Made by a program: the position numbers and the translations under genes
Shown here: in pieces, positions 1-64,000 of the stretch
How the letters are laid out: the number at the start of each line of letters is the position of its first letter
Numbering within the stretch: position 1 is the stretch's first letter
DNA from: an uncultured Campylobacteraceae bacterium
GTDB lineage: Bacteria; Campylobacterota; Campylobacteria; Campylobacterales; JALSKU01
Length of the DNA stretch: 64,000 bases
NCBI GenBank assembly: GCA_964556545.1
Contig: CAZKWE010000009.1
Coordinates: forward strand, 17,448-81,447
Direction of reading: 5' to 3'
The notes under the pieces: generated by a model
What the model was told of the DNA's origin: nothing
What the model saw: only the letters and a program-made list of their open reading frames with translations
Database searches by the model: none

Positions 1-803
1 TTAAATTCGGCTGGATAGAATCAAACATTATCGATTTTTCAAATATTGCACTTGATATAGAAACCTTAAATAAAGAAGCCATGAAAAATACTTATGATAT
101 AACCGCCATAAGTTTCGGAATGTATCCAAAGATAAAAGATGAGTATGCACTTTTGAAAACAGCTGTCAGTTTTGGAGAAGGTTATGGTCCGAAACTTATA
201 AAGAAAAAAAACAAACCCCTAAAAAGAAAATTCAAGGTAGCACTAAGTGGTGAAAACACCACCAATGCATTGCTCTTTCGCATAGCATATCCGGATGCCA
301 AAATAGTATATAAAAACTTTTTGGAAATCGAAAAAGCCGTACTTGAAAATGAAGTTGATGCAGGAGTTTTAATACATGAGAGCATACTTGATTTTGATGA
401 AAGCTTAGAGGTTGAAAGAGAATTATGGGATATTTGGCTTGATTTGGCAAAAGAAGAATTGCCTCTACCTCTGGGCGGAATGGCACTAAGAAGATCAATA
501 CCGTTAAATGTAGCCATAGAGAGCGAAGAAGTATTGACAAAAGCTGTAAAGATAGCAAGCTCCAATGCAAGACTTGCTTCAGAAATGTTACTTGAGAGAA
601 ACCTTATAAGAGTTGACAAAGAAAAATTAAAACACTATCTAAATCTTTACGCAAACAAAAATTCCATAAGTATGAACGACATACAAAAAAAAGCCGTAGA
701 TAAACTTTTTAAAATAGGATACGAAAGCGGTTTTTTTGATGAAGCAATCGAGTGTGAAGACTATTTTATACCATATCAATACAAAGAGTTAAGGAGTCTG
801 TAA
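1..803 (+). CDS. mqnD: MqnD-like menaquinone (futalosine pathway) biosynthesis protein, 5' end outside window
   Basis: The frame of ORF 81..803 stays open back to nt 3 (KFGWIESNIIDFSNIALDIETLNKEA-MKNTYD...), so the gene starts upstream of the window. DIETLN, VDAGVLIHES and LPLPLGG segments match my memory of the MqnD/VitK2-biosynthesis family. Confidence 0.7.
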   Translation, partial: KFGWIESNIIDFSNIALDIETLNKEAMKNTYDITAISFGMYPKIKDEYALLKTAVSFGEGYGPKLIKKKNKPLKRKFKVALSGENTTNALLFRIAYPDAKIVYKNFLEIEKAVLENEVDAGVLIHESILDFDESLEVERELWDIWLDLAKEELPLPLGGMALRRSIPLNVAIESEEVLTKAVKIASSNARLASEMLLERNLIRVDKEKLKHYLNLYANKNSISMNDIQKKAVDKLFKIGYESGFFDEAIECEDYFIPYQYKELRSL

Positions 804-1069
804 TGGAAGCGAAACTTATCGGACTTGGAGTAGAGACATTCAAAATAGCTTTATATCTATCACTGCCGATGCTGCTTTCAGGCCTTATTGCAGGACTTGC
901 GATAAGTATATTTCAGGCAACGACCCAAATAAATGAAATGACTTTGAGTTTTGTTCCGAAAATTATATTGGTTGTAGTTGTCATTATTTTTACAATGCCT
1001 TGGATGATGAATATGATGATAGAGTTTACAACTAAAATATTAAATATGATACCGACATTTATCTCCTAA
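803..1069 (+). CDS. fliQ: flagellar biosynthesis protein FliQ
   Basis: 88-aa two-helix membrane protein with the FQATTQINEMTLSFVPKI core typical of FliQ. Its start overlaps the upstream stop (TAATG). Confidence 0.85.
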   Translation: MEAKLIGLGVETFKIALYLSLPMLLSGLIAGLAISIFQATTQINEMTLSFVPKIILVVVVIIFTMPWMMNMMIEFTTKILNMIPTFIS

Positions 1070-1842
1070 TGTTTAAAACAATAGATTTTTCAAAATACAG
1101 CAGCCTAAAAATAGGTCCTATTTGCAAAGTATTCATAATAAACGAACCAAAAGATGAAAGCAATGATATGGTTATAATAGGAGGTGCAAACAACCTGTTG
1201 ATATCAAACAATCCTCCAAAACTTGCAAAATTATCAAAAAATTTTGACTATATTACAGAAAAAAACGGATTGCTTTATATCGGCGGGGCCACTCCGAGTG
1301 GAAAAATTGTAAGCTATTGCAGAAAAAATAATATCGGAGGATTTGAACTTTTACAAAAATTACCGGGTCTTGCAGGCGGTATAGTCAAAATGAATGCGGG
1401 ACTTAAAGAGTATGAAATATTTAATAATTTAATATCTGTTAAAACAAAAATTGGCTATATGAAAAAAAAAGACATAAAATACGGATATAGAAAAACCGAC
1501 ATAAAAGGTATCATTTACGAGGCAGTTTTTAAAATAGTTCCCGGTTTTAATGAGACTCTTTTTGAATGGTTTGAGAAATTAAGACAAAATCAACCCTCGT
1601 TGCCAAGTGCCGGAAGCTGTTTTAAAAATCCCAAAGACGAATATGCCGGAAGATTGCTTCAAGAGTGCGGACTAAAAGGCTTTAGGGTAGGGGGGGCAGC
1701 CTTTAGTGAAAAACATGCAAATTTTCTGGTAAATTACGGCAATGCCACATTCGACGATGCAAAAAAACTGATAGATATCGGAAAAAAGAGAGTTTTTGAA
1801 AAATTCGGCATCAATTTGAAACTTGAAATCATCATCCTATAA
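1069..1842 (+). CDS. murB: UDP-N-acetylenolpyruvoylglucosamine reductase
   Basis: 257 aa with PSAGSCFKNP, GRLLQECGLKG and HANFLVN motifs characteristic of MurB. The fliQ-murB order is typical of Campylobacterota. Confidence 0.85.
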   Translation: MFKTIDFSKYSSLKIGPICKVFIINEPKDESNDMVIIGGANNLLISNNPPKLAKLSKNFDYITEKNGLLYIGGATPSGKIVSYCRKNNIGGFELLQKLPGLAGGIVKMNAGLKEYEIFNNLISVKTKIGYMKKKDIKYGYRKTDIKGIIYEAVFKIVPGFNETLFEWFEKLRQNQPSLPSAGSCFKNPKDEYAGRLLQECGLKGFRVGGAAFSEKHANFLVNYGNATFDDAKKLIDIGKKRVFEKFGINLKLEIIIL

Positions 1843-1884
1843 TCCCTCTTCTTGCGTAAAGGCAAATTGCAAGTTAAAAACAGT

Positions 1885-1921
1885 CTTAAGGGAGCTATAT
1901 TTACCATAGAACTCCCTTAAG
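1885..1921 (-). terminator. hairpin between convergent murB and tpx, likely tpx terminator
   Basis: 10-bp perfect stem CTTAAGGGAG (1885-1894) / CTCCCTTAAG (1912-1921). On the minus strand it is followed by ACTGTTTTTA. Confidence 0.45.
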
Positions 1922-1955
1922 AGTATCAAGGATTGACAACCCGATACTTTATCCC

Positions 1956-2465
1956 CTATATAGCAGCTTTGGCAGCTTCTATGGCTTCTTGATAGTTCGG
2001 TTCTTCGGTAATTTCAGGAACTATTTGTTTGTAAGTAATTTCCCCATTTTTATTTACTACAAATATTGCTCTTGCACTTACTCCGGCAAGCGGTCCATCA
2101 GCTATCAAAACACCGTATGCATTGGCAAAGTCTTTATTTCTAAAGTCACTGCCGACACTTAAAGCTTCTATGCCTTCAATTGTACAAAATCTACCCATGG
2201 CAAAAGGTAAATCCATAGAAACAACAATTACTTCAACTCCATCAATTTTTGCTGCTTCTTCATTAAATTTTCTGGTTTCTGCAGCACACACAGGTGTATC
2301 AAGAGAAGGAACGGCAACTATAAGTTGTACCTTATCTTTTGCACCGCCTACTGCTATGTCGGCAAGATCTTTCCCTACTATTTTCACTTCCGGAGCTTTA
2401 TCTCCTACTTTTACTTCATTTCCTATTAGATTTACATCATTGCCTTTAAGCTTTGTTTTAGCCAT
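1956..2465 (-). CDS. tpx: thiol peroxidase
   Basis: 169 aa with N-terminal KGN..L.G..VKVGDKAPE and the VPSLDTPVC peroxidatic-cysteine motif of Tpx. Confidence 0.9.
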   Translation of the reverse strand: MAKTKLKGNDVNLIGNEVKVGDKAPEVKIVGKDLADIAVGGAKDKVQLIVAVPSLDTPVCAAETRKFNEEAAKIDGVEVIVVSMDLPFAMGRFCTIEGIEALSVGSDFRNKDFANAYGVLIADGPLAGVSARAIFVVNKNGEITYKQIVPEITEEPNYQEAIEAAKAAI

Positions 2466-2582
2466 TTTTTATCCCTTTTAAAATTTATCTGATCTTGCAT
2501 ACTATGTCATATCCTCAACAATATGCAAGATTCAGAATCAAATGAAATTATAGCTAAATAGGATAAATATTGTCTTAATTAT

Positions 2583-3551
2583 TTAAAAGCCACCTTTTGC
2601 TTTAAGTCTTTTTTCATACTTATGTCCAATAACAGCCAATGTAAATGTAATGGAAAAGTACATTGCCGCAACCACAAGCCATGTTTCAAAAGGCGAAAAA
2701 GTATTGGCAACAATCTCTCGACCCACTTTTGTCAAATCCGTAATGGAGATAACTGAAACCAAAGATGAATCTTTTACCAAAGCTATGACTTCTCCTACAA
2801 GTGCGGGCAAAGCTCTCTTAAGAGCTTGGGGCATTACGATATAACCCATGGTTTGTATATAATTCATACCAAGTGATTTTGATGCTTCAGTTTGCCCTTT
2901 GTCAACTGACTGTATAGCACCTCTTAATATCTCAGCTATATATGCTCCATAAAAAAGTCCCAAAGATGCCGCACCTGCAACAAATCTCTCCAAATTAAAG
3001 ATAGTAGCGATAATAAAATAAAATATAAATATTTGCACCAGAAGAGGTGTTCCTCTGATGATGGTTATATAAACAGTAGCTATATCATCTAAAAATTGAT
3101 ATCCGCTTATTCTCATAAATGTAAGCACCCAGCCTATAACAAAAGCCAAAAGAGCAGCATATGCCGATATTTCAAGCGTTACATAAAGTCCCTTTAAAAG
3201 AGGACCTGATGTCCAAGTGGTATAATATGCCAAGGTATCGCCCTCATATACCTCATCCCCGTCTTTTACAGCGATATTTTTATAACCATCAGTCGAAAGT
3301 ACTTTTTTATTGCCATCCTCACTCACAATAGTAATCTTGTCTGCATTTATTTTGACCGTTCCGTCAAACGGTGCAGCCAATTCTACTTTTTTCTCATATG
3401 CAAAGTATTTTGGAACACTGTTCCACTTCCAGACATAATTCATATGAGTAGCCGCTACATATAAAGCAAAAAGAAGAATAGAGTAGAAACCTCCGGCCAA
3501 AAAATGACCGAAGATTTTATTTTTTAAAATTGACTCTTTTTTTCGTGCCAT
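2583..3551 (-). CDS. amino acid ABC transporter permease with long N-terminal extension
   Basis: 322 aa. The C-terminal half has the polar-amino-acid permease pattern, including the EAA-type loop TEASKSLGMNYIQTMGYIVMPQALKRALPAL. Confidence 0.8.
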   Translation of the reverse strand: MARKKESILKNKIFGHFLAGGFYSILLFALYVAATHMNYVWKWNSVPKYFAYEKKVELAAPFDGTVKINADKITIVSEDGNKKVLSTDGYKNIAVKDGDEVYEGDTLAYYTTWTSGPLLKGLYVTLEISAYAALLAFVIGWVLTFMRISGYQFLDDIATVYITIIRGTPLLVQIFIFYFIIATIFNLERFVAGAASLGLFYGAYIAEILRGAIQSVDKGQTEASKSLGMNYIQTMGYIVMPQALKRALPALVGEVIALVKDSSLVSVISITDLTKVGREIVANTFSPFETWLVVAAMYFSITFTLAVIGHKYEKRLKAKGGF

Positions 3552-3554
3552 TTA

Positions 3555-4361
3555 TTATTGAACTCTTTTTAGCCATGATATATTTTTAAACCATTTGTTG
3601 TAAATTTTTTCATAAGTTCCATCGTGCTTTATCTGGTTTAAAAAATTGTCAAGCCAGTTAAGAAAATCAGGATCCCCTTTTCTTACTGCCCATCCAAGCG
3701 GTTCAAATGTAAGGTCCTTATCCCAAAAAACTATACCTTTTCCACCTCTTTTTGCCATAAACATTGCATTATAAGGCTTGTCATAAACAAATGCATCAGC
3801 TTTTCCGTTCAACAATTCTTGAACCGCATCCGCTTCGGTATCAAAAGTTCTGATTTTTGCATGTTTAAACATTCTTCTTGTTGCTATCTCTCCTGTAACT
3901 CCCAGTTTTGTAACAATTGTGTATTGTGGCTTATCCAAATCTTTCCATGATTTTTTACCTTTTGCAACACTGGCTCTTACAAGCATTGTTTGTCCTATGC
4001 TTATATATGGATTTGCGAAGTTGATTTTTAAATTTCTTTTTTGAGTGATAGTCATACCTGAAATAATCATATCATATTTACCTGCAAGCAATCCGGCTAT
4101 TATGCCATCCCAGGCTGTTGGAACTATTTTTAATTTTACTCCCATATCTTTTGCCATTTTTCTGGCAATATCTACATCAAAACCTATAATTTTACCTTTT
4201 TTATCTTTCATTTCAAAAGGCATATATCCCGGCTCCATACCTACTCTCAGCTCACCTCTTTGAACTATTTGATTCAAAGTGGATTTTTTCCACAGATTGA
4301 GATCTGATGCCATCACATTGAGGCTTAGAAATGCAAGAACTGCAACTAAAATCTTCTTCAT
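3555..4361 (-). CDS. amino acid ABC transporter substrate-binding protein
   Basis: 268 aa with a signal peptide (MKKILVAVLAFLSLNVMA) and family-3 SBP pattern (GFDVDIA, ISGMTIT..R). It lies 4 nt upstream of the permease gene. Confidence 0.8.
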   Translation of the reverse strand: MKKILVAVLAFLSLNVMASDLNLWKKSTLNQIVQRGELRVGMEPGYMPFEMKDKKGKIIGFDVDIARKMAKDMGVKLKIVPTAWDGIIAGLLAGKYDMIISGMTITQKRNLKINFANPYISIGQTMLVRASVAKGKKSWKDLDKPQYTIVTKLGVTGEIATRRMFKHAKIRTFDTEADAVQELLNGKADAFVYDKPYNAMFMAKRGGKGIVFWDKDLTFEPLGWAVRKGDPDFLNWLDNFLNQIKHDGTYEKIYNKWFKNISWLKRVQ

Positions 4362-4440
4362 GTTTTCTCCTTAAAAATTTTCTAACATAACATTTTACTT
4401 AATTTTTCTTAAAAATTGTTTACCGCAAATAAGTTTCATT

Positions 4441-4450
4441 TTGGTATAAT
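4441..4450 (+). promoter_or_regulatory. extended -10 promoter (TTGGTATAAT) driving the repeated leader, copy 1
   Basis: TGnTATAAT match lies 7-8 nt upstream of the first nucleotide conserved between the two leader copies. A similar box sits at the same position in copy 2. Confidence 0.5.
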
Positions 4451-4457
4451 CAAATGA

Positions 4458-4616
4458 AACAATCATGTTTCAAAAAACACAAACAAAAATAAAATCATGA
4501 TTGTTTCTCTCGCCGACAGGTGTAGCATAAGTTTTACCCCACAAAATTTTAAAATTTTGTTGGGACCCCAAAGTGATAGGAATTTTTGCTGGAATCCATT
4601 TCCGGCAAAAAGGAGA
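4458..4616 (+). promoter_or_regulatory. structured leader / candidate cis-regulatory RNA, copy 1
   Basis: About 95% identical to 22867..23026. It has four predicted hairpins, stem substitutions are mostly wobble-compatible, and it ends in AAAGGAGA. No ORF is conserved between the copies. Confidence 0.5.
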
Positions 4617-4670
4617 ATTTAAGGTGAAAAACCGATATAATGAGGTCTCATAATATTTAGGCAGAAAAAA

Positions 4671-5555
4671 ATGATTAATAAATTAAAAGAGTTTGGTGCG
4701 GATATAGTTCTTTTTAGTGTTGCACTCTCATGGGGTGCAACCTTTGTTATCGTACAAGATGCCATAAAAGATATTCCTGTTTTTGCATTTTTATTTTTAA
4801 GATTTTTTCTTAGTTTTTTGCTTATGTTTTTCTTCTGTTTTAAATACTTTAAACAGCTTGACAAACAACTTTTACAGGCGGGAATCTTTCTCGGGAGCCT
4901 CTTTTTTTTAGGATATGCGACACAAACATACGGACTTGTTTATACCAAATCTTCCATAGTGGCTTTCATAACAGGCTTAAATGTTATTATAGTTCCTATC
5001 GTAGTTTATATATTTTTTAGAGAAAAAGTATATATATTTTCTATTGTAGGGGCTGTTATAGCGGCTTTTGGGCTTTGGCTGCTAACTGGCGGGGGAAGTG
5101 TAGACAGTTTGGGCAAAGGGGAATTTTATTCTTTTTTGTGTGCTGTGTTTTTTGCCGTACATATTGTATTTACGGCAAAACTTTCAAAAAAATACAATAC
5201 TTTTTTACTTGTTAGCATACAACTCTTGAGTGTTGCCTTGCTTTCACTTTTAACATCTTTGGCAATTGATCCTTTTACTTTTCCAAAAGTTTATACATTT
5301 CCTGTGATATTGGCTCTTGTAACGACAGTTTTGTTTGCTACGGTTTATGCACTTTTTATGCAAACTTATATGCAACAGTTCACGACTCCCGCCAAAACTG
5401 CTATCATTTTTACAATGGAGCCGGCAAGTGCGGCTGTATTTAGCTATTTTTATGCACATGAAATTTTAAATTATACTCAAATTGCAGGAGGAATTATCAT
5501 GATGGCAGCTATGCTTATAGCCGAGATAGGTGCTTATTATAGAAATAAAATCTAA
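4671..5555 (+). CDS. EamA/DMT-family transporter
   Basis: 294 aa with about 10 hydrophobic helices and two-fold internal EamA-like organisation (SWGATFV..., TPAKTAIIFTMEPASAAVF). Confidence 0.75.
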   Translation: MINKLKEFGADIVLFSVALSWGATFVIVQDAIKDIPVFAFLFLRFFLSFLLMFFFCFKYFKQLDKQLLQAGIFLGSLFFLGYATQTYGLVYTKSSIVAFITGLNVIIVPIVVYIFFREKVYIFSIVGAVIAAFGLWLLTGGGSVDSLGKGEFYSFLCAVFFAVHIVFTAKLSKKYNTFLLVSIQLLSVALLSLLTSLAIDPFTFPKVYTFPVILALVTTVLFATVYALFMQTYMQQFTTPAKTAIIFTMEPASAAVFSYFYAHEILNYTQIAGGIIMMAAMLIAEIGAYYRNKI

Positions 5556-5563
5556 AAGTAACT

Positions 5564-6568
5564 CTAATAACCGTTTTTTGAAATTATTTTGGGGTTTATC
5601 TGTAAATCTCTCATATCGGTAAAATAATTGTGGCTGTATGCTTCGATAGCATATCTTCCTATCATAGCGGCATTATCCGAGCAGTATTTAAGTTTTGACA
5701 ATTTTAATTCAAGTCCGAATTCACCGCATAATGCAAAAATATTTTCTCTTAAACTTAAATTGGCACTTGCTCCTCCTACGATACCAAAGACTTTTATACC
5801 GTTTCTTTCTTTTTTGAGTATATTTTTTGTCTTATGAAGAAGGTGGGCAATAGCTGTTTTTTGAAAAGAAGCACAGATATCATATTTATCCTTCTCTGTC
5901 AAATCTCCAAGGGCCTCTATGGCAAGTCTTACCTGATTTTTTAAGCCCGAATAACTAAAAGCATGTCGGTTTGAATTGTATAAAGGAATAGTAAAATTAA
6001 ATCTTGAAAAATCTCCTTTTGATGCATATTCTTCCACTTTCGCTCCCCCGGGATATCCAAGCCCAAGCATTTTGGCCACTTTATCAAAACTCTCTCCGAA
6101 ACTATCATCCAAAGTGGTGGCAAGCACTTCATAATTAAAAAAATCTTTTACTCTTAAAAGCATTGTATGTCCTCCTGAAACCAAAAGGGTTATCATAGGA
6201 AAAGTACCATTTGTCTCTATAAATAAAGATGCAATATGTCCTTTTAAGTGATTGACTGCAATCAATGGAATATCCAAAGCAATGCTTAAAGCTTTTGCCA
6301 TTGTTACACCCTCTATCAAAGTAACGGAAAGTCCGGGTTCATTTGTAACTGCTACTGCTTTTAAGGCATCAAAATAAACTTTACACTCCTCTAAAATTTT
6401 TGGAAGTGCCTCAGTATGAAGCCTTGCGGCAAGCTCGGGTACTACACCGCCATACTTAGAATGTTCGCTGTCTTGAGAAATTTTTTTGTGGTATATCAAT
6501 TTTTTTGTATTTATCTCTGTTACGGCAATGGAACTATCATCGCAACTACTCTCGATACTCAGTAGCAT
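5564..6568 (-). CDS. tsaD: tRNA N6-adenosine threonylcarbamoyltransferase
   Basis: 334 aa with [21 protein letters not shown] and VSGGHT motifs of TsaD/Kae1/Gcp. Confidence 0.9.
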
Positions 6569-7641
6569 ATCATCTCTTTTGCAAATTTTCTGACTTCTTT
6601 ATCAACTTCAAAAATATCATTAAAATTTTGTAAAGATATATCTTGAAATTTTTCATATGAAGAGAGTGTTATCTTCGAAATATCAAAAAACGATATATCC
6701 CCATTTAAAAAAGCTTCTACCCCTATCTCATTGGCTGCATTTATCACGACTCCTGCTTGAGGATTTTTAAGAACCTCATCTTTTATCTGCCATATCGGAT
6801 ACCTTTTTTCTTCAATTTTTTTAAAACTTAACTCTTTTATATCCAGCAGGTTGATATTTGATACAATTTTATGCGAAGGCTCAGACCCCAAAAGAGCATA
6901 TGATATAGGCAATCGCATATCTGCTCCTGCAAAATGGGCAGTTGTGCTTCCGTCTTTAAATTCCAAAAGCGCATGAATAATAGAGTTTTTTTCGATAACC
7001 GCATCAACACTGTCCGTATCAAAAAGCCATTTTGCCTCTAAAAGTTCAAAAAGCTTATTTGTCATTGTCGCACTGTCTATACTTATCTTTTTGCCCATTT
7101 TCCAATTCGGATGATTTAAAGCATTACTTGCTTTTTGATTTTTTATATCAGATATATCCATATCTCTAAAAGGACCTCCGCTTGCAGTCAGGATAATCCT
7201 CTTTATTGTTCTGTCGTTTAGCATATACCATACGGCAAAATGCTCGCTATCTATGGGGATAATTTTTGAACTATCTACAAAAGCTCCGGCAACTACCAAA
7301 CTCTCTTTATTTGCAAGAGCCAGTTTCTTATCCAGTTTTAATGCTTCAAGAGTAGGCACAAGACCCAAAAAACCGACCAGAGCATTTACAACCAATTTGC
7401 TTTTGGATATATTTATAGCTTCAAGTATTCCCTCTTCCGCATAAAAAACTCTATCATGTTTCACATAAGGAATTAACTCTTTTTTTGCTACTGCTACAAA
7501 CTTGGGACGAAACTCTTTTATTTGAGTATTTAAAAGTTTTATATTGCTTCCTGCTACCAGAGTTTCTACTTCAAGATTAAACTCTCTTGCTATATTTAAA
7601 ACATTAACCCCGATAGAGCCTGTGCTGCCAAGAAGTATCAA
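6559..7641 (-). CDS. dxr: 1-deoxy-D-xylulose-5-phosphate reductoisomerase
   Basis: 360 aa with [17 protein letters not shown] and [21 protein letters not shown] motifs. Confidence 0.9.
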
Positions 7642-8406
7642 TTATGCCAATCCTCTTAAAAGTATCGCCATAACCACTCCTGCAAAAAGATAGCCGTCTA
7701 CTCTATCTAAAACACCTCCATGCCCGGGAAGAACGGATCCGCTGTCTTTTACTCCTGCTTCTCTTTTTAAATAACTCTCAAACAAATCTCCGTAAATACT
7801 TGATAAAGAAGTTAAAACGGAAACAAGCAAACTAAGCCAAAAATTCACATAGCTTAAACCGTAAAAAGCTCCTACTATCGTGGCAACAGCGACTCCCCCA
7901 ACTACTCCTTCGACAGTTTTGTTTGGAGAAATAGAAGAAAATTTTCTTTTTCCAACACTTTTTCCGACAAAATACGCTCCACTATCCGTAAGCACTACTA
8001 TAATAACAAGCCAAATAAGTATACCCATGCCAAAATCATGATAGAGAGCCAAAATAAATAAAAAAGGTGTCATCGGATATAAAAATGGGTAAAGAAGTTT
8101 AAAATCAACCTTTTTTTCAAACAGCATTATTGATACGGCAACAATAAGAACCAAAAACGACAAATCATCCGGATTCGGATAAAAAAGTGCTATAAACCAA
8201 ATGATAAGTGCCAAAGAGTAAAGAATATTACTTTTGATCTTAAAAAGATTGATACTCTCATGCATTGAAAAGATATAAGCCACTCCCAAAAAAAGCCATG
8301 TTAAAAAATAGTTATCTATCAAGCCAATTAATCCTACTGCAATTACCAAAAACAGTGCAGTCAAATATCTTTCTTTGTCTTTTGCAAATTTTTCTTTTAT
8401 ATTCAT
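7642..8406 (-). CDS. cdsA: phosphatidate cytidylyltransferase
   Basis: 254-aa polytopic membrane protein with the C-terminal signature [27 protein letters not shown]. Confidence 0.9.
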
Positions 8407-8569
8407 TACAACCGGCCTTATATATTTTTGTGATTATCCCACATTATGCATTAGAAGTTTATTAAACCTAAATTATGCATTAGAAATTAACAAATTAGCA
8501 CCAATCATTTGCCAATAGGGGTTTTGGCGAATTGTTAATACACACTTTTAAATCAGTATTGCTTAGGTA

Positions 8570-8890
8570 CTATACTTTAATATCAAGAAGATGAGTATTT
8601 TGTTTTTTCTCTTTTATCTTTTTTTCTATTTTATTCATAAATTTCTCTTCCTCTTCTTTTTCTCCACTTTCTTCATCTTTTTTTTGTTTTTCATGCTCGT
8701 GCTCAGGGTCTATTTTGTATGTCTCTTCAGCAGGTCTTACTTCTTCAATTTCTTTTTCTTTTTCTTTTAAAAGCTCTGCTGCTACAACATTTTGAAGATC
8801 TATTTTATTTTGAAAATCTATCTGTTTGGCTGCAGGTATTTGCATATTTTGATTTGCATAAATAGCGCCGCCCAATGGAGTTATGGCCAT
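8570..8890 (-). CDS. hypothetical Glu/Lys-rich protein
   Basis: 106-aa ORF with a good SD (GGAAGGA 6 nt upstream). It has a low-complexity acidic/basic C-terminal half and I recognise no family. Confidence 0.45.
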   Translation of the reverse strand: MAITPLGGAIYANQNMQIPAAKQIDFQNKIDLQNVVAAELLKEKEKEIEEVRPAEETYKIDPEHEHEKQKKDEESGEKEEEEKFMNKIEKKIKEKKQNTHLLDIKV

Positions 8891-8911
8891 GATAAATCCT
8901 TCCGCACTTGC

Positions 8912-10237
8912 TTAAAATTTGACTCTTAGTGTTTTATAATTTACATAGTTTACCTTTGCACCTGAGACAATCTTTACATTTCTTCTTGTTGTATAATCGA
9001 CCAAATAATCACTTTTTTGAGCGACACTAAACTTTACACATATATTTGCCGCAAACTCAAGCACCTTTTTTGGAATATCTTTTTTGTTTGAGCTTATTAT
9101 AACATGGGTTGAGGGCAAATCTTTCAAATGCAGCCATATATCACTCATTTTTGCATTTTTTAACAAATAAGCATTTGCTTTTTCATTCTTTCCCAAAGAT
9201 ATTTTATATCCTTCATAATAAAAATTTTCCACACCATCATAATTTTTCTCTTTCTTGCCGCTTTTTCCCTTTTTCGGAAAGTATAATTTTAATTCGTCCA
9301 AACTTTTTACATTGGCAACAATGCGTTCAAGAGATCGCAGATACTCTATCTTTGAATCAAGATTTTCAACTTCAAGATGTATATTTCTTGCTTTTTGCTT
9401 TGCTTTTTTAGATAAATCATAAAGCATATTTGCCGCCTGAGAAGGTGTTTTTGCTTCTTTTGGAAATTTTATACAAATCTCTTTGCCTTCAAAACTCAAA
9501 ACTTTTATCTCTTTTTGATAGTTTTTGATATTTGATAAATTTGCAAGTAGCAATTCCGCTTCTGCTTGATACTTTTTAGATTTTTCCAAAAGTTCGTTTT
9601 CAACTGGCAATTTTTCTTTTATCTCTTTTAATTTTTCTATTTTTTTATGAATCAAAATAAGTTTTTGATTGATTAAAAGATGAAGTTTTTTTTCTATTTT
9701 TTCATCATACTTGTCATACAGATATCTTTTTACATTCAAAATGGATACTTCGTTTTCTGCAAATTTTATCCCGGGGAGTTCGGGTAAGTTTATACCGTTT
9801 TTTATCTCTCTGTAAGAGACACTTTTATCAATATGCCTTAATGCTTCAAGTATGATAAACTCGTTATCGCATATTATTACATTGGTATGCCTGCCGGTAA
9901 ATTCAAACTGAAGGTATGTTACAGTAGCTTTGTAACTCTTTTTTTGCATCAATTTAAATCGTATTATTTTGTTGTCTTTAAGTACTTCCATATCTTCAAC
10001 GAAAGAGTTGAAGCATCTCTTTTTTAAAACTATATCAAACGGTGCACTGTATATTTTGGAAGTTTTAAAATTGTCTTTTTTAAATATATATGAATTTCCT
10101 TTTGTCATATCAAAAAAAATAGACTCGTTTTTATCAAATACCAACTTCAATACCGTATCATCAACTCTATATATGCTTTCAAGTTTTTTAAATTTTTTTA
10201 TATATTCAACTATTTTTACCAATTCTGTTCTTTTCAC
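8912..10237 (-). CDS. NFACT/FbpA-family RNA-binding protein (RqcH-like, fibronectin-binding protein A type)
   Basis: 441 aa with an N-terminal NFACT-N-like region, a coiled-coil middle, and a C-terminal DUF814-like segment (DIWLHLKDLPSTHVII). GTG start with AAGGAG upstream. Confidence 0.6.
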   Translation of the reverse strand: MKRTELVKIVEYIKKFKKLESIYRVDDTVLKLVFDKNESIFFDMTKGNSYIFKKDNFKTSKIYSAPFDIVLKKRCFNSFVEDMEVLKDNKIIRFKLMQKKSYKATVTYLQFEFTGRHTNVIICDNEFIILEALRHIDKSVSYREIKNGINLPELPGIKFAENEVSILNVKRYLYDKYDEKIEKKLHLLINQKLILIHKKIEKLKEIKEKLPVENELLEKSKKYQAEAELLLANLSNIKNYQKEIKVLSFEGKEICIKFPKEAKTPSQAANMLYDLSKKAKQKARNIHLEVENLDSKIEYLRSLERIVANVKSLDELKLYFPKKGKSGKKEKNYDGVENFYYEGYKISLGKNEKANAYLLKNAKMSDIWLHLKDLPSTHVIISSNKKDIPKKVLEFAANICVKFSVAQKSDYLVDYTTRRNVKIVSGAKVNYVNYKTLRVKF

Positions 10238-10475
10238 TCGAAAATCTCCTTTTTAAGCACTCGGTCAAAAGTTGATCGGATACTTACTGCTTTTTATTTT
10301 ATCCAAGTTAAGATTAATTTTAGGTCACTTTCAAATTCTTATTAATACATTTGAATGGAATATTAGATAAATTTTTTAGATAATTTGTAAAAAATAACTG
10401 CTATTTTACAAAAAATGTGTTATCATACCTGCTATAAATTTTAATCTGAATAGATTGAAAAAATGGCGGTGAATT

Positions 10476-10838
10476 ATGTCACAAGAATTGATGCTTTCCG
10501 GGGTTATTATTTTTATCTTGGCAGTCGCAATTCCTATTATGTTTATTGCCACTAAAAATCTCGGTCCGAAAAATCCTAATATTAAAAATAAAAATCTAAC
10601 TTACGAAAGCGGTGTATCAACTCCTATCGGAGATATAGGCTCAAGACACAATGTAAGATTTTATCTTGTTGCCATATTGTTTATCATTTTTGATGTAGAA
10701 ATTATATTTTTATTCCCCTGGGCAGTCAATGTAAGAGAACTCGGAACAACAGGACTTGTTGAAATATTTTTATTTGTTTTTTTACTTGTGGCGGGACTTG
10801 CTTATGTTTATATGAAAAAGGCTTTAAAATGGCAGTAG
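10476..10838 (+). CDS. nuoA: NADH-quinone oxidoreductase subunit A
   Basis: 120 aa, three helices, with YESG....G......F.V.F.L.A..F..FDVE..FL.PWA pattern. Confidence 0.9.
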   Translation: MSQELMLSGVIIFILAVAIPIMFIATKNLGPKNPNIKNKNLTYESGVSTPIGDIGSRHNVRFYLVAILFIIFDVEIIFLFPWAVNVRELGTTGLVEIFLFVFLLVAGLAYVYMKKALKWQ

Positions 10839-11344
10839 GAGCTGAAGCGATATTTGGTGATAGTGTTATTACCACAAAACTTGACAGTGCCATAAACTGG
10901 GCAAGAGAATCTTCCCTTTGGCCTTATATTTTCGGCACGGCATGCTGTGCTATAGAATTTATGAGTGTTGCTTCTTCAAAGTACGATATATCAAGATTTG
11001 GTGCGGAAGTTGTAAGATTTGTTCCAAAACAAGCTGATCTTATGATAGTCGCAGGAACAATAAGCTACAAACAAGCCCCGATTTTAAAAATGATATATGA
11101 CCAAATCTGTGAACCCAAATGGGTTATAAGCATGGGTGCATGTGCTTGTAGCGGAGGGTTTTATGATAATTACACTACATTGCAGGGCATTGATCAGATA
11201 ATTCCGGTAGATATATATCTTGCCGGCTGTCCGCCAAGACCGGAGGCTATACTTGACGGCATTATGCAGATACAAAAAATGAGTCAAAACGAATCAATAC
11301 TAAAAGACCGGGTAAAAAATTTCAAAGGTTTGCTTAATGCTTGA
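10829..11344 (+). CDS. nuoB: NADH-quinone oxidoreductase subunit B
   Basis: 171 aa with GTACCAIEFM, MGACACSGG and GCPPRPEA cluster-N2 cysteine motifs. Confidence 0.9.
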   Translation: MAVGAEAIFGDSVITTKLDSAINWARESSLWPYIFGTACCAIEFMSVASSKYDISRFGAEVVRFVPKQADLMIVAGTISYKQAPILKMIYDQICEPKWVISMGACACSGGFYDNYTTLQGIDQIIPVDIYLAGCPPRPEAILDGIMQIQKMSQNESILKDRVKNFKGLLNA

Positions 11345-12980
11345 AAATTTTGAAAAAGAGGATGACAAATATATCATTCCTCCTGAAAAAATAAAAGAAG
11401 TTGTATCATATTTAAAAAATGAATTAAATTATAACTTTTTTATTGATTTGACTGCAATAGATTATTTAAATTATACAGAAAAGAAAAAAAGCAGATTTGC
11501 AATTGTATATATATTTAGAAGTGAAGATTTTAAAAATACGGTTATATTAAAAAGCTATCTCGGTGATGATTTGAATATACAAAGCATAAGCTCACTTTTT
11601 GACGGTGCAAACTGGGCCGAAAGAGAAGCTTATGATCAGTACGGCGTCACTTTTTCAGGACACCACAACTTAAAAAGAATCCTAAATCATAAAAATTTTA
11701 TAGGGCACCCCTTAAGAAAAGATTACCCGATTACAAAAGGTCAGCTTTGTATAGAAACTGATGATTTGATGGATGAAATGGTAAAAAAACTAAGACGCAG
11801 AGGGTATGGCGAGAGTGAGGATTTGACTTTTTTAAATCTCGGGCCGGCTCATCCTGCAAGCCATGGAACCATAAGAACCCTTGTAGCTTTAAAAGATGAA
11901 AAAATTGTAAGTGCGGTAAGTGAGATAGGCTATCTTCACAGGGGCTTTGAAAAATCATGCGAAAACCACAAATACAATCAAATCATACCATACACGGATA
12001 GACTAAACTATTGCTCTGCCATACTTAACAATATCGCTTTTGCAGATGCAGTTGAAAAAATGCTTGAAATTGACATACCGGATCGTGCAAAATTTATAAG
12101 AGTAATCATAGGTGAACTTTCCCGCATTATTGATCATCTTGTATGTCTTGCGGCAGCTTTGGTAGATATGGGGGCTTTAACAAACTATTGGTATCTTTAT
12201 AACCCCAGGGAAACCGTATATGACCTTCTTTCCAAACTTACAGGAGCCAGACTGACAAATGCATATATGAGAATAGGCGGAGTCAAATGGGATTTTTATG
12301 ATGGATTCGAGAATGATTTGAATGTTTGTCTAAAAGATATATTAAAAGGTGTGGACGATTCTTTAAAACTCATTGCCCACAATAAAATATTTTTAGACAG
12401 ATCCCAAAATATAGGCATTATAGACAAAGAAGACGCTTTGGGTTTTGGTATAAGCGGACCAAATCTTAGGGCAAGCGGAATTGCGTATGATTTGAGAGTT
12501 GCAAATCCATACTACTATTATGATACTTTTGATTTTGAAATACCTGTTGGAAGTGTAGGAGATGTTTATGACAGACTTATGGTAAGATTTGAAGAGATAT
12601 ACCAAAGCATTTCAATCATAAAACAGGCTATGAAAAGATTACCCGGTGGCGAAATTGCTGTTAGCGACAAAAGAGTATTTTTGCCTAAAAAAGATGATGT
12701 TTATAACAATATAGAAGGATTAATGAATCAATTTAAACTTATCTTTGAGGGTGTAAAAGTACCGAAAAAAGAGAGTTATTCTGCCATAGAGGCCGCAAAT
12801 GGCGAGCTTGGTTTTTATATACTCAGCGATGGCGGTGCAATGCCATACAAAGTAAAAGTAAGACCTCCTTGTTTTTACTCTATGAGTACACTTCCTCAAA
12901 TTATAGAAGATCATTTGGTCGCAGATGCCGTTATAACATTGAGCAGTTTAAATATCATAGCCGGGGAGTTGGACAGATGA
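11337..12980 (+). CDS. nuoCD: NADH-quinone oxidoreductase fused subunits C/D
   Basis: 547 aa. The N-terminal third is NuoC-like (NWAEREAYDQYG..F.GH). The remainder is NuoD-like (LNLGPAHPASHG, YLHRGFEK, ending SLNIIAGELDR). Confidence 0.9.
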   Translation: MLENFEKEDDKYIIPPEKIKEVVSYLKNELNYNFFIDLTAIDYLNYTEKKKSRFAIVYIFRSEDFKNTVILKSYLGDDLNIQSISSLFDGANWAEREAYDQYGVTFSGHHNLKRILNHKNFIGHPLRKDYPITKGQLCIETDDLMDEMVKKLRRRGYGESEDLTFLNLGPAHPASHGTIRTLVALKDEKIVSAVSEIGYLHRGFEKSCENHKYNQIIPYTDRLNYCSAILNNIAFADAVEKMLEIDIPDRAKFIRVIIGELSRIIDHLVCLAAALVDMGALTNYWYLYNPRETVYDLLSKLTGARLTNAYMRIGGVKWDFYDGFENDLNVCLKDILKGVDDSLKLIAHNKIFLDRSQNIGIIDKEDALGFGISGPNLRASGIAYDLRVANPYYYYDTFDFEIPVGSVGDVYDRLMVRFEEIYQSISIIKQAMKRLPGGEIAVSDKRVFLPKKDDVYNNIEGLMNQFKLIFEGVKVPKKESYSAIEAANGELGFYILSDGGAMPYKVKVRPPCFYSMSTLPQIIEDHLVADAVITLSSLNIIAGELDR

Positions 12981-13453
12981 GTGGATTTTGCTTCAATGAA
13001 GAAAATAGTAAAAAATTTGAAAAACTTAAAAAAAGATATCCCGATATAAAATCATTAACACTTCCGGGACTTTGGCTTATACAAGAACAAGAAGGCTGGA
13101 TAAGTTTGGAAGCTATGAAATATTTGGCTAAAAAACTGGATTTAAGCGAAGCGGATATTTACTCGGTTGCAACATTTTATACAATGTTTAAACTTGAGCC
13201 AAAGGGCAAATATTATATATGTCTGTGCAAAACAGCAAGTTGTAAATTAAGGGGTAGTCAAAAGATACTTCAAAAAATAGAAAAAAAACTTGGAATCAAA
13301 CCCGGAGAAACTACACCTGATGGCAAATTTTCTCTTGAAGAGGTTGAATGCCTTGGTGCTTGTGGCAATGCACCGGCAATGAGTTTAAATGATATATATC
13401 ATGAAAATTTAACGGTTGACAAAATTGAAAATATTTTAGACGGGTTAGAGTAA
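12977..13453 (+). CDS. nuoE: NADH-quinone oxidoreductase subunit E
   Basis: Start taken at the ATG overlapping the nuoCD stop (ATGA), so the upstream 36 codons of track ORF 12869 lie inside nuoCD. Has the 2Fe-2S pattern C...C....C(L)GACGNAP. Confidence 0.85.
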   Translation: MSGFCFNEENSKKFEKLKKRYPDIKSLTLPGLWLIQEQEGWISLEAMKYLAKKLDLSEADIYSVATFYTMFKLEPKGKYYICLCKTASCKLRGSQKILQKIEKKLGIKPGETTPDGKFSLEEVECLGACGNAPAMSLNDIYHENLTVDKIENILDGLE

Positions 13454-14697
13454 TGCTTGTAAAAATAGAAAGTAAAAATTTTGATATTAAAAATTCCCAC
13501 AAAATTGATACGGCAATCGCAAACGGCAGATATAAAACTCTTGATAAAATTTTTGATTTAAAGCCTGAGGGTATTGTAGATGAGGTTGACAAAAGCGGTC
13601 TTAGAGGAAAAGGAGGAGGTGGGGCACCTGCAGGTAAAAAATGGAAACTGATGCAGGGTTTTGAAAAAAGACAAAAATATCTTATCATAAATGCTGACGA
13701 AAGTGAGCCGGGAACCTTTAAAGACAGACAAATAATGCAATACGACCCTCATCTCTTAATCGAAGGTATGATTGATACTTGCTATGCCATAGGAGCGACA
13801 AAAGCATATATTTATATAAGAGGCGAATATTTTTTTTGGTATAACAGACTAAATGAAGCCATAGACGAAGCATACGAAAAAGGTTTTTTGGGAAACAATA
13901 TAAAAAAAAGCAACTTTTGTCTTGATATAACGGTCCACAGAGGTGCAGGGGCTTATATATGCGGTGAAAAATCAGCACTTTTAGAATCTCTTGAGGGAAA
14001 AAGAGGACACCCAAGACTAAAGCCTCATAAAAAAGAGCCTGAATGGTTTTTTGGAGAGCCGGCCTTGGTAAACAATGTTGAAACCATATCTTCCGTGCCT
14101 TTTATAGTTGATAAAGGCTATGAAGCTTACAGAAGTTACGGAACACAAAAGAGTCCCGGCACTATGCTTTTTGGTATGAGCGGACATATAAACAATCCGG
14201 GCATTTATGAAGTTCCTTACGGTGTTAGTATGAAAGAGTATATACAAAAGATGGGAGGCGGGATTTTAAATGGGAAAAAACTCAAAGCAGTAATTCCGGG
14301 AGGTTCATCATGTCCTATACTCAGAGGTGATGAAATAGATGATATTACACTTGATTATGAATCATTAAAAGAGCATGGCTCAAGCTTAGGCACGGGCGGA
14401 ATGATAATAATGGATGAAAATGTTTTTATCCCTGAAATTACCAAAAACCTGCTTGAATTTTACCATCACGAATCCTGCGGGCAGTGTACACCGTGCCGTG
14501 AGGGAGTAGGGTGGAGCGATAGACTACTATATAAAATACTCTCAGGCAATGCAACAAAAAAAGATATAGATACTATACTGGATATAGCAGATTTGATGAA
14601 CGGAAAAACTGTCTGTGTCTTTGCACCGGCAGTATCTGCCGTTCTTGTAAGCCATATCAAAAAATTTCCGGATGAATTTTACTCTCTTGTAAAATAG
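13453..14697 (+). CDS. nuoF: NADH-quinone oxidoreductase subunit F
   Basis: 414 aa with GLRGKGGGGAPAGKKW, ADESEPGTFKD, YICGEKSALLESLEG and ESCGQCTPCREG motifs. Confidence 0.9.
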   Translation: MLVKIESKNFDIKNSHKIDTAIANGRYKTLDKIFDLKPEGIVDEVDKSGLRGKGGGGAPAGKKWKLMQGFEKRQKYLIINADESEPGTFKDRQIMQYDPHLLIEGMIDTCYAIGATKAYIYIRGEYFFWYNRLNEAIDEAYEKGFLGNNIKKSNFCLDITVHRGAGAYICGEKSALLESLEGKRGHPRLKPHKKEPEWFFGEPALVNNVETISSVPFIVDKGYEAYRSYGTQKSPGTMLFGMSGHINNPGIYEVPYGVSMKEYIQKMGGGILNGKKLKAVIPGGSSCPILRGDEIDDITLDYESLKEHGSSLGTGGMIIMDENVFIPEITKNLLEFYHHESCGQCTPCREGVGWSDRLLYKILSGNATKKDIDTILDIADLMNGKTVCVFAPAVSAVLVSHIKKFPDEFYSLVK

Positions 14698-14752
14698 ACT
14701 TGTTCTGTAAAAAACACGGATATAATAAATTAGAGATACCCTTAATTTTTGA

Positions 14753-14950
14753 TTATTTAAAGAATTTTAATATTAAGCTTATTACAATGCTCAATAAAAT
14801 AGATGAAGTTATCGGAAAATAAAATTTAAAATTTTCTTTTTCTATAACTATATCACCGGGAAGCCTAAAAAACGGAAAATCTCTAAAAAAATACAAAAAT
14901 ACTCCAATCACTATAAACACAATACCCAAAACAATAAATATCTTATGCAT
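14753..14950 (-). CDS. DUF2905-family small membrane protein
   Basis: 65 aa, two helices, with the LPGDI motif characteristic of DUF2905. It overlaps the upstream gene by 8 nt. Confidence 0.6.
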   Translation of the reverse strand: MHKIFIVLGIVFIVIGVFLYFFRDFPFFRLPGDIVIEKENFKFYFPITSSILLSIVISLILKFFK

Positions 14951-15842
14951 CTCTTTTTATGCTTTTTAAATAATAAGCAAGTCCGAAGAGTAAAAATGTA
15001 ACACCAATCAATAAAAATACGGCATAGAGTATTTTTTCAGGCCCTATAATGGCAAATTTAAAAACAAGCATCAAAGCTTCTATCGAAAGAGCTATTATAA
15101 TGGAACCTAAAAATCTTATCATTGTTTTATGAATATCATCTATATCTGTTTTTGAATTTTTTCCTAAAACTTCTTCTTCAAATATTGTTTTTATAAGATC
15201 AAATATTGCCAAAGAGAGAGTTATAAGAATTGTGGACTCAAATATTTCCTTGATATCAAGTTTTTCTATGTTAAATCCGTAAATTGCAATACTGCTCAAA
15301 CCTTTGAAAAACAGCAAAAATGCTACCAAAAACAAAGCAAAACAAAAAAGTGCATATGCAACTTTATTGAATTTGCCAAAAATAGAATCAATTGAAGTCG
15401 GATGAATAATCTTAAGTAATTTTTTTAAAGCTATATCAAGGCATACGACAAATTTCAATTTTCCGTTATCATCATAAACCGGATATGAGGCGGTTACAAC
15501 AATTTCATTGGTTTTAGAAGAAGGATAAGGATCAGTCATTATACATTTTTTCTCTTTTACCGCTCTGTAATATGATGCCCTTAAACTTTTATTGGAGTTT
15601 TTGCCTTTTCTGTAATCCGCATTGTTAGAAATCGCATTTATGATTTGTACGCCCTGTCTATCAAGTATATACAAGGCATCTATCTGGGCATTCTCTTTTT
15701 TTATCTTTTTTAGCGCCTGAATGATATCCTCTTCGGATATATTTGGTAAAGAGTTTGGTATATTTCTTGTAAGCAAAAAACACAAAAAAGCTCTGGCATT
15801 TACTCTGACTTCATTAAAATCCTGAATCTCTCTGGATACCAT
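14943..15842 (-). CDS. membrane protein with N-terminal PDC/Cache-like sensor fold
   Basis: 299 aa. A soluble N-terminal ~150 aa (YILDRQG.Q..., YRAVKEKK..MTDPY.S) is followed by about 4 helices resembling PsiE-like membrane domains. Assignment is by resemblance only. Confidence 0.4.
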   Translation of the reverse strand: MVSREIQDFNEVRVNARAFLCFLLTRNIPNSLPNISEEDIIQALKKIKKENAQIDALYILDRQGVQIINAISNNADYRKGKNSNKSLRASYYRAVKEKKCIMTDPYPSSKTNEIVVTASYPVYDDNGKLKFVVCLDIALKKLLKIIHPTSIDSIFGKFNKVAYALFCFALFLVAFLLFFKGLSSIAIYGFNIEKLDIKEIFESTILITLSLAIFDLIKTIFEEEVLGKNSKTDIDDIHKTMIRFLGSIIIALSIEALMLVFKFAIIGPEKILYAVFLLIGVTFLLFGLAYYLKSIKRDA

Positions 15843-15920
15843 AACTTACCTCATTTTAAGATCTCTAATTGTTATTATAACAAATTTATGATACAATGTC
15901 TCTTCTTAAAAGGTAAAGTT

Positions 15921-16781
15921 TTGGTAAGAGCAAAGAAAAAATTTGGTCAAAATTTTTTAAAAGATGAGATCGTTTTAGATAAAATCATCCAATCGATGCC
16001 CAATGACAACTTAAAAGTTATCGAAATTGGACCTGGATTAGGTGATTTGACGAAAAAGCTTTTGCAACAAAAAAATGTTGTAGCTTTTGAGATAGATGAT
16101 GAACTGTGTGATATTTTAAAAAAAGAGTTTTCCTCTTCTTTGAAAAAAGGAGAACTTTTATTAAACTGCACGGATGTGTTGCAATATTGGGAAGATAAGA
16201 ACCTTTTTAATGAAAAATACAATTTGGTGGCAAATCTACCATATTATATTGCAACAAAAATAGTGATAAATGCACTAAAAGATGACAATTGCAAAAATAT
16301 TATAGTTATGCTTCAAAGCGAAGTAGCCTATAAATTTTGTGCCGAAACCGGAGATAAAGATTTTTCATATTTGGCTGTCATTGCTGATTTGATAGGCAAT
16401 AGATCAATTGTATGTGATGTGGAGCCTAAGAGTTTTATTCCGCCGCCAAAAGTTTCATCTTCGGTTTTGAAGATAGAAAAACAAAGGGATTTAAAAAGCA
16501 AGGAACTGTTTTGTGATGAAAAAGAAATCAAACAGTTTGAACAGTTTTTAAAAAATGCTTTTAAAGCCCCCAGGAAAACTCTGTCAAAAAATTTATCCGA
16601 CTTTGGAAAAGATAAAATAAAATATATCTTTTCCGAATTGAATTTGGATATAAAAATCAGACCTCATCAACTATCTTCGATCAAATATCTTGAAATTTTT
16701 AATATATTGAAGGATATAAATGGAAGAGAAAACAAAGGCAAAGAGGACAAATCCTCCTGCCAAAAAACAACAAAGCAGTAA
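15921..16781 (+). CDS. rsmA: 16S rRNA (adenine1518/1519-N6)-dimethyltransferase
   Basis: Has KKFGQNFL and EIGPGLG.LT motifs. I prefer TTG 15921 (MVRAKKKFGQNFL, AAAGG 7 nt upstream) over track ATG 15888, which sits inside an extended -10-like TGATACAAT (15889-15897). Confidence 0.8.
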   Translation: MVRAKKKFGQNFLKDEIVLDKIIQSMPNDNLKVIEIGPGLGDLTKKLLQQKNVVAFEIDDELCDILKKEFSSSLKKGELLLNCTDVLQYWEDKNLFNEKYNLVANLPYYIATKIVINALKDDNCKNIIVMLQSEVAYKFCAETGDKDFSYLAVIADLIGNRSIVCDVEPKSFIPPPKVSSSVLKIEKQRDLKSKELFCDEKEIKQFEQFLKNAFKAPRKTLSKNLSDFGKDKIKYIFSELNLDIKIRPHQLSSIKYLEIFNILKDINGRENKGKEDKSSCQKTTKQ

Positions 16782-18615
16782 TGCAAACAAGCCGAACAGG
16801 CAAAAAAACAGAAATAAAGCAAACGCCATAGGAAAACAAAGATCGTCTGCACAAAAAAATGAATCTTGGTACAAGGATTTGCAAAAGAGTATAGAAGCAA
16901 ACAAAAAGATTCAAGAACAAAGAGTTTATCCTATGAACTTTAAAGCATCAAACTCAAATGATAAAATAAAAATAACTCCTCTTGGAGGACTTGGTGAAAT
17001 CGGTGGAAACATGATGGTAATGGAAACCAATACCAGTGCCATTATCATTGATGTCGGAATGAGTTTTCCCGATGACGAAATGCATGGAGTTGATATATTA
17101 GTTCCTGATTTTTCATATTTAAGAAGCATTAAAAACAAGATAAAAGGTATCGTTATCACCCATGCACATGAAGACCACATAGGAGCCTTGCCTTATCTTT
17201 TTAAAAATCAGGATTTGCAATTTCCCATATATGCCACACCTTTGCCTCTTGGCATGATAGCCAACAAATTTGATGAGCACAAAATATCAAAGAAATTTTT
17301 CAGGCCTGTTGAAAAAAGAAAGATTTATCAAATAGGTGATTTTGATATAGAATGGATACACATAACCCATTCCATTATAGATGCTTCCTCACTTGCAATA
17401 ACCACAAAAGCAGGAACAATCATACATACCGGTGATTTTAAAATAGACCATACTCCAATAGACGGTCTTCCGGCAGATTTGCACAGATTTGCATATTATG
17501 GGGACAAAGGTGTTTTATGTCTTTTGAGCGATAGTACAAATTCATACAATCCGGGCTTTACGAGAAGTGAAAGTTCTGTGGGTCCTACTTTTGACTCCAT
17601 TTTTGCACATGCAAAAGGAAGGGTTATCATGTCAACATTCTCCTCCAATATACACAGAGTTTATCAAGCCATATCTCATGGCATAAAATATGGAAGAAAA
17701 GTGGCAGTCATAGGAAGAAGTATGGAAAAAAATCTAAATACCGCAATGGAGCTTGGATACATAAAACTTGACAATAAAATTTTTATAGATGCCCATGAAG
17801 TAAACAGATACAATGATAAAGATGTCTTGATAGTAACAACCGGCAGTCAGGGAGAAGCTATGAGTGCACTTTTTAGAATGGCTACAAATGAACACAGACA
17901 TATCAAAATAAAACCGACTGACCAGATAATAATATCGGCAAAAGCAATCCCCGGCAATGAGGCAAGTGTTTCAAAAGTTTTAAATTATCTTTATAAATCG
18001 GGTGCTGATGTGGCTTATAAGGATTTTAGCGAAATTCATGTCAGCGGACATGCAGCACAAGAAGAGCAAAAGCTGATGCTCAGACTTGTTAAACCAAAAT
18101 TTTTTCTGCCGGTTCACGGAGAGTATAATCATATACACAGGCACAAGGAAACTGCCGTAAAATGTGGAATTCCTGAAAAAAATATATATCTTATGAGCGA
18201 TGGGGAACAAATAGAAATTACCCAAAAGTACTTTAAAAAAGTTGGATCTGTTAAAACAGGTAAAATTTATATAGACAATCAGATCAACAAACAAATCGAA
18301 AATGATGTTGTCATAGATAGACAAAAATTGGCTGAAGCCGGTATAGTATCCGTAATTGCACAGATAGACAAGAGTACAAACAAACTCATAGGAAAACCTA
18401 AAGTTTTAAGCTATGGACTGGTTGCCGATAAAGATATGCAAAAATTTTCAAAAGAGGTGGAAGATATACTTGATCAACTTCTTATAAATGCAAAAAGTGA
18501 AATGTTAGGTAATCCAAAGGCTGTTGAAAATGCTTTAAGACAAGCAGTTAGAAAACATGTTTTTAGAAAAATGAAAAAATATCCTACTGTTGTTCCGACT
18601 ATATTTATACTATAA
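16720..18615 (+). CDS. rnj: ribonuclease J with Lys/Asn-rich N-terminal extension
   Basis: 631 aa with the metallo-beta-lactamase HAHEDHIG motif and beta-CASP region. About 75 aa of basic extension precede KITPLGGLGEIGGN, as in Helicobacter RNase J. Confidence 0.85.
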   Translation: MEEKTKAKRTNPPAKKQQSSNANKPNRQKNRNKANAIGKQRSSAQKNESWYKDLQKSIEANKKIQEQRVYPMNFKASNSNDKIKITPLGGLGEIGGNMMVMETNTSAIIIDVGMSFPDDEMHGVDILVPDFSYLRSIKNKIKGIVITHAHEDHIGALPYLFKNQDLQFPIYATPLPLGMIANKFDEHKISKKFFRPVEKRKIYQIGDFDIEWIHITHSIIDASSLAITTKAGTIIHTGDFKIDHTPIDGLPADLHRFAYYGDKGVLCLLSDSTNSYNPGFTRSESSVGPTFDSIFAHAKGRVIMSTFSSNIHRVYQAISHGIKYGRKVAVIGRSMEKNLNTAMELGYIKLDNKIFIDAHEVNRYNDKDVLIVTTGSQGEAMSALFRMATNEHRHIKIKPTDQIIISAKAIPGNEASVSKVLNYLYKSGADVAYKDFSEIHVSGHAAQEEQKLMLRLVKPKFFLPVHGEYNHIHRHKETAVKCGIPEKNIYLMSDGEQIEITQKYFKKVGSVKTGKIYIDNQINKQIENDVVIDRQKLAEAGIVSVIAQIDKSTNKLIGKPKVLSYGLVADKDMQKFSKEVEDILDQLLINAKSEMLGNPKAVENALRQAVRKHVFRKMKKYPTVVPTIFIL

Positions 18616-18623
18616 GGCAGAAA

Positions 18624-19583
18624 ATGAATTTTACAAATATCGCCAAAGATGTTTTAAGAACCGAAGCAAATGAGCTTTTAAGAGCGGCAAATGAATTAGA
18701 TGATGAAATAGAAAAAGCAGTTGAGATTGCCTATGAAACAAAAGGTAAACTCATAGTTACAGGAGTAGGAAAATCGGGGCTTATAGGAGCTAAAATCGCT
18801 GCAACTTTAGCAAGTACCGGAACAAGTAGTTTTTTTATACACCCTACTGAAGCCATGCATGGTGATCTTGGAATGATAGGAAGCGAAGATAGTGTTTTGG
18901 CCATAAGTTACAGTGGAGAAAGTGAAGAACTTATAAGATTACTGCCTCATTTAAAAAGATTTGATATACCTCTTATAGCCATGGCAAAAAGTAAAAATAC
19001 AACTCTTGGAAGATATGCAGATGTTTTTTTATCTGTTGATATACAAAAAGAAGCATGTCCTTTAAATACTGCTCCGACAAGCTCAACTACTCTAACTTTG
19101 GCTCTTGGAGATGCACTGGCGGTATGTCTGATGAAAAAAAGAGGATTTAAGAAAGAGGATTTTGCCTCTTTTCACCCGGGAGGAAGCTTGGGTAAAAAAC
19201 TTTTTGTGAAAGTAAAAGATATTATGCAAAAAGAATCTTTGCCAATTTGTCCGAAAGATACTCCCATGAAAGAAGCGGTTATCACCATGAGTGAAGGAAG
19301 ACTTGGCAATGCACTTTTGGTTGATAATGAAAAGCTTGTTGCAATTCTTAGTGACGGTGATGTAAGAAGAGCTTTGCAAGAGAGCGATTTTGATATAGAA
19401 AAACCTGCTTTTTTATATGCAAACAAAAACCCGAAAACCATAAGCAATGAAAATTTGCTTGCAAGCGATGCTCTAAAAGAGATAGAAAAATATAAAATAC
19501 AGATATTGGCTGTAACAGATAAAAAAAACCATATAAAAGGTGTTTTACATATACACCATTTAGTAGAAGCGGGTATAAAATAA
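18624..19583 (+). CDS. kpsF: arabinose-5-phosphate isomerase (KpsF/GutQ family)
   Basis: 319 aa with a SIS domain (GVGKSG.IG.KIAATLASTG) followed by two CBS repeats. Confidence 0.85.
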   Translation: MNFTNIAKDVLRTEANELLRAANELDDEIEKAVEIAYETKGKLIVTGVGKSGLIGAKIAATLASTGTSSFFIHPTEAMHGDLGMIGSEDSVLAISYSGESEELIRLLPHLKRFDIPLIAMAKSKNTTLGRYADVFLSVDIQKEACPLNTAPTSSTTLTLALGDALAVCLMKKRGFKKEDFASFHPGGSLGKKLFVKVKDIMQKESLPICPKDTPMKEAVITMSEGRLGNALLVDNEKLVAILSDGDVRRALQESDFDIEKPAFLYANKNPKTISNENLLASDALKEIEKYKIQILAVTDKKNHIKGVLHIHHLVEAGIK

Positions 19584-19592
19584 AGGAAAACT

Positions 19593-20351
19593 TTGGAAAA
19601 AATACGACTTAATAAAATGATATCTCACAATACGAGATATTCAAGAAGAGAAGCGGATGAACTTATAAAAAATGCAGAAGTAACACTTGACGGAAAGGTT
19701 GTAACAGATTTATCCACCAAGGTTGATTTTGGTGATAAAATACATATAAAAGGAAGAAGGCTTTACAGAAAAGATCACTTTAGTGTTATTGTTTATCACA
19801 AAAGAAAAGGTGAATTAGTCACCAAAAAAGATGACAGAGGTAGAAAAACAATATATGATAATTTACCAAAAAAATTCTCACACTATCTTCCTGTCGGAAG
19901 ACTTGATTTTACAAGTGAAGGACTTTTACTTTTAACCGATTCGCCCAATGTGGCGGGAAAGCTTATGCAAAGCAACCTTGAAAGGATTTACTATCTTAAA
20001 ATTGAAGGTGAAGTAACCGATGCTATGCAAGAGGGTATGAAAAATGGTGTTTTTATAGACTCAAAAGTCGGCGGTCACAAAAACAGTGATATAGAATCTA
20101 TGCAAATAGCTCCTTTTTTGGGATATAAGATTATAAAAAATTCTCCTACTTTTTCAAAACTAAAAGTTGCTATAAAGGAAGGGAAAAACAGAGAACTTAG
20201 AAGATTTTTTGCATATTTTGATTCAAATGTGGTAGACTTAAAAAGAGTAAGTTTCGGAGGAATTGATTTGGGTATGCTAAAAGAGGGCAAAACAAGATTT
20301 CTCACAAAAAGTGAATATCAAAGTCTTCATGACTTTTTGCATAAAAAATGA
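19593..20351 (+). CDS. pseudouridine synthase, RsuA/RluB family
   Basis: 252 aa with an S4 domain (SRREADELI..A.V..DG) and the catalytic GRLDFTSEGLLLLTD motif. TTG start. Confidence 0.8.
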   Translation: MEKIRLNKMISHNTRYSRREADELIKNAEVTLDGKVVTDLSTKVDFGDKIHIKGRRLYRKDHFSVIVYHKRKGELVTKKDDRGRKTIYDNLPKKFSHYLPVGRLDFTSEGLLLLTDSPNVAGKLMQSNLERIYYLKIEGEVTDAMQEGMKNGVFIDSKVGGHKNSDIESMQIAPFLGYKIIKNSPTFSKLKVAIKEGKNRELRRFFAYFDSNVVDLKRVSFGGIDLGMLKEGKTRFLTKSEYQSLHDFLHKK

Positions 20352-21535
20352 GTCTTAATTTAACCGCTATACTTCAACCAAAAAATCTTGATGAATTTAT
20401 CGGTCAAAGCCATATATTGAGTAATGACAAGCCTCTTTATAAGCTTATAAATAAAAAAGAAATTCCTCATATGGTATTTTTTGGCCCCCCGGGATGCGGC
20501 AAAACCACACTTGCCAAAATCTGTGCTTCACGATTGGAAAGTTCATTTCACTACCTTGATGCTACAAATCTCAAAGTAGAAGATATAAGAAAAATATTAT
20601 CAAAAAATACTCTTTTAAAACCACTTATCTTCATAGATGAAATACACAGACTATCAAAAAATCAACAAGAAGTTCTACTTTTGCCGATGGAAAGAAAAAA
20701 CTGTATCATCATAGGAGCAAGTACGGAAAATCCTTATTACTCTTTGACTTCGGGCATAAGGTCACGAATGATGCTGTTTAAATTCAAACCGCTAAACAAA
20801 AAAGAGCTTGAGAGTATTCTTGAAATGGCAATCCGAAAATTTGGTTTTAAGATTGAAAATGATGCAAAAGAGTATCTTTTGCATACAAGCGGCAATGATG
20901 CCAGAAGCATGTTAAATCTGATAGAATTTGCACTTGTAATTGAAAAAAATATTACACTAAAAACTCTAAAATCTCTTAAAGATATGCCTTCAAAAGAAGG
21001 AGTAAATTCAAAAGAGACACACTATGATCTTATAAGTGCACTTATAAAAAGTATAAGAGGAAGTGATATAGATGCCTCTTTGTATTATCTTGCAAGGATA
21101 ATTGAAGCCGGAGAAAAAGCAGAGTATATAGCAAGAAGACTTGTTATCCTCTCAAGCGAAGATATAGGAAATGCAAACCCGAATGCATTGAATTTGGCAA
21201 CCAATACACTAACTGCCGTTGCCCATATAGGATATCCGGAAGCGAAGATCATATTATCGCAATGTGTCATATATCTTGCATCATCACCAAAATCAAACAG
21301 CAGTTATAAAGCTATAAAAAATGCTCAAAAATATATAAAACAAAATACTTTAAAACCCATACCGAATCATTTAAAACAAAATTCCGAGGATTATCTTTAT
21401 CCTCATGATTTTGGCGGATATATAAAGCAAGAGTATATGAAAGATAGTGTAAAATTTTATAAAAATAATAAAATAGGCTTTGAAAAAACTCTAAATGAGT
21501 GGCTTAAAAAATTAAAAACGGAGACAAACAATTGA
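20348..21535 (+). CDS. rarA: replication-associated recombination protein A (AAA ATPase)
   Basis: 395 aa with Walker A GPPGCGKTT, FIDEIHR, and the C-terminal MgsA region (HYDLISALIKSIRGSD.DA.LYYLARI). Confidence 0.85.
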   Translation: MSLNLTAILQPKNLDEFIGQSHILSNDKPLYKLINKKEIPHMVFFGPPGCGKTTLAKICASRLESSFHYLDATNLKVEDIRKILSKNTLLKPLIFIDEIHRLSKNQQEVLLLPMERKNCIIIGASTENPYYSLTSGIRSRMMLFKFKPLNKKELESILEMAIRKFGFKIENDAKEYLLHTSGNDARSMLNLIEFALVIEKNITLKTLKSLKDMPSKEGVNSKETHYDLISALIKSIRGSDIDASLYYLARIIEAGEKAEYIARRLVILSSEDIGNANPNALNLATNTLTAVAHIGYPEAKIILSQCVIYLASSPKSNSSYKAIKNAQKYIKQNTLKPIPNHLKQNSEDYLYPHDFGGYIKQEYMKDSVKFYKNNKIGFEKTLNEWLKKLKTETNN

Positions 21536-22866
21536 ATATAGCAATCATAGGTGGCGGTATAAGCGGACTTACCACTGCATTTTACATAAAATACTTCAGT
21601 CCGCAAACGAAGATAACACTTTTTGAAAAAGAAGCTTATCTTGGCGGAAAAATGCATACGGTTCAAAAAGACGGTTTTTTTATAGAAGAGGGTAGCAATG
21701 GATTTTTATCCAATAAACCTGACACTTTGGAGCTTGTAAAACTTAGCGGATGCAAAGATATACTTTTAAAAAGCAGTGATAATGCGAGAAAAAGATTTAT
21801 TTATGATAAAAAGCTTGAAGTTTTACCCGAATCTCCAAAAGCATTTTTAACAACTTCTCTTCTTAGCCTAAAAGGAAAACTTAGAGTTTTATGGGAACCA
21901 TTTGCATTTGCTAAAAAAGATGACGGTGATGAAAGTCTGCAATCATTTGGTTACAGAAGAGTAGGAAAAGAGATGACTGATGTTTTTTTGGATGCTATGG
22001 TTGCAGGAGTTTATGCTTCAACTCCATCAAAAATATCAGCCCCGGCAGCATTTCCGCTTGTAGTCAATCTGGAAAAAAAGTATGGTTCTCTTTTTAAGGG
22101 TATGCTTGCAAAAAAGAAAAAAGAAGCAGGGCCGGGCGGAGTTTTAATGAGCTTTAGAGGCGGAGTCAGCTCTTTTATAGAAAAACTCTCATTATGTATT
22201 GATATGAATATCATAAAAGATACACAAATTACAAGCTTGCAAAAAGATAAAAATGAGTTTGTTATAACTTCGGACAATATAAAAATGCACTTTGACAAAG
22301 TTGTACTTGCCACTCCGGCTTACAGTACGGCGAATATTTTAAAAGAGTTGGCTCCGGATTTATCAAAAGAGTTAGAAGAGATAGAGTATTCGCCGATATC
22401 TATAGTGGCAACAGGTTATGAAAAACTATCAAATGATTTAAACGGTTTTGGTCTTTTAACAACCACAAGAGCTAAAAAAAGTATTCTTGGTATTCTTTGG
22501 GACAGTTCCATATTTGACGACAGAGCCCAATCAAACAAAAAGCTTCTTAGGGTCATGATAGGCGGACAAAGAGATAAAAAATTAGCTTTAAAAGATGAAA
22601 ATGAACTTTTGACAATAGCATTAAATGGTATAAAAGAGACTATGGCAATAGATAAAAAACCTGATTTTTACTATATAAAAAGATGGGAAAAGGGGATACC
22701 GAACTATGCTGTAGGCCATATAAAAAAAGTGGATAAAATTTTTAATATGGCTAAAAATATAGATGGTTTATATCTTAATTCAAATGCATACAAGGGTATA
22801 GGTTTAAATGATTGTGTTAGCAATTCAAAAAAGTGTGCTTTGGAAATAGTTGGTAAAAATTCTTAA
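21532..22866 (+). CDS. hemY: FAD-dependent protoporphyrinogen oxidase-like protein (HemY/PPOX family)
   Basis: 444 aa with the N-terminal dinucleotide fold IAIIGGGISGLT, E...LGG motifs and PPOX-like length. TTG start. Confidence 0.65.
   Translation: MNIAIIGGGISGLTTAFYIKYFSPQTKITLFEKEAYLGGKMHTVQKDGFFIEEGSNGFLSNKPDTLELVKLSGCKDILLKSSDNARKRFIYDKKLEVLPESPKAFLTTSLLSLKGKLRVLWEPFAFAKKDDGDESLQSFGYRRVGKEMTDVFLDAMVAGVYASTPSKISAPAAFPLVVNLEKKYGSLFKGMLAKKKKEAGPGGVLMSFRGGVSSFIEKLSLCIDMNIIKDTQITSLQKDKNEFVITSDNIKMHFDKVVLATPAYSTANILKELAPDLSKELEEIEYSPISIVATGYEKLSNDLNGFGLLTTTRAKKSILGILWDSSIFDDRAQSNKKLLRVMIGGQRDKKLALKDENELLTIALNGIKETMAIDKKPDFYYIKRWEKGIPNYAVGHIKKVDKIFNMAKNIDGLYLNSNAYKGIGLNDCVSNSKKCALEIVGKNS
22851..22860 (+). 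promoter_or_regulatory. extended -10-like box (TGGTAAAAAT) driving the repeated leader, copy 2
   Basis: It occupies the same position relative to the conserved block as TTGGTATAAT in copy 1, and lies inside the last codons of the hemY-like gene. Confidence 0.4.
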
Positions 22867-23026
22867 AACAATCATGCTTCAAAAAACACAAATAAAAATA
22901 AAAATCATGATTGTTTCTCTCGCCGACAGGCGTAGCATAAGTTTTACCCCACAAAATTTTAAAATTTTGTGGGGACCCCAAAGTGATAGGAATTTTTGCT
23001 GGAATTCATTTTCAGCAAAAAGGAGA
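22867..23026 (+). promoter_or_regulatory. structured leader / candidate cis-regulatory RNA, copy 2
   Basis: About 95% identical to 4458..4616. Its 3' AAAGGAGA is the SD for the ATG at 23035. Confidence 0.5.
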
Positions 23027-23034
23027 TTTTAAAA

Positions 23035-24245
23035 TGAAATATATCTTTTTTATTTTTTTGCCGGTTTTTGTATTTGCAAATGTACTTCAAGATGTCATAG
23101 ACAAAGCAAAACCATACTCCGTAATAGAACTCAAAGACGGAATTTACAAAGGAAATATAGTTATAAACAAACCTTTAAAAATCTTGGCAAAACAAGGGGC
23201 AAAGGCTATTATCGATGCAGACAAAAAGGGCAGTGTCATACTTTTGAAAAGTTCGAATATAACTTTACAAAATCTCATCATAAAAGGAACAGGTCACAGA
23301 AAAGAGATATTTGATAGTGCGATTATAGGCGAAAAGATAAATAACATAACTATAAAAAATTGCAAAATTACCGACTCTCTTTACGGTATAAATATCTCTA
23401 TGGCAAATAATATAAAAATTATCTCAAATACAATCTCTTCAAAAGATGAAAAAAAGCCTTTAAGAGGAGACGGTATAAAGTTTTGGTATGTAAACAATTC
23501 AAAGATTATAGGAAATACTTTTTTAAAAGTAAGAGATATACATTTTGAGAGATCCGATAATAATATCATAAAAAATAACCGTTTCTTATACAATAGATTT
23601 GCAACCCATATAGAGTTTGGTAAAAATAACCTTATTGAAAATAACTTTTACAGATACAATTCGGTCGGTATTTTACTTGAGGGTACGACAAAAATAAAAA
23701 TTATAAAAAATAAAATTCTAAATTCAAACGGCATGGCAGCCATAGGAGCACTTTTCAGAGGCGGAAATCATATAATTTTTCAAAATAATATACTCAAATA
23801 CAACAGAGAAGGATTATATATTGATGCAAAACCTTCCAAGCTTGAAAAATTTAAAAGAAAAATAATCAATAATGAGATAAGTTTTAACTTGCAAGCCATA
23901 CACTTTCATGCAATCATTGCCAACAATATTATAACATTCAATAAAATTCATGACAACCTTTATGATATAGTAAAAGATATAACAGGATATAAAAATTTAA
24001 ACAATAAGGTAGAATACAATTATTGGGGTCAATACAAAGGATTTGATACAAATTATGACAATATAGGAGATACCCCTTATATTATAAAAAGATATTTTGA
24101 CAAACTTTACAGTTATAACAATAAAATAAAATTCTTTTACGGCAGTACTGTTATGGCAGTAGTGGATTTTTTATGTGAAATAGCTCCATTTACCAAACCG
24201 GAAATACTCCTTGTGGATAAAAAACCTGTATTTAAGGATAAATGA
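23035..24245 (+). CDS. NosD-family periplasmic right-handed beta-helix protein
   Basis: Start moved to ATG 23035 (MKYIFFIFLPVFVFA signal peptide, SD AGGAGA 8 nt upstream). Has a NosD-like N-terminus (LQDVIDKAKP..VIELKDGIYKGNIVINKPL), repeated N..I.NN beta-helix units and a C-terminal GDTPY motif. Confidence 0.7.
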
Positions 24246-25393
24246 TGAAACATTTTAAAAAAGGTGAAGTTTATACCATATCATTAGCACATCTTTTTCA
24301 TGATATTTTTTCATCTTTTTTAGCTCCTATTTTACCGCTTCTTATAGAAAGACTCGGTATCTCACTTTCATTTGCATCATTTTTGGATATTGCCAGAAAA
24401 ATTCCGTCACTTTTAAATCCATTTTTAGGTTTGATGGCCGAAAGAAGAGATGTAAAATATTTTGTTATACTAACTCCTGCCATTACAGCTGTTTCAATGT
24501 GTCTTCTCGGGCTTACCTCTTCATACGCCATAGCTCTTTTACTGCTTTTTATAGCCGGTATAAGTGCCACTTTATTTCATATCCCTTCACCTACTATGAT
24601 AAAGATAGCTTCGGGCACACAAACAGGAAAAGGTATGAGCTTTTTTATGGTCGGAGGAGAAAGTGCCAGAACCATAGGTCCTCTTATCGTAACCGGTTCT
24701 ATATCATTATGGGGATTTGAGGGAATTTACAGGCTTATTCCTATCGGAGTATTGGCATCTTTTTTTTTATGGTATAAATTGAAAGATTTTCAAGTAAATA
24801 ATTTCAGCACCAAAAAAATTGAAAAAGGCAATACAAAAGAGATACTCAAAAAAGTATCATCTTTTTTTGCCATACTTGGCAGTTATATGCTTTTTAATGC
24901 AGGAACTAAATCTGCTGTAACTTTATATCTTCCCGTATATCTTACCAGACATGGCTTTTCAATATATGAAGCAGGTATTTCTCTCTCTGTTTTACAGTTT
25001 TTCGGAATACTCGGTACATTTTTTTCAGGCCATTTTTCCGATAAGATAGGAAGAAAAAATATGTTACTTATATCAGCTTTCGGAACAACTTTGTCAATGA
25101 TATTTTTTTTATACTTTAATTCTACCGCTCTTTTTCCCATATTGGCTGTTTTGGGCTTTTTTCTCTTTACTCCGAATCCTGTTATGATGGCAGCAGTTCA
25201 GGATACCAATACTTCAAAGCCAACTTTTCTCAACAGCATTTATATGGGTATAAACTTCGGTATCAGCTCACTTGTGGTCTTTTTAGTAGGATTCTTTGCC
25301 GATATTTACGGTCTTGAGAGAGTATATGAAATTTGTACCGTTTTTACTTTTTTATCTCTTTTTATCATACTCTTTTTACCTGTTAAACAATGA
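24242..25393 (+). CDS. MFS transporter (Fsr-like)
   Basis: 383 aa with about 12 helices and N-terminal LAHLFHDIFSSFLAPILPLL resembling the Fsr subgroup. Overlaps the NosD-like gene by 4 nt. Confidence 0.75.
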   Translation: MMKHFKKGEVYTISLAHLFHDIFSSFLAPILPLLIERLGISLSFASFLDIARKIPSLLNPFLGLMAERRDVKYFVILTPAITAVSMCLLGLTSSYAIALLLLFIAGISATLFHIPSPTMIKIASGTQTGKGMSFFMVGGESARTIGPLIVTGSISLWGFEGIYRLIPIGVLASFFLWYKLKDFQVNNFSTKKIEKGNTKEILKKVSSFFAILGSYMLFNAGTKSAVTLYLPVYLTRHGFSIYEAGISLSVLQFFGILGTFFSGHFSDKIGRKNMLLISAFGTTLSMIFFLYFNSTALFPILAVLGFFLFTPNPVMMAAVQDTNTSKPTFLNSIYMGINFGISSLVVFLVGFFADIYGLERVYEICTVFTFLSLFIILFLPVKQ

Positions 25394-25501
25394 TAATTTT
25401 TAGGCTTAAATAGTCATTTTTTAGCCTTGATGATAGTCATTTCTAATTATAAATTTTTAAGATATAATTCGCTTAAATTTTACTCTCCCAAAAGGTATCA
25501 A

Positions 25502-27604
25502 ATGCTTGCAGAAGTTTTAAAAAGAGACGGTACTACACAAGAATTTCAGTCATATAAAATAGAAGATGCAATTAAAAAAGCTTTCAAAAGTGAAAATACC
25601 ACATATGACAGGCAAGTATTTTTAAATGTTTTAGATAAGATAAAGCACAAAAGAGTAGCTGCAGTCGAAGATATACAAGATTTAATCGAGCATGAACTAT
25701 ACAAAGCAAGATACTTTGAAGTAATGAAATCCTTTATGCAGTACAGACTTATCCATAAGATGCAAAGAGAACATGTATTGGGTTTAAATGAAGATACCAC
25801 TTATATAAACTGTACCCAAACTATTGAAGAGTATATAGATAAACTTGACTGGAGAATCAATGCAAACTCCAACACAGGATACTCAAATGCCGGCTTGGTA
25901 AATAATTCAGCAGGCAAAATTATAGCAAATTACTGGCTTGATAAGATTTATTCAAGAGAAGAGGGATATGCTCACAGAAATGGAGATTATCACATACATG
26001 ATCTTGACTGCCTTACCGGATATTGTGCCGGATGGAGTTTAAGGGTACTTTTAGATGAAGGCTTTAACGGAGTCAGAGGCAGAGTTGAAAGTAAAGCTCC
26101 AAGCCATTTTAGAGAAGCTTTGGGACAAATGGCAAACTTTTTAGGAATTTTACAGAGCGAGTGGGCCGGAGCACAGGCATTTAGTAGTTTTGATACATAT
26201 CTTGCACCATATGTTTTTAAAGACAAACTCTCTTTTAAAGAGGTAAAAAAAGCTGTAAGAAGTTTTATATACAATTTAAATGTTCCTGCCCGATGGGGAC
26301 AGAGTCCATTTACGAACATTACCATTGATTGGACAGTTCCGAATGATTTAAAAGATCAAATACCTACCAAAAACCAATATCATCTTTTAAAAAATATAAA
26401 TGACAGGGAACTTTTAAATGAAGCAAAAAAAAGAGGCGTTAAAAATTTAACCGATTTGACATATAAATATTTTCAAAAAGAGATGAATCTTATAAACAGA
26501 GCCTACTATGAAGTAATGACTGAGGGAGATAAAACAGGTCAACCTTTTACTTTTCCCATTCCTACTGTAAATATCACGGAAGATTTTGACTGGTATGGAG
26601 AAAATACGGATCTTCTTTTTGAAAATACTGCAAAAATCGGCTCAAGCTACTTTCAAAATTTTATAGGAAGCCAGTATATAAGAGATGAAAATGGCAATTT
26701 GATTGAAAATCCTGAAGCTTACAAACCGGGTGCTGTTAGAAGTATGTGTTGTAGGCTTCAGTTGGATTTAAGAGAACTTTTAAAAAGAGGCGGCGGGCTT
26801 TTTGGCAGTGCGGAAATGACAGGAAGCATAGGGGTTGTTACCATAAATGCCACAAGACTTGGATATCTTTATAAAAATAACAAAGAAGCATTATATAAAG
26901 AACTTGAAAGATTGATGGATTTGGCAAAATCAACTCTTGAAAAAAAAAGAGTCTTTATACAGGAAATGTATGACAGGGGCTTATACCCTTATACGAAAAG
27001 ATATCTTCCCGGATTCAACAATCACTTTTCAACCATAGGGATTAACGGTATCAATGAAATGATACGAAATTTTAGTGAAGATAAAGATGATATTACAACA
27101 GAATTTGGAATGAAATTTGCTATTGAATTGTTAGAATATATGAGAGAAAAATTAAAATCATATCAAGAGGAAACAGGCAATTTGTATAATTTGGAAGCTA
27201 CTCCGGCAGAAGGAACTACTTATAGATTTGCAAAAGAGGATAAAAAAAGATATCCTGATATACTGCAAGCAGGTTTCGGTAAAAATATATACTATACAAA
27301 TTCTTCTCAGCTTCCGGTAAATTATACTGATGATCCTTTTGAAGCACTTGATATGCAAGATGAACTTCAGTGTAAATATACGGGAGGAACGGTTTTACAC
27401 CTGTATATGAGTGAAAAGATAAGTTCGCCCGAGGCTTGCAGAAAGCTTGTAAAAAATGTTATTGGCAATTACAGACTTCCATATATCACTATAACACCTG
27501 TTTTTTCCGTATGTGAAAAACACGGATACATAAACGGAGAACATGAATACTGTCCGTATTGTGATGAAGAGTTGATAAATGAATATGAAAAGGAGATATT
27601 ATGA
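25502..27604 (+). CDS. nrdD: anaerobic ribonucleoside-triphosphate reductase large chain, lacking the glycyl-radical motif
   Basis: Start at ATG 25502 (MLAEVLKRDGTTQEF, ATP-cone); a TATAAT lies upstream within the track extension. Class III RNR body ending in the Zn-site CEKHGYINGEHEYCPYC, with no RVxGY motif before the stop. Confidence 0.85.
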   Translation: MLAEVLKRDGTTQEFQSYKIEDAIKKAFKSENTTYDRQVFLNVLDKIKHKRVAAVEDIQDLIEHELYKARYFEVMKSFMQYRLIHKMQREHVLGLNEDTTYINCTQTIEEYIDKLDWRINANSNTGYSNAGLVNNSAGKIIANYWLDKIYSREEGYAHRNGDYHIHDLDCLTGYCAGWSLRVLLDEGFNGVRGRVESKAPSHFREALGQMANFLGILQSEWAGAQAFSSFDTYLAPYVFKDKLSFKEVKKAVRSFIYNLNVPARWGQSPFTNITIDWTVPNDLKDQIPTKNQYHLLKNINDRELLNEAKKRGVKNLTDLTYKYFQKEMNLINRAYYEVMTEGDKTGQPFTFPIPTVNITEDFDWYGENTDLLFENTAKIGSSYFQNFIGSQYIRDENGNLIENPEAYKPGAVRSMCCRLQLDLRELLKRGGGLFGSAEMTGSIGVVTINATRLGYLYKNNKEALYKELERLMDLAKSTLEKKRVFIQEMYDRGLYPYTKRYLPGFNNHFSTIGINGINEMIRNFSEDKDDITTEFGMKFAIELLEYMREKLKSYQEETGNLYNLEATPAEGTTYRFAKEDKKRYPDILQAGFGKNIYYTNSSQLPVNYTDDPFEALDMQDELQCKYTGGTVLHLYMSEKISSPEACRKLVKNVIGNYRLPYITITPVFSVCEKHGYINGEHEYCPYCDEELINEYEKEIL

Positions 27605-27780
27605 CAAAAGAGGAAATTTTAAAAAAATTAGAAAGTAAAAGAACAAAGTGTACTGTCTATACAAGAGTAATGGGATATCACAGACCCGTTGAAAGCTTTA
27701 ATATAGGAAAAAAAGGAGAACACAAGCAAAGAAAACATTTTAAGGAAAATCCCTCTGTAAAACTTCAAAACTGTGCATAA
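27601..27780 (+). CDS. 59-aa ORF carrying the class III RNR glycyl-radical motif
   Basis: Not in the ORF track (59 codons). Its ATG overlaps the nrdD stop (ATGA). Translation: [65 protein letters not shown]...FN.GK..E...R matches the NrdD C-terminal RVxGY glycyl-radical segment. Confidence 0.65.
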   Translation: MTKEEILKKLESKRTKCTVYTRVMGYHRPVESFNIGKKGEHKQRKHFKENPSVKLQNCA

Positions 27781-28453
27781 AATACTCTATGATATAACAA
27801 AATTTACTGCACTTGATTATGAAGATCATTTAAGTGCCGTATTGTGGTTTGGGGGATGCAATATGAGATGTCCCTACTGCCATAACTCCGATATTGTATT
27901 TGGCAAAAACAATATAACAAAAGATGAACTTTTTACTTTTTTAAAAAGCAGAATCGGAAGACTTGAAGCCGTAGTTTTAAGTGGTGGAGAGTGTACTTTG
28001 TATAAAGATTTACCAAATTTGGCAAAAGAGATAAAAAAACTTGGTTTTAAAATAAAAATAGATACCAACGGAACTAAACCTGATATTATAAAGGAGATGA
28101 TAGAAAAAAAGTTTATTGATTTTATTTCGCTTGATTATAAAGCACCAAAAAAACATTATCACAAAGTTACACAAAACAGTGACTTTGACAAATTTTATGA
28201 AACTCTGACTTACCTTATAAAAAAAGATCAGAATTTTGAAGTAAGAACAACTGTTCATACTGATTTATTGGGGGTTTATGACATAAATCTTATCATAAAA
28301 GAATTGCATTTACTCGGATATAAAGGTAATTATTACATACAAAACTATATGCATCAAGATAAAATCTTAGGTGATTTAAAAGAACAGAAAAAAATAATTG
28401 ACAAAGATAAAATTATAAAAGATTTAATATCTGTTAAATTTAGAAATTTTTAA
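27773..28453 (+). CDS. nrdG: anaerobic ribonucleotide reductase activating protein (radical SAM)
   Basis: 226 aa with the [12 protein letters not shown] radical-SAM cluster motif and GGECTL. The GTG start overlaps the small ORF by 8 nt. Confidence 0.85.
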
Positions 28454-28920
28454 ACCTTTACTCTTTGAGCATGAGTTAGAGCTATAGCTATAGCATCAGT
28501 TATATCAAGAGGTTTTATCTCTTTTCTTATTCCAAGAATTCTTTTTACCATAAATGCCACTTGTTCTTTTGTTGCTTTTGCTTTTGAGGTTACTGCTTTT
28601 TTTACCTGAAGCGGAGTATATTCGTAAAAATTACCAAGTTCCAAAAGAATTTTAAGAGAAAGAGCTCCTCTAAATTGTGCCAGTTTTAAAACTGTTTTTG
28701 GATTGTGTGCATAAAATATATCTTCAATTGCAACTTCATCTATAATATGATTTTTTATAATCATATCTAAACCCTCGACAAGTTCTACAATTTGATTTTG
28801 GAGTTGTGTTTCTTTAATTTTTATAAGTCCGGCTTCTATAAGCGAAACTTTATTTTTTTCTTTTTTGATGATGGCATAACCACAATTTCTACTGCCCGGG
28901 TCTATTCCTAAAATATTCAT
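28450..28920 (-). CDS. ruvC: crossover junction endodeoxyribonuclease RuvC
   Basis: 156 aa with [18 protein letters not shown] and the C-terminal [13 protein letters not shown] motif. Confidence 0.9.
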
Positions 28921-29086
28921 TAATTTTACCTTATTAATTACTTATTCACACTATTTTCACTATGTGAATATATGTTAATCATATATCAAAAACTATTTTA
29001 ACTAATTATTTAAGGTATTTTAGCTAAAATAATATATATTTTCACATATTTTTCAATATGTGAAAAGTTTCAATCAAGGGAAAATT
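28921..29086. other. oriC part 1: DnaA-box cluster upstream of dnaA
   Basis: TTCAC-core 9-mers: TTATTCACA 28942-28950 (+), ATTTTCACT 28953-28961 (+), TGTGAATAT 28963-28971 (-), ATTTTCACA 29038-29046 (+), TGTGAAAAG 29059-29067 (-). The spacer is very AT-rich. Confidence 0.7.
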
Positions 29087-30403
29087 TTGCTGATAGATGA
29101 TATTTTGGAACTTTTAAAAAAAGAGATAACACTTCAAGAATACAACAGATATATAAAACAACTCTCTTTTAATGAAAAAGAGTCAAAATCAAACCTTTTG
29201 GTTTTTGAAGTACCGAATATTTTGGTAGCCAACTGGATAAAAACGAAATACAGCAGTAAAATTTCTCATCTATATGAAGTAAAAACCGGTAAAAAATCTC
29301 AAATAATTATAAGAGTAAAAAACGGTAAAACCGGTAAAAACAGTATAAAAAAAGAGGTCTCAAAAGAGATTCAAAATTCTAAAAAAATAACTATACTAAA
29401 TCCATCTTTTACATTTGGCAGTTTTGTTGTAGGAAGTTCAAACCAATTTGCTTTTACTGTTGCGAAATCAGTTGCCGAAAAACCTGGAATTGTTTATAAT
29501 CCTGTTTTTATATACGGTCCGACAGGTCTTGGAAAAACTCATTTGATTCATGCCATAGGAAATTATGCATCTCAAAAAGGCAAAATTATAATTTATGCCA
29601 CTATAGAACAATTTATGAATGATTTTACCTACAATCTAAGACAGCAAACAATGGATAGATTTAGAGAAAAATATAGAAATTGTGATATTCTTCTTATAGA
29701 TGATATTCAGTTTTTAAGCAATAAAATTCAAACGCAAGAAGAATTTTTTCATACTTTTAACGAACTTCACAATAATGGAAAACAGATAGTTTTAACTTCG
29801 GATAAACCTCCAAAGATGATTGCAGGTCTTGAAGAGAGACTAAAAAGCAGATTTGAATGGGGTATTAAAGCTGATATAACTTTACCTGAATTAGAAACTA
29901 AAATTGCCATAATAAAAAAGAAGTGTGAAATTGACGGAATTAAACTAAATGATGAAATTATAAATTATATAGCAACAAATATGGGCGATAATATAAGAGA
30001 AATAGAAAGTGCAATAATAAATCTAAATGCCTATGCATCTTTAATGGGACAAAAAATAACTTTTGAATTTGCAAAAAATGTTATGAAAGAACAGATAAAA
30101 GAAAGAAATAACAGTATATCATTGGAAGACATCATAAATGTAATTTCAAAAGAATTAAATATAAAACCAAGTGAAATAAAATCTAAAAGAAGAAATAAAA
30201 ATATAGTTGAAGCCAGACGAATCGGTATCTATCTGGCTAGAACTCTAACACCAAATTCTATGCCTTCTTTGGCAAATTTTTTTGGCATGAAAGATCATAC
30301 TGCAGTATCACATAATATGAAAAAAATAAATGAAATTATTCAAAATGATGAAAACTTTAAAGTTAGAGTTGATGAACTGAAAAATATGATCTTAACGAAA
30401 TAA
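29087..30403 (+). CDS. dnaA: chromosomal replication initiator protein DnaA
   Basis: Has GPTGLGKTHL, LLIDDIQFL and the C-terminal DNA-binding domain (R.IA.YL.R.LT..S...FG.KDHT.V.H). I prefer TTG 29087 (AAGGGA 5 nt upstream, N-terminus MLIDDILELLKKE). Track start GTG 29060 lies inside a DnaA box and lacks an SD. Confidence 0.9.
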   Translation: MLIDDILELLKKEITLQEYNRYIKQLSFNEKESKSNLLVFEVPNILVANWIKTKYSSKISHLYEVKTGKKSQIIIRVKNGKTGKNSIKKEVSKEIQNSKKITILNPSFTFGSFVVGSSNQFAFTVAKSVAEKPGIVYNPVFIYGPTGLGKTHLIHAIGNYASQKGKIIIYATIEQFMNDFTYNLRQQTMDRFREKYRNCDILLIDDIQFLSNKIQTQEEFFHTFNELHNNGKQIVLTSDKPPKMIAGLEERLKSRFEWGIKADITLPELETKIAIIKKKCEIDGIKLNDEIINYIATNMGDNIREIESAIINLNAYASLMGQKITFEFAKNVMKEQIKERNNSISLEDIINVISKELNIKPSEIKSKRRNKNIVEARRIGIYLARTLTPNSMPSLANFFGMKDHTAVSHNMKKINEIIQNDENFKVRVDELKNMILTK

Positions 30404-30540
30404 ATGTGAACAAATGTGAAAATAAAGTCAAACATTTAAATCTTGCAAATATAAAAATTTAAGAGGTTTAAACTACTTTTTCACATTTTCAAGGTAATAT
30501 ACTACTATTACTATTTTATTTTATAATATAAAAGGAAACA
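30404..30540. other. oriC part 2: DnaA boxes plus AT-rich candidate unwinding region between dnaA and dnaN
   Basis: TGTGAACAA 30405-30413 (-), TGTGAAAAT 30415-30423 (-), TTTTTCACA 30477-30485 (+). These are followed by the nearly pure A/T run 30496-30535. Confidence 0.6.
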
Positions 30541-30551
30541 AAGGAGTAAAG

Positions 30552-31619
30552 ATGAAAATTTCTATCAACAAAAGTGTTTTAGAAAATATGCTTATAAATA
30601 CACTTCCGTATTTGGAAAAAAAAGATTTAAGCCAAATAACTTCACATATTCTTATAAATGCTTATGAAGATACTTTAGATATTAAAAGTACCGATTTTGA
30701 AATAGGTATAGAAATTTTTAGTAAAAATGTTCATATCAATGAACCGGGTACTGCAACAGCAAACGGTAAAAAACTGTTTGATATAATAAAAATACTAAAA
30801 GACAGTGATGTAACACTTGAAACAATAAATGATTATCTTTATATAAAACAGAAACACTCAAAATTCAAACTTCCTATGTTTAATCCTTCCGAATTTCCTG
30901 AGTTTCCAAAAATTGATAATAAACCAAAATTTGAAATTAATTCTTCAGCATTGGTAAGATCTATTAAAAAAATAGCACCGGCAATTGATACAAACAATCC
31001 GAAGTTTGAATTAAACGGGGCACTGATAGATATAAAAAAAGATCATATCAATATAGTGGCAACCGATACAAAAAGACTTGCTTTGGTTAAGATAGATAAT
31101 AGCAGTGAAAAAGATATATCTCTTATCATTCCGAAAAAAGCCATAAGTGAAATTCAAAAGATATTTTTTGATGAAATTGAAATTTACTATGATGAAAACA
31201 GTTTCATAGCAATTTCACCGAATTTTAAATTTTTTACAAAACTTATAAATGGAAAATATCCTGATTATGAAAGAATAATACCAAAAGAGATGGATAAAAG
31301 ACTTCTTTTAAACAGAGATAAAATTATTGATGCTATCAAACAAATATGGGTAGTATCTCAAGAGATAAAAGTAACATTTAAACCTGATTTGATAGTTTTT
31401 GAAAGTTTAAATGATACCAATATAGAAGCTAAAACAGAGATAGAGTTCGATACAGGATTGAATGAAGAAATATTTCTTGCAATCAATTCAAAACATGTAA
31501 TAGATTTTTTAACAAATATTGAAAAAAACAGCTTTACTCTTGGATATAATGATTCAAGTATGCCTTTTACCTTGGAAAGTGATAACTTTTTAACTATAAT
31601 TATGCCTATAATGATATAA
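30552..31619 (+). CDS. dnaN: DNA polymerase III subunit beta
   Basis: 355 aa. Position after dnaA, three-domain clamp length, and ATDTKRLA and INGKYPDYERIIP motifs. Confidence 0.9.
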   Translation: MKISINKSVLENMLINTLPYLEKKDLSQITSHILINAYEDTLDIKSTDFEIGIEIFSKNVHINEPGTATANGKKLFDIIKILKDSDVTLETINDYLYIKQKHSKFKLPMFNPSEFPEFPKIDNKPKFEINSSALVRSIKKIAPAIDTNNPKFELNGALIDIKKDHINIVATDTKRLALVKIDNSSEKDISLIIPKKAISEIQKIFFDEIEIYYDENSFIAISPNFKFFTKLINGKYPDYERIIPKEMDKRLLLNRDKIIDAIKQIWVVSQEIKVTFKPDLIVFESLNDTNIEAKTEIEFDTGLNEEIFLAINSKHVIDFLTNIEKNSFTLGYNDSSMPFTLESDNFLTIIMPIMI

Positions 31620-31637
31620 AAAAATGAGGAACAGTAA

Positions 31638-33955
<2,318 letters not shown>

Positions 33956-33956
<1 letters not shown>

Positions 33957-35365
33957 TGCTCTATAGTGAAATCAAAGAGAGGGAAAATCGTTTCATACTC
34001 TCTTTGAAAATAGCACTGCCTTTTTTGTTTGTTGTTGCTTTTGCTATTTTGGTTATTGTAACTGATTTAGATATCAAATCACTTCTTAAAAATAATATAA
34101 TATCTTTTTTGGTTATTACTTTTTTATATATATACTATATTTTATATCAAATTTATATGGCTTTTAAAACTTCACTGATTGACAATATTACAAAAGCATT
34201 TTCAAGAGATTATATATTGAAGATTGTAGATATTGAAAAAAAATATGAAGATTTTTCCGTAGTACTTTTAAAAATAAATAATATAGAAGATATAAATGAC
34301 AGATATGGTATCAAAAAAACAGATAAAATACTTATGTTATTTGTTTATAAACTTGATGAATTTTTAAAAGAAGAAGGTTTTAAAAATAACAAAATAGGTC
34401 ATATAATAGGCGGAAGTTTTTTATTGGTTTTGCAAACAGATGAAAAAAAAGCAAATCATTTTATAAAACAGTTTATCAAAAAAATTGAAAACGGCCAAAT
34501 TGATAATATATTTTTAAAGATTTTTTACTCTGTATCTTTAAGCAGTAGTGAAAACAGTGCTGAAGAATTATTGGTTTCTCTTTATGAAAAAATAAAATCC
34601 GACAGTAAAGACAGAAGAAAGAGAAGAATAAATATAAAAGTAAGAGAATTTGAAAAACTGATTGTGAACTGTGTTAAAAACAGAGATTTTGATTTTAGAT
34701 TTCAGCCTATGGAAGATACAAAAACAAAAGAGATAAAAGTTTATGAATTATTAGTAAGATTAAATTCAAAAAAGTATGGAAAAATTTCACAAAATCAATT
34801 TATCTCTGTCGTCAACAGAATCGGATATGAATTGGCTTTTGATATGATAATTGTTGAAGAGATTTTTAAAATAGCAACCCGGTATAAAAATATGATTTTT
34901 TCAATCAATATATCTTCATATTCTATAAGAAACAGCCAATTTTTAAACAGAGTAAAAAAATTACTTAAAAATTATGATATTAAAAAATACAGTATTATTT
35001 TTGAAATAAATGCCAACAATACACTAAATGATATAGCAAGATTGAATGAAAATATAAATATGCTTAAAAATTTTGGTATTTTAATAGCAATTGATAGTTT
35101 TGGTGCGGATAATACTTCTTTTAAATATATAAAAAATATAAATTTTGATATAGTTAAATTTGATATAGATTATTCTAAAAGATATACAGAAAAAAAACAT
35201 CAGGAAATTTTAAAAGCTTTTATAAAAATATTTAAAAGTTTAAATGTTAAAACAGTTATAAAATTTATAGAAGATGAAGAGAGTTATAAATTTTTTAAAA
35301 ATATCGAAATAGATTATATACAGGGTTTTATCATAGGAAAACCAGTAAAAAATATAACTTCTTAA
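33956..35365 (+). CDS. membrane-anchored degenerate-GGDEF / EAL domain protein
   Basis: 469 aa with two N-terminal helices. The GGDEF position reads IIGGSFLLVL, so the catalytic acidic residues are absent. The EAL domain has YELLVR, SINIS, IAIDSFGAD and IQGF motifs. Confidence 0.7.
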
Positions 35366-35375
35366 GGAGAAAAAT

Positions 35376-35765
35376 ATGAAATATGGTGAAAAAGAGATAA
35401 AAGAATTTGATATTAAAAAAGATGAAAATTTTTGGCCAAATAACCATAAAAAAAATTATACTATAAAAATAACACTGCCGGAATTTATGTGTAAATGTCC
35501 AAGAAGCGGATATCCTGATTTTGCAACAATATATCTTGAATACATACCAAGAGATAAAGTTATAGAACTTAAAGCTTTAAAACTCTATATTAACTCTTTT
35601 ATGGATAGATATATAAGTCATGAAGACAGTATAAATGAGATATTTGATGCTCTTTATGAATCTTTGAAACCAAAATATATGAAAATTACAGGTGATTTTA
35701 ATCCCAGAGGAAATGTACATACCGTTATAGAAAGAGAAGAAAATGTTAGATGCAAAACTGATTGA
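35376..35765 (+). CDS. queF: NADPH-dependent 7-cyano-7-deazaguanine reductase (unimodular type)
   Basis: 129 aa with CPRSGYPDFATI.LEYIP and ELKALKLY..SF motifs. Confidence 0.9.
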   Translation: MKYGEKEIKEFDIKKDENFWPNNHKKNYTIKITLPEFMCKCPRSGYPDFATIYLEYIPRDKVIELKALKLYINSFMDRYISHEDSINEIFDALYESLKPKYMKITGDFNPRGNVHTVIEREENVRCKTD

Positions 35766-36948
35766 GTATTTTTTTAATGCCGCTTCCATACAACGATGGA
35801 ATGATTATCCAAGAATGATAGAGCTTGTTGAGCTTGATAAACAGGCTCATAAATTTATCATAGCTTACTTTATAGCAAAACTCGAAGATAATGTTGATTA
35901 TAGAGCACTTATCGAGGGAGGAATTTTTGAATTTTTAAGAAGAGTCGTAGTGACTGATATAAGACCTGATGTTTTTCACAAAGCTTTAATGCAAAAAAAA
36001 GATGAGATAAATTCCTGGGTTATTAAAAATTTAAAAGATTCTATCAAAGATATAGATAACGGAAATTTTTTGAAAAGATTTGAAGATTATTTGACAAATG
36101 ATAAATTATATAAAAAAGAGAGATTTATACTTAAAGCAGCTTCATATCTTGCAACAAAGTGGGAATTTTCCATAGTTTATCAAACAAGTTCTTTTTTAAG
36201 TGATATAGATAAAACAAAAATTGCCGTAGAGGAAGAGATAGAAGATTATTATGAACTTATTGGAGTAAGAAAAATAGCTCTTGGAAAAAAACTTGCCCAT
36301 TTAATAGATATAAGCGGAAGACTCAGATTTCAAAAAAGATGGGCACAAACCCCAAGAATTCCAAATACATCAGTTCTTGGACATATGCTTATAGTTGCAT
36401 TTTTGGGATATTTTTACTCTATTAAAGTAAAAGCATGTAATAAAAGAGTGGAAAATAACTTTTTTTGTGCACTTTTTCATGATCTTCCCGAAGCTCTTAC
36501 AAGAGATATAATTTCTCCTGTAAAGTACTCTGTTACCGGACTTGATGATATTATAAGCGAGTATGAAATAAGAAAAATAGAAGATGAGATTTTGCCATTG
36601 GTACCAAGTAGTTTTGTAAAAGAATTTAAATATATACTTGGTATATATGGTGATAAAAAAGATGAATTTGCCAATAAAATAAAATATGAAGGTACCATAA
36701 AAGAGGTTAATGACACAAAAAAATATAATGAAGATAAATACAATACTATTGATGGAAAAGCTTTAAAAGCCTGTGATAGAATTGCCGCTTTTATAGAAGC
36801 AACTTTATCTATATCTTATGGTGTCAAATCAAAAGAGTTGTTAAGCGGAAAAAAAGAGATATTGGGCAGGCTCAAAAACAATCAAGAGATAAATGGTATA
36901 AATTTTTATGAGTTGGCACAAGATATAGAAGAGTATTTTAAAGAGTAA
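35743..36948 (+). CDS. HD-domain phosphohydrolase (tandem YfbR-like halves)
   Basis: 401 aa. The second half has RW...P......SVLGHML and LFHDLPEALTRDI metal-binding motifs. The first half is a degenerate copy (SIQRWNDYPR). Confidence 0.65.
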   Translation: MLDAKLIEYFFNAASIQRWNDYPRMIELVELDKQAHKFIIAYFIAKLEDNVDYRALIEGGIFEFLRRVVVTDIRPDVFHKALMQKKDEINSWVIKNLKDSIKDIDNGNFLKRFEDYLTNDKLYKKERFILKAASYLATKWEFSIVYQTSSFLSDIDKTKIAVEEEIEDYYELIGVRKIALGKKLAHLIDISGRLRFQKRWAQTPRIPNTSVLGHMLIVAFLGYFYSIKVKACNKRVENNFFCALFHDLPEALTRDIISPVKYSVTGLDDIISEYEIRKIEDEILPLVPSSFVKEFKYILGIYGDKKDEFANKIKYEGTIKEVNDTKKYNEDKYNTIDGKALKACDRIAAFIEATLSISYGVKSKELLSGKKEILGRLKNNQEINGINFYELAQDIEEYFKE

Positions 36949-36951
36949 AAA

Positions 36952-37058
36952 GCACTTCTCTTCAGATGGCTGCGGCACATAAACTCACAGGGTGCTCTGC
37001 TGCGTTCCCGCCCTGAAGCATTGTCCTGTAAGTCTATTGCACAGGTCTGAAGAGAAGC
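36952..37058 (-). ncRNA. ffs: signal recognition particle 4.5S RNA
   Basis: GC-rich island in AT-rich DNA. The minus-strand RNA folds into one long hairpin closed by GCUUCUCUUCAGA/UCUGAAGAGAAG(U)GC. Its apex, CAGG-GCG-GGAA-CGC-AGCA, matches the domain IV pattern of E. coli 4.5S RNA (CAGG-UCC-GGAA-GGA-AGCA). A TGGTACAAT -10 box lies on the minus strand at 37093-37101. Ends are approximate. Confidence 0.75.
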
Positions 37059-37115
37059 ATTGAAGATATCTTGATATCCTCAATGTGATGAAATTGTACC
37101 AAATATGAGGTTAAT

Positions 37116-37574
37116 ATGATATTAAAAAAGATAAAAAATTATATCTTCTCTTTTTTCAGAGAGTTTTTGGTTTTTCATCACAGTTCTTTGGAGTTTAGAG
37201 CAAAATTGCTTGCATCAATGATAAGTATAAAAGAAAATATTGATAAATGTGAGAAAGATATATTGAAAAGTATAGCTGTTGAAATATATAAAAATGATGA
37301 CAGCAGAGCCGAAATTCTTATAAATACAACTCTTGAATATGTAAAAAAGATACATGAAATAAATGGTTTGTATATTGATGATTTGATATTGGATATTGAT
37401 AAAAATTTAAAGAAATATCCGAAATTTTATAAAAAAATTGATATAGAAAAATTAAATAGATTTTTAAAATGCAAAGCTACAACCGAAGAAAAACTTTTAA
37501 GACTAAGAATTTTGGAATATTATAAAAAAGAGTTGGAATATAAAGGTTTGTTAAATAATGCAGATAATAAATAA
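37116..37574 (+). CDS. hypothetical protein, co-transcribed with sensor kinase
   Basis: 152-aa ORF with SD GAGG. It overlaps the kinase start by 17 nt. It is helical, shows faint TerB-like resemblance only, and I recognise no family with confidence. Confidence 0.45.
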   Translation: MILKKIKNYIFSFFREFLVFHHSSLEFRAKLLASMISIKENIDKCEKDILKSIAVEIYKNDDSRAEILINTTLEYVKKIHEINGLYIDDLILDIDKNLKKYPKFYKKIDIEKLNRFLKCKATTEEKLLRLRILEYYKKELEYKGLLNNADNK

Positions 37575-39765
37575 AATAGTAATTGTTTTATTTATTATAT
37601 CTACTTTACTATTTTCATATGATAGATATAATATATTGGTTTTACACTCTTATCATAAAGGTTATAAATGGAGTGATGATATATCAAAAGCAATAGAAGA
37701 TAATTTTCAAAATAATCCGAATATCGATATAACTACACTTTATATGGATGCACAAAGAATTGAAAATGATTCATACTACAGTAAACTTTTTGAGCTTTAT
37801 AAAGAGGAATTTAAACATACTGCTTTTGATGTTGTTGTCGCAGTTGACAACAATGCCTTGGAATTTTTAACCAGGTTTAGAGATAAGATTTTTCAAAATA
37901 GTCCGATTGTTTTTTGCGGTATCAATAATTTCAGCGAAAAAATGATAGATTTTCCAAACTTTAGATATAAAGTTACCGGAATTGTAGAAAATGTTGATGT
38001 TAAAAAAAATATAGAGCTAATAATAAATATGGTTCCGTATCTTAACAAAATACTTATCATTAGTGATGAATCAAAAAGCGGATTGGATATAAAAAAAGAT
38101 ATTTTTAAAATTATGAAAAACTATTTTTATCTAAATTACGAATATCTTGATATGTTTGATTTAAAAGGTATAAAAAAGATAGTAAAAACTTTAAAAAAAC
38201 ATGATGCTATATTATATGTTTTTCATCAAAGAGATAAATCCGGAAAATATTTTACATATAAAGATTCTCTAAAAGAGGTAGCTTCTGTCAGTAAAGTTCC
38301 TATATTTGGTTTATGGGATTTTGATATGGGATACGGAGTAGTCGGAGGAGCTTTGCTAAATGGATACTCTCAAGGAAATGAAGCGGCAAAAATGGTATCT
38401 TTGATACTAAACGGAGTTGAACCGAAAGATATACCAATTTTAAAAAAAAGTACTTCAAGATATATATTTGATTATAATCTCTTAAAAAAATATAATTTAA
38501 AAATTCCAAAAAATATAAGAAAGGAAGCTTTGATTTTAAATAAACCAAAATCCATATATGAACAACATAAAAAAATTATTTGGATATTTGGTTCAATATT
38601 ACTGTTTTTGCTGATAGTCAGTATAATTTTACTTATTAATATAACCAAAAAAAACAGGGCTGAGAAAAAGCTTCAAGAACAGTTGAAATTTTTAGAAGTT
38701 TTGATTGAAACTATACCGAACCCTATTTTTTACAAAGACAAATCCGGAAAATATTTAGGATGCAATAAAGCTTATGCCGATTTTATAGGTGCTACAAAAA
38801 AAGATATCTTGGGTAAAACAAGTTATGCATTTTTTAAAAATTTTGTAGCAAGTCAAAATACAAAAAGAGATCAAGAACTTTTAAATTCATTGAAAAATGA
38901 TATATATGAGACAACTTTATATTCAAAAGACGGGAAATTTGCCAAACAGGTAATTATCAGCAAGGCCCCTTTTTATTTAAGTGACAATAGTGTTGGCGGA
39001 ATTGTATGTGTTATAGATGATATAACGGAAGTAACACAGCAAAAGGAACTTTTAAACCAACAGTCAAAATTGGCTGAGATGGGAGATATGATTGCGGCAA
39101 TTGCACATCAATGGAACGAACCTTTAGTAGAATTATCCGCGATAGTGCAAGATTTGCAAATGAATTTTTTGGAAGGAAGTATTGAAAAAAAAGATATTGA
39201 AGAATTTGTAAAAGATTCTATGATTCAAATACAATATATGTCAAATACTATAAAAGATTTTAGAAATTTTTTAAAGCCGTCTGTAAAAAAAGGAAAATTT
39301 TCTTTAAAAAAAGCATTTAGTGAAATTTATGAAATTATAGGAAAACAGATATTTTATGCAAATATAAATCTTATCTTTGCTGTTGATACCAAAAAAGAAG
39401 ATATTGAAATATACGGATATGAAAATGAATTTAAACAGGTACTTTTAAATCTTATCAATAATTCAAAATCAAAAATTATAGAGTTGCAAGAAAAAAATAA
39501 AAAGTTTATAATAGAAATAGAAGCTTTTATAAAAGAGAATAAAATTTTTATAAATATAAGAGATAATGGAGGCCATATAAAAGATAGTATTATAGAATTT
39601 ATATTTAATCCTTATTTTACAACTAAAAAGAATGGTACAGGACTTGGTCTGTATGTGGCAAAAATAATTATAGAAGATAAAATGAATGGGCATATCAAGG
39701 TACAAAATATTGAAAAAGATATAGTAGAATTTACAATTATTGTTCCAAAAGCAAAGGAGATATAA
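37558..39765 (+). CDS. sensor histidine kinase with periplasmic ABC-type substrate-binding-like domain and PAS domain
   Basis: 735 aa: signal anchor, ~300-aa periplasmic domain (VLHSYHKGYKWSDD pattern), TM helix, PAS (NPIFYKDK.GKYLGCNKAY), H-box IAHQWNEPL, and an ATPase domain (GTGLGLY). Confidence 0.8.
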   Translation: MQIINKIVIVLFIISTLLFSYDRYNILVLHSYHKGYKWSDDISKAIEDNFQNNPNIDITTLYMDAQRIENDSYYSKLFELYKEEFKHTAFDVVVAVDNNALEFLTRFRDKIFQNSPIVFCGINNFSEKMIDFPNFRYKVTGIVENVDVKKNIELIINMVPYLNKILIISDESKSGLDIKKDIFKIMKNYFYLNYEYLDMFDLKGIKKIVKTLKKHDAILYVFHQRDKSGKYFTYKDSLKEVASVSKVPIFGLWDFDMGYGVVGGALLNGYSQGNEAAKMVSLILNGVEPKDIPILKKSTSRYIFDYNLLKKYNLKIPKNIRKEALILNKPKSIYEQHKKIIWIFGSILLFLLIVSIILLINITKKNRAEKKLQEQLKFLEVLIETIPNPIFYKDKSGKYLGCNKAYADFIGATKKDILGKTSYAFFKNFVASQNTKRDQELLNSLKNDIYETTLYSKDGKFAKQVIISKAPFYLSDNSVGGIVCVIDDITEVTQQKELLNQQSKLAEMGDMIAAIAHQWNEPLVELSAIVQDLQMNFLEGSIEKKDIEEFVKDSMIQIQYMSNTIKDFRNFLKPSVKKGKFSLKKAFSEIYEIIGKQIFYANINLIFAVDTKKEDIEIYGYENEFKQVLLNLINNSKSKIIELQEKNKKFIIEIEAFIKENKIFINIRDNGGHIKDSIIEFIFNPYFTTKKNGTGLGLYVAKIIIEDKMNGHIKVQNIEKDIVEFTIIVPKAKEI

Positions 39766-39862
39766 ATATGAAACGAAGTTTCATTCTTGCCAAAGGCAAA
39801 GCTTTAGTGATAGGAATTTGCTTGGCGACTTGTTGCAAAGCAAAGGAGATATAAATATGAAA
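39748..39862 (+). repeat. perfect 26-bp direct repeats flanking a 63-bp insert at the kinase/regulator junction
   Basis: AAAGCAAAGGAGATATAAATATGAAA occurs at 39748-39773 and again at 39837-39862. The insert contains AGTGATAGGAATTT, which is shared with the two leader copies. Confidence 0.85.
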
Positions 39863-40501
39863 ATACTACTTTTAGAAGATAACAAAAGATTAAACAATAC
39901 TATAACAAAAAGATTAAAGATAGAGTGTTTTGAAGTTGATTCTTTTTTTGATGGAAGTAAAGCTTTTGAAGCAGTAGGAAAAGGATATAACTGTTATGTA
40001 CTTGATATAAATGTACCAAACATAAACGGTGTAAAGATACTGAAAAATATCAGGGAGTATTTTCCAAATGTTCCTATCATTATCATTAGTTCAACCGTTG
40101 AGCTTGATATCATAAAAAATGCCTACAATACCGGATGCGATGATTATATTAAAAAACCGTTTTTTATAGATGAATTGATTATAAAAATAAAAAAATTGTG
40201 TAATATTGATAAAAATATCATAAAGATAGATGAACATTATGTATTTAATACAAAAGAAAATTCTCTTCTAAAAGATAATAAAATTATAGAGTTATCCAAA
40301 AAAGAAAAACTTCTTCTCGAACTTTTTATAAATTATAAGGATAAGCTTGTAACTTATGAAAGAATAGAGAGTTTTGTATGGGAAGGGGAATTAACAACCA
40401 TAGATTCCATTAGAGCTTTAGTAAAAAGAGTTAGAAAAAAACTACCTCCAAATTGTATAAAGACAGAAGTCAATGAAGGATATAGATTTTTTGTCATATA
40501 A
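39857..40501 (+). CDS. OmpR-family response regulator
   Basis: Start at ATG 39857 (MKILLLEDNKRL, SD AAGGAG 8 nt upstream). The track start 39740 runs through the repeat insert. Receiver domain plus C-terminal winged helix (LS.KE..LLELF, GYRF). Confidence 0.85.
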   Translation: MKILLLEDNKRLNNTITKRLKIECFEVDSFFDGSKAFEAVGKGYNCYVLDINVPNINGVKILKNIREYFPNVPIIIISSTVELDIIKNAYNTGCDDYIKKPFFIDELIIKIKKLCNIDKNIIKIDEHYVFNTKENSLLKDNKIIELSKKEKLLLELFINYKDKLVTYERIESFVWEGELTTIDSIRALVKRVRKKLPPNCIKTEVNEGYRFFVI

Positions 40502-40553
40502 ATGTCATGTATATATGCTAAAATTGTTGTTAAATTTTTTAAAAGGAGCATAT

Positions 40554-41636
40554 ATGAAGTTTTTGTCAACGACTATTAAAACTGCAGCAGTTGCCGCTTT
40601 GGCAGTCAGTATGAGTATAAGTGCGGCAAGTGCCAGAGTTTATCACTGGAAACTTGCTATGACATGGCCGACAAATTTACCACCGTTTAGTGATACGGTA
40701 TATAAATTTGCTGATGATGTTAAAAAAATGAGTAACGGTCAACTTATTATAAGAGTTGATTCTAAAAATAAACACAAATCTCCATTTGGGATTTTTGATA
40801 TGGTAAGAGCCGGTCAGTATGAAATGGGTCATACTGCATCTTATTATTATAAAGGTAAAGATCCGAATACAATGTTCTTTACCACAATGCCATTTGGTAT
40901 GATAGCCCCGGAACAATGGGCATGGTTTTATTATGGAAATGGTATGAAATATATGGAAAAAGTATATAACAAATACAATATTATGGCATTTCCAGGAGGT
41001 GCAACCGGAAACCAAATGGGCGGATGGTTTAGAAAGCCTATAAAATCTTTAGCTGATTTAAAAGGTCTTAAGATGAGAATTCCGGGACTTGCCGGAGAGA
41101 TTATGGCAAAACTTGGAGTAACTGTTACCAATATAGCCCCGGGAGAACTTTATACTTCACTTGAAAGAGGCAATATTGATGCATTGGAGTGGGTAGGACC
41201 CGGTATGGATATAAGAATGGGATTTCATGAAATTGCCAAATATTATTATACAGGATGGCATGAGCCTGCAACATCTCTTACATATTTTGTGAATAAAAGA
41301 AAATGGGATAAACTTCCGGATAATTTAAAAGCAATACTTAAAGATGCTATGAAAGCAAATGCTTTTGATATGTATGTCCAAAATTATGATATGAGTGCAA
41401 GAGCTTGGAAAAAAATGAAAGAGAAATATCCTCAAATTAAAATCAAAACATTTCCTAAAGAGGTTTTTAAAGCTATGAAAAAAGCCAATGATGAAGTATT
41501 GGCAAAATATGCTTCAAAAGATCCTTTGTTTAAAGAGATATTGCAAGACCAAAGAAAGTATTTGAAAATGGTAAGAGAATGGACAAAAATGTCTGACTTT
41601 TTATATCTAAAAGCAAATATGTATAACCAAGAGTAA
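40554..41636 (+). CDS. dctP: TRAP transporter substrate-binding protein (DctP/TakP-like)
   Basis: Start at ATG 40554 (MKFLSTTIKTAAVAALAVSMSISAASA signal peptide, SD AAGGAG). The YHWKLAMTWP... pattern fits TakP-type TRAP SBPs. Confidence 0.8.
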   Translation: MKFLSTTIKTAAVAALAVSMSISAASARVYHWKLAMTWPTNLPPFSDTVYKFADDVKKMSNGQLIIRVDSKNKHKSPFGIFDMVRAGQYEMGHTASYYYKGKDPNTMFFTTMPFGMIAPEQWAWFYYGNGMKYMEKVYNKYNIMAFPGGATGNQMGGWFRKPIKSLADLKGLKMRIPGLAGEIMAKLGVTVTNIAPGELYTSLERGNIDALEWVGPGMDIRMGFHEIAKYYYTGWHEPATSLTYFVNKRKWDKLPDNLKAILKDAMKANAFDMYVQNYDMSARAWKKMKEKYPQIKIKTFPKEVFKAMKKANDEVLAKYASKDPLFKEILQDQRKYLKMVREWTKMSDFLYLKANMYNQE

Positions 41637-41644
41637 ACTCTCTT

Positions 41645-41671
41645 TTCTCTCCTCTTTTTAAGAGGAGAGAA
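41645..41671 (+). terminator. strong intercistronic hairpin after dctP (attenuator or mRNA stabiliser)
   Basis: 11-bp perfect stem TTCTCTCCTCT / AGAGGAGAGAA with a 5-nt loop, located 9 nt after the dctP stop. No clean U-tract follows. Confidence 0.45.
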
Positions 41672-41696
41672 ACTATAAATTTTAGGAAAAATTAAA

Positions 41697-42263
41697 ATGG
41701 ATAAATTAGTAAAAGCAGAGATAATTTTTGATAAGATTATCGATAAAATAGGCAAACTTTGTGCATATTTGATGCTTTTGATGATGCTGAATGTATTTTA
41801 TGATGTTGTTATGAGATATATTTTTAGAGAAGGCTCAATAGCCATGCAAGAACTTGAGTGGCATATTTTTTCGGTAATTATACTTCTTGGAGTATCTTAT
41901 ACTCTAAAAGAAGACGGGCATGTAAGAGTTGATGTTTTGTATGATAGATGGAGTCCGAAAACTCAAGCTATTATAAATATAGTCGGAGTAATTTTATTTT
42001 TATGGCCTTTGTCATTTCTTATAGCATACGGTTCTATTGATTTTGTTGTAGAATCATATCAAATGCATGAGATAAGCGGAGATCCGGGGGGACTTACTCA
42101 CCGTTGGATTTTAAAGGCGCTTATACCGTTCTCTTTTATACTTCTTATCTTTGCAAGCATAGGTTTTATTATAAAAAATATAAATATTTACAGAGGATAC
42201 GGCAGGGCAAAAACCAGAGAAGATGAGATAAAAGAAGCAATTGAGCAGGGAGGTATAGAGTAA
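41697..42263 (+). CDS. dctQ: TRAP transporter small permease
   Basis: 188 aa, four helices. Position between the TRAP SBP and large permease genes. Confidence 0.8.
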   Translation: MDKLVKAEIIFDKIIDKIGKLCAYLMLLMMLNVFYDVVMRYIFREGSIAMQELEWHIFSVIILLGVSYTLKEDGHVRVDVLYDRWSPKTQAIINIVGVILFLWPLSFLIAYGSIDFVVESYQMHEISGDPGGLTHRWILKALIPFSFILLIFASIGFIIKNINIYRGYGRAKTREDEIKEAIEQGGIE

Positions 42264-43606
42264 TGATTGGTATTACGATGTTTTTTACAGCTCTGGTTAT
42301 GCTTCTTATAGGATTTCCTGTTGCTTTTACATTTGGAGCTGTTTCTGTATTTTTCGGAATGGCTGCAGGGTTTTTTACTGTTATCCCGGATGGCGGAACC
42401 GTAATGGAAGCTTTGGATGAGGGTTTCAATATGTTTGCAATGATGCCTCATCGTATCTGGTCAATTATGACAAATACGATACTGATGGCAATTCCTCTGT
42501 TTATATTTATGGGAATTGTACTTCAAAAAAGTAAACTTGCAGAGAGATTGTTGGAGTCAATGGGATTTTTATTTGGAGAAGTTAGAGGGGGAGTAGCTAT
42601 CAGTACGGTATTGGTCGGAGCATTGCTTGCCGCTTCAACAGGTGTTGTAGGAGCAAGTGTTATAGCAATGGGTGTTATATCGCTTCCTGTAATGCTCAAA
42701 TACAATTATTCAAAACCTTTAGCCTGCGGTACCATATGTGCTGCGGGTACATTGGGGCAAATTATACCTCCTTCCATAGTGCTTATTATTTTGGGAGATG
42801 TCTTTCAAATACCGGTAGGAGATCTTTTCAGACAAGCTTTTGGACCCGGTTTTTTGTTAGTAGCAGCTTATGTAATATATATACTTATTATCTCGTTTAT
42901 AAAAAAAGATGTAGCTCCTTCAATAAAACTTGAAGGAAATACCGGAACCAAAGCTCAGCAGATTTGGGGAGCACTTAAGGCCATACTTCCTCCTTTGACA
43001 CTTATTGTAGTTGTTCTCGGATCTATATTTGCAGGTATTGCAACTCCGACAGAATCTTCAGCGGTAGGAAGTATAGGTGCTATAATTTTAGCGATAATGT
43101 ATAAAAAATTTTCATGGAAAATACTTGAAGAGGCTGCATTGGAGAGTTCAAAAACTACTGCTATGGTTTTTGGAATTCTTATAGGTGCAACAGCATTTTC
43201 AATGGTATTTACTTATACGGGTGGGGATTTGCTTATAGAAAATTTTATGACCAATTTACCGGGACAAAAGTGGGGATTCGTCATACTTTCTATGATTATT
43301 ATATTTATACTTGGTTTTTTTATAGATTTTATAGAGATTTCATATATTATTGTCCCGATACTTGTTCCAATAGCTGACACTATCGGTATCAATCCTATGT
43401 GGTATGCCATACTTATTGCTATGAATTTACAGAGTTCTTTTTTAACACCGCCATTTGGTTTTAGTCTGTTTTATCTCAAAGGTGTTGCACCGCCTTCGGT
43501 GAAAACTATGGATATATATAGAGGTATTATACCATTTATCATTATACAAATGATTATCTTAGGTATCGTTATAGTATATCCCGGATTTTTTGGAATGCAT
43601 TCGTGA
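42263..43606 (+). CDS. dctM: TRAP transporter large permease
   Basis: 447-aa polytopic protein with DctM-like pattern (IPLFIFMG, GG.A...V..A....A.TG). Confidence 0.85.
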   Translation: MIGITMFFTALVMLLIGFPVAFTFGAVSVFFGMAAGFFTVIPDGGTVMEALDEGFNMFAMMPHRIWSIMTNTILMAIPLFIFMGIVLQKSKLAERLLESMGFLFGEVRGGVAISTVLVGALLAASTGVVGASVIAMGVISLPVMLKYNYSKPLACGTICAAGTLGQIIPPSIVLIILGDVFQIPVGDLFRQAFGPGFLLVAAYVIYILIISFIKKDVAPSIKLEGNTGTKAQQIWGALKAILPPLTLIVVVLGSIFAGIATPTESSAVGSIGAIILAIMYKKFSWKILEEAALESSKTTAMVFGILIGATAFSMVFTYTGGDLLIENFMTNLPGQKWGFVILSMIIIFILGFFIDFIEISYIIVPILVPIADTIGINPMWYAILIAMNLQSSFLTPPFGFSLFYLKGVAPPSVKTMDIYRGIIPFIIIQMIILGIVIVYPGFFGMHS

Positions 43607-44361
43607 ATAAAAAAACAGTAGGGTTGTTTATACCTTGCTATGTAGATGAAATTTATCCGAAAGCAGCCTTGGCAACCCTGAGGCTGCTTGAAAAATTTAA
43701 TTTTAAAGTTGAGTATCCTTTAAAACAGACATGTTGCGGACAGCCTATGGCAAATACAGGCTGTGCAAGTGATACAAAAAAATTAGCTCTTAGATTTATA
43801 GATATATTTTACAAATTTGACTATATAGTGGCTCCAAGTGCAAGCTGTGTTTCTATGGTAAAAAATCACTATAGCGATTTTATTGAAACTGATAAAAAAT
43901 ATCAAAAAGTTCAAAACTCTATATATGAGATATGCGAATTTTTAACCGATATAGTTAATGTAAAAGAACTTGATGTAAGTTTTCCGCATAAAGTGGGTTT
44001 TCATCAAAGTTGCCATGGACTGAGAGAACTTTATCTTGGCACCGCTTCAGAATTAAATGAACCCTACTACTCAAAACCGCTAAAGCTTTTAAAAATGGTA
44101 AATGATATAGAAATAGTTAAATTAAAAAGACCGGACGAGTGTTGTGGTTTCGGAGGAACTTTCAGTATAAATGAACCCGAAATATCTATAAAAATGGGCA
44201 ATGACAGAGTGCTTGATCATTTAAATGCAGGTGCAAAATATATAGTTGGATATGATAGTTCATGTCTTATGCATATGGATGGAATTATAAAAGCCAATAA
44301 TTATGATATAAAGATACTGCATATAGTCCAAATCCTTGCAGGTTTAGAAAATGAGTCATAA
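43603..44361 (+). CDS. lutA: lactate utilization protein A, (Fe-S)-binding CCG-domain oxidoreductase
   Basis: 252 aa with two CCG motifs (QTCCGQP, ECCGFGG). The start overlaps the dctM stop. Confidence 0.8.
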   Translation: MNKKTVGLFIPCYVDEIYPKAALATLRLLEKFNFKVEYPLKQTCCGQPMANTGCASDTKKLALRFIDIFYKFDYIVAPSASCVSMVKNHYSDFIETDKKYQKVQNSIYEICEFLTDIVNVKELDVSFPHKVGFHQSCHGLRELYLGTASELNEPYYSKPLKLLKMVNDIEIVKLKRPDECCGFGGTFSINEPEISIKMGNDRVLDHLNAGAKYIVGYDSSCLMHMDGIIKANNYDIKILHIVQILAGLENES

Positions 44362-45706
44362 AGATAAGGCTAAAGAGTTTTTAAAAGATATCTCTTTTGC
44401 TTCTTGGCAGGATGAAGCTTTGTGGTTTGTAAGAAGCAAAAGGGATATTGCAGTAAAAGAGATAAAAGAGTGGGAAGAGTTAAGAAAAAAAGCTGACAAT
44501 ATAAAAGCCCATACTATAAGCCGATTAGAATATTATCTTGAAGAGTTTGAAGAAAATGCCAAAAAGAACGGTATGGTTATACACTATGCAAAAGATGCAC
44601 TTGAACACAATAAAATAGTTTTTGATATTTTAAAAAAATATGGAGTTAAAAAAGTTGTAAAAAGCAAATCAATGCTTACCGAAGAGTGTCGTTTAAATCC
44701 GTTTTTAGAGCATAAGGGCATAGAAGTAATAGATACTGATTTGGGAGAGAGAATAATTCAGTTAAGAGGTGAAAAACCAAGCCATATAGTTCTTCCCGCA
44801 ATTCATCTTAAAAAGGAACAAGTCGGAGAAACTTTTAGAAAATTTTTAAAAACCAAAGATGGCAATAATGATCCGACTTATCTTACAAAAGCTGCGAGAG
44901 AACATTTAAGAGAAAAATTTTTAAGTGCCGATGCGGCTATTACGGGAGTAAATTTTGCTATAAGTGAGAATGGAAGTTTTGTAGTCTGCACAAATGAAGG
45001 CAATGCGGATATGGGAACAAGCCTTACAAATCTTCATATAGCTTGTATGGGGATAGAAAAAATCATACCGAAAGTCAGTCATTTAGGTATTTTTATCAGA
45101 CTTTTGGCAAGAAGTGCAACAGGACAAGCTATTACCACTTATACTTCACACTACATAAAACCGGCAAATCATACAAAGATTCATATAGTTATAGTAGATA
45201 ACGGGCGTAGCAAGATGCTTTCTAAAAAAGAGTTTGTTAAATCATTACAGTGTATTAGATGCGGAGCATGTATGAACACATGCCCGGTTTACAGAAGAAG
45301 CGGAGGACACAGTTATCCTTATGTAGTACCGGGTCCTATAGGATCATTGCTTGGTTCAAGCAGAGACTTAAAACATAACGGTGATACGGTATTTGCATCT
45401 ACTCTTTGCGGAAGTTGCAATAATGTTTGCCCGGTTAAAATAGATATTACTCATCAACTTTTATCTTACAGGAAAGAGTATGTAGATAAAGGTTATTTGA
45501 GTCTAACAAAAGTAAAAATTTTAAACATTGCAACATTTGTATTGTCTCATCCGGCTTTGACAAAAATAGTATTTAAAATTTTAAAAATTATACTACCTTT
45601 GCTTCCAAAGAGTCTAAATTTATGGGGAAAAGGCAGAGAACTTCCCAATTTTGCGAAAAAAAGCTTTAGGGAAATTTACAAAGAGAGCCAAAATGAAAAA
45701 TTCTAA
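44351..45706 (+). CDS. lutB: lactate utilization protein B, iron-sulfur cluster-binding
   Basis: 451 aa with a LUD domain plus two 4Fe-4S motifs (CIRCGACMNTCPVY, CGSCNNVCPV). Confidence 0.8.
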   Translation: MSHKDKAKEFLKDISFASWQDEALWFVRSKRDIAVKEIKEWEELRKKADNIKAHTISRLEYYLEEFEENAKKNGMVIHYAKDALEHNKIVFDILKKYGVKKVVKSKSMLTEECRLNPFLEHKGIEVIDTDLGERIIQLRGEKPSHIVLPAIHLKKEQVGETFRKFLKTKDGNNDPTYLTKAAREHLREKFLSADAAITGVNFAISENGSFVVCTNEGNADMGTSLTNLHIACMGIEKIIPKVSHLGIFIRLLARSATGQAITTYTSHYIKPANHTKIHIVIVDNGRSKMLSKKEFVKSLQCIRCGACMNTCPVYRRSGGHSYPYVVPGPIGSLLGSSRDLKHNGDTVFASTLCGSCNNVCPVKIDITHQLLSYRKEYVDKGYLSLTKVKILNIATFVLSHPALTKIVFKILKIILPLLPKSLNLWGKGRELPNFAKKSFREIYKESQNEKF

Positions 45707-46286
45707 AAATCAATCAAAAAAAGAGATATTCAAAGCCATAAGAAAAGCAAATTTAAAAGAGATATTGCTTGATGAAAATAATATAAACTCAAGTATATAT
45801 AGCGAAAAGATAAAAACTTTTAAAGAAGCACTTAAAAAAGCCGGAGGTAAATCTTTTGAAATTCAAAAAGAGCAAATAGCCAAAAAAATATCAAAACTTT
45901 TTGGAAATGATAAGAAAATTATCTCTTATATCGACGATATAAAAGATAATATAATTGAAAAAAAGGATATTGAAAAAGCTTATGATTTAAAAGACATAGA
46001 TGTAGCTGTGGTGCAGGGAGATATGGGTATTGCAGAAAATGGTGCCGTTTGGTGCAATGATAAAAATATACCTTTTAGAGCTATTTTTTTTATCGTTAAG
46101 ACTCTTGTTGTGGTAATAAAAAAAGAAAATATCTTAAACAATATGCAAGAAGCCTATGAGAATATAGATATAAATTTATCAAATTTTGGAGTTTTTATAA
46201 GCGGACCTTCAAAAACTGCAGACATTGAGCAATCATTGGTCATAGGAGCACATGGGGCTGTTGAGCATTTTGTCTTTCTTGTATAA
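45693..46286 (+). CDS. lutC: lactate utilization protein C
   Basis: Start at ATG 45693 (MKNSKNQSKKEIF), which overlaps the lutB end. LUD-domain size and position as the third gene of lutABC. Confidence 0.7.
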   Translation: MKNSKNQSKKEIFKAIRKANLKEILLDENNINSSIYSEKIKTFKEALKKAGGKSFEIQKEQIAKKISKLFGNDKKIISYIDDIKDNIIEKKDIEKAYDLKDIDVAVVQGDMGIAENGAVWCNDKNIPFRAIFFIVKTLVVVIKKENILNNMQEAYENIDINLSNFGVFISGPSKTADIEQSLVIGAHGAVEHFVFLV

Positions 46287-46368
46287 AAAAGTATAAAATT
46301 GATAAAATGTATGATTTAAAAAGATTAAAAATAGAACAAAAAGACCGTATAGGAGATTTTAGCCTATA

Positions 46369-47649
46369 CTATGCTCCCGTATAAAGTTGTCTTGGTCTTG
46401 CAATCTTAGCTTTCTTATCTTTTTTTAATTCCATCCATTGGCTTATCCATCCTACGGTTCTTCCTATGACAAAGATGGCAGTAAAAAGATTTCTTGGAAT
46501 CCCGAGAGATGTTAGTATAACACCGGAATAAAAGTCTATATTTGGGTAAAGATTTCTTTTTATAAAGTATTCGTCATTTAAAGCTATCTCTTCGATTTTA
46601 TGTGCGATTTCAAGTAATTTTGAGTCCAAATTTAATTCATCTTTTAATTGGTCTTGTAATTTTTTAAGTATTTTTGCTCTTGGGTCAAAGCTTTTATAAA
46701 CTCTGTGTCCAAATCCCATAAGCCTGAAAAAATCATCGGGGTCTTTGGCTTTTTTTATATATTTATCTACATTTTTTATATTACCGATTAATTCAAGTTG
46801 AGATATGACCGATTCATTTGCACCGCCATGTGCTCTGCCCCAGAGTGCATTGATACCTGCTGATATGGCAGCATACGGATGAGCTCCTGTAGATGCAACA
46901 GTCCTAACGGTTGTGGTTGATGCATTTTGTTCATGGTCTGCATGAAGAGTAAAGATAGTATCAAGTGCTTTTATCTCTATCTTGCTTATTTCTCTTGGAG
47001 CTTTTTTACCAATATTTCTATGCATTTTACCACCAGGATATGCTCTCATCATATATAAAAAATTTTCGGTAAAATATCTGTCAATATCAGGCTGAATAAT
47101 AGGAATGCCAAGTACTCTTCTATAGGCAAAAGCTGTAAGTGTAGGAATTTTGGCTATGATTCTTGCTGCCATTTCTTTAAAATCTTTATCATCTTTAACA
47201 TTTAAATGATCAAAATAAAAAGCAGACAAAGCACTGACTGCAGATGAGAGCATTGCCATAGGATGGGCAGTTCTTGGAAAAGAGTCAAAAAGTTTTCTTA
47301 AGCCCTCATCTATAAAAGCTCTATGTCTTAATTCATTATCAAATACCAAAGCCTCATTTTTTGAAGGAAGATTTCCGTTTAAAAGCAGATAACATACTTC
47401 TATATAATTGTATTTTTCTGCCAACTCTTCTATGGGATATCCTCTGTATCTGAGTTCGCCTTTTTCTCCATTTATGAAAGTTATATCCGATTTACAACTT
47501 GCCGTAGAAGTAAAGCCCGGGTCGTATGTAAACATTCCCGTATCTTTGTAAAATGTTCTGATATCAAGAACCTTCGGACCTCTACTTCCTTTTAGCACAG
47601 GATACTTATATGTTTTGTTTCCAATTTTTATAGTTGCGATATCGGACAC
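46369..47649 (-). CDS. gltA: citrate synthase
   Basis: 426 aa with HADHEQNAST and MGFGHRVYK.FDPRA motifs. Confidence 0.95.
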   Translation of the reverse strand: MSDIATIKIGNKTYKYPVLKGSRGPKVLDIRTFYKDTGMFTYDPGFTSTASCKSDITFINGEKGELRYRGYPIEELAEKYNYIEVCYLLLNGNLPSKNEALVFDNELRHRAFIDEGLRKLFDSFPRTAHPMAMLSSAVSALSAFYFDHLNVKDDKDFKEMAARIIAKIPTLTAFAYRRVLGIPIIQPDIDRYFTENFLYMMRAYPGGKMHRNIGKKAPREISKIEIKALDTIFTLHADHEQNASTTTVRTVASTGAHPYAAISAGINALWGRAHGGANESVISQLELIGNIKNVDKYIKKAKDPDDFFRLMGFGHRVYKSFDPRAKILKKLQDQLKDELNLDSKLLEIAHKIEEIALNDEYFIKRNLYPNIDFYSGVILTSLGIPRNLFTAIFVIGRTVGWISQWMELKKDKKAKIARPRQLYTGA

Positions 47650-47702
47650 AATAATCCCCTTTTTTACCTTTGGTAAAATTTATTTTTATGTATTATATCG
47701 GA

Positions 47703-48347
47703 TTATTTTTCAATACCGTTTAAAATTGGAACAAATTTACAACTTTCAAGTTCAATTTTTATAATCTCATTTTCTTTTTTTGTAAATCTGGTGATAATAT
47801 GTCCGCTTTCTTTTTCTATCGGAGCTACTATCATACCCCCGTTTTTAAGTTGATCAAATATCTTTTGGGGAATTTTTTTGGCGGTTGCAGAAAAGAGTAT
47901 CCTGTCAAACGGAGCAAAACTGCTCCATCCGTTTTGACCGTCATCACATCTAACATTTATATTTGTAAGATTTAATATCTTAAATCTCTCTTTTGATTCA
48001 TTTGCAAGTTTTTGTACCCTTTCTACTGTAAAAACTCTTCTTACCATTTTACTTAAAATAGCAGCCTGATAACCACTTCCGCAGCCTATTTCCAAAATCG
48101 AATCAACATTTTTATCTATCATAAGATATTCAGTCATTTTAGCAACAGTTAAAGGAGAACTTATCCATTGGCTTGAGGATAACGGCAGAGCATCAAGTCT
48201 ATAAGCAAAATGTTTAAATCCAAGAGGAACAAACATTTGCCTATCTATTTTTGAAAATGCTTCTTTTGTCAATTTTCTCAAAGTAAATATTTTATCTATC
48301 TCATCAGCCATTTTTTTACATTTTTGCAGTTGCAGTTTTTCAGTCAA
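47703..48347 (-). CDS. pcm: protein-L-isoaspartate O-methyltransferase
   Basis: 214 aa with the SAM-binding motif ILEIGCGSGYQAAILS and Pcm-like flanks. Confidence 0.85.
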   Translation of the reverse strand: MTEKLQLQKCKKMADEIDKIFTLRKLTKEAFSKIDRQMFVPLGFKHFAYRLDALPLSSSQWISSPLTVAKMTEYLMIDKNVDSILEIGCGSGYQAAILSKMVRRVFTVERVQKLANESKERFKILNLTNINVRCDDGQNGWSSFAPFDRILFSATAKKIPQKIFDQLKNGGMIVAPIEKESGHIITRFTKKENEIIKIELESCKFVPILNGIEK

Positions 48348-49078
48348 TTTATTATCCCTACATTAAGATATTTTCGCATTTTTTTTATCTCTTTTAAATC
48401 TATACTTTTTTGCAAGAGTGATTTTCTATCATCTTTATACATTTTTCCAAAAGGAGAGGATATGAGTGAACTTTTTGCCATATCGCTATCGGCACTGTTG
48501 GCTATACAAACAAAACATTGGTTTGCCAAAGACAGAGCATTGCCTAAAATCTCAAGATGTTTTTTTCTAAGTTTACCCCAAAGAGAAGGTACCAATACAA
48601 TATCAGCCCCTTGTATTCTTTTCCAAATATCAATAAATCTAAGTTCAAAACAGATGATAATGGCATATTTTATACCTTCAATCTCAAAAATTTTTATATC
48701 TTCCGCTTTGCCGGCTTTAAAATATTTATCCTCATTGCCAAATTTAAACAGTTGGTATTTGTCTCTTTGAAAAGCCAATTTCCCATTATGATAAACTTTT
48801 GCTCTGTTTACAAATGCATTGCCATCTTTTTCCATCATGGTTAAAGATATGGTTTTGTCTTTTGATAATTGTTTTATCTCATTTTTAATCTCTTTTGAAA
48901 AATCAACCGCCTTTTGCATATTTTGATAGCAAAAATTACTTAGACACAGCTCCGGTGCGGTTATGATGGAATTTTTTGGAGATTTTTTTACAAGTGAAGA
49001 GAATTTTTTAAAATTCTCTTCAAAATCAAACTCTTTATAGTTAAACTGAAGTGCAACCAACTTTTTAGAAGTCATCAA
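48344..49078 (-). CDS. carbon-nitrogen hydrolase family protein
   Basis: 244 aa with a nitrilase-superfamily pattern, including the catalytic-Cys context IIICFELRF. Confidence 0.7.
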
Positions 49079-50084
49079 AAGTTAGACTTCCTTTGGAATA
49101 GTTTGTAACATTTCCTTCAAAAAAATTAGTTTTTTGATCATTAAACTTGCTAAAACTGTCAACCCATTTTATAGGATGTCTTGCATCATACAAAGGTTTT
49201 AATCCTACTGCCTTAAGTCTGTCATTGGCAAGATATTTTATATATTCATCTATGATATCATCAGTAAGCCCGAGTATTTGTCCGTTTGTTATATATTTTC
49301 CCCAAGCTATTTCAAGTTTTACCGCTTCTTCAAACATATGATAAACTTCATCTATAAGTTCATTTGTAAAAAGATCCGGTCTCTCTCTTTTTGTTGCATT
49401 TATCATATTTTGAAAAAGAAGGAGATGCGTTACTTCGTCTCTTTGAATAAATCTTATCATTTGTGCGGAGCCCAGCATCTTGCCACTTCTTGCAAGAGTG
49501 TAAAAAAAGGTAAAACCACTATAAAAATAAAGACCCTCCAGGATTTGGTTGGCAAACATTGCTTTTACTATATTGTCTTCAGTTGGATTTTCTGCCAAGT
49601 TTTCATAAACACTTGCTATATAGTCATTTTTACCTTTTAACTGTTTGTCGCTTCTCCACATTTCGTATATTTCATCGGTATTGCTTGAAATACTGTCAAC
49701 CATAACCGCATAGCTTTGAGAGTGCAGGGCTTCTTCGTAGGCTTGTCTTACAAGTATAAGATTGATTTCAGGTGTTGTTATAAAAGGATTTACATTGTCT
49801 ATAAGATTGTTTGTTTGCAAAGAATCCATAAAAATAAGCTGAGAAAGAGCTTTGTCATAGGAGATTTTCTCCTGTTCGGTTAAAAGCTTGTAATCTCTTA
49901 CATCCTGTGTCATATCAACCTCTTTTGGAAACCATGTATTGTTTAACATCATATCCCATAGATTGTATGCCCATTGGTATTTTATTTTGTTTAATTCAAA
50001 AATTCCTGTTGGGTTTCCTCCGAAAATTTTTCTGTCGCTTACTCCTTCTTTTGAGTCAGGATTATATATCTTTTTTCTCTCCAC
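49065..50084 (-). CDS. nrdB: class Ia ribonucleoside-diphosphate reductase subunit beta
   Basis: 339 aa with di-iron/tyrosyl radical motifs ([16 protein letters not shown]) and a C-terminal acidic tail ending LTFDDF. Confidence 0.9.
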
Positions 50085-50094
50085 TTTTTTCTCC

Positions 50095-51093
50095 TTAAGC
50101 CATTTTTACTTTTTTATCACCTTTTTGAATTTCTCCTATGATATATCCGTCAGAATTATCCAAAATCTTTTGTACATTTTTTTTATCTGCTATTAAAACC
50201 ATGCCGACTCCCATATTGAAAGTTCTGAACATTTCTTCTTCGTCTATAAAATTACTCATATATTCAAAAATGGGAAGAATTTTTATATCATCTTTTTTTA
50301 CAACCGCCATCATATCATTTGGCAGTGCTCTGGGAAGATTTTCAGTAATTCCGCCCCCTGTTATGTGTGCCAAAGCATTAATGTACGGTTTTAGTTTTTT
50401 AAAAGTTTTTACATATATTTTTGTCGGCTCAAGCAGTATGTCTATAAGTTTTTTATCTTCAAATTTATCTTCAAATTTATGTTTCATTTTATCAAAAAAC
50501 AGTTTTCTAACAAGTGAAAAACCATTTGAATGTATGCCGGAGCTAGGAAGTGCTATAAGTATATCCCCCTCTTTGACTCTGCTTACCCTGTCAAGTTCGT
50601 CTTTTTCGGCAATACCTACGGCAAATCCGGCAAGATCGAAATCATCTTTTTGGTACATTCCCGGCATCTCCGCCGTTTCCCCTCCTATAAGAGCACACTC
50701 ACTTTGCAAACATCCCTCGCTTATGCCTTTTACTATGGCAGTTGACTCATCAACAATAAGTTTGGAAGTGGCATAATAATCAAGAAAAAACATAGGAGTT
50801 GCAAAATTGCAAATAAGATCATTTACACACATAGCAACCAAATCTATGCCAACCGTGTCAAACTTTTTAGCCTCGATTGCAAGTTTTAATTTTGTTCCCA
50901 CTCCGTCAGTAGCACCAAGGATAACAGGCTTGGTGTATCCGCCCGGAAGTTCATAAGCTCCCGCAAAAGAGCCGATGCCTCCTAAAACTTGAGCATTGAA
51001 AGTTTTTTTTACATAAGGTTTTATCTCTTCAACAAACCTAACACCCTCATCTATGTCAACACCTGAATCTTTATAACTTAATTTATCATTCAT
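50095..51093 (-). CDS. purM: phosphoribosylformylglycinamidine cyclo-ligase
   Basis: 332 aa with [19 protein letters not shown] and HITGGG motifs. Confidence 0.95.
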
Positions 51094-51114
51094 AATAACT
51101 CTTTTCTTATCTTT

Positions 51115-51336
51115 TTAATCTTTCCAACTACAAGGAGGAAATATTTTTTTAAAAAACCAAATTGAAGGGCAAAAATTGGTAAATGCCCATATAAGTAGCA
51201 TAACTATTACAAAAGATTGCAATACTACGGCAACTTGAAACATACTTTTATCACCATTTGCTCCCATGGCAAAAAGATACATTATAATTCCAAGAACTAT
51301 AGCAGTTAAAATTCTTTGCATTCTTTGATAGCACAT
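51115..51336 (-). CDS. small membrane protein (DUF2892/YgaP-like)
   Basis: Start moved to the internal ATG at 51336, which has a strong SD (AAGGAGG 6 nt upstream); the track start at 51366 has none. Two helices with a C-terminal FCP motif. Confidence 0.5.
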   Translation of the reverse strand: MCYQRMQRILTAIVLGIIMYLFAMGANGDKSMFQVAVVLQSFVIVMLLIWAFTNFCPSIWFFKKIFPPCSWKD

Positions 51337-51403
51337 ATATGCCTCCTTTTTTATGTAGGGTATCAATTAGTTATTTTATCCAATTTGTGATAAAATACAG
51401 ATT

Positions 51404-51982
51404 ATGAAATTGATAATAACAGGCGGTATTGCTACAGGAAAAAGTACGGTTTGTAAAATTTTTAAAGAATCGGGTTATGAAGTAGTGGATGCTGATAAGA
51501 TTGCTCATCAAGAGCTTGAAAATTCAAAAGATGAAATAGTAAGAATTTTTGGAAATAAAATTGTTACAAATGGCAAAATTGATAGAAAAAAACTTGGGAA
51601 TATTATTTTTGCAGATAAGAAAAGCAAGAGTAAACTTGAGAAGGTATTGCATCCGAAGATTAGAAAAGAGATAGAAAAAACTGTTGAAATTTTGGAAAAA
51701 GAGGGTAAAAAATATATAGTTGACATTCCACTTTATTTTGAAAGCGGGAAGTATAAAGCTGATAAAGTCATACTTGTTTATGCTCCGAAAAAACTACAGC
51801 TTCAAAGAGTGATGCAAAGAGACAAACTCTCCGAAAAAGAAGCCCTTGAGCGAATAGAAAGCCAAATAAAAATAGAGGCAAAAAAACAAATGAGCGATTT
51901 AGTTATAGAAAATTCAAAAGATATAGAAAAATTAAAAGATGAGGTTAAAAATGCAATTTTCCAAATACAGTGCAAGTGGTAA
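51404..51982 (+). CDS. coaE: dephospho-CoA kinase
   Basis: 192 aa with the P-loop ITGGIATGKST, and VDIPL.FE. Confidence 0.85.
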   Translation: MKLIITGGIATGKSTVCKIFKESGYEVVDADKIAHQELENSKDEIVRIFGNKIVTNGKIDRKKLGNIIFADKKSKSKLEKVLHPKIRKEIEKTVEILEKEGKKYIVDIPLYFESGKYKADKVILVYAPKKLQLQRVMQRDKLSEKEALERIESQIKIEAKKQMSDLVIENSKDIEKLKDEVKNAIFQIQCKW

Positions 51983-52703
51983 TGATTTTGTCATATTTTA
52001 TACATTTTTGGAAGCCGACAGGAGTGAATTGGCAAAAAAATTATGTCATAGACAGTTCGGTATAGGAGCAGACGGTCTTGTTGTCATACTTCCCGGTGAT
52101 AAAAAAGAAGAGTATGATTTTAAGTGGCAATTTTACAACAGTGACGGCAGTGAAGCGGCAATGTGCGGTAATGCAAGCAGAGCAGTAGCACACTATGCTT
52201 TTATCAACGGATTGTGTAAAAAGAGTACGAAATTTCTTACCAAAGCCGGCATTATTGAAGCTGAAGTTGAAGGTGATATCGTAGAATCGGCTTTAAGTGA
52301 GACAAAGATACTAAAAGAAGAATTTGAAGAGAGTGGTTTTACATGGTCTTTTTATGATACCGGTGTTCCGCATCTTGTTACTTTTGTTGATGATTTAAAT
52401 GCTTATGACAAAAAACTTTGTATATATATGAGAAATAAATACAATGCCAATGTAAATTATGCCAAACTTGAAAAAGGAAAAATGTATGTAAGAACCTATG
52501 AAAGAGGGGTAGAAGATGAAACACTTGCCTGCGGCACAGGTATGGCGGCTTGTTTTTTTAGTGCTCTTAGAAAAAAACTTATAGGTAATTTTATAGAGGT
52601 TTATCCAAAAAGCCAAGAAAGATTAATCTTATCTTATAAAAATAATAAAATATATTTTAAAGGAAAAGTTGTAAAAGTTTTTGATATAATAGAATATATA
52701 TAA
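51951..52703 (+). CDS. dapF: diaminopimelate epimerase
   Basis: Start at ATG 51951 (MQFSKYSASGNDFVIF, SD GAGG). Catalytic Cys contexts MCGNASR and LACGTGMAA. Confidence 0.85.
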   Translation: MQFSKYSASGNDFVIFYTFLEADRSELAKKLCHRQFGIGADGLVVILPGDKKEEYDFKWQFYNSDGSEAAMCGNASRAVAHYAFINGLCKKSTKFLTKAGIIEAEVEGDIVESALSETKILKEEFEESGFTWSFYDTGVPHLVTFVDDLNAYDKKLCIYMRNKYNANVNYAKLEKGKMYVRTYERGVEDETLACGTGMAACFFSALRKKLIGNFIEVYPKSQERLILSYKNNKIYFKGKVVKVFDIIEYI

Positions 52704-52720
52704 TAAAGCAGGAGAGATAA

Positions 52721-53488
52721 TTGAAGAAAATTTTAGCGATATTTTTGCTATTTTCAACACTTGTTTTTGCCGGAGGATTGCCATCTTGGTACTATAAGAT
52801 AAAAAATGTCTCCACTCAAAAACAAAAATTTGTCGAGATTATATTGCCACTTATAAAAAAAGCAAATAAAAAAACTTTGGCACAAAGAAGATTTGTTGAA
52901 AATTTTTTTGACAAACTTGAAAAAAAAGGTTTTAAAGCTATAAAAAAAGATGAGCTTAAAAAATTGGTAAAATTATCCAAGAAGTATAAAATAAAACATT
53001 TGTTTGACAAATTCGAGTATCTTCTAAAAATAGACAAGGTGCCCGAGTCCTTAGCTCTGACACAGGCTGCTATAGAGAGTGCTTGGGGGAAAAGCAGATT
53101 TGCTAAATATGCCAACAATATCTTTGGTCAGTGGACTTTTAAAGCAAAGGGCTTGGTGCCGGAACACAGAGCAGAGGGAAAAACCCACAAGATAAAAATA
53201 TTTCCATCTTTGCAAGTTTCAGTAAATGCATATATTGCCAATTTAAACAGGAATAGAGCATATAAAAATTTTAGATTTCAAAGATATCAGGCAAGACTTT
53301 TAAATGAAATGTACAGCGGTCTTGATGCTGCAGAAACTTTAAGAGAATATTCTGAACTAAAAGAGAAGTATGTGCATATGATAAAGAAATTTATGCAAAA
53401 AAACCGATTTTTAAAATATGACACCATAGATAAAAACAGCAATACGAAAAACAATGTGCTAATGTTTGCACTTAATCGGAATTTTTAA
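52721..53488 (+). CDS. glucosaminidase-domain (Bax/FlgJ-like) protein
   Basis: 255 aa with a signal peptide and the AAIESAWGKSRFA..ANNIFGQW muramidase/glucosaminidase motif. TTG start with SD GGAGAG. Confidence 0.7.
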   Translation: MKKILAIFLLFSTLVFAGGLPSWYYKIKNVSTQKQKFVEIILPLIKKANKKTLAQRRFVENFFDKLEKKGFKAIKKDELKKLVKLSKKYKIKHLFDKFEYLLKIDKVPESLALTQAAIESAWGKSRFAKYANNIFGQWTFKAKGLVPEHRAEGKTHKIKIFPSLQVSVNAYIANLNRNRAYKNFRFQRYQARLLNEMYSGLDAAETLREYSELKEKYVHMIKKFMQKNRFLKYDTIDKNSNTKNNVLMFALNRNF

Positions 53489-53501
53489 GCTTATCCACAA
53501 A

Positions 53502-53546
53502 ATTCCCTTTTTATACAATGTTTTAACGATATGATAAAAAGGGAAT
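53502..53546 (+). terminator. 13-bp hairpin after the Bax-like gene
   Basis: ATTCCCTTTTTAT (53502-53514) pairs with ATAAAAAGGGAAT (53534-53546). There is no U-tract, so terminator function is uncertain. Confidence 0.35.
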
Positions 53547-53710
53547 CCCCCTTCTGTCTAAAAAGACTCATAGATATTTTATAAAATATTATTAAACATA
53601 ATTTCAGTATTAATTTAAAATTTTTATGTTAGAATTTTTTAAGTAGGGTAAAATTACAAAAAGAATGAAAACTTAAGTTTAAGGAGGTTTAAGGTAAAAG
53701 ATTTTTAAAA

Positions 53711-54745
53711 TTGTCTGTCGGCATAGCTGCTGTTTTTTTATTTTTTAGTGGTTGTGCTCCCTCAATGTCAACCGGAGCTCCGGAGGCAAAAACAACAGCA
53801 ACAGGATCGGCCGGCGGATCAAATGCACAAAATGCAAACAAAGGTTTGGAAAAATGTAAATCTCCTCTTGGTACTTTGGCTATCTATGAAGATAAATCAG
53901 AGCCTTGGTATCAACAACTCAGAAATGATTATAGACTTCCGTCAACCATACCGGTTATAAGACTTTTGGCACAGCAATCAAACTGTTTTGTTATAGTTGA
54001 AAGAGGAAAAGCCATGAAACAAATGATGGCTGAGAGAGAACTTATGAAATCAGGAGAATTAAGAGGAAGTTCCAATTTTAGAAAGGGACAAATGGTTGCA
54101 GCTGATTATACGATGACACCTTCTATTACATTTAGTCCAAACAATACTGGAGGAGTGGGAGGAGCTATCGGTGCACTTTTTGGCTCCGTTGTCGGAGGTG
54201 TAGCAGGCAGCATAAAAACAAGTGACGCAAGTACGGTTTTAACTCTTGTTGATAACAGAACCGGTGTTCAGCTTGCTGTAGCAGAAGGAAGTGCGAGAAA
54301 TACTGATTTTAATCTTCTGGGAGGAATAGGACTTTCAACTACTGTTGGGGTAGGAGCTTATACAAAAACTCCACAAGGTAAAGTTATAGTGGCAGCTTTT
54401 ACTGACTCAATGAACAATATTATAAAAGCAGTTAAAGCCTATAAGGCACAGCATGTTAAAGGCGGGCTTGGAAATGGAGGTAATCTTTCAGTTGACGGCC
54501 CTGACAATACGGGACTTTTACAAAGTTATGAAGGTGTTATTGTTAAAAGAGTTTATGACAAACCAAGCGGTCTTTGGAAATACAAAATAATAACAAAAGA
54601 TAAAAAACAATCTTTTGATTTTACAAGTAAAAAAAAGATTATGTATAAATATGATTTGATTAAATTTAACTTAGTTGATGGAAAGGTGGATCCGGACTCT
54701 TTAAAGCTTTTGGAGAGAAGATATTACCAAAAATATTGGCAATAA
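53711..54745 (+). CDS. CsgG/HfaB-family outer-membrane lipoprotein with C-terminal extension
   Basis: 344 aa with lipobox FFSGC. The order of conserved blocks parallels E. coli CsgG (GTLAIYED.., LLAQQSNCFVIVERG, AADYTMTPSITF...GGVGGA, VLTLVDNRTG). Start codon uncertain (see findings). Confidence 0.65.
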   Translation: MSVGIAAVFLFFSGCAPSMSTGAPEAKTTATGSAGGSNAQNANKGLEKCKSPLGTLAIYEDKSEPWYQQLRNDYRLPSTIPVIRLLAQQSNCFVIVERGKAMKQMMAERELMKSGELRGSSNFRKGQMVAADYTMTPSITFSPNNTGGVGGAIGALFGSVVGGVAGSIKTSDASTVLTLVDNRTGVQLAVAEGSARNTDFNLLGGIGLSTTVGVGAYTKTPQGKVIVAAFTDSMNNIIKAVKAYKAQHVKGGLGNGGNLSVDGPDNTGLLQSYEGVIVKRVYDKPSGLWKYKIITKDKKQSFDFTSKKKIMYKYDLIKFNLVDGKVDPDSLKLLERRYYQKYWQ

Positions 54746-54752
54746 ATTTTGT

Positions 54753-54779
54753 ATCAGCACAGACTTTGTTTGTGCTGAT
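54753..54779. terminator. bidirectional hairpin terminator between convergent csgG-like gene and prfA
   Basis: 9-bp stem ATCAGCACA / TGTGCTGAT with a 9-nt loop. It is flanked by A/T runs on both sides (AAATTTTGT ... TTTTATAT). Confidence 0.6.
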
Positions 54780-54780
54780 T

Positions 54781-55848
54781 TTATATACCTGCTTCTTTTA
54801 TAGCTTCGGTTTGATAGTGGGTTATAAGGGGATCAATTATCTCATCAAAAAGTCCGCCTTGCATGATGGCATCCAATCTGTAAAGTGTTAGATTGATCCT
54901 GTGGTCTGTTATTCTGTTTTGAGGGTAATTATAAGTTCTAATACGTCCGCTTCTGTCCCCTGTGCCTACTTGGGTTTTTCTTATATCTGCATTTTCTTTT
55001 GCTTTTTCCTGCATTTCAAGCTCGTAAAGTCGTGCTTTTAAGACTTTCATTGCTTTATCTTTATTTTTATGCTGAGATTTTTGATCTTGATTGGTTACTA
55101 CTATGCCGGTTGGTATGTGGGTTATTCTAACGGCACTATCGGTTGTATTTACACATTGACCTCCGCATCCGCTTGCTCTCATAACATCAATTTTTAAATC
55201 ATTCGGATTTATATCTATTTCAACATCATCCACTTCAGGCATTATAGCAACAGTAATGGCTGAAGTATGCACCCTTCCTTGAGATTCTGTTTGAGGCACT
55301 CTTTGTACTCTGTGAGTTCCGCCTTCATACTTTAATCTGCTATAAGCACCCTTACCTTTTATGAGAACAATTATCTCTTTAAAGCCGCCGGCACTTCCTT
55401 CGCTACTGGAGATAATTTCACTTTTCCAATCTCTAAGTTCAACATATCTAAGATAAGCTTTAAAAAGATCTTCAACAAATAAAGCAGCTTCATCACCGCC
55501 TGTTCCGGCTCTTAACTCAAGATAGACATTTCTGTCATCATTTGGATCTTTTGGAAGGAGAAGAAGTTTTATATCTTCTTCAAGTTCAATTTTTTTCGGT
55601 TCAAGTTCTTTAAGTTCTTCTTTTGCAAGTTCACATAATTCACTGTCTTCTAAAAGCTCTTTGTTTTCTTTGATGCTTTCGCAAATATTTATATATTCTT
55701 CGGTTTTATTTTTTATGGATTCAAGTTCTGACTGCTCTTTTGACAGAGCAGTCATTTTTTCTATATCGTTTGCAATGTCAGGAGAGCTAAGCAGCTTGGT
55801 TATTTCATCATATCTATCTAAAAAAGGAGATAATTTCTCTCTTAACAT
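54781..55848 (-). CDS. prfA: peptide chain release factor 1
   Basis: 355 aa with the GGQ motif ([16 protein letters not shown]) and a PxT-type tripeptide region ([12 protein letters not shown]). Confidence 0.95.
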
Positions 55849-55862
55849 TGTATTGCTATAAG

Positions 55863-56135
55863 TTATGCGGCAGTTGTTAAGTTGTTTACAAGATTATGAA
55901 GTCTGCTCACTTTTCTGGCAGCTGTATTTTTCTTTAAAACGCCTTTACTTACATATTTGTGTAAGTTTTTGTTAGCTTTTTTGAAAGCTTCTGCGGCGGC
56001 TTCTGCGTTGCCTTCCGCTACTGCTGTTTCAACAGCTTTTGTTATATTTTTAATTCTGGTTCTGTAAAATCTGTTTCTCTCAGTTCTTTTTTTGGTTTGT
56101 CTGATTCTTTTTTCAGCAGACTTGTGATTTGCCAT
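55863..56135 (-). CDS. rpsT: 30S ribosomal protein S20
   Basis: 90 aa starting [22 protein letters not shown]. Confidence 0.95.
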
Positions 56136-56316
56136 AAAAGTTTCCTTTGTTAAATTTTTTAAGGTATGGATTATACTAAAAAATTAATTAAATATAACTG
56201 AAAATATTTGAGTTTAGCAAGATGCCTTGTCTGTAATTTTTAGAGCTATTTTTCAATAACTAAATAGTTGAAATTTAATTTCTTTACTATGTATATCTGT
56301 CATTAAAACGGGTTGT

Positions 56317-56706
<390 letters not shown>

Positions 56707-56942
56707 TCAGAGAATTTATAATGATATTTTACTATTTTTTATATTTATTTTTAATAAAGGGTGTCTCTAATAGCCTCAAAAATACAAATATCGCATCACA
56801 ATTATGTACAGATTATTTTAAATATATTAAAAAATTATAGTTTAATATATATTTAAAAAATTTTACAGCTTTGCTAAAGTTTTTTGAGTGTAGAATTATA
56901 TGATAAAAACACCGGTAATATTACCGATAAAAAGCAGGGATT

Positions 56943-58445
56943 ATGCTTACTGTAAATATTGACAACAAAGATATTGAAGTCAATGACGGAGCATTGCTGA
57001 TAGATGTAATGCTTAAAAACGGTATATCCGTACCTCATTTTTGCTATCATGAAGCTTTGGGTCCTGATGGAAACTGCAGAATGTGTATGGTTGAAATAGA
57101 AGGACAAAAAAGACCGCAAATTGCCTGTGACACCATAGTTAAAGAGGGTATGGTCGTAAGGACCAAGGGTGAAAAAATTGAAAAAGTAAAACGTGGAATT
57201 TTGGAATTGGAGCTTATAAATCATCCTACAGACTGTCCTATTTGCGATCAAGCCGGAGAGTGCAAGCTTCAAGAATACTATATGGAAATAGGTCTTTACG
57301 ACAGCAGGCTTGATACTCCGAAAGTAAAATCTAAAAAACACATATATCTCGGAAGCGAAGTTATGCTTGATCAGGAAAGATGCGTACTTTGTAAAAGATG
57401 CGTTAGGTTTACTCAGATTTATACAAAAACCGATGATCTGATAGTGGAAAAAAGAAGTGACAAATCTGTTATCACAACTTTCCCGGGAGAAAAATTTGAA
57501 AATCCATATGCCGGAAATGTAGTGGATATTTGTCCTGTCGGTGCACTTACTGACAGAGATTTTAGATTTAAAAAAAGAGTATGGTTTTTGTCTCATGGGA
57601 ACGGTATATGTATGGAATGTTCAAGAGGATGCAATCTTAGGGTCGGACATGATAAGGCAAAATATCAAGATGATATCATTTATAGATTTAAACCAAGAAG
57701 AAATGACAGAGTTAACGGATTTTTTATCTGCGACCATGGTAGATACAGTTATAAAAAAGAGAATGAAAATAGACTTTTTAGTCCAAAGATTTACGGAAAA
57801 GATATAGGCTTACAGGAGAGCATAGACAAATTAAGATACTATATTGAAGAAAATTCGCTGGTTATAGTTTCACCTTCTTTATCTCTTGAGGAACTTGCCT
57901 GTATAAAAGCATGGGCAGACAATAAAAACTTTAAACTGACAACTTCTCTTGAAGAGTACATTGACGAAAATTTTGAAGACAATCTTTTAAAAACAAAAGA
58001 GAAAGCCTCAAATATAAACGGTATAAGACTTTTAAATATCGAGATAGATGATAATATCAAAAAAAGTATAGAAAAGTATGATAATATCATAATATTTTCA
58101 CATAAAATAGCATTAGAAAAAAGTGAAATTTTTAAAAATAAAAAAGTGATAAATTTTACAACTTTATCTAAAAATAGTGAACTGTACAAACTTTGTATGC
58201 CCATAGCATCGACTTATGAAAAAGAGGGGTCGTATATAAACTGTGACTGGATATTGCAAAAAAGTGAGAAGATTGTACACAAAGAGCTTCAGCCACCTAC
58301 AATTATAGAAATTTTAAGTATACTCCAAGATGAATATATGGACGAAAATATAATCTGGAAAAAGTATCTAAACGATAATAAGATTTTTAAAAATATAAAT
58401 TTAACTCTTTTAAAAAGCGACGGATATCAATTGGAGTTAGAGTAA
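56943..58445 (+). CDS. nuoG: NADH-quinone oxidoreductase subunit G (short form)
   Basis: 500 aa with the N-terminal 2Fe-2S (CYHEALGPDGNCRMCMVEI), HPTDCPICDQAGECKLQ, CVLCKRCVRF and CPVGALT clusters. The molybdopterin-like part is shortened. Confidence 0.85.
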   Translation: MLTVNIDNKDIEVNDGALLIDVMLKNGISVPHFCYHEALGPDGNCRMCMVEIEGQKRPQIACDTIVKEGMVVRTKGEKIEKVKRGILELELINHPTDCPICDQAGECKLQEYYMEIGLYDSRLDTPKVKSKKHIYLGSEVMLDQERCVLCKRCVRFTQIYTKTDDLIVEKRSDKSVITTFPGEKFENPYAGNVVDICPVGALTDRDFRFKKRVWFLSHGNGICMECSRGCNLRVGHDKAKYQDDIIYRFKPRRNDRVNGFFICDHGRYSYKKENENRLFSPKIYGKDIGLQESIDKLRYYIEENSLVIVSPSLSLEELACIKAWADNKNFKLTTSLEEYIDENFEDNLLKTKEKASNINGIRLLNIEIDDNIKKSIEKYDNIIIFSHKIALEKSEIFKNKKVINFTTLSKNSELYKLCMPIASTYEKEGSYINCDWILQKSEKIVHKELQPPTIIEILSILQDEYMDENIIWKKYLNDNKIFKNINLTLLKSDGYQLELE

Positions 58446-59728
58446 TGGGTTTGCTCGGAGTAAGTATAGTCATTATCAATATCCTGTTTGCCGTTATTGT
58501 CTCTTTGGGAGGAGTACCGGTGCTGGTTTGGCTTGAAAGAAGAGTTGCCGGGTTCATTCAAGACAGGTCAGGTCCCAACAGATGCAACATAGGAGGTTTC
58601 AGACTGGGAGGCCTTATTCAATCTTTTGCAGATATGCTCAAACTTGTTTTTAAAGAAGATATTGTGCCGACTCATATAAAATATAAATTTCTTTTTTCTC
58701 TTGCTCCCACTATTGTTCTTTTTTGTGCTATCCTGACTTTTAGCGTTATACCGTTTGCAGATAATTTGGTAATAAATGGCAAAACTTATATGCTCCAAGC
58801 TCTTCCTACGGGTGCGGGTATAGTATGGTTTATAGCTTTTGCAGGACTTAGTGTATATGGCATTATACTTGCAGGCTGGAGCAGTGACAATAAATACAGT
58901 CTTCTTGGCGGGCTAAGAGCAAGTGCAAGCACTATAAGCTATGAGCCGATTATGGCACTTTCGGTAGTTACAATGATAGTGATATACGGAACTATATCAT
59001 TAAACGATATGGTCGTAAAACAGAGTGAGCTTATATTTGGCTTGATACCGGCATGGGGAGTTTTGCTTCAGCCTGTTGCCGCAATTACTTTTATAGTTGC
59101 CGCTTTTGCTGAAGCTAACAGAACTCCATTTGATTTGGCCGAAGGAGAGAGTGAAATAGTCGGAGGATTTCATACGGAGTATGGAGCAATGAAATTCGGA
59201 CTTTTTTTCGTAGGTGAATATGTAGCCATGAGTGCTTCAAGCGGAGTTATCATAAGTATGTTTTTTGGCGGATACAATATACCTTGGCTTTCAACTCAGA
59301 GCCTAAAAGAGCATATAGATACGGTTTCTTATGCAATTATTGTACTGTTGCCGATATTTAGTTATGTATTTATAAAGTGGATGTATAAAAACAATAGATG
59401 GAAAAAGGCTGATGATAAAAGAAACAAAGAGAGTGCAATACTTGCTAAAGTAATTATAGGGTTTGATATAATTTTGACAATATTGCTTTTATACCTTAAT
59501 TTAGTGGTAAAAACCGAGATTGTAGCTTCTGTTTTAACTGCACTTTTGCAATTTGGTACATTTGTTATAAAACTTTTTATGATGAATCTGGTATATATAT
59601 GGGTAAGATGGACACTGCCTCGATTTAGGTATGATCAACTTCAAACTCTTTGTTGGAAATATCTTCTTCCTGTATCCATAGGCAATCTTTTTATAACTTC
59701 TCTTGTAGTAGTTGGATTCGGGTTGTAA
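58445..59728 (+). CDS. nuoH: NADH-quinone oxidoreductase subunit H with ~90-aa internal insertion
   Basis: 427 aa with WLERRVAGFIQDRSGPN, AEANRTPFDLAEGESEIVGGFHTEY and RWTLPRFRYDQL motifs. Extra sequence lies between FFGGYNIPW and the last conserved helix. Confidence 0.9.
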   Translation: MGLLGVSIVIINILFAVIVSLGGVPVLVWLERRVAGFIQDRSGPNRCNIGGFRLGGLIQSFADMLKLVFKEDIVPTHIKYKFLFSLAPTIVLFCAILTFSVIPFADNLVINGKTYMLQALPTGAGIVWFIAFAGLSVYGIILAGWSSDNKYSLLGGLRASASTISYEPIMALSVVTMIVIYGTISLNDMVVKQSELIFGLIPAWGVLLQPVAAITFIVAAFAEANRTPFDLAEGESEIVGGFHTEYGAMKFGLFFVGEYVAMSASSGVIISMFFGGYNIPWLSTQSLKEHIDTVSYAIIVLLPIFSYVFIKWMYKNNRWKKADDKRNKESAILAKVIIGFDIILTILLLYLNLVVKTEIVASVLTALLQFGTFVIKLFMMNLVYIWVRWTLPRFRYDQLQTLCWKYLLPVSIGNLFITSLVVVGFGL

Positions 59729-59729
59729 A

Positions 59730-60230
59730 ATGAAGATTAAAAAAATACCAAGATATGGGGATACTTTAAAAGAAAAGCTTTATTTACCTGCCATATTCGG
59801 CGGAATGAAAGTCACCTTTTCCCATTTTGTTAAAAATTTAAAAGATACGGATAATTTAAGAGTTGTATGGTATCCCGAAGAGAGTCCGAAAGATATAACA
59901 AGCAGATACAGAGGAGTGCATAGATTGACTCACAGAAATGACGGAAGCATAAGATGTGTAGCCTGTTTTATGTGTGCTACGGCATGTCCTGCCGAGTGTA
60001 TATTTATAGAAGCACAAGAGAGATTGGATACGGTAGATGAGAAAGAGCCAAAAAGATTTGATATAGATTTGCTTGAGTGTATATTTTGCGGAGAGTGTGT
60101 GGAAGCATGCCCGTGTGATGCCATAAGAATGGATACGGGTATTTTTTCTTTTATAGGCAAAGACAGAGAGGATTTTATCCTTACAAAAGAAAAACTTTTG
60201 GCAAACAAAGAGTTTAAGGAAAAAAAATAA
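59730..60230 (+). CDS. nuoI: NADH-quinone oxidoreductase subunit I
   Basis: Start at ATG 59730, just after the nuoH stop. Two 4Fe-4S motifs (CVACFMCATACP, CIFCGECVEACP). Confidence 0.9.
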   Translation: MKIKKIPRYGDTLKEKLYLPAIFGGMKVTFSHFVKNLKDTDNLRVVWYPEESPKDITSRYRGVHRLTHRNDGSIRCVACFMCATACPAECIFIEAQERLDTVDEKEPKRFDIDLLECIFCGECVEACPCDAIRMDTGIFSFIGKDREDFILTKEKLLANKEFKEKK

Positions 60231-60724
60231 TGGAAGTTATATTTGTAATTCTTTCATTTTTTGCCATAGCAAGTGCATTAGTAATGATATATGCAAAAGA
60301 GCCGATGACAAGTGCTCTTAGTTTTATGGTTACTTTGCTTTCTCTTGCGGGACTTTTTGCTCTTTTTAGTGCTTCATTTTTGTTTTTGGTGCAAATTATC
60401 GTATATGCGGGTGCAATTATAACATTGGTGCTCTTAATCATAATGTTTTTAAATATTCAAGAGGATAATTTACCGAAAGAGCCTCACAAGATGAGGTATA
60501 TGTTTATATCGGCAATATTTGTTGTGCCCATAGATATAGCCATACTAAAAGCTGTTTTCGTTTTGCCAAAAAATGATATGTCAATTATGGCTGACGGATT
60601 TGGAAGTGTAAAGTCTCTCGGAATGGTCTTATACAAAGATTGGCTGCTTTCGTTTGAGCTGATATCTATACTTTTGATAGTTTCACTAATCGGCGCTATT
60701 GTATTTGCCAAAAGGAAGATATAA
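60230..60724 (+). CDS. nuoJ: NADH-quinone oxidoreductase subunit J
   Basis: 164 aa, five helices, with the VQIIVYAGAI motif. Position in operon. Confidence 0.85.
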   Translation: MEVIFVILSFFAIASALVMIYAKEPMTSALSFMVTLLSLAGLFALFSASFLFLVQIIVYAGAIITLVLLIIMFLNIQEDNLPKEPHKMRYMFISAIFVVPIDIAILKAVFVLPKNDMSIMADGFGSVKSLGMVLYKDWLLSFELISILLIVSLIGAIVFAKRKI

Positions 60725-61038
60725 TGAGCCTTTTTGAAGTAATGTTTACGGGAATTATGCTTTTTTCCATAGGTATAATAGGAGTTATATCAAGAAAAAA
60801 TATCTTTGTTATATATATGTCTTTGGAGCTTATGCTAAATGCGATAAATCTTATGTTTATATCTGCTTCAAGATATTTTCACTCTATGAATGCACAAGTT
60901 ATTTCTATGATGATTATAGCAATAAGTGCTGCAGAAGCGGCTCTTTTTCTATCGTTAGTCGTATTGTTGTACAAGAGAAAAGGTTCTCTTGATGCTGATG
61001 TATTCAACAAATTAGCTCAGCACAGGGATAAATCATGA
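60724..61038 (+). CDS. nuoK: NADH-quinone oxidoreductase subunit K
   Basis: 104 aa, three helices, with LELMLNAINL and AAAEAA motifs. Confidence 0.9.
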   Translation: MSLFEVMFTGIMLFSIGIIGVISRKNIFVIYMSLELMLNAINLMFISASRYFHSMNAQVISMMIIAISAAEAALFLSLVVLLYKRKGSLDADVFNKLAQHRDKS

Positions 61039-62921
61039 ATATATATCTTTTGTGGATTATACTCTCTCCGCTATTTGGATCTTTAGTGCTGGGTGCAATG
61101 TATTTGTATAGTGTAAAGATAAAAAAAATTAGTGATATCGTATTTGCGGCTATAGCTTTAATAACACCGTTCGTAAGTTTTATATTTACTTTTATACTGT
61201 TTTTAAAATTGTATAACGGCTCAAATGATATGAGATATACCTTGTTTAAATGGCTAAAAGTTGCAAAATTTGATGTAAATATCACTTTTTTGGCTGATCA
61301 TCTTTCCGTATTTATGGCACTTTTTGTTACATTTATCGGATGGCTTATCCATATATATGCAGTCGGTTACATGAAGGGAGATGAAGGATACGGTAAATTT
61401 TTTTCATACTTCAATCTTTTTCTTGGAATGATGCTGTTGCTGGTACTGGGAAATAACCCTGTAATTATGTTCTTTGGATGGGAAGGTGTTGGCCTTTGCT
61501 CTTATCTTCTGATAAGTTTTTATTATAAAGATGCACAAAATGTAATAGCCGGAAACAAAGCTTTTATAGTCAACAGAATAGGAGATTTCGGGTTTATAAT
61601 CGGTTTATCAATACTTTTTATATATGCAGGGATAAACGGTTTTGATTATATATCCGTACAACAGCATATTGCAACTGTACCGAAATCTACTTTGTCACTT
61701 ATAGCCTTTTTTCTTTTTGTAGGAGCAATGGGCAAGTCAGCACAAATACCTCTTTATGTATGGCTTCCGGATGCTATGGCCGGCCCTACTCCTGTTTCAG
61801 CTCTTATTCATGCTGCTACCATGGTCACAGCCGGAGTGTATATGGTGTCAAGATTTCACTTTTTATATAGTTTAACTCCGGTCATAGGCGAGTTTATAGC
61901 CATTGTAGGTGCCCTGTCATCTTTATTTGCCGCAGTAATAGCCATGAAACAAAGAGATATCAAGAAAATTTTAGCATATTCTACTATATCGCAACTTGGG
62001 TATATGTTTGTAGCAGTCGGTCTTGGTTTTTACAGCTCAGGATTATTTCATGTATTTACCCATGCATTTTTCAAAGCACTTTTGTTTATGGGGGCGGGTG
62101 CTGTTATACTTCAGTTGCATCATGAGCAGGATATATTTCATATGGGAAGAATGAAAGATGCATCGAAAATAACCTATTATACATTTTTGATAGCAACTTT
62201 GGCAATTTGCGGTATTTTTCCTTTTGCGGGATTTTTTAGCAAAGATGAGATTTTGTTTGATGTATTTGCTTCGCACCACTATATTTTGTGGGCGATTGAG
62301 TTGTTTACGGCAGGATTGACGGCTTATTATATGTTTAGGCTTTTTTTTACGGTTTTTATTGCTCCAAAAAGCAGTAAAAGAATTGATAAACCCGAAACTC
62401 TTTCTTTCGTGGTAACATATCCGCTTATAGTTTTGGCTGTCGGCTCTTTGCTGTGCGGATTTATAGGAGTACCAAAAATTATGGGTGGTAGCAACTTTGT
62501 GGCTCATTGGTTCTTAATGTTTGGAGATGAAAATATAAAAAGTTCCGGCATGGTAGAATTTTTACTTATGGGATTAAATAGCATTGTTGTTTTAGTCGGA
62601 ATTTACATAGCCTATAAAAAGTTTGCAATTATTGATTTAAACAGAGAAATAAAACTTTCAGGAATTATTTATAACAAATTTTATATTGATGAAATATACA
62701 ATTTACTTTTTGTAAAAAATTTACAAAAACTCAGTAATTTTATAGGAAAAATTTTTGATAGAAAGTTCATAGACGGAACAGTTATGATGTTTGCCAAATC
62801 ATTTTATAACATGGGAGAGTTTGTTTCGATACTACAAAACGGTAATGTCAGGTTTTATGCATTTTCAATGCTTTTGGGAGCAAGTGCATTTTTTACTTAT
62901 TTGATATATGTAATGGGATAA
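61035..62921 (+). CDS. nuoL: NADH-quinone oxidoreductase subunit L
   Basis: 628-aa antiporter-like subunit with GWEGVGLCSYLLI, GKSAQIPL..WLPDAMAGPTPVSALIHAATMV and STISQLGYM motifs. Confidence 0.9.
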   Translation: MNIYLLWIILSPLFGSLVLGAMYLYSVKIKKISDIVFAAIALITPFVSFIFTFILFLKLYNGSNDMRYTLFKWLKVAKFDVNITFLADHLSVFMALFVTFIGWLIHIYAVGYMKGDEGYGKFFSYFNLFLGMMLLLVLGNNPVIMFFGWEGVGLCSYLLISFYYKDAQNVIAGNKAFIVNRIGDFGFIIGLSILFIYAGINGFDYISVQQHIATVPKSTLSLIAFFLFVGAMGKSAQIPLYVWLPDAMAGPTPVSALIHAATMVTAGVYMVSRFHFLYSLTPVIGEFIAIVGALSSLFAAVIAMKQRDIKKILAYSTISQLGYMFVAVGLGFYSSGLFHVFTHAFFKALLFMGAGAVILQLHHEQDIFHMGRMKDASKITYYTFLIATLAICGIFPFAGFFSKDEILFDVFASHHYILWAIELFTAGLTAYYMFRLFFTVFIAPKSSKRIDKPETLSFVVTYPLIVLAVGSLLCGFIGVPKIMGGSNFVAHWFLMFGDENIKSSGMVEFLLMGLNSIVVLVGIYIAYKKFAIIDLNREIKLSGIIYNKFYIDEIYNLLFVKNLQKLSNFIGKIFDRKFIDGTVMMFAKSFYNMGEFVSILQNGNVRFYAFSMLLGASAFFTYLIYVMG

Positions 62922-62925
62922 AAAG

Positions 62926-64000
62926 ATGGATGCGGGGATATTGAGCTATATTATATTTACTCCGATGGCAATGGCTTTTGTATTGATGATATCAAAAGCT
63001 GATGCCTCCACAACAAGAAATTTTGCTTTTTTAACCGGCATAGTGATACTTGTGCTTTCATTTAAAGTTTTTTTGGATTTTGAACCCGTTTCTTACATGC
63101 AATTTATAGAATTTCATCCGTGGATAGAAAATTACGGTATTAGCTATTATATAGGAATTGACGGCTTTTCACTCGTGATACTTATCCTTATAGCAGTCCT
63201 TGTGCCTTCGGGGTATCTTTTACTGTGGGAGGGAAGAACAAAGGGATATTGGATAAGTATGCTTTTAATCGAAAGCGGTATGCTTGGTGCACTGTTTTCT
63301 TTGGATTTGATACTTTTTTATTTCTTTTGGGAAACTATGGTGCTCCCTGTGTTTTTAATTATCGGAATGTTCGGTCATGAAGAAAAAGTTTACTCAACAT
63401 TGAAATTTACCATATATACCATAAGCGGTTCTTTGTTTATGTTTTTGGCTATTTTGTATATCGGTATTGCTTTTCATAATGAATTCGGCCTTTGGAGTTT
63501 TCAGCTTATTGATTTAACCAAAATTACAATCCTCTCACCCATAGAAAAATTTTGGTTATTTTGGGCTTTTATGATAGCTTTTATGGTCAAGATACCTCTG
63601 TTTCCGCTTCATGGATGGCTGTTGGAAACATATAAAAATGCTCCTACCGGAGGAGTTTTTTTACTCTCTTCTTTTATGGCTAAACTTGGTGTTTACGGTA
63701 TTATTCGTTTTGTTATGCCTTTATTTCCGAATCTTTTTAAAGAGTATTCATCATTTTTTGTGTGGCTTGGACTTTTCGGTCTTATTTATTTTGGTATAGC
63801 TGCTCTTATGCAGGATAATATAAAAAAAATGTTTGCTTATTCGTCGGCTTCACATTTGGGATTTATAGTGGCAGGTATATTTGCATTAAATGAATATGCT
63901 ATGCTTGGAGCATTGTTTTTGATAATAGCCCACGCAATGGCTACGGGAGGTCTTTTTCTGCTTGTAGGAAAAATTCATTTTTATCTAAGAACTTTCAACA
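62926..64000 (+). CDS. nuoM: NADH-quinone oxidoreductase subunit M, 3' end outside window
   Basis: Not in the ORF track because no stop occurs before the window end; I read the frame from ATG 62926 as open to nt 64000. Antiporter-like pattern (FYFFWETMVLPVFLIIG, VKIPLFPLHGWL, YSSASHLGF). Confidence 0.8.
   Translation, partial: MDAGILSYIIFTPMAMAFVLMISKADASTTRNFAFLTGIVILVLSFKVFLDFEPVSYMQFIEFHPWIENYGISYYIGIDGFSLVILILIAVLVPSGYLLLWEGRTKGYWISMLLIESGMLGALFSLDLILFYFFWETMVLPVFLIIGMFGHEEKVYSTLKFTIYTISGSLFMFLAILYIGIAFHNEFGLWSFQLIDLTKITILSPIEKFWLFWAFMIAFMVKIPLFPLHGWLLETYKNAPTGGVFLLSSFMAKLGVYGIIRFVMPLFPNLFKEYSSFFVWLGLFGLIYFGIAALMQDNIKKMFAYSSASHLGFIVAGIFALNEYAMLGALFLIIAHAMATGGLFLLVGKIHFYLRTFN

Follow-up and report, generated by a model that had tools for sequence, protein, structure and literature searches.

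Dispersed intergenic repeats have been described in several bacterial groups, and some of them are located directly at the start codons of genes. The MIRU (mycobacterial interspersed repetitive units; Supply et al. 1997) are units of 40-100 bp that are dispersed over the intergenic regions of operons and run in the same direction as the flanking genes. As summarized in two papers (PMC12548453, PMC3184786), they often occur in tandem, are absent at the homologous site in relatives, and were first seen between sensor-kinase and response-regulator genes. The same papers describe MIRU at start codons as carrying ORFs that span the unit and share 4 nt with the downstream start. The Neisseria REP2 and CREN repeats and the Borrelia IR are located directly upstream of start codons, contain a ribosome-binding site as well as a promoter inside the unit, and serve a small co-regulated gene set (PMC3184786). 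REP/BIME, ERIC, BOX, and Correia are abundant, lineage-specific, transcribed intergenic repeats with predicted RNA hairpins, which are found in either orientation, for the most part 3' of genes or at any place between them. REP and ERIC affect mRNA stability; Correia and ERIC have terminal inverted repeats and TA duplications, and REP has the RAYT as a partner (PMC3184786).

Judged from sequence comparison, the element upstream of an EamA-family transporter gene described here (copy 1, Table 1) belongs, as a long form, to a large family of dispersed structured RNA elements that is so far undescribed and is carried by Sulfurimonas-like Campylobacterota. The window, that is, the whole stretch of 64,000 nucleotides that was analyzed, contains three copies. 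The near-identity of two intergenic blocks, noticed in an initial annotation of this DNA, was confirmed: positions 4457-4629 and 22866-23039 share 93.7% identity over 174 nt (BLASTN), differ by 7 substitutions and 1 indel up to AAAGGAGA (MAFFT), and represent the sole long direct repeat of the window. Both long copies fold far better than shuffled sequences (z = -4.2 and -5.3). The suspected third instance proved to be real as well, as copy 3 scored 76 bits (E = 9e-14) against a covariance model from which the two long copies had been left out. A 14-mer of the core is exact in all three. Copy 1 is atypical in that the Shine-Dalgarno sequence (SD) of the family normally serves the main gene, whereas here it serves a 9-codon ORF; its setting is a divergent promoter region.

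Table 1. Features of the element and its surroundings in the 64-kb window
Feature	Position	Strand	Remarks
Extended -10-like box TTGGTATAAT	4441..4450	+	Upstream of copy 1; outside the repeat family
H1 of copy 1, GAAACAAUCAUG / CAUGAUUGUUUC	4456..4507	+	12 bp, A-rich 28-nt loop; optional 5' module of the long form
Pyrimidine tract UCUCUC (YUCU)	4506..4511	+	Predicted to pair with SD GGAGA
H2, CGCC GACA GGUG	4511..4522	+	Pairs compensated across the family
H3	4537..4564	+	Near-perfect 28-nt palindromic hairpin; optional insertion at the H2/core junction
Core ACCCCAA-AGUGAUAGGAAUUU	4565..4585	+	Single-stranded; short-form counterpart AGCUUY-AGUGAGAGGAAUUU
H4, UUUUUGCUGGAA UCCAU UUCCGGCAAAAA	4583..4611	+	12-bp hairpin abutting the SD
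Shine-Dalgarno sequence AAAGGAGA	4609..4616	+	3' end of the element
9-codon GTG ORF	4624..4653	+	Only ORF served by the copy 1 SD; ahead of the EamA gene
TATAAT	4636-4641		Between copy 1 and the EamA gene
EamA-family transporter gene	4671..5555	+	Pfam PF00892, E = 7e-31; downstream of copy 1
Copy 2, long form	22866..23033	+	Fills the spacer from an amine-oxidase/PPO-like gene (stop 22864-22866) to a NosD-like gene (ATG 23034)
Copy 3, canonical short form	39769..39856	+	Between a histidine-kinase gene and its response-regulator gene

The element had not been assigned to any RNA class, and this assessment stands: Rfam 15 gave no match on the elements, neither at the gathering threshold over the whole window nor in permissive scans of both long copies and five canonical short-form loci. 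Membership in a known RNA family was rejected, as the permissive scans returned noise only, off the elements. The sole match in the window at the gathering threshold is the SRP RNA at 36956-37053.

A protein search with the ORF spanning the element led to three more copies, and a pattern scan of metagenomic DNA matched at least 120 stretches, whose lengths cluster at 41-45 nt among the matches listed (38-58 nt were permitted). Together with model searches, these approaches brought the number of additional copies in metagenome contigs of the Sulfurimonas-like type to at least 130, with several of them per 100 kb. Element lengths span 80-190 nt, the minimal unit being ~80 nt, and the parts follow a common order: the pyrimidine tract, H2, an optional H3, the core GCUUY-AGUGAGAGGAAUUU, H4, AAAGGAGA, ~7 nt, and the start codon. 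H1 is located 5' of this unit and is missing from most short forms; forms with both H1 and H3 are referred to as long. At the H3 site, other family members carry unrelated hairpins or none. The purine-rich, single-stranded core has the consensus GCUUYAGUGAGAGGAAUUU, whose invariance is partly due to ascertainment because the scan pattern fixed AGTGAKRGGAATTT and AAAGGAGA. For that reason, only two conserved parts are unforced, namely GCUUY, which is 95-99% conserved 5' of the searched pattern without having been demanded by it, and YUCU before H2, which is found in ~70% of the family members and absent in ~30%.

Widespread conservation of the long-form core was rejected, since among 185,579 species genomes its 18-mer CCCCAAAGTGATAGGAAT gave only 4 unrelated chance matches. 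The 21-kb loci of Sulfurimonas gotlandica GD1 and S. hongkongensis contained no copy, nor, apart from one marginal match, did the loci examined of the relatives L001-L005, a sample too small to establish absence. Furthermore, no paper was found that contains the core sequence or reports such a repeat in Sulfurimonas or Campylobacterota.

The helices of the element are selected for pairing on the sense strand. In the family alignment of 106 sequences, 90.5% of the cells are paired, compared with 63.8% in shuffles, and the covariation score is 0.695 vs 0.21 in shuffled and at most 0.15 in slid alignments. Double changes were observed at 15 of the 16 modeled pairs, including all five pairs of H2; in H4, 96.5% of the cells are paired and 10 of 11 pairs show compensatory changes. 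G-U and U-G together (102) far exceed A-C and C-A (22), and the folding is therefore specific to the sense strand. All four hairpins that had been drawn by eye were recovered by RNAalifold from seven long-form copies originating from different loci and samples, with compensatory pairs in each hairpin (three such pairs in H1, and three in H3 at L013/L042). Of the four substitutions between the two long copies that had been placed in stems, the three described as keeping pairing were confirmed: G-U is exchanged for G-C in H2, and U-G for U-A as well as G-C for G-U in H4. One H4 pair occurs as U-G, U-A, and C-G in three near-identical copies, the C-G, from another assembly of the same organism, being a full compensation. 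The conserved, structured, sense-strand RNA element ending in an SD that was initially proposed is thus supported.

Relative to start codons, the element keeps a fixed position and orientation. In 107 of 138 copies, GGAGA is followed after 2-11 nt (mode 7) by the start codon of a real ORF, and the remaining copies are mostly located inside arrays or at contig ends. Upstream, 75 of 95 copies (~79%) have a co-oriented gene that ends a median of 44 nt before the core, and typically the element fills the gap from the stop codon of one gene to the start codon of the next. The covariance model, run over ~820 kb, detected neither antisense nor orphan copies, and no copy was found to be antisense to its adjacent gene. 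The initial annotation had named a REP- or MITE-like repeat, with many genomic copies in random orientation and no covariation, as the finding that would speak against a structured leader; the copies are many, but their orientation is uniform and the covariation is strong. The neighboring genes, on the other hand, are unrelated. One hundred downstream proteins include 122 Pfam families with at most four occurrences per family; the GlmM-type mutase is the commonest (four times), and other downstream genes encode RbfA, IspH, PdxJ, HslV, TrxB, RpoC, and L36. A riboswitch controlling transporters, as suggested at first, does not agree with a family that precedes ~100 unrelated housekeeping genes.

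Our best reading, to which we give an even chance, is that of a dispersed, structured intercistronic RNA cassette that carries an SD and is MIRU-like in its behavior. Its role would probably lie in the translation or processing of operon mRNAs. We suggest that the element acts within the mRNA as a portable cassette for translation initiation between cistrons, in which H2 and H4 may hold the core next to the SD and within reach of a hypothetical common trans-acting factor. Candidates for this factor are the 30S subunit, for which AGAGGA, with its resemblance to an SD, could be a standby or decoy site, a CsrA-type protein that binds GGA, or an endoribonuclease acting to separate the cistrons. 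If the core were cleaved, the upstream fragment would be capped at its 3' end by H2 and the downstream fragment at its 5' end by H4. The pyrimidine tract might alternatively mask the SD. The cassette would spread by duplication and by recombination between copies, and would be tolerated because it supplies its own SD. Several observations count against this reading: the tract is missing from the ~30% of copies noted above, neither of the tract pairings covaries, and the SD of copy 1 does not serve the main gene. Moreover, a single-stranded DNA intermediate of transposition would tolerate G-T wobbles on one strand as well.

A rather unlikely alternative is that the element is selfish or neutral mobile DNA of the MIRU, MITE, or REP type without any regulatory role. 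The hairpins and the core would then be recognition features for a mobilizing enzyme, e.g., a single-strand HUH/Y1 transposase that acts on one strand, and the SD would make insertion next to start codons harmless. Signs of mobility are present. In the relatives L001 (80% amino acid identity) and L004, the junction of the PPO-like and NosD-like genes is only 2 nt long, and copy 2 at the filled site is therefore an insertion. Paralogous long copies within one genome are 94-98% identical, and assemblies break within the element. Tandem arrays or partial modules were observed at ~13% of the loci, among them arrays in which 2-3 units recur every 81-89 nt (seven loci) and (H2+core)n arrays (five loci). 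At some orthologous sites with 87-90% protein identity, the arms of H2 and H4 are wholly different, a pattern that resembles an exchange of arms by recombination more than gradual compensatory change and is in keeping with mobile DNA, as is the lack of relationship among the neighboring genes. The tract and the SD can be read as a short imperfect terminal inverted repeat, as the element ends show an imperfect complementarity of 5-6 nt (UUCUCU vs AGGAGA of the SD); no longer inverted repeat was seen. MIRU have likewise been described as mobile units that insert at start codons with a coupled ORF (PMC12548453).

Other observations do not agree with mobile DNA. A long target-site duplication was hinted at by the exact 26-nt direct repeat AAAGCAAAGGAGATATAAATATGAAA flanking copy 3 and by a further locus (L024). 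Flanking direct repeats of at least 12 nt occur at 16 of 127 loci, compared with 2.4% in the null, but every one of these cases is a tandem or partial tandem copy and the loci without tandem repeats match the null distribution, so that a target-site duplication was rejected. No associated transposase was seen. An origin from phages or plasmids was rejected too, as IMG/VR, PLSDB, and INPHARED contained no match to the element. Insertion bias alone would have to explain the sense orientation and the fixed distance to the start codon wherever a gene is callable. The excess of G-U over A-C likewise counts against mobile DNA. Copies are gained or lost between relatives, yet they can persist at orthologous sites: the element still precedes a given gene where protein identity between taxa has fallen to 46-58%, and there the hairpin arms differ but remain paired.

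The cassette reading can be extended to an RNA class for operon punctuation, which we consider unlikely in this full form. Here, the conserved 20-nt core, kept between the two hairpins in front of the SD, would be targeted by a dedicated trans-acting factor, such as a sequence-specific endoribonuclease or RNA-binding protein, or would cleave itself as a small ribozyme. The factor would determine how dozens of housekeeping cistrons are processed, stabilized, and translated, all at the same time, and the cassette itself would be mobile and spread over the genome, forming a self-propagating post-transcriptional regulon.

More doubtful still is a sensor RNA, i.e., a riboswitch or RNA thermometer that would switch many operons between an SD-masked (UCUC:GGAG) and an SD-free state in response to a global signal such as temperature, Mg2+, polyamines, or an alarmone. 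An unpaired conserved core between covarying helices would suit such a sensor. The SD-sequestering alternative from the initial annotation was reproduced for long forms: a UCUC:GGAG helix of 4-5 bp closing a multi-branch junction is predicted in six of seven long forms (P = 0.35-0.89). For many short forms, folding predicts pairing of the tract with either the core or the SD. Thermometers of the ROSE or fourU type hold the SD in a weak, meltable helix; the SD is, however, predicted to be mostly free across 114 short forms (mean unpaired probability 0.67), and the masking tract is the part that nearly a third of the copies lack. The closing helix cannot be tested by covariation because it is invariant in long forms. 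The same holds for the pairings of the tract with the core and with the SD and for the core mini-hairpin CUUY[AGUGA]GAGG, which show no covariation, a result that is uninformative because the columns are nearly invariant. Furthermore, the downstream genes form no coherent set, optional modules and (H2+core)n arrays are atypical of aptamers, and H4 is stable and excludes the SD, unlike known thermometers.

Contrary to the statement that no ORF is conserved between the copies, both long copies share a 41-codon ORF (4497-4622 and 22907-23032); all six substitutions in it are non-synonymous, and coding is thus not indicated. In 67 of 99 elements, an open frame runs across H2 and the core and has its stop beside the downstream start, and in 35 of the 75 open frames ending there the stop overlaps the start codon (AUGA/GUGA). 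Two stop-free frames are used about equally (43 vs 32), and there is therefore no conserved peptide. Upstream ATGs are not enriched (59% vs 60% in control windows), and element-spanning ORFs are no more frequent than composition predicts. A conserved micro-protein or an obligatory ORF coupling was rejected on these grounds. Gene callers have annotated the spanning ORF in three assemblies.

The promoter-plus-leader had been proposed as one repeated unit. TTGGTAWAA upstream of copies 1 and 2 lies outside the repeat, unrelated sequence is found at six other long-form copies, and the box of copy 2 falls within the last codons of the upstream gene. A promoter as part of the unit was discarded as the -10 box is not conserved in those six long forms, and most copies follow a co-oriented gene; TTGGTATAAT may be a local promoter of the divergent intergenic region. 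A sigma-70 scan, which demands a -35 hexamer, reported no promoter on the + strand; a -35 hexamer is not expected to be conserved in this phylum. An independent gene for a small RNA or for a small protein (an ORF of 41-60 codons spanning the long form, or short ORFs ending at AUGA overlaps) is a very improbable reading, since the shared and annotated ORF, the open frames with their stop/start overlaps, and the -10-like box of copy 1 are set against the non-synonymous substitutions, the use of two frames, the unenriched ATGs, the lack of a terminator after the element, and the intercistronic location of most copies.

If the element acts at the RNA level, many housekeeping operons of sulfur-oxidizing vent and sediment bacteria, an ecologically important group, would share a portable control or processing module at the ribosome-binding site, and nature would thus offer a parallel to the insulator and bicistronic-design parts of synthetic biology. 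It would possibly also be a compact example of a regulon that spreads through the copying of a cis element. If it is merely selfish DNA, it would be a clear example of a repeat that persists because it carries an SD with it. In practice, the element interrupts metagenome assemblies and draws spurious small-protein annotations. The alignment, with more than 100 sequences and strong covariation, is ready for an RNA family entry.

Compared with the known systems, the Neisseria REP2 and CREN repeats and the Borrelia IR are the closest precedent for the promoter-plus-leader of the initial annotation. The present element differs from them in that it has no promoter in the unit, is mostly intercistronic, and precedes unrelated genes. 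With BOX it shares a modular construction, A-Bn-C in BOX and (H2+core)n-H4 here. Unlike REP/BIME, ERIC, BOX, and Correia, it has no target-site duplication, a single orientation, a fixed distance to the start codon, and only short, imperfectly complementary ends. REP/BIME in particular are imperfect palindromes of 20-40 nt with a GTAG-type head that occur in both orientations, usually 3' of genes, whereas the element measures 80-190 nt, has one orientation, and lies 5' of genes, abutting the SD. It resembles MITEs in its multiple copies and presence/absence polymorphism but not in target-site duplication.

Like riboswitch leaders, the element has an unpaired core framed by covarying helices upstream of the SD, with a possible SD-masking helix; unlike the riboswitch leaders in Rfam, it serves no coherent gene set, its modules are optional and repeated, and several copies occur per 100 kb. 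With CsrA/RsmA leaders it shares two GGA motifs, one in the AGAGGAA of the core and one in the AAGGAGA of the SD, which lie 23 nt apart and are brought together by H4. These motifs are weak evidence for a CsrA leader, since every SD contains a GGA. The sites known for CsrA are short and degenerate GGA motifs that mostly lie in hairpin loops, and they do not need the conserved 80-nt architecture with a 20-nt conserved segment found here.

The element and MIRU are both located in operon spacers, co-oriented with the flanking genes, form tandem arrays, and have empty sites in relatives, and copy 3 sits between sensor-kinase and response-regulator genes. The element differs from MIRU in the strong covariation of its hairpins, in the conserved single-stranded core, and in having an SD of its own. 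Its spanning ORFs run in two frames at the frequency set by composition, so that ORF coupling does not appear to be a defining feature. MIRU belong to a different phylum with a different base composition, and homology is not expected; by description, the element behaves like a MIRU, which is no claim of membership.

Near-identity of the intergenic blocks that form copies 1 and 2 had been noticed by eye, and alignment gave the same count of seven substitutions and one 1-nt indel (as far as AAAGGAGA), corresponding to 93.7% identity over 174 nt; the pair is the sole long direct repeat of the 64-kb window. Shuffled sequence folds far worse (z = -4.2 for copy 1 and -5.3 for copy 2), and the predicted folds of both copies include all four hairpins proposed in the initial annotation (H1, H2, H3, and H4), which were also obtained with RNAalifold on seven long forms, i.e., elements carrying the optional H1 and H3. 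In the minimum-energy fold of copy 2, the junction is closed by UCUC:GGAG, a helix that would mask the Shine-Dalgarno (SD) sequence. One H4 position reads U-G in copy 1, U-A in copy 2, and C-G in L010, the copy 2 sequence from a second assembly of the same organism (NCBI metagenome-assembled genome (MAG) GCA_054029715.1). The window contains the 14-mer AGTGATAGGAATTT at exactly three places.

Elements and neighboring features in the window and in other loci
Feature	Locus	Position (strand)	Remarks
Copy 1, long form	window	4457-4629 (+)	EamA transporter gene downstream
Copy 2, long form	window	22866-23039 (+)	PPO-like amine oxidase gene upstream; NosD-like periplasmic protein, MFS transporter, NrdD, NrdG activase downstream
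Copy 3, short form	window	39769-39856 (+); 39741-39861 with flanks	between histidine-kinase gene and its response-regulator gene
Anaerobic ribonucleotide reductase region	window	25427-27780
Separate 59-aa ORF	window	27601-27780	after the reductase, before the activase
Radical-SAM activase	window	27773-28453
ruvC / dnaA / dnaN / gyrB cluster	window	28450-33956	between copies 2 and 3
Bacterial small SRP RNA	window	36956-37053 (-)	63 bits, E = 1.5e-11
Tandem long + short pair and third copy	L012		same MAG as L010
Contig end inside element	L012	9057-9133
Long form	L013		after atpB
Short form	L014		between two overlapping genes
Two or three (H2+core) modules, period ~45-52 nt	L049	485-673
Same	L121	(-)	contig end
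Same	L031, L018, L128
SECIS_3, sub-threshold (two)	L073	393-451 and 5568-5626 (-)	33-35 bits; gathering threshold 63
IS200/IS605-type Y1 transposase gene	L002	9111-10432	near NosD-like gene
Same	L135	12663-13196	near NosD-like gene

The copies are members of a new family of structured RNA elements with a dispersed distribution. An 18-mer of the long-form core, the conserved single strand before H4, had no related match among 185,579 species genomes, and the core sequence was not found in any paper. Because gene callers sometimes annotate an ORF spanning the element, a protein database was searched with an alignment of both ORF translations spanning copies 1 and 2, and three matches gave further copies (L012, L013, and L014). 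These indicate that H3 is optional and that the diverged third instance suspected earlier is built on the same plan. A scan pattern derived from the features common to all copies (AGTGAKRGGAATTT, 16-36 nt, AAAGGAGA) matched at least 120 stretches in JGI metagenomes and none in viral contigs. Among the matches listed, the length was 41-45 nt in all but about three, though 38-58 nt was permitted, which identifies them as homologues rather than chance matches. A covariance model built from 114 aligned short forms recovered exactly the three window copies (76, 52.8, and 47.2 bits) and 137 matches across the other loci, which named cluster mates assign to Sulfurimonas sp. or unclassified Campylobacterota. 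No copy is present in the 21-kb samples from S. gotlandica GD1 and from S. hongkongensis. The impression that it belongs to no known RNA class was borne out, as Rfam 15 at gathering threshold returned only the SRP RNA for the whole window and permissive scans of copies 1 and 2 and of five loci with canonical members gave only noise. Two sub-threshold SECIS_3 matches were seen in L073 (see table).

The consensus of the 114 short forms reads YUCUY - H2 - A - AGCUUY - AGUGAGAGGAAUUU - H4 - AAAGGAGA - N7 - AUG. H2 is exemplified by UGCC AAA GGCA, CGCC GAUA GGCG, and UUCGC AAG GCGAA, and H4 comprises 10-12 bp with an apical part that is often GGGGCUUUGCCCC, GGAAUUCACUUCC, or GGACUUGUUCC. The invariance of the 14-nt core and the SD is partly ascertainment, as both were fixed by the scan pattern; GCUUY (95-99% conserved) and YUCU (~70-75%) were not imposed by it. 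In a model-guided alignment of 106 sequences, standard pairs filled 90.5% of the cells, compared with 63.8% after shuffling and 56.7-63.4% with slid partners, and the covariation score was 0.695 versus 0.21 and at most 0.15, respectively. H4 was paired in 96.5%, with double changes in 10 of its 11 pairs, and H2 showed them in all five. Wobble cells (G-U plus U-G) numbered 102 against 22 for A-C plus C-A, an excess indicating that the helices form on the sense strand. For the seven long forms, taken from different loci, RNAalifold gave three compensated pairs in H1, none in H2, three in H3, and four in H4, and also recovered the invariant UCUC:GGAG closing helix; in other members, the H3 site holds different hairpins or none. 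Thermodynamic prediction leaves the SD mostly free in short forms (mean unpaired probability 0.67) and often masked by the pyrimidine tract in long forms. The SD-sequestering helix proposed initially is predicted in six of the seven long forms (P = 0.35-0.89), and hardly in copy 1 (P only 0.09). The core and its 5' flank (GCUUUAGU-GAGAGGAA, window 4572-4582) resemble what we take to be the sarcin-ricin loop of 23S rRNA (GCUCCUAGUACGAGAGGACC) minus AC, and the UCUC...GGAG flank recalls its presumed stem CUCC...GGAG; the likeness may be a coincidence.

In 107 of 138 copies, the start codon of a real ORF lies 2-11 nt (mode 7) past GGAGA, the remainder being mostly array-internal or at contig ends, and no antisense or orphan copy was found in the ~820 kb searched. 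Among the 95 non-array copies with enough flank, 75 follow a co-oriented gene whose end lies a median of 44 nt ahead of the core, the spacer thus being filled by the element; in another 15 the upstream gene is divergent, as it is for copy 1. Since it contains the ruvC / dnaA / dnaN / gyrB cluster, the window probably takes in the region of the replication origin, and the + strand location of all three copies on either side of that cluster argues against a replication-direction orientation rule. Tandem arrays consist either of whole units with a period of 81-89 nt or of (H2+core)n before a single H4-SD; two of the latter, in different taxa, precede what is presumably a ribosomal protein L36 gene (read from MKVRPSVKKMCDKCKV).

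The reading first envisaged, in which a riboswitch with a promoter of its own controls transporters, is not supported. The 100 downstream proteins examined fall into 122 Pfam families with at most four matches each and include GlmM, RbfA, IspH, PdxJ, HslV, and RpoC, with TrxB and ribosomal protein L36 recognised from sequence, and the upstream -10 similarity (TTGGTAWAA), initially regarded as part of the element, lies outside the family and in copy 2 falls within the terminal codons of the gene upstream. For copy 1 itself, the extended -10 (TGGTATAAT) is a good match at the right distance and sits in a divergent intergenic region, which makes a transcription start near 4457 plausible; the sigma-70 scan of this region depends on a -35 hexamer and is silent on a lone extended -10. 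The SD of copy 1 serves a 9-codon ORF, which is uncommon in the family, and EamA has its own TATAAT and a start 45 nt beyond.

Contrary to the initial annotation, copies 1 and 2 do share an ORF (41 codons), in which all six substitutions change the amino acid. In 67 of 99 elements, one reading frame runs uninterrupted across H2 and the core to a stop beside the downstream start, and 35 of the 75 open frames ending at the downstream start do so in an AUGA-type stop/start overlap. A conserved peptide was rejected: stops in the core (UAG UGA) close a single frame, and both of the others are used (43 versus 32). Obligatory ORF coupling is likewise without statistical support, as an upstream ATG is no commoner (59% of elements versus 60% of control windows) and the TGA of the overlap arises automatically from 'ATGAAA' gene starts. 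Spurious 43-59 aa 'proteins' (P0121-P0123) have been annotated across the element. Counterparts of the window's 59-aa ORF in L001 and L010 also match the NRDD family, so that a C-terminal reductase piece appears to be a separate small gene.

Judged from gene junctions, copy 2 is evidently an insertion. In L001, the closest relative found (same gene order, NosD-like protein 80% identical), and likewise in L004, 2 nt separate the stop of the amine-oxidase gene from the NosD start, so that the 167-nt element is present in one lineage and missing from its relatives. Y1 transposase genes near the NosD-like gene in two relatives, L002 and L135, the former with a ParE toxin pair and restriction-modification genes in the same region, showed no tie to the element. 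General target-site duplication was rejected, since the flanking direct repeats of at least 12 nt (16 of 127 loci versus 2.4% in the null) all stem from full or partial tandem copies. At copy 3, the flanking direct repeat is exact and 26 nt long (AAAGCAAAGGAGATATAAATATGAAA), being a duplication of the last kinase codons, the SD, and the regulator start, and a 28-codon ORF through the element ends, like the kinase, in KAKEI and a stop. Elsewhere, the same gene is preceded by the element in taxa with only 46-58% protein identity, and in two locus pairs (L023 and L062, L019 and L048) the downstream proteins are 87-90% identical and the H2 and H4 arms wholly different. Both persistence and turnover therefore happen, and the different arms at orthologous sites suggest that copies have replaced or converted one another, as opposed to a step-by-step gain of compensatory changes. 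Repeats are typical break points of assemblies, and the element breaks metagenome assemblies, as many public contigs start or stop inside one: the MAG contig with the copy 2 locus starts within it (L010), and further cases are the ends of L012, L013, and L067 as well as L109, L112, and L122.

The element is abundant, sense-oriented, structured, and SD-terminated; it is under selection for pairing, it is gained and lost, and it is independent of gene function. The main rival explanation treats it as no more than a mobile repeat that is tolerated. We infer that it acts in mRNA. Two stable hairpins frame a conserved single strand rich in purines immediately ahead of the SD, in most cases between cistrons, an architecture that would suit a site read by a common factor. 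Such a factor could be the 30S subunit, since AGAGGA is able to base-pair with the anti-SD at the 16S rRNA 3' end, a protein that binds GGA, such as CsrA, or an endonuclease, after whose cleavage H2 would remain as a 3' cap and H4 as a 5' cap.

By analogy, the closest counterpart in behavior is the mycobacterial interspersed repetitive unit (MIRU). MIRUs are intergenic in operons, co-oriented, tandem, and missing from relatives, and their insertion at start codons, together with a coupled ORF, has been described; the first to be found lay between the genes of a kinase and a regulator (PMC12548453; PMC3184786). Copy 3 likewise lies between kinase and regulator genes. Element-spanning open frames with AUGA-type overlap recall MIRUs, although obligatory coupling received no statistical support here. 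Neisseria REP2 and Borrelia IR repeats also place an RBS beside an ATG (PMC3184786). The present family differs from all three by its covarying hairpins and conserved core as well as by its strict orientation and fixed distance to the start codon.

Follow-up and report, generated by a model that had tools for sequence, protein, structure and literature searches.

A dispersed, probably mobile repeat of about 170 nt joined to gene starts in an uncultured Campylobacterota lineage

Small repeats that carry a gene start

RBS- and ATG-bearing repeats fused to gene starts are rare. Just two families of them, REP2 of Neisseria and the IR of Borrelia, are listed in a review (PMC3184786). REP2 sequences are 120-150 bp long, occur in tens of copies per genome, lack TIRs, contain internal stem-loops and bring an RBS and an ATG to the ORFs they are fused to. 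A promoter content and a coordinated, contact-induced expression of the downstream genes were reported for them, and how they arose and spread is left open there (PMC3184786). REP2 is also known as CREN, the contact regulatory element of Neisseria (PMC9031163). The repeats IR-A and IR-B of Borrelia plasmids adjoin genes at the 5' side, provide promoter, RBS and ATG, and contain two inverted repeats near their 5' end (PMC3184786).

The DNA analysed in our study is a stretch of 64,000 nt (the window) from an uncultured Campylobacterota with a genome of 32% GC. It holds two copies of an AT-rich element of about 170 nt, one in front of an EamA gene (copy 1) and one between a hemY-type and a NosD-like gene (copy 2). 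Judged by analogy, its closest counterparts appear to be REP2/CREN and IR-A. Like REP2, as defined in PMC3184786, the element is small (about 170 bp vs 120-150 bp), has no TIRs but internal inverted repeats forming stem-loops, and ends in an RBS and initiation codon joined to unrelated ORFs. REP2, however, stems from a different phylum, and the two are likened by description, with no sequence relation expected. The element also goes beyond REP2 in showing a filled/empty polymorphism, an AAA^TGAAA junction motif, a 5' stop codon and tandem as well as short forms, whereas its promoter is a candidate only and that of REP2, together with coordinated expression, has been reported. Whereas IR-A and IR-B are low-copy and plasmid-borne, the element is chromosomal, exists in many copies and lies inside operons at stop/start junctions. 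MITEs, Correia/NEMIS, ERIC, RUP and BOX resemble it in being non-coding, about 100-200 bp long, multi-copy and polymorphic in insertion between strains, and MITEs and other small bacterial repeats are able to alter the expression of neighbouring genes. Classic MITEs possess TIRs and a fixed TSD (e.g. TA for Correia). The element has no TIRs, is asymmetric and strictly co-oriented with genes.

Copies, empty sites and junctions

Both copies were detected by nhmmer with E values of about 1e-60 (copy 2: 2e-60) and are the sole two in the window (Table 1). They are identical at 162/174 positions (93%), and copy 2 shows 97.7% identity to a 19-copy consensus. The claim of the initial annotation that the region in front of the NosD-like gene is a second copy of an element at 4441-4616 is thereby confirmed, including its position, while the extent of both copies had to be refined. 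The conserved block indeed ends with AAAGGAG, an 8-nt spacer and ATG, but this ATG is located at 23034 instead of 23035, from where the frame contains 42 stops; its A is the final base of copy 2. Likewise, the block does start near the hemY stop, not 1 nt behind it but with the stop codon itself (TAA, 22864-22866), which provides its first three bases.

Table 1. Position of the repeat copies, their internal features and the neighbouring genes in the window
Feature	Position	Strand	Remarks
Native extended -10 box of the EamA locus (putative promoter)	4442..4450	+	TGGTATAAT; flank, outside the repeat
Copy 1 of the repeat	4455..4624	+	5' region of the EamA gene, directly after native AAATGAAA
Protoporphyrinogen oxidase (HemY-type)	21532..22866	+	TIGR00562, 310 bits; upstream of copy 2
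Copy 2 of the repeat	22864..23034	+	T[A]AAA-CAATC...GGAGATTTTAAA-A
H1, 11-bp inverted repeat	22866..22916	+	AAACAATCATG / CATGATTGTTT; folds; 29-nt A-rich loop with TAAAAT-like box
H2, 4-bp hairpin	22921..22932	+	CGCC-GACA-GGCG; predicted fold
19-mer	22932..22950	+	GTAGCATAAGTTTTACCCC; identical to a tmRNA segment of related Campylobacterota
H3, perfect 28-nt palindrome	22947..22974	+	CCCCACAAAATTTTAAAATTTTGTGGGG; predicted fold
H4, 12-bp hairpin	22993..23021	+	TTTTTGCTGGAA-TTCAT-TTTCAGCAAAAA; immediately 5' of the SD
Putative portable translation-initiation module	23020..23036	+	AAGGAG, 8-nt spacer, ATG; read from the sequence
NosD-family beta-helix protein, 403 aa	23034..24245	+	PF05048, PF13229; downstream of copy 2

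An exact 19-mer scan of metagenomes, by which the diversity and host range of the family are under-sampled, returned about 20 loci, at least 18 of them further distinct insertion loci with copies 95-100% identical to the consensus and differing flanks. These loci come from one metagenome which also holds both window loci, and are assigned to the same organism; the copy at the nosD locus is found in two other assemblies as well (L008 and L084). No fewer than nine contigs break off within the element (seven JGI contigs, L008 from an NCBI MAG and L084 from JGI), as is typical of a repeat that disrupts assembly; the broken MAG contigs are accounted for by it. No match to the element was obtained among plasmids and phages by blastn or among viral contigs by pattern scan. 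The 18-mer ACCCCAAAGTGATAGGAA gave just three matches across 185,579 species genomes, all in unrelated organisms and taken as chance, indicating that the host species is either outside the GTDB representatives or has a representative without this 18-mer.

The orthologous loci of relatives lack the element. In the closest relative (L001) the arrangement is hemY-TAA-AA-GTG-nosD, and nothing of the element precedes the NosD-like orthologues of L001-L003 or the EamA orthologues of the relatives L077 and L078. Furthermore, the window and L028 carry the element at the EamA locus, but the site is empty in four near-identical strains (L079, L081, L082 and L083). Their empty alleles read TATAATCAAAA-T[G/A]AA[G/A]-AACCG, with flanks otherwise identical, and the MAG from which L079 comes, like the source metagenome of L081, still has the nosD-locus copy. 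A leader conserved in front of these genes, as had been proposed, is not compatible with orthologous loci devoid of the element and an empty EamA site in near-identical strains. With at least 18 near-identical copies in unrelated flanks and both filled and empty EamA alleles, the element behaves as a dispersed mobile repeat. Most probably it is young, recently mobile, non-autonomous and lineage-specific, with four internal hairpins. What had been called a "leader" of the NosD-like gene is thus most likely an insertion, either selfish or regulatory, rather than a ligand-sensing RNA linked to export functions.

The junctions of the copies are sharp, with the logo AAAT[G/A]AAA|CAATC ... TTTTAARR|TGAAA and random sequence outside. 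The G/A allele at the 5' side is associated with a marker inside the element (Fisher p=0.03). Copy 1 is flanked by TGAAA on both sides and the empty alleles hold one TGAAA, fitting a 5-bp TSD; seven copies exhibit TAAAA at the 5' and TGAAA at the 3' side. For copy 1 a one-base discrepancy in an A-run persists under every junction model, and for the ancestral junction of copy 2 a TTGA-type overlap has to be guessed.

The 3' end of the element (AAAGGAG-N8-RTG-AAA) forms the start of an unrelated gene in 11 of the 15 copies with a readable 3' flank, compared to just 2 of 15 occurrences of the motif AAATGAAA in the window. The terminal AAAGGAG holds as the SD of the downstream gene, as had been assumed for the NosD-like gene, and the same module begins 11 unrelated genes. 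These encode e.g. Cas2, a cysteine-synthase-like PALP enzyme, PrmC-like and CmoA-like methyltransferases, an M20 peptidase, a thioesterase, an HhH-GPD glycosylase, an ABC permease, an AtpI-like protein and the NosD-like protein. With such neighbours the element is not a mark of export or envelope functions, which the initial annotation had suggested. The NosD-like protein itself reaches 298 bits against TIGR04247 (cut-off 300). An extension of its ORF to GTG 22983, already suspected to be an annotation artefact, passes through the repeat and was rightly distrusted; the repeat accounts for this 420-aa form, one gene call in public data, and for the spurious ORF 22850-23032.

Internal structure and regulatory potential

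Strong predicted hairpins, another feature of the initial annotation, were recovered: the folds are more stable than those of shuffled sequences (RNA z -6.2 for copy 2 and -4.4 for copy 1; DNA z -5.4). The individual copies vary in this part. The H1 loop varies in length (variants in L024, L046, L043 and L064), 5'-truncated copies have no H1, tandem copies exist, and in a short form (L014, L046 and L072) H3 is gone, 45 nt being replaced by TTT to give the junction sequence GCGTAGCTTTAGTGATAGG. H4 is the most variable stem. A structure conserved through compensatory pairs was not observed, since 0/21 pairs changed on both sides, in copies that are too alike for informative covariation. Substitutions in stems, counted by hand, were tolerated in about seven and disruptive in five cases, as neutrality predicts.

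The promoter previously attributed to the element lies outside of it. The "-10-like box" at 22851-22860 (TTGGTAAAAA) is flank: across 18 copies, conservation begins 8 nt before CAATC (AAAT[G/A]AAA), and the sequence 5' of this motif is unrelated among them. The box TGGTATAAT at copy 1 reads as the native EamA promoter and is conserved in L077, L078, L079 and L081-L083, which all lack the element at this locus.

Among the alternatives to a purely mobile repeat, we consider it possible, albeit unlikely, that the element is a REP2/CREN-like cassette which builds a regulon, i.e. a repeat co-opted or spread via a common promoter/operator or a post-transcriptional handle, so that all downstream genes would share one input. 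Such a cassette is compatible with mobility and differs solely in the claimed host function. The candidate promoter would be the TAAAAT box in the A-rich loop between the arms of H1; candidate handles would be 5' hairpins stabilising the mRNA, and GGA motifs at AUAGGAAU and in the SD as CsrA-type sites. Apart from the strong folding z-scores, the REP2-like architecture, in which hairpins lie within the repeat, RBS and ATG are joined to ORFs and TIRs are lacking (PMC3184786; CREN, PMC9031163), and the retention of the nosD-locus copy in three strains or assemblies argue for it. This applies also to H4 of this copy, which differs between the window and L008 and L084 by three transitions preserving the pairs (C-G to U-A, G-C to G-U), although both contigs terminate within the repeat, so that other copies may have contributed to their H4 during assembly. 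On the other hand, the downstream genes display no functional theme, and a sigma-70 consensus scan detected no + strand promoter inside either copy. The TAAAAT box is a visual candidate only and varies between copies, several of which have lost all or part of the H1 loop. The ratio of tolerated to disruptive stem substitutions is the one expected without constraint, and no pair is changed on both sides. The hairpins may influence how stable the mRNA is or how well it is translated.

It is very doubtful that the element is a small protein gene. An ORF of 41-45 codons (MIVSLADRRSISFTPQNFKILWGPQSDRNFCWNSF.AKRRF), whose TAA ends 1 nt before the RTG, would be translated, with coupling to the start that follows. 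All copies keep its frame open, including the short form with its 42-nt in-frame indel, and an open frame of this length is uncommon for DNA of 32% GC. Yet its variants (3 synonymous vs 12 non-synonymous, without third-position excess) follow a neutral pattern, no SD precedes the ATG, and the ATG sits in the 3' arm of H1.

A riboswitch-type structured leader with its own promoter, sensing a signal shared by export or envelope genes, is highly improbable. A stable multi-hairpin fold beside the SD would fit such a leader, as would a weak 5-bp CUCUC:GGAGA pairing in the MFE structure of copy 2. However, this anti-SD pairing does not occur in the fold of copy 1, the promoter box is flank and covariation is missing. 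Moreover, none of the relatives examined has the element in front of the orthologues. It is polymorphic between near-identical strains, is placed before at least 11 unrelated genes and, with its copies 95-100% identical, is unlike riboswitch paralogues. The Rfam gathering scan of the whole window returned SRP RNA at 36956-37053 only, and the best match in a permissive scan of 22750-23150 stayed at 22.5 bits (gathering score 54). With the sequence assigned to no Rfam family and identified as a repeat, an outcome that the initial annotation itself had named as refuting, the shared-signal leader of the initial annotation has been abandoned.

The 19-mer GTAGCATAAGTTTTACCCC corresponds to the end of the tmRNA (ssrA) tag frame (V-A-stop) and the start of the post-stop hairpin, which we read as helix 5. 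ARAGORN confirmed the tmRNA genes that the metagenome scan had matched, and the block is invariant in 41 tmRNA genes. In both tmRNA and the element, a hairpin that opens with CCCC comes next, 6 nt past a UAA. The element differs from tmRNA in having no tRNA-like domain, resume codon or tag frame. That it descends from tmRNA as a fragment or pseudogene, or is an artefact of assembly or of a chimera, is extremely unlikely: the exact 19-nt match and the best weak Rfam match overlapping it (tmRNA, 5 bits vs a gathering score of 47) speak for a fragment, but local alignment and blastn-short on both strands found no similarity beyond the 19-mer (shuffled flanks scored as well in 81/500 cases on the left and 495/500 on the right) and ARAGORN found no tmRNA in the window, while an artefact is at odds with independent assembly in ENA, NCBI and JGI data and within long contigs of 193 kb and 54 kb. 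The exact 19-mer shared with Campylobacterota tmRNA is unexplained by the reading as a mobile repeat.

Possible mode of insertion and consequences

The copies sit at AAA^TGAAA, the usual context of a start codon in this genome of 32% GC, and formally the element is placed between the first base of the start codon and its TG. Its 5' T[G/A]A provides a stop codon for anything upstream, followed by H1-H4, AAAGGAG and the 8-nt spacer ending in R. Owing to these two ends, an insertion would keep the upstream gene terminated and equip the downstream gene with a strong SD and a restored RTG-AAA start. Insertions at other places in genes would be removed by selection, so that the copies left would be those joined to gene starts. 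Copy 2 presumably landed between hemY and the NosD-like gene, which directly abut in the closest relative. The NosD-like/MFS pair would now be translated from the SD of the element, and read-through transcription from hemY is predicted to persist, probably, at this locus.

As to how the element transposes, our preferred candidates are a single-strand or HUH-type route that depends on hairpins, and site-specific recombination at the T[G/A]AAA core, with the functions supplied in trans. HUH elements such as IS200/IS605-derived PATEs, IS91 and Helitron-type elements have no TIRs and no clear TSD, carry end hairpins, insert beside a specific short sequence and act strand-specifically, and the insertion point of Helitrons falls between A and T. 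Read on the other strand, the element lies 3' of TTTCA, ends in TTT[C/T]A and is inserted between A and T as well. Differences are its dissimilar end hairpins, a cleavage-like pentamer at the right end that is located inside a stem, and the failure to find a matching transposase; the resemblance is a lead only. In the small part of the genome covered here, no transposase or other partner with matching ends was found, and tblastn with Y1 proteins gave no match in the window. The sole Y1/RAYT-like gene near a copy (a RAYT-like N-terminus in L024) is flanked by its own unrelated GC-rich repeat.

Several known classes fit poorly or were dropped. The element is not a classic MITE, for its 5' end (T[GA]AAACAATCATG) and reverse-complemented 3' end (YYTTAAAATCTCC) do not match, the inverted repeat of H1 being confined to the 5' third. 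A PATE derived from IS200/IS605 should have similar subterminal hairpins, whereas H1 (AAACAATCATG...) and H4 (TTTTTGCCGGAA...) are unrelated and fit poorly to the recognition of ends in this family. REP/REPIN sequences are GC-rich palindromes of 20-40 nt, usually downstream of genes, whereas the element has 170 nt, is AT-rich, comprises four hairpins and lies upstream of genes and co-oriented with them. The GTTRRRY core of integron attC sites is absent. A Xer/dif-type insertion, a retron and a group II intron remnant were considered and dropped, as was LINE-like 5' truncation by target-primed reverse transcription, for which the support was limited to three 5'-truncated copies.

A bolder proposal, which we regard as rather improbable, is a mobile "intercistronic cassette" of a new kind that homes to AAA^TGAAA at the first start-codon base and seamlessly replaces stop/SD/start junctions. 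Its core would be captured from, or mimic, the tag-stop/helix-5 part of tmRNA, it would home by a hairpin-dependent single-strand or some undescribed route, and it would place dozens of housekeeping genes under a common translational or RNA-decay input. If this were true, the origin and spread of REP2-type repeats would become experimentally tractable through this recently active family.

In annotation, near-identical "leaders" should not be taken for riboswitches. As a young, strain-polymorphic family with a sharp junction motif inside operons, the repeat offers a clean system for the movement of such cassettes, and is equally suited to gauging how translation initiation and operon coupling are rewired in a compact AT-rich genome.

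The repeat and its two copies in the window

Copy 2 is one copy of a young mobile repeat with a portable translation-start module, and not the signal-sensing leader shared by export genes that the initial annotation had proposed. The presence of a second copy at 22851-23034 was confirmed. In a MAFFT alignment this region and the region around 4441-4616 share a nearly identical block of about 175 nt, which a repeat search returned as the largest direct repeat of the window, and an HMM built from both copies gave exactly two matches there (E ~1e-60). The copies are identical at 162 of 174 positions (93%).

Positions of the element copies and associated features
Feature	Sequence	Position	Strand
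Element copy 1 (EamA locus)	window	4455-4624	
Element copy 2 (hemY/NosD-like junction)	window	22864-23034	
Native EamA promoter box TGGTATAAT	window	4442-4450	
Region with the uORF-like frame	window	4624-4670	
EamA ATG	window	4671	
19-mer GTAGCATAAGTTTTACCCC, copy 1	window	4522-4540	
19-mer GTAGCATAAGTTTTACCCC, copy 2	window	22932-22950	
SD AAGGAG	window	23020-25	
NosD-like ATG, 403-aa form	window	23034	
NosD-like 420-aa call (P0242)	window	22983-24245	
Bacterial small SRP RNA	window	36956-37053	-
NosD-like locus, 64%-identity relative	L002	8388-10788	
CmoA-like locus, tandem form	L014	9455-9733	
CmoA-like locus, short copy alone	L046	8532-8664	
Element copy before cas2	L033	~7444-7616	-
RAYT/Y1-transposase-like N-terminus	L024	1-170	-

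Both copies are predicted to fold much more stably than dinucleotide shuffles (z-scores of -6.2 and -4.4 for copies 2 and 1 as RNA, and -5.4 for copy 2 as DNA). Predicted from 5' to 3' are H1 (11-bp stem, 29-nt A-rich loop), the 4-bp hairpin H2, H3 (a perfect palindrome of 28 nt) and the 12-bp hairpin H4, ending directly 5' of AAAGGAG. No stem pair is changed on both sides across the aligned copies, and by our count from the alignment about 7 stem substitutions are tolerated versus 5 disruptive ones; support for the predicted structure is thermodynamic only. The only suggestive case is H4 of the window, which is separated by three pairing-preserving transitions from its counterpart at this locus in two further assemblies; the case is weakened in that both contigs end in the repeat. 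An internal ORF of 41-45 codons is open in all copies; its variants comprise 3 synonymous vs 12 non-synonymous changes.

When the complete window was scanned against Rfam at gathering thresholds, no family matched at the element; the sole match was the SRP RNA (63 bits, threshold 40). A more permissive scan around copy 2 yielded no score near any gathering threshold, either.

Distribution among loci and alleles

The neighbouring genes encode a HemY-type protoporphyrinogen oxidase (TIGR00562, 310 bits), a NosD-family beta-helix protein (TIGR04247, 298 bits vs a cut-off of 300) and an MFS transporter at copy 2, and an EamA/DMT transporter at copy 1. We compared the loci of three homologues of the NosD-like protein (80%, 64% and 62% identity) and of two EamA homologues (87% and 82%). 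The closest NosD-like relative (L001) has the gene order of the window (MgsA-like AAA, hemY, nosD, MFS, nrdD), and only AA separates its hemY TAA from the GTG AAA of nosD, with no intergenic element. The 64% and 62% loci have gaps of 30-48 nt in other contexts; the EamA homologue loci also lack the element, and no copy was found in the relatives' loci. The element is neither a known RNA family nor a conserved leader, and it fails the riboswitch tests. In the 64%-identity relative, the NosD-like gene is flanked upstream by heptose/LPS genes and downstream by a ParE toxin pair plus two Y1 transposase genes; the MFS partner is absent, so that the NosD-like/MFS pairing is not universal.

When species genomes were scanned for one 18-mer from inside the element, just three matches came up; all lie in unrelated organisms and were taken as chance. 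A metagenome scan with the 19-mer returned 68 loci, about 20 of them from metagenome Ga0256914, which also holds both window loci (L013, copy 2; L028, copy 1) and carries the full element in otherwise unrelated flanks. Nineteen aligned copies show 95-100% identity to their consensus, and there are at least 18 insertion sites, allowing for possible pairing of contig-end halves. Seven JGI contigs end inside the element; an NCBI MAG contig with an identical NosD protein (L008) begins inside it, and a JGI contig of another sample (L084) begins two bases past its first base. This is the behaviour of a repeat in short-read assembly. Variants include tandem pairs (L014, L072), 5'-truncated copies (L024, L046), one copy that has lost the H1 loop (L043) and a short form with TTT in place of 45 nt that include H3. 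One metagenome contains the CmoA-like methyltransferase locus as a full and a short copy in tandem and with the short copy alone, suggesting copy-number polymorphism within the population. No copy was found in the viral contigs, plasmids and phages searched. The element is a dispersed, multi-copy repeat.

Recent mobility is seen at the EamA locus. Near-identical EamA proteins from other assemblies cluster with that of the window, and their contigs (L079 of NCBI MAG GCA_054029715.1, L081 and L083 of JGI, L082 of ENA) have essentially the same flanks and lack the element. These empty alleles read TGGTATAATCAAAA-T[G/A]AA[G/A]-AACCGATATAATGAGG, the filled allele of the window TGGTATAATCAAA-TGAAA-[CAATC...GGAGAATTTAAGG]-TGAAA-AACCGATATAATGAGG. 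At the nosD locus the element is present both in the MAG behind L079 (contig L008) and in the JGI metagenome behind L081 (contig L084), so the copy there is the older, shared one and that at EamA inserted later. The '-10 box' ascribed to the repeated element is not part of the repeat, and the native EamA promoter box, kept in all empty alleles, belongs to the flank.

Between this box and the EamA ATG lies a uORF-like 9-codon frame, [A/G]TG AAR AAC CGA TAT AAT GAG GTC TCA TAA (ATA for ATG in one strain), which may be leaderless because it starts about 5 nt past the TATAAT box. Three strains have a 9-nt tandem duplication, GCAGAAAAA, directly before the EamA start. In more distant relatives EamA starts at the promoter-proximal ATG, giving forms of 300-313 aa.

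Junctions, translation starts and proposed mode of insertion

All copies with a readable 3' side end in ...AAAAAGGAGATTTTAA-RR-TG-AAA, and in 11 of the 15 readable copies this RTG is the start of a real gene, always in the orientation of the element. These genes encode an AtpI-like protein (PF09527), a 4HBT thioesterase, an M20 peptidase, a PALP (cysteine-synthase-like) enzyme, Cas2 (PF09827), CmoA-like and PrmC-like methyltransferases, an HhH-GPD glycosylase, a protein of 156+ aa without Pfam match, an ABC permease and the NosD-like protein. The copy directly upstream of cas2 provides its start codon, and the upstream frame stops at the element's TAA. At the 5' side, conservation opens with AAAT[G/A]AAA directly before CAATC, a motif kept in 15-18 of 18 copies, whereas beyond it the copies share no sequence; the TTGGTA likeness of the two window copies is therefore a flank coincidence. 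In five copies, that at hemY among them, a long upstream ORF terminates at this T[G/A]A.

As read directly from the sequence, copy 2 supplies hemY's terminal TAA and, at its other end, a strong SD 8 nt before the NosD-like ATG plus the A of that ATG. The terminal SD does serve the NosD-like start as predicted, with the start codon at 23034 rather than 23035. The 403-aa form beginning there has a signal-peptide-like N-terminus and is seen in other assemblies; public gene calls include a 420-aa form from GTG 22983 inside the element. In L001, nosD starts with GTG two bases past the hemY stop and a comparable SD is absent. The insertion would turn a tightly abutting junction into an SD-driven start behind stable hairpins, which could affect translation level, coupling or mRNA stability. 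A consensus promoter scan gave no support for a promoter inside the element; the TAAAAT box of the H1 loop is a candidate.

At copy 1, the pentamer T[G/A]AA[G/A] occurs once in empty alleles, whereas in the filled allele TGAAA flanks the insert at either end, which would fit a 5-bp target duplication. Seven copies have 5' TAAAA but 3' TGAAA, and the 5' allele shows linkage to a marker 12 nt into the element (TAAAA with CATG in 7/7, TGAAA with CATA in 5/9; Fisher p=0.03), suggesting that the 5' pentamer moves as part of the element. Described most economically, this would be an element T[G/A]AAACAATC...TTTTAARR, inserting directly before TGAAA in AAA^TGAAA, i.e. between the first base of the start codon and TG. 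On the other strand, an element itself ending TTT[C/T]A would insert 3' of TTTCA. Only 2 of the 15 AAATGAAA motifs in the window are gene starts; for copies to be associated with starts, either insertions inside genes must be selected against or the target must be longer.

HUH single-strand transposons include IS200/IS605, IS91 and Helitron, the latter with A^T insertion. The element resembles them in its insertion logic, in lacking TIRs and in having hairpins near both ends, but its two end hairpins are unlike each other, which weakens this reading. No partner gene for mobility was found. The sole RAYT-like gene near a copy (N-terminus MARRQRIESAGFHHIYNRGV) lies 1.2 kb from the 5'-truncated copy of L024 and is preceded by its own GC-rich repeat, the tandem motif AAAGGGCCAGGGGTCA x2; this genome thus probably has a REP/RAYT system distinct from the element. 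We infer the mechanism of mobility with low confidence because of the unlike end hairpins, the missing partner gene, the RAYT gene's own repeat and a one-base A-run difference left over at copy 1 in every insertion model.

Relation to tmRNA and to known repeats

About 45 of the 68 metagenome matches (L009, L017, L034, L058 and about 40 other loci) fall in tmRNA genes that come from related Campylobacterota and encode the tag ANNTNYRPAYAVA*. There the 19-mer covers the last tag codons GTA GCA TAA and the 10 nt that lead up to the following hairpin, interpreted as helix 5, within a block invariant in 41 tmRNA genes. Both RNAs have a CCCC-opened hairpin 6 nt past the UAA; outside the 19-mer no similarity between element and tmRNA was found. 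The tmRNA of the element's host is not among the 68 loci, and in the short form the 19-mer straddles the boundary of the missing module. Two singleton matches (L011, L063) show that chance matches do arise now and then at this database size; even so, a chance match landing in a same-phylum tmRNA is unlikely (1e-3 to 1e-5 by rough estimate).

A classic MITE was rejected, the element having no TIRs, as were REP/REPIN and tmRNA as its identity, for which the membership tests failed. The closest described kinds are the REP2 repeats of Neisseria (CREN) and the IR-A repeats of Borrelia (PMC3184786). REP2 repeats (120-150 bp, 23-26 copies) lack TIRs, contain two internal stem-loops and carry a promoter, RBS and ATG; they join directly onto the starts of ORFs, accompany genes under coordinate regulation, and their origin and mode of proliferation are unknown (PMC3184786; PMC3898611; PMC9031163). 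The architecture is common to both; the present family adds filled and empty alleles, a defined junction, the 5' stop codon and operon-internal insertion. It represents a new family within a kind of repeat that is rare but already described. Its main value is as a caution for MAG annotation and as a workable system for studying the spread of RBS/ATG-bearing repeats.

Follow-up and report, generated by a model that had tools for sequence, protein, structure and literature searches.

A structured RNA leader family in Campylobacterota, with one unit acquired between a sensor kinase and a response regulator

Bacterial genomes contain several classes of dispersed, structured intergenic repeats, including REP/BIME, ERIC, the pneumococcal BOX and RUP elements and the Correia elements of Neisseria. 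A synthetic initiation element, the ‘bicistronic design’ (BCD), has reportedly been described (Mutalik et al. 2013). In such designs and in coupled leader cistrons, translating ribosomes open local structure and then hand over to the gene. A further point of comparison is the dual-site operator of CsrA/RsmA. Neither Hfq nor ProQ is known to occur in Campylobacterota, where CsrA and FliW are relied on, and the environmental members of the phylum (Sulfurovum, Sulfurospirillum and their relatives) have barely been studied at the level of RNA. Here we describe a leader unit from this phylum that resembles each of these systems in part.

We analysed a stretch of 64,000 nucleotides from an uncultured Campylobacteraceae bacterium (hereafter, the window), in which an 89-nt unit separates a sensor histidine kinase gene from a response regulator gene (Table 1). 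Two copies of a perfect 26-bp direct repeat (AAAGCAAAGGAGATATAAATATGAAA) lie on either side of a 63-bp insert. The kinase stop falls within the first copy, as do the final 18 nt of the kinase gene, and the ribosomal binding site (RBS) and start codon are duplicated around the unit; without its 89 nt, the junction would read TAA-AT-ATG. Extended leftwards, the two copies differ by a single indel and a single mismatch (TTGTTCCAAAAGC versus TTGTTGC-AAAGC). A 28-codon mini-ORF begins 2 nt past the kinase stop, and its own stop ends 2 nt 5′ of the regulator ATG. The repeats and this ORF had been claimed by an earlier, sequence-only reading of the window, and both hold, by exact sequence match and in the list of ORFs. 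As a separate candidate, we rejected an origin of the insert by duplication and divergence of the kinase tail or regulator head: outside the repeat, ungapped identity at an offset of 89 is about 31%, which is the level of chance, and 1076 of 2000 shuffles match the insert in gapped alignment against the kinase tail.

The window organism and a related lineage, L017, inherited the unit from their common ancestor, in which it had entered the junction. The kinase of L017 is 86% identical and an orthologous 89-nt unit is present, and the kinase tree places the two as sisters; in eight related lineages without the unit, the kinase stop adjoins or overlaps the regulator start. This distribution, with the unit present in two sister lineages and absent from eight relatives, supports the earlier proposal that the module arrived 5′ of a gene along with a Shine–Dalgarno sequence (SD). 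The repeat could in principle have been created during assembly. An independent Logan assembly (SRR8542060; L002), however, agrees with the window over 2944 nt and is identical across the unit; together with the L017 orthologue, this excludes an artefact. How the unit arrived is inferred: templated insertion or recombination is most likely, and would have exploited the resemblance of the native junction (AAGGA..TAA..ATGAA) to the unit’s own ends. The RBS is likewise duplicated around units at other loci (18 nt in L024 and 17 nt in L107), and in the tandem arrays of L018, L026 and L027. A small hairpin around the mini-ORF start codon has the same stem and a different loop in L017, and is specific to this lineage.

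Table 1. Positions of the features described, in window coordinates
Feature	Position	Strand	Basis
Sensor histidine kinase gene, 735 aa (ABC_sub_bind, PAS, HATPase_c)	37558..39765	+	ORF list; Pfam labels of identical gene in L001
Direct repeat copy 1: kinase tail, SD AAGGAG, TAA 39763-39765, mini-ORF ATGAAA	39748..39773	+	Exact identity to 39837-39862
28-codon mini-ORF MKRSFILAKGKALVIGICLATCCKAKEI	ATG 39768..TAA 39852-39854	+	ORF list; recurrent family architecture
Hairpin ATGAAAC-GAA-GTTTCAT around mini-ORF start codon	39768..39784	+	Folding of window and L017; alignment
Leader unit by independent covariance model R2	39776..39862	+	R2 80.0 bits, E 1.7e-18; R1 also, 86.9 bits
HP1 UUGCC-AAA-GGCAA; pyrimidine tract AUUCU before it (39783-39787)	39787..39799	+	Covariance-model alignment; family covariation
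Conserved single-stranded core AGCUUUAGUGAUAGGAA	39800..39816	+	
HP2 UUUGCUUGGCGA-CUUG-UUGCAAAGCAAA, 12 pairs, 2 non-canonical	39817..39844	+	Alignment, folding, family covariation
Direct repeat copy 2: HP2 3′ arm, SD GGAGA (39845-39849), spacer, regulator ATG (39857)	39837..39862	+	
OmpR-type response regulator gene, 214 aa; then TRAP transporter genes dctPQM	39857..40501	+	
Leader A, full unit: UUUCUCU, HP1 CGCC-GACA-GGUG (4511-4522), core, HP2, SD	4504..4629	+	R2 49.7 bits; alignment
Leader B, architecture as leader A, HP1 at 22921-22932	22914..23039	+	R2 57.7 bits; alignment

The insert and two leaders elsewhere in the window, one upstream of an EamA-type transporter gene (leader A) and one directly 5′ of a NosD-like gene starting at 23034 (leader B), belong to one RNA leader family. 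The covariance model that establishes this, R2, was built solely from 88 metagenome units, with no window sequence in its training set; it recovered all three (Table 1) and matched nothing else in the window. Family units of about 85 nt comprise, in order, a UCU tract, a 5-bp hairpin (HP1), a single strand, a 12-bp hairpin (HP2), AAAGGAGA, about 7 nt and the AUG, with the 3′ end of HP2 adjoining the SD. The single strand between the hairpins is purine-rich and almost invariant (AAGCUUUAGUGA(G/U)AGGAAUUU), although this conservation was partly imposed by the search patterns used for collecting units. In the window, the core and the next three U include a 14-mer, AGTGATAGGAATTT, that occurs three times, always on the + strand and once in each unit (4572, 22982 and 39806). 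Ensemble folding gives HP2 as the dominant structure and leaves the SD and AUG about 50–60% unpaired. A scan of 39400-40700 for promoters and terminators gave counts at the level of shuffled sequence, and no terminator-like site was found in 39700-39900, where HP2 leads into AAAGGAGA and not into a U tract. An intrinsic terminator or attenuator, which requires a G+C-rich hairpin followed by a U tract, was rejected as an identity for the unit.

The sequence-only reading had related the insert to the leaders at 4530-4616 and 22940-23026, and the foreign-trained model bears this out. It had also equated TTGCC-AAA-GGCAA of the insert with the AT-rich hairpin of the leaders (4537-4564), and this failed. 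The true counterpart is CGCC-GACA-GG(T/C)G, the HP1 of each leader, and the long hairpin is a 42-nt insertion into the core, at 4530-4571 in leader A. The covariation argument first offered for a functional RNA module compared non-homologous hairpins. The module itself is supported by strong covariation in both hairpins of the 88 units and by the changes in HP2 relative to L017, in which HP2 reads AUUUGGAAA-CUUG-UUUCCAAAU and differs from the window at three compensatory pairs.

Across the 88 units, 93% of helix cells are paired, compared with 65.7% after shuffling, and compensatory changes occur at 16 of 17 pairs. Covariation scores 0.725, compared with 0.225 after shuffling and at most 0.151 when partners are slid. 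As G·U pairs also far outnumber A·C pairs (94 versus 16), the structure is that of a sense-strand RNA. Among units in front of orthologous genes, 24 comparisons yield 112 compensatory pair changes. Scanning by mutual information revealed neither pairs outside HP1 and HP2 nor a covarying partner for the core; the sole link is at the level of a subfamily, in which the core variant GUCGCG goes with the SD variant GGGGA.

A referee might object that AT-rich sequences resemble one another by chance, and pairwise shuffle tests are indeed mixed. Against a leader alone, only 2 of 1000 shuffled inserts match equally well, whereas against the whole window 55 of 150 reach an equal local match. The best window-wide match of the insert is an unrelated site (47115-47150), and the L017 insert has no significant similarity to the window leaders. 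These tests disagree and are underpowered; membership is settled by the independent covariance model, which excludes chance similarity.

In a metagenome scan, at least 120 stretches matched, with several Campylobacterota families represented. An ORF of at least 60 codons begins directly at the 3′ start codon of the unit, in sense orientation, in 81 of 102 cases, and 29 of 78 units fill the entire intercistronic gap. The 76 downstream proteins match 104 Pfam families without a shared theme. Copy number extends from at least 7 in 8 kb (L018) down to 1 in 150 kb of a 395-kb Sulfurovum mangrovi replicon with housekeeping genes, which was the one match in a plasmid collection; S. mangrovi ST1-3 has a unit at NZ_CP087125.1 21282-21365. 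Viral contigs gave no unit match.

A structured element in 5′ leaders, sometimes in tandem, could be a riboswitch that senses a metabolite or ion. Against this, the downstream genes do not belong to one pathway, as would be expected of a riboswitch, the fold consists of two plain hairpins only, and no Rfam family matches. With Rfam 15, neither E-value scans of leader A, the insert and a canonical unit nor gathering-score scans of eight loci returned a match to the unit; the best sub-threshold hit (fstAT, 18 bits, E 0.4) is noise, and the window at gathering scores yielded SRP RNA alone. Riboswitch, chance similarity and assembly artefact are, even taken jointly, very unlikely. The literature that we searched, by sequence strings and by concepts, contains no description of the family.

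We consider it likely that the unit is a portable, cis-acting translation-initiation leader with its own SD, common in Campylobacterota. The functional steps are inferred, in the absence of expression, ribosome-profiling or binding data. At the junction, the unit would now provide the response regulator with its translation-initiation region. HP2 may shield the SD from sequence upstream, and about 33 nt upstream the SD-like AGGA core may offer a docking site, used either by the 30S subunit or by an RNA-binding factor that acts in trans. With the start codon duplicated, a mini-ORF opens between the kinase stop and the regulator AUG, and it is predicted to serve as a relay: because it starts and ends 2 nt from these signals, ribosomes leaving the kinase could still pass to the regulator, in place of the ancestral stop/start overlap. 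Similar arrangements recur, as 16 of the 29 gap-filling units carry a uORF of 23–33 codons whose start lies −1 to +12 nt from the upstream stop and whose end lies −5 to +1 nt from the start that follows. A relay cannot be what the family does in general, since about half of the units are without a uORF. A caveat to the leader reading is that HP2 in the window has two non-canonical pairs and that HP1 has lost one pair in L017.

The product of the mini-ORF might alternatively be functional, as a small protein or as a leader peptide with a regulatory role, such as a kinase modulator or an arrest peptide. In favour of this, the window and L017 alike have an open frame of 28 codons, the ORF comes with an SD and an ATG, and peptides resembling ..LAKGKALVRGIF.. 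or ..SFSxRNF.. reappear in other units. The recurrence follows from conservation of the nucleotides, however. A gene for such a peptide should show purifying selection on amino acids and a single conserved frame, and it shows neither. Between the window and L017, the mini-ORF has 1 synonymous and 10 amino-acid-changing codons, compared with 59:41 for the regulator and 227:102 for the kinase. The 28-aa peptide is not conserved and is without purifying selection, and on these codon counts we dropped the protein-level reading. Across the family, uORFs read the same nucleotides in two frames, many units are without a start codon and compensatory changes in the stems alter the peptide. We regard a small-protein function as very unlikely.

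A more serious alternative to the leader reading is a selfish, MITE- or REP-like dispersed repeat that amplifies in tandem, with the junction copy a tolerated, near-neutral insertion, kept merely as its SD and an open relay frame happen to survive. The wide range of copy number between genomes and the arrays of two or three tandem units, some identical (L018, L026 and L027), are also typical of selfish repeats and qualify our preferred interpretation. Presence/absence polymorphism among close relatives, flanking direct repeats and the lack of a function common to downstream genes point the same way. Yet the units all lie in sense to a start codon that follows at a fixed distance, the G·U excess is strand-specific and no copy was found in viral contigs. 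Stems differ between copies of one genome (the window insert versus the leaders, and the L018 copies) and substitutions at orthologous loci are compensatory, while the core remains constant, which indicates long-term selection on the RNA rather than recent copying. We consider a selfish repeat unlikely.

Specific identities of this kind were also rejected. For a MITE, terminal inverted repeats are missing: the unit ends (CGAAGTTTCATTC... and ...GACTTGTTGC, or the ends with the direct repeat included) are not reverse complements, and neither are those of the consensus. A MITE would also leave a target-site duplication of 2–10 bp, whereas the repeats here are 17–26 nt and made of the RBS itself, and would insert in either orientation, whereas the 81 of 102 units that directly precede a long ORF are in sense to it. 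REP/BIME elements have one conserved imperfect palindrome per genome, lie outside genes in both orientations and are linked to a RAYT transposase; here, stems differ between copies and orientation is fixed.

The unit could also be the operator of a CsrA-type global translational repressor, in which a dimer would bridge the core GGA and the SD GGA at the base of HP2 and block ribosomes. The 12-bp stem is flanked by a pair of conserved GGA motifs (AGGAAUUU and AAAGGAGA) separated by about 33 nt, as expected for an operator with one GGA overlapping the SD and another 10–63 nt upstream. The corresponding sites in the window, both conserved in the family, are AGGAA (39813-39817) and GGAGA (39845-39849), about 32 nt apart. 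A spacing of about 33 nt is within the range of dual CsrA sites (glgC, hag and C. jejuni flaA). However, no hairpin loop presents the upstream GGA, which is part of the single strand 5′ of HP2, the roughly 20 conserved nucleotides go far beyond what a CsrA site needs, and the known CsrA regulons of the phylum consist chiefly of flagellar genes, whereas the genes downstream here are housekeeping. We think a CsrA operator unlikely, and have no binding data that bear on it. This model is a specific version of the trans-acting factor contemplated in the leader reading.

The leader reading can be extended. In a bolder form, Campylobacterota would possess a new class of portable, structured RBS cassettes that spread by duplication of the SD and start, amplify in tandem and, through an invariant 20-nt strand, subject dozens of otherwise unrelated genes, both housekeeping and regulatory, to one post-transcriptional reader (a protein, a small RNA (sRNA) or the ribosome), with the junction an acquisition caught in the act. 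We offer this tentatively, as somewhat less likely than not. An sRNA with AAAUUCCUCUCACUAAAGC is a conceivable reader of the core, although no binding data exist.

If the leader reading is correct, a large and strongly covarying RNA family has been absent from Rfam and from the literature searched, and may constitute a layer of translational control that spans a whole regulon, in a phylum not known to have Hfq or ProQ. The junction would be a natural example of a gene gaining a ready-made initiation region, and would show a relay uORF replacing tight stop/start coupling in a two-component operon. As a practical matter, automated gene calling at units will place start codons wrongly or yield spurious ORFs of 27–30 aa.

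No curated family in Rfam 15 covers the unit motif, and the nearest described systems each match it in part. REP/BIME, ERIC, BOX, RUP and Correia elements are, like the units, about 40–150 nt long, multi-copy, hairpin-forming and transcribed in operons; they show presence/absence polymorphism, can be modular or tandem (as in BOX) and can change the expression of neighbouring genes. Unlike them, the units lie in sense and in fixed register just 5′ of a start codon, carry their own SD, lack terminal inverted repeats and have stems that diverge by compensatory change within one genome while a 20-nt strand stays constant. Dual-site CsrA/RsmA operators share the two GGA motifs, one in the SD, with a hairpin between them and compatible spacing; the units differ in having the upstream GGA outside a loop, a much longer conserved stretch and other downstream genes. 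Closest in layout are coupled leader cistrons and BCD, in which a first SD precedes a short leader ORF that has a second SD near its end and a stop that overlaps or adjoins the gene start (ATGA or TAATG; TAA-NN-ATG in the window). In contrast to BCD, the units form a natural, repeated family with conserved hairpins and core, about half of which carry a leader ORF whose peptide and frame are not conserved.

The insertion at the kinase/regulator junction is real and forms part of a large, apparently uncatalogued RNA family. It is bounded by two exact copies of the direct repeat AAAGCAAAGGAGATATAAATATGAAA, the first of which contains the last codons and stop of the sensor kinase and the second the Shine–Dalgarno (SD) sequence and ATG of the OmpR-type response regulator. 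Reading 5' to 3', the kinase stop is followed by 2 nt, an ATG, 28 codons, a stop, 2 nt and the regulator ATG. The 26-bp repeats, stop and start positions and mini-ORF described in the sequence-only reading held in full. Exactly three copies of the 14-mer AGTGATAGGAATTT are present in the window, one in the insert and one in each leader, and all lie on the + strand. TRAP transporter genes lie 3' of the regulator, in the order dctP, dctQ and dctM, followed by CCG- and LUD-domain genes (lutABC-like), and the two-component system is likely to control how a carboxylate such as lactate is taken up and used.

Features of the window and their coordinates
Feature	Position	Remark
Leader A	4441-4629	~190 nt
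Leader A, 5' end	4442-4507	promoter-like TGGTATAAT
Leader A, HP1	4511-4522	CGCC-GACA-GG(U/C)G
Leader A, AT-rich hairpin	4530-4571	42 nt
Leader A, start position	4626-4655	GTG with 9-codon ORF only
EamA-type transporter gene	from 4671	begins 45 nt on
Leader B	22850-23039	~190 nt
Leader B, 5' end	22851-22917	promoter-like TGGTAAAAAT
Leader B, HP1	22921-22932	CGCC-GACA-GG(U/C)G
Leader B, AT-rich hairpin	22940-22981	42 nt
Bacterial small SRP RNA	36956-37053 (-)	63 bits; sole Rfam family at gathering score in the window
Sensor kinase	37558-39765	735 aa; TAA 39763-39765
Kinase tail and repeat copy 1	39729-39773	weak partial match to unit model
Repeat copy 1	39748-39773	
Mini-ORF	ATG 39768 to TAA 39852-39854	28 codons
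Repeat copy 2	39837-39862	
OmpR-type response regulator	39857-40501	ATG 39857
TRAP, CCG- and LUD-domain genes	40473-43606 and beyond	continues in external locus L001, 7747-8645

Pairwise comparison left the relationship between insert and leaders ambiguous. Two of 1,000 shuffled inserts match a leader equally well, 55 of 150 find an equal match somewhere in the whole window, and the orthologous insert of a relative (L017) has no significant similarity to the window leaders. Other genomes decided the matter. When one genome per species was scanned for the pattern, the module turned up in seven from Campylobacterota (Sulfurovum, three Sulfurospirillum and metagenome-assembled genomes of Campylobacteraceae, Helicobacteraceae and Campylobacterales), with two tandem units at one locus (L026). 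Nine units align to a clear consensus in which two hairpins covary. A model built from them retrieved the window leaders, on which it had not been trained, as well as additional copies in loci L018 and L024.

A looser metagenome scan returned at least 120 stretches, and 88 units were taken from 80 loci. In their alignment 93% of helix cells are paired, compared with 65.7% in shuffles; compensatory changes occur at 16 of 17 pairs; and the covariation score of 0.725 compares with 0.225 after shuffling and no more than 0.151 once partners are slid. There are 94 G.U pairs and only 16 A.C pairs, which assigns the structure to the sense-strand RNA. A covariance model trained on these 88 foreign units alone (R2), run without filters, scored the insert at 80.0 bits (E = 1.7e-18), leader B at 57.7 and leader A at 49.7, and no other site across the 64 kb. 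The link between insert and leaders claimed by the sequence-only reading is thus upheld by a model blind to the window. Its pairing of the leaders' long AT-rich hairpin with TTGCC-AAA-GGCAA failed: the leaders are full units with their own HP1 (the short 5' hairpin), and the long hairpin is a 42-nt insertion in the core. The conclusion of a functional RNA was right and the covariation argument from the first hairpin wrong, leaving that interpretation supported overall with one hairpin mis-assigned.

The consensus unit comprises a pyrimidine tract, (U)UCU; HP1, of 5-6 bp with loops AAA or GNNA; a single-stranded core, A-AGCUUUAGU-G(A/C)(G/U)-AGGAAUUU; HP2, of 12 bp, A-U rich at its base and variable at its top; and GGAGA (GGGGA in one subfamily), separated from AUG by ~7 nt, often ACAAUUAA. 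Thermodynamic ensembles are dominated by HP2 and leave the SD and AUG ~50-60% unpaired; they also contain a rival pairing of the 5' UCU tract with GAGAG of the core. At columns 64 and 108 of the family alignment (A4; units L036-L115), core GUCGCGAGG goes with SD GGGGA and GU-GAGAGG with GGAGA (A/A 57, C/G 21, C/A 7), an association that may reflect lineage or else contact of the core with the SD region.

In 81 of 102 units the unit's own 3' start codon opens an ORF of 60 codons or more, and in 54 an upstream ORF on the same strand ends no more than 150 nt away. The downstream genes show no metabolic theme, which makes a ligand-specific riboswitch unlikely: the 76 downstream proteins match 104 Pfam families, including GlmM, aminotransferases, RbfA, PdxJ, NadC, FliQ, radical SAM enzymes and transporters. 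The conserved sense-strand fold occupies the translation-initiation region of many genes that are unrelated to one another. Units are kept 5' of orthologous genes across organisms in 14 ortholog groups. Across 24 comparisons their stems differ by 112 compensatory pair changes with the core nearly unchanged, a constancy partly imposed by the search patterns used.

Copy number ranges from at least seven units in the 8 kb of L018, through three in the 64-kb window, to one in 150 kb of Sulfurovum mangrovi. L018 carries dense tandems of two to three units upstream of hemN-, carbamoyltransferase- and ribA-like genes (4185-7260), and locus L027 has three identical 82-nt tandem units upstream of ispH (730-982). 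The 395-kb 'plasmid' of S. mangrovi ST1-3 (L160, NZ_CP087125.1) carries the core housekeeping genes pheST, rpsA, efp, rplM/rpsI and those of TCA-cycle enzymes, and is probably a chromosome piece or second chromosome.

The two leaders have peculiarities of their own. After the promoter-like sequence, both have a 5' hairpin (AACAATCATG...CATGATTGTT) with a ~30-nt A/C-rich loop; a Sulfurovum unit (L020) has a similar hairpin with another stem (CCCTCATG...CATGAGGG), and these hairpins appear to represent a conserved 5'-end version of the leader. The 42-nt hairpin (ACCCCACAAAATTTT/AAAATTTTGTGGGG, flanked by AAGT...AAAGT) was seen in no other unit; the core therefore tolerates a large insertion. Leader A is a unit whose 3' start codon differs from the gene start.

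The sequence-only reading had allowed that the duplication might be an assembly artefact. This is excluded: the window is contained in ENA contig k141_345749, and an independent Logan assembly of SRR8542060 (L002) matches it over 2944 nt, unit included. We inspected the junction in ten related lineages, reached through regulator homologues at 77-86% identity, which supplied the presence/absence comparison it had proposed. In eight the unit is missing, and the regulator start directly follows or overlaps the kinase stop (TAGATG, TAAGTG, TTGA); in L017 an orthologous unit, also of 89 nt, occupies the same position. By kinase identity (86.1%; both 735 aa) the window and L017 are mutual closest relatives, consistent with the unit having been gained once, in their common ancestor. 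HP2 pairing is kept through three double changes (window GCUUGGCGA-CUUG-UUGCAAAGC, L017 AUUUGGAAA-CUUG-UUUCCAAAU), and TTGCC-AAA-GGCAA has lost one pair in L017. A 7-bp hairpin, ATGAAAC-NNN-GTTTCAT, surrounds the mini-ORF start codon in both, with the same stem and a different loop.

The mini-ORF is open at 28 codons in L017 too, with one synonymous and ten amino-acid-changing codons (59:41 for the regulator, 227:102 for the kinase), so the peptide is not what selection maintains. In units that start with ATG, an ORF crosses the unit in one of two frames, ..SFSxRNF.. or ..(L)AKGKALVRGIF.. (the window type), the third being blocked in the core, where UAG and UGA are conserved. The stops of these uORFs cluster from -5 to +1 of the gene start (ATGA, TAATG or TAA-NN-ATG). 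Among units with enough upstream sequence, 29 of 78 fill the whole intercistronic gap, and 16 of these 29 have a uORF of 23-33 codons, with its start at -1 to +12 nt relative to the preceding stop and its end at -5 to +1 nt relative to the start that follows; the window layout is therefore a recurrent design and no one-off. Such a relay uORF may preserve translational coupling across the inserted unit. About half of all units lack it, so coupling is accessory rather than the core function.

Exact repeats of at least 15 nt between 5' flank and 3' end occur in 17 of 96 units (95th percentile of cross-locus comparisons, 10 nt), mostly second units in tandem arrays. Single units lie between duplicated ribosome-binding sites at L024 (AGGAGACAGTTAAATGAA), L107 (AGGGGACAATAAAATGA), L017 (19 nt, AAGGAGAAATAAATATGAA) and the window (26 nt), which supports the earlier idea that the module is acquired before a gene together with an SD. 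One spacer difference is common to both copies within each species (T in the window, A in L017), suggesting conversion between copies. Simple tandem duplication followed by divergence is unsupported, because no similarity could be detected between the insert and either the kinase tail or the regulator head. The junction of unit-less relatives, CCAAAAAATAAGGAxAxxTAA with the start codon (ATG or GTG) following at once, resembles the unit's own 3' end (AAAAGGAGAcaatTAAATGAA). This similarity may have guided templated insertion or short-homology recombination, with later homogenisation of the copies, an inference that has not been shown. The kinase tail with repeat copy 1 resembles the unit's 3' end and for that reason gives a weak partial match to the unit model (19 bits, E 0.02), in keeping with such guided insertion.

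Acquisition of the fold at the two-component junction is shown; how it acts is inferred. HP2 would shield the SD from upstream sequence, and the invariant SD-like single strand would be the place where the 30S subunit or a trans-acting factor docks, for which there are no binding data. Possible readers are a CsrA-type dimer spanning the two GGA motifs or an sRNA. At this junction, direct stop/start coupling would have been exchanged for a relay ORF and an autonomous SD, a swap that may alter the regulator-to-kinase ratio and subject the regulator to the reader of the core.

Rfam 15 contains no match to the family at gathering scores and none convincing below them, and we found no description in the literature searched. 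A bolder reading, that the units are a distinct class of portable ribosome-binding-site cassette tied to a global reader, is less likely than not, though it stands a real chance. Like REP, ERIC, BOX and Correia-type repeats, the family behaves as a multi-copy, modular and transcribed element. It is set apart by a constant sense orientation and a constant register ahead of start codons, by its own SD, by its lack of terminal inverted repeats and by its stems, which covary within genomes. Units that bear a uORF are laid out as in translationally coupled leader cistrons and synthetic bicistronic designs.
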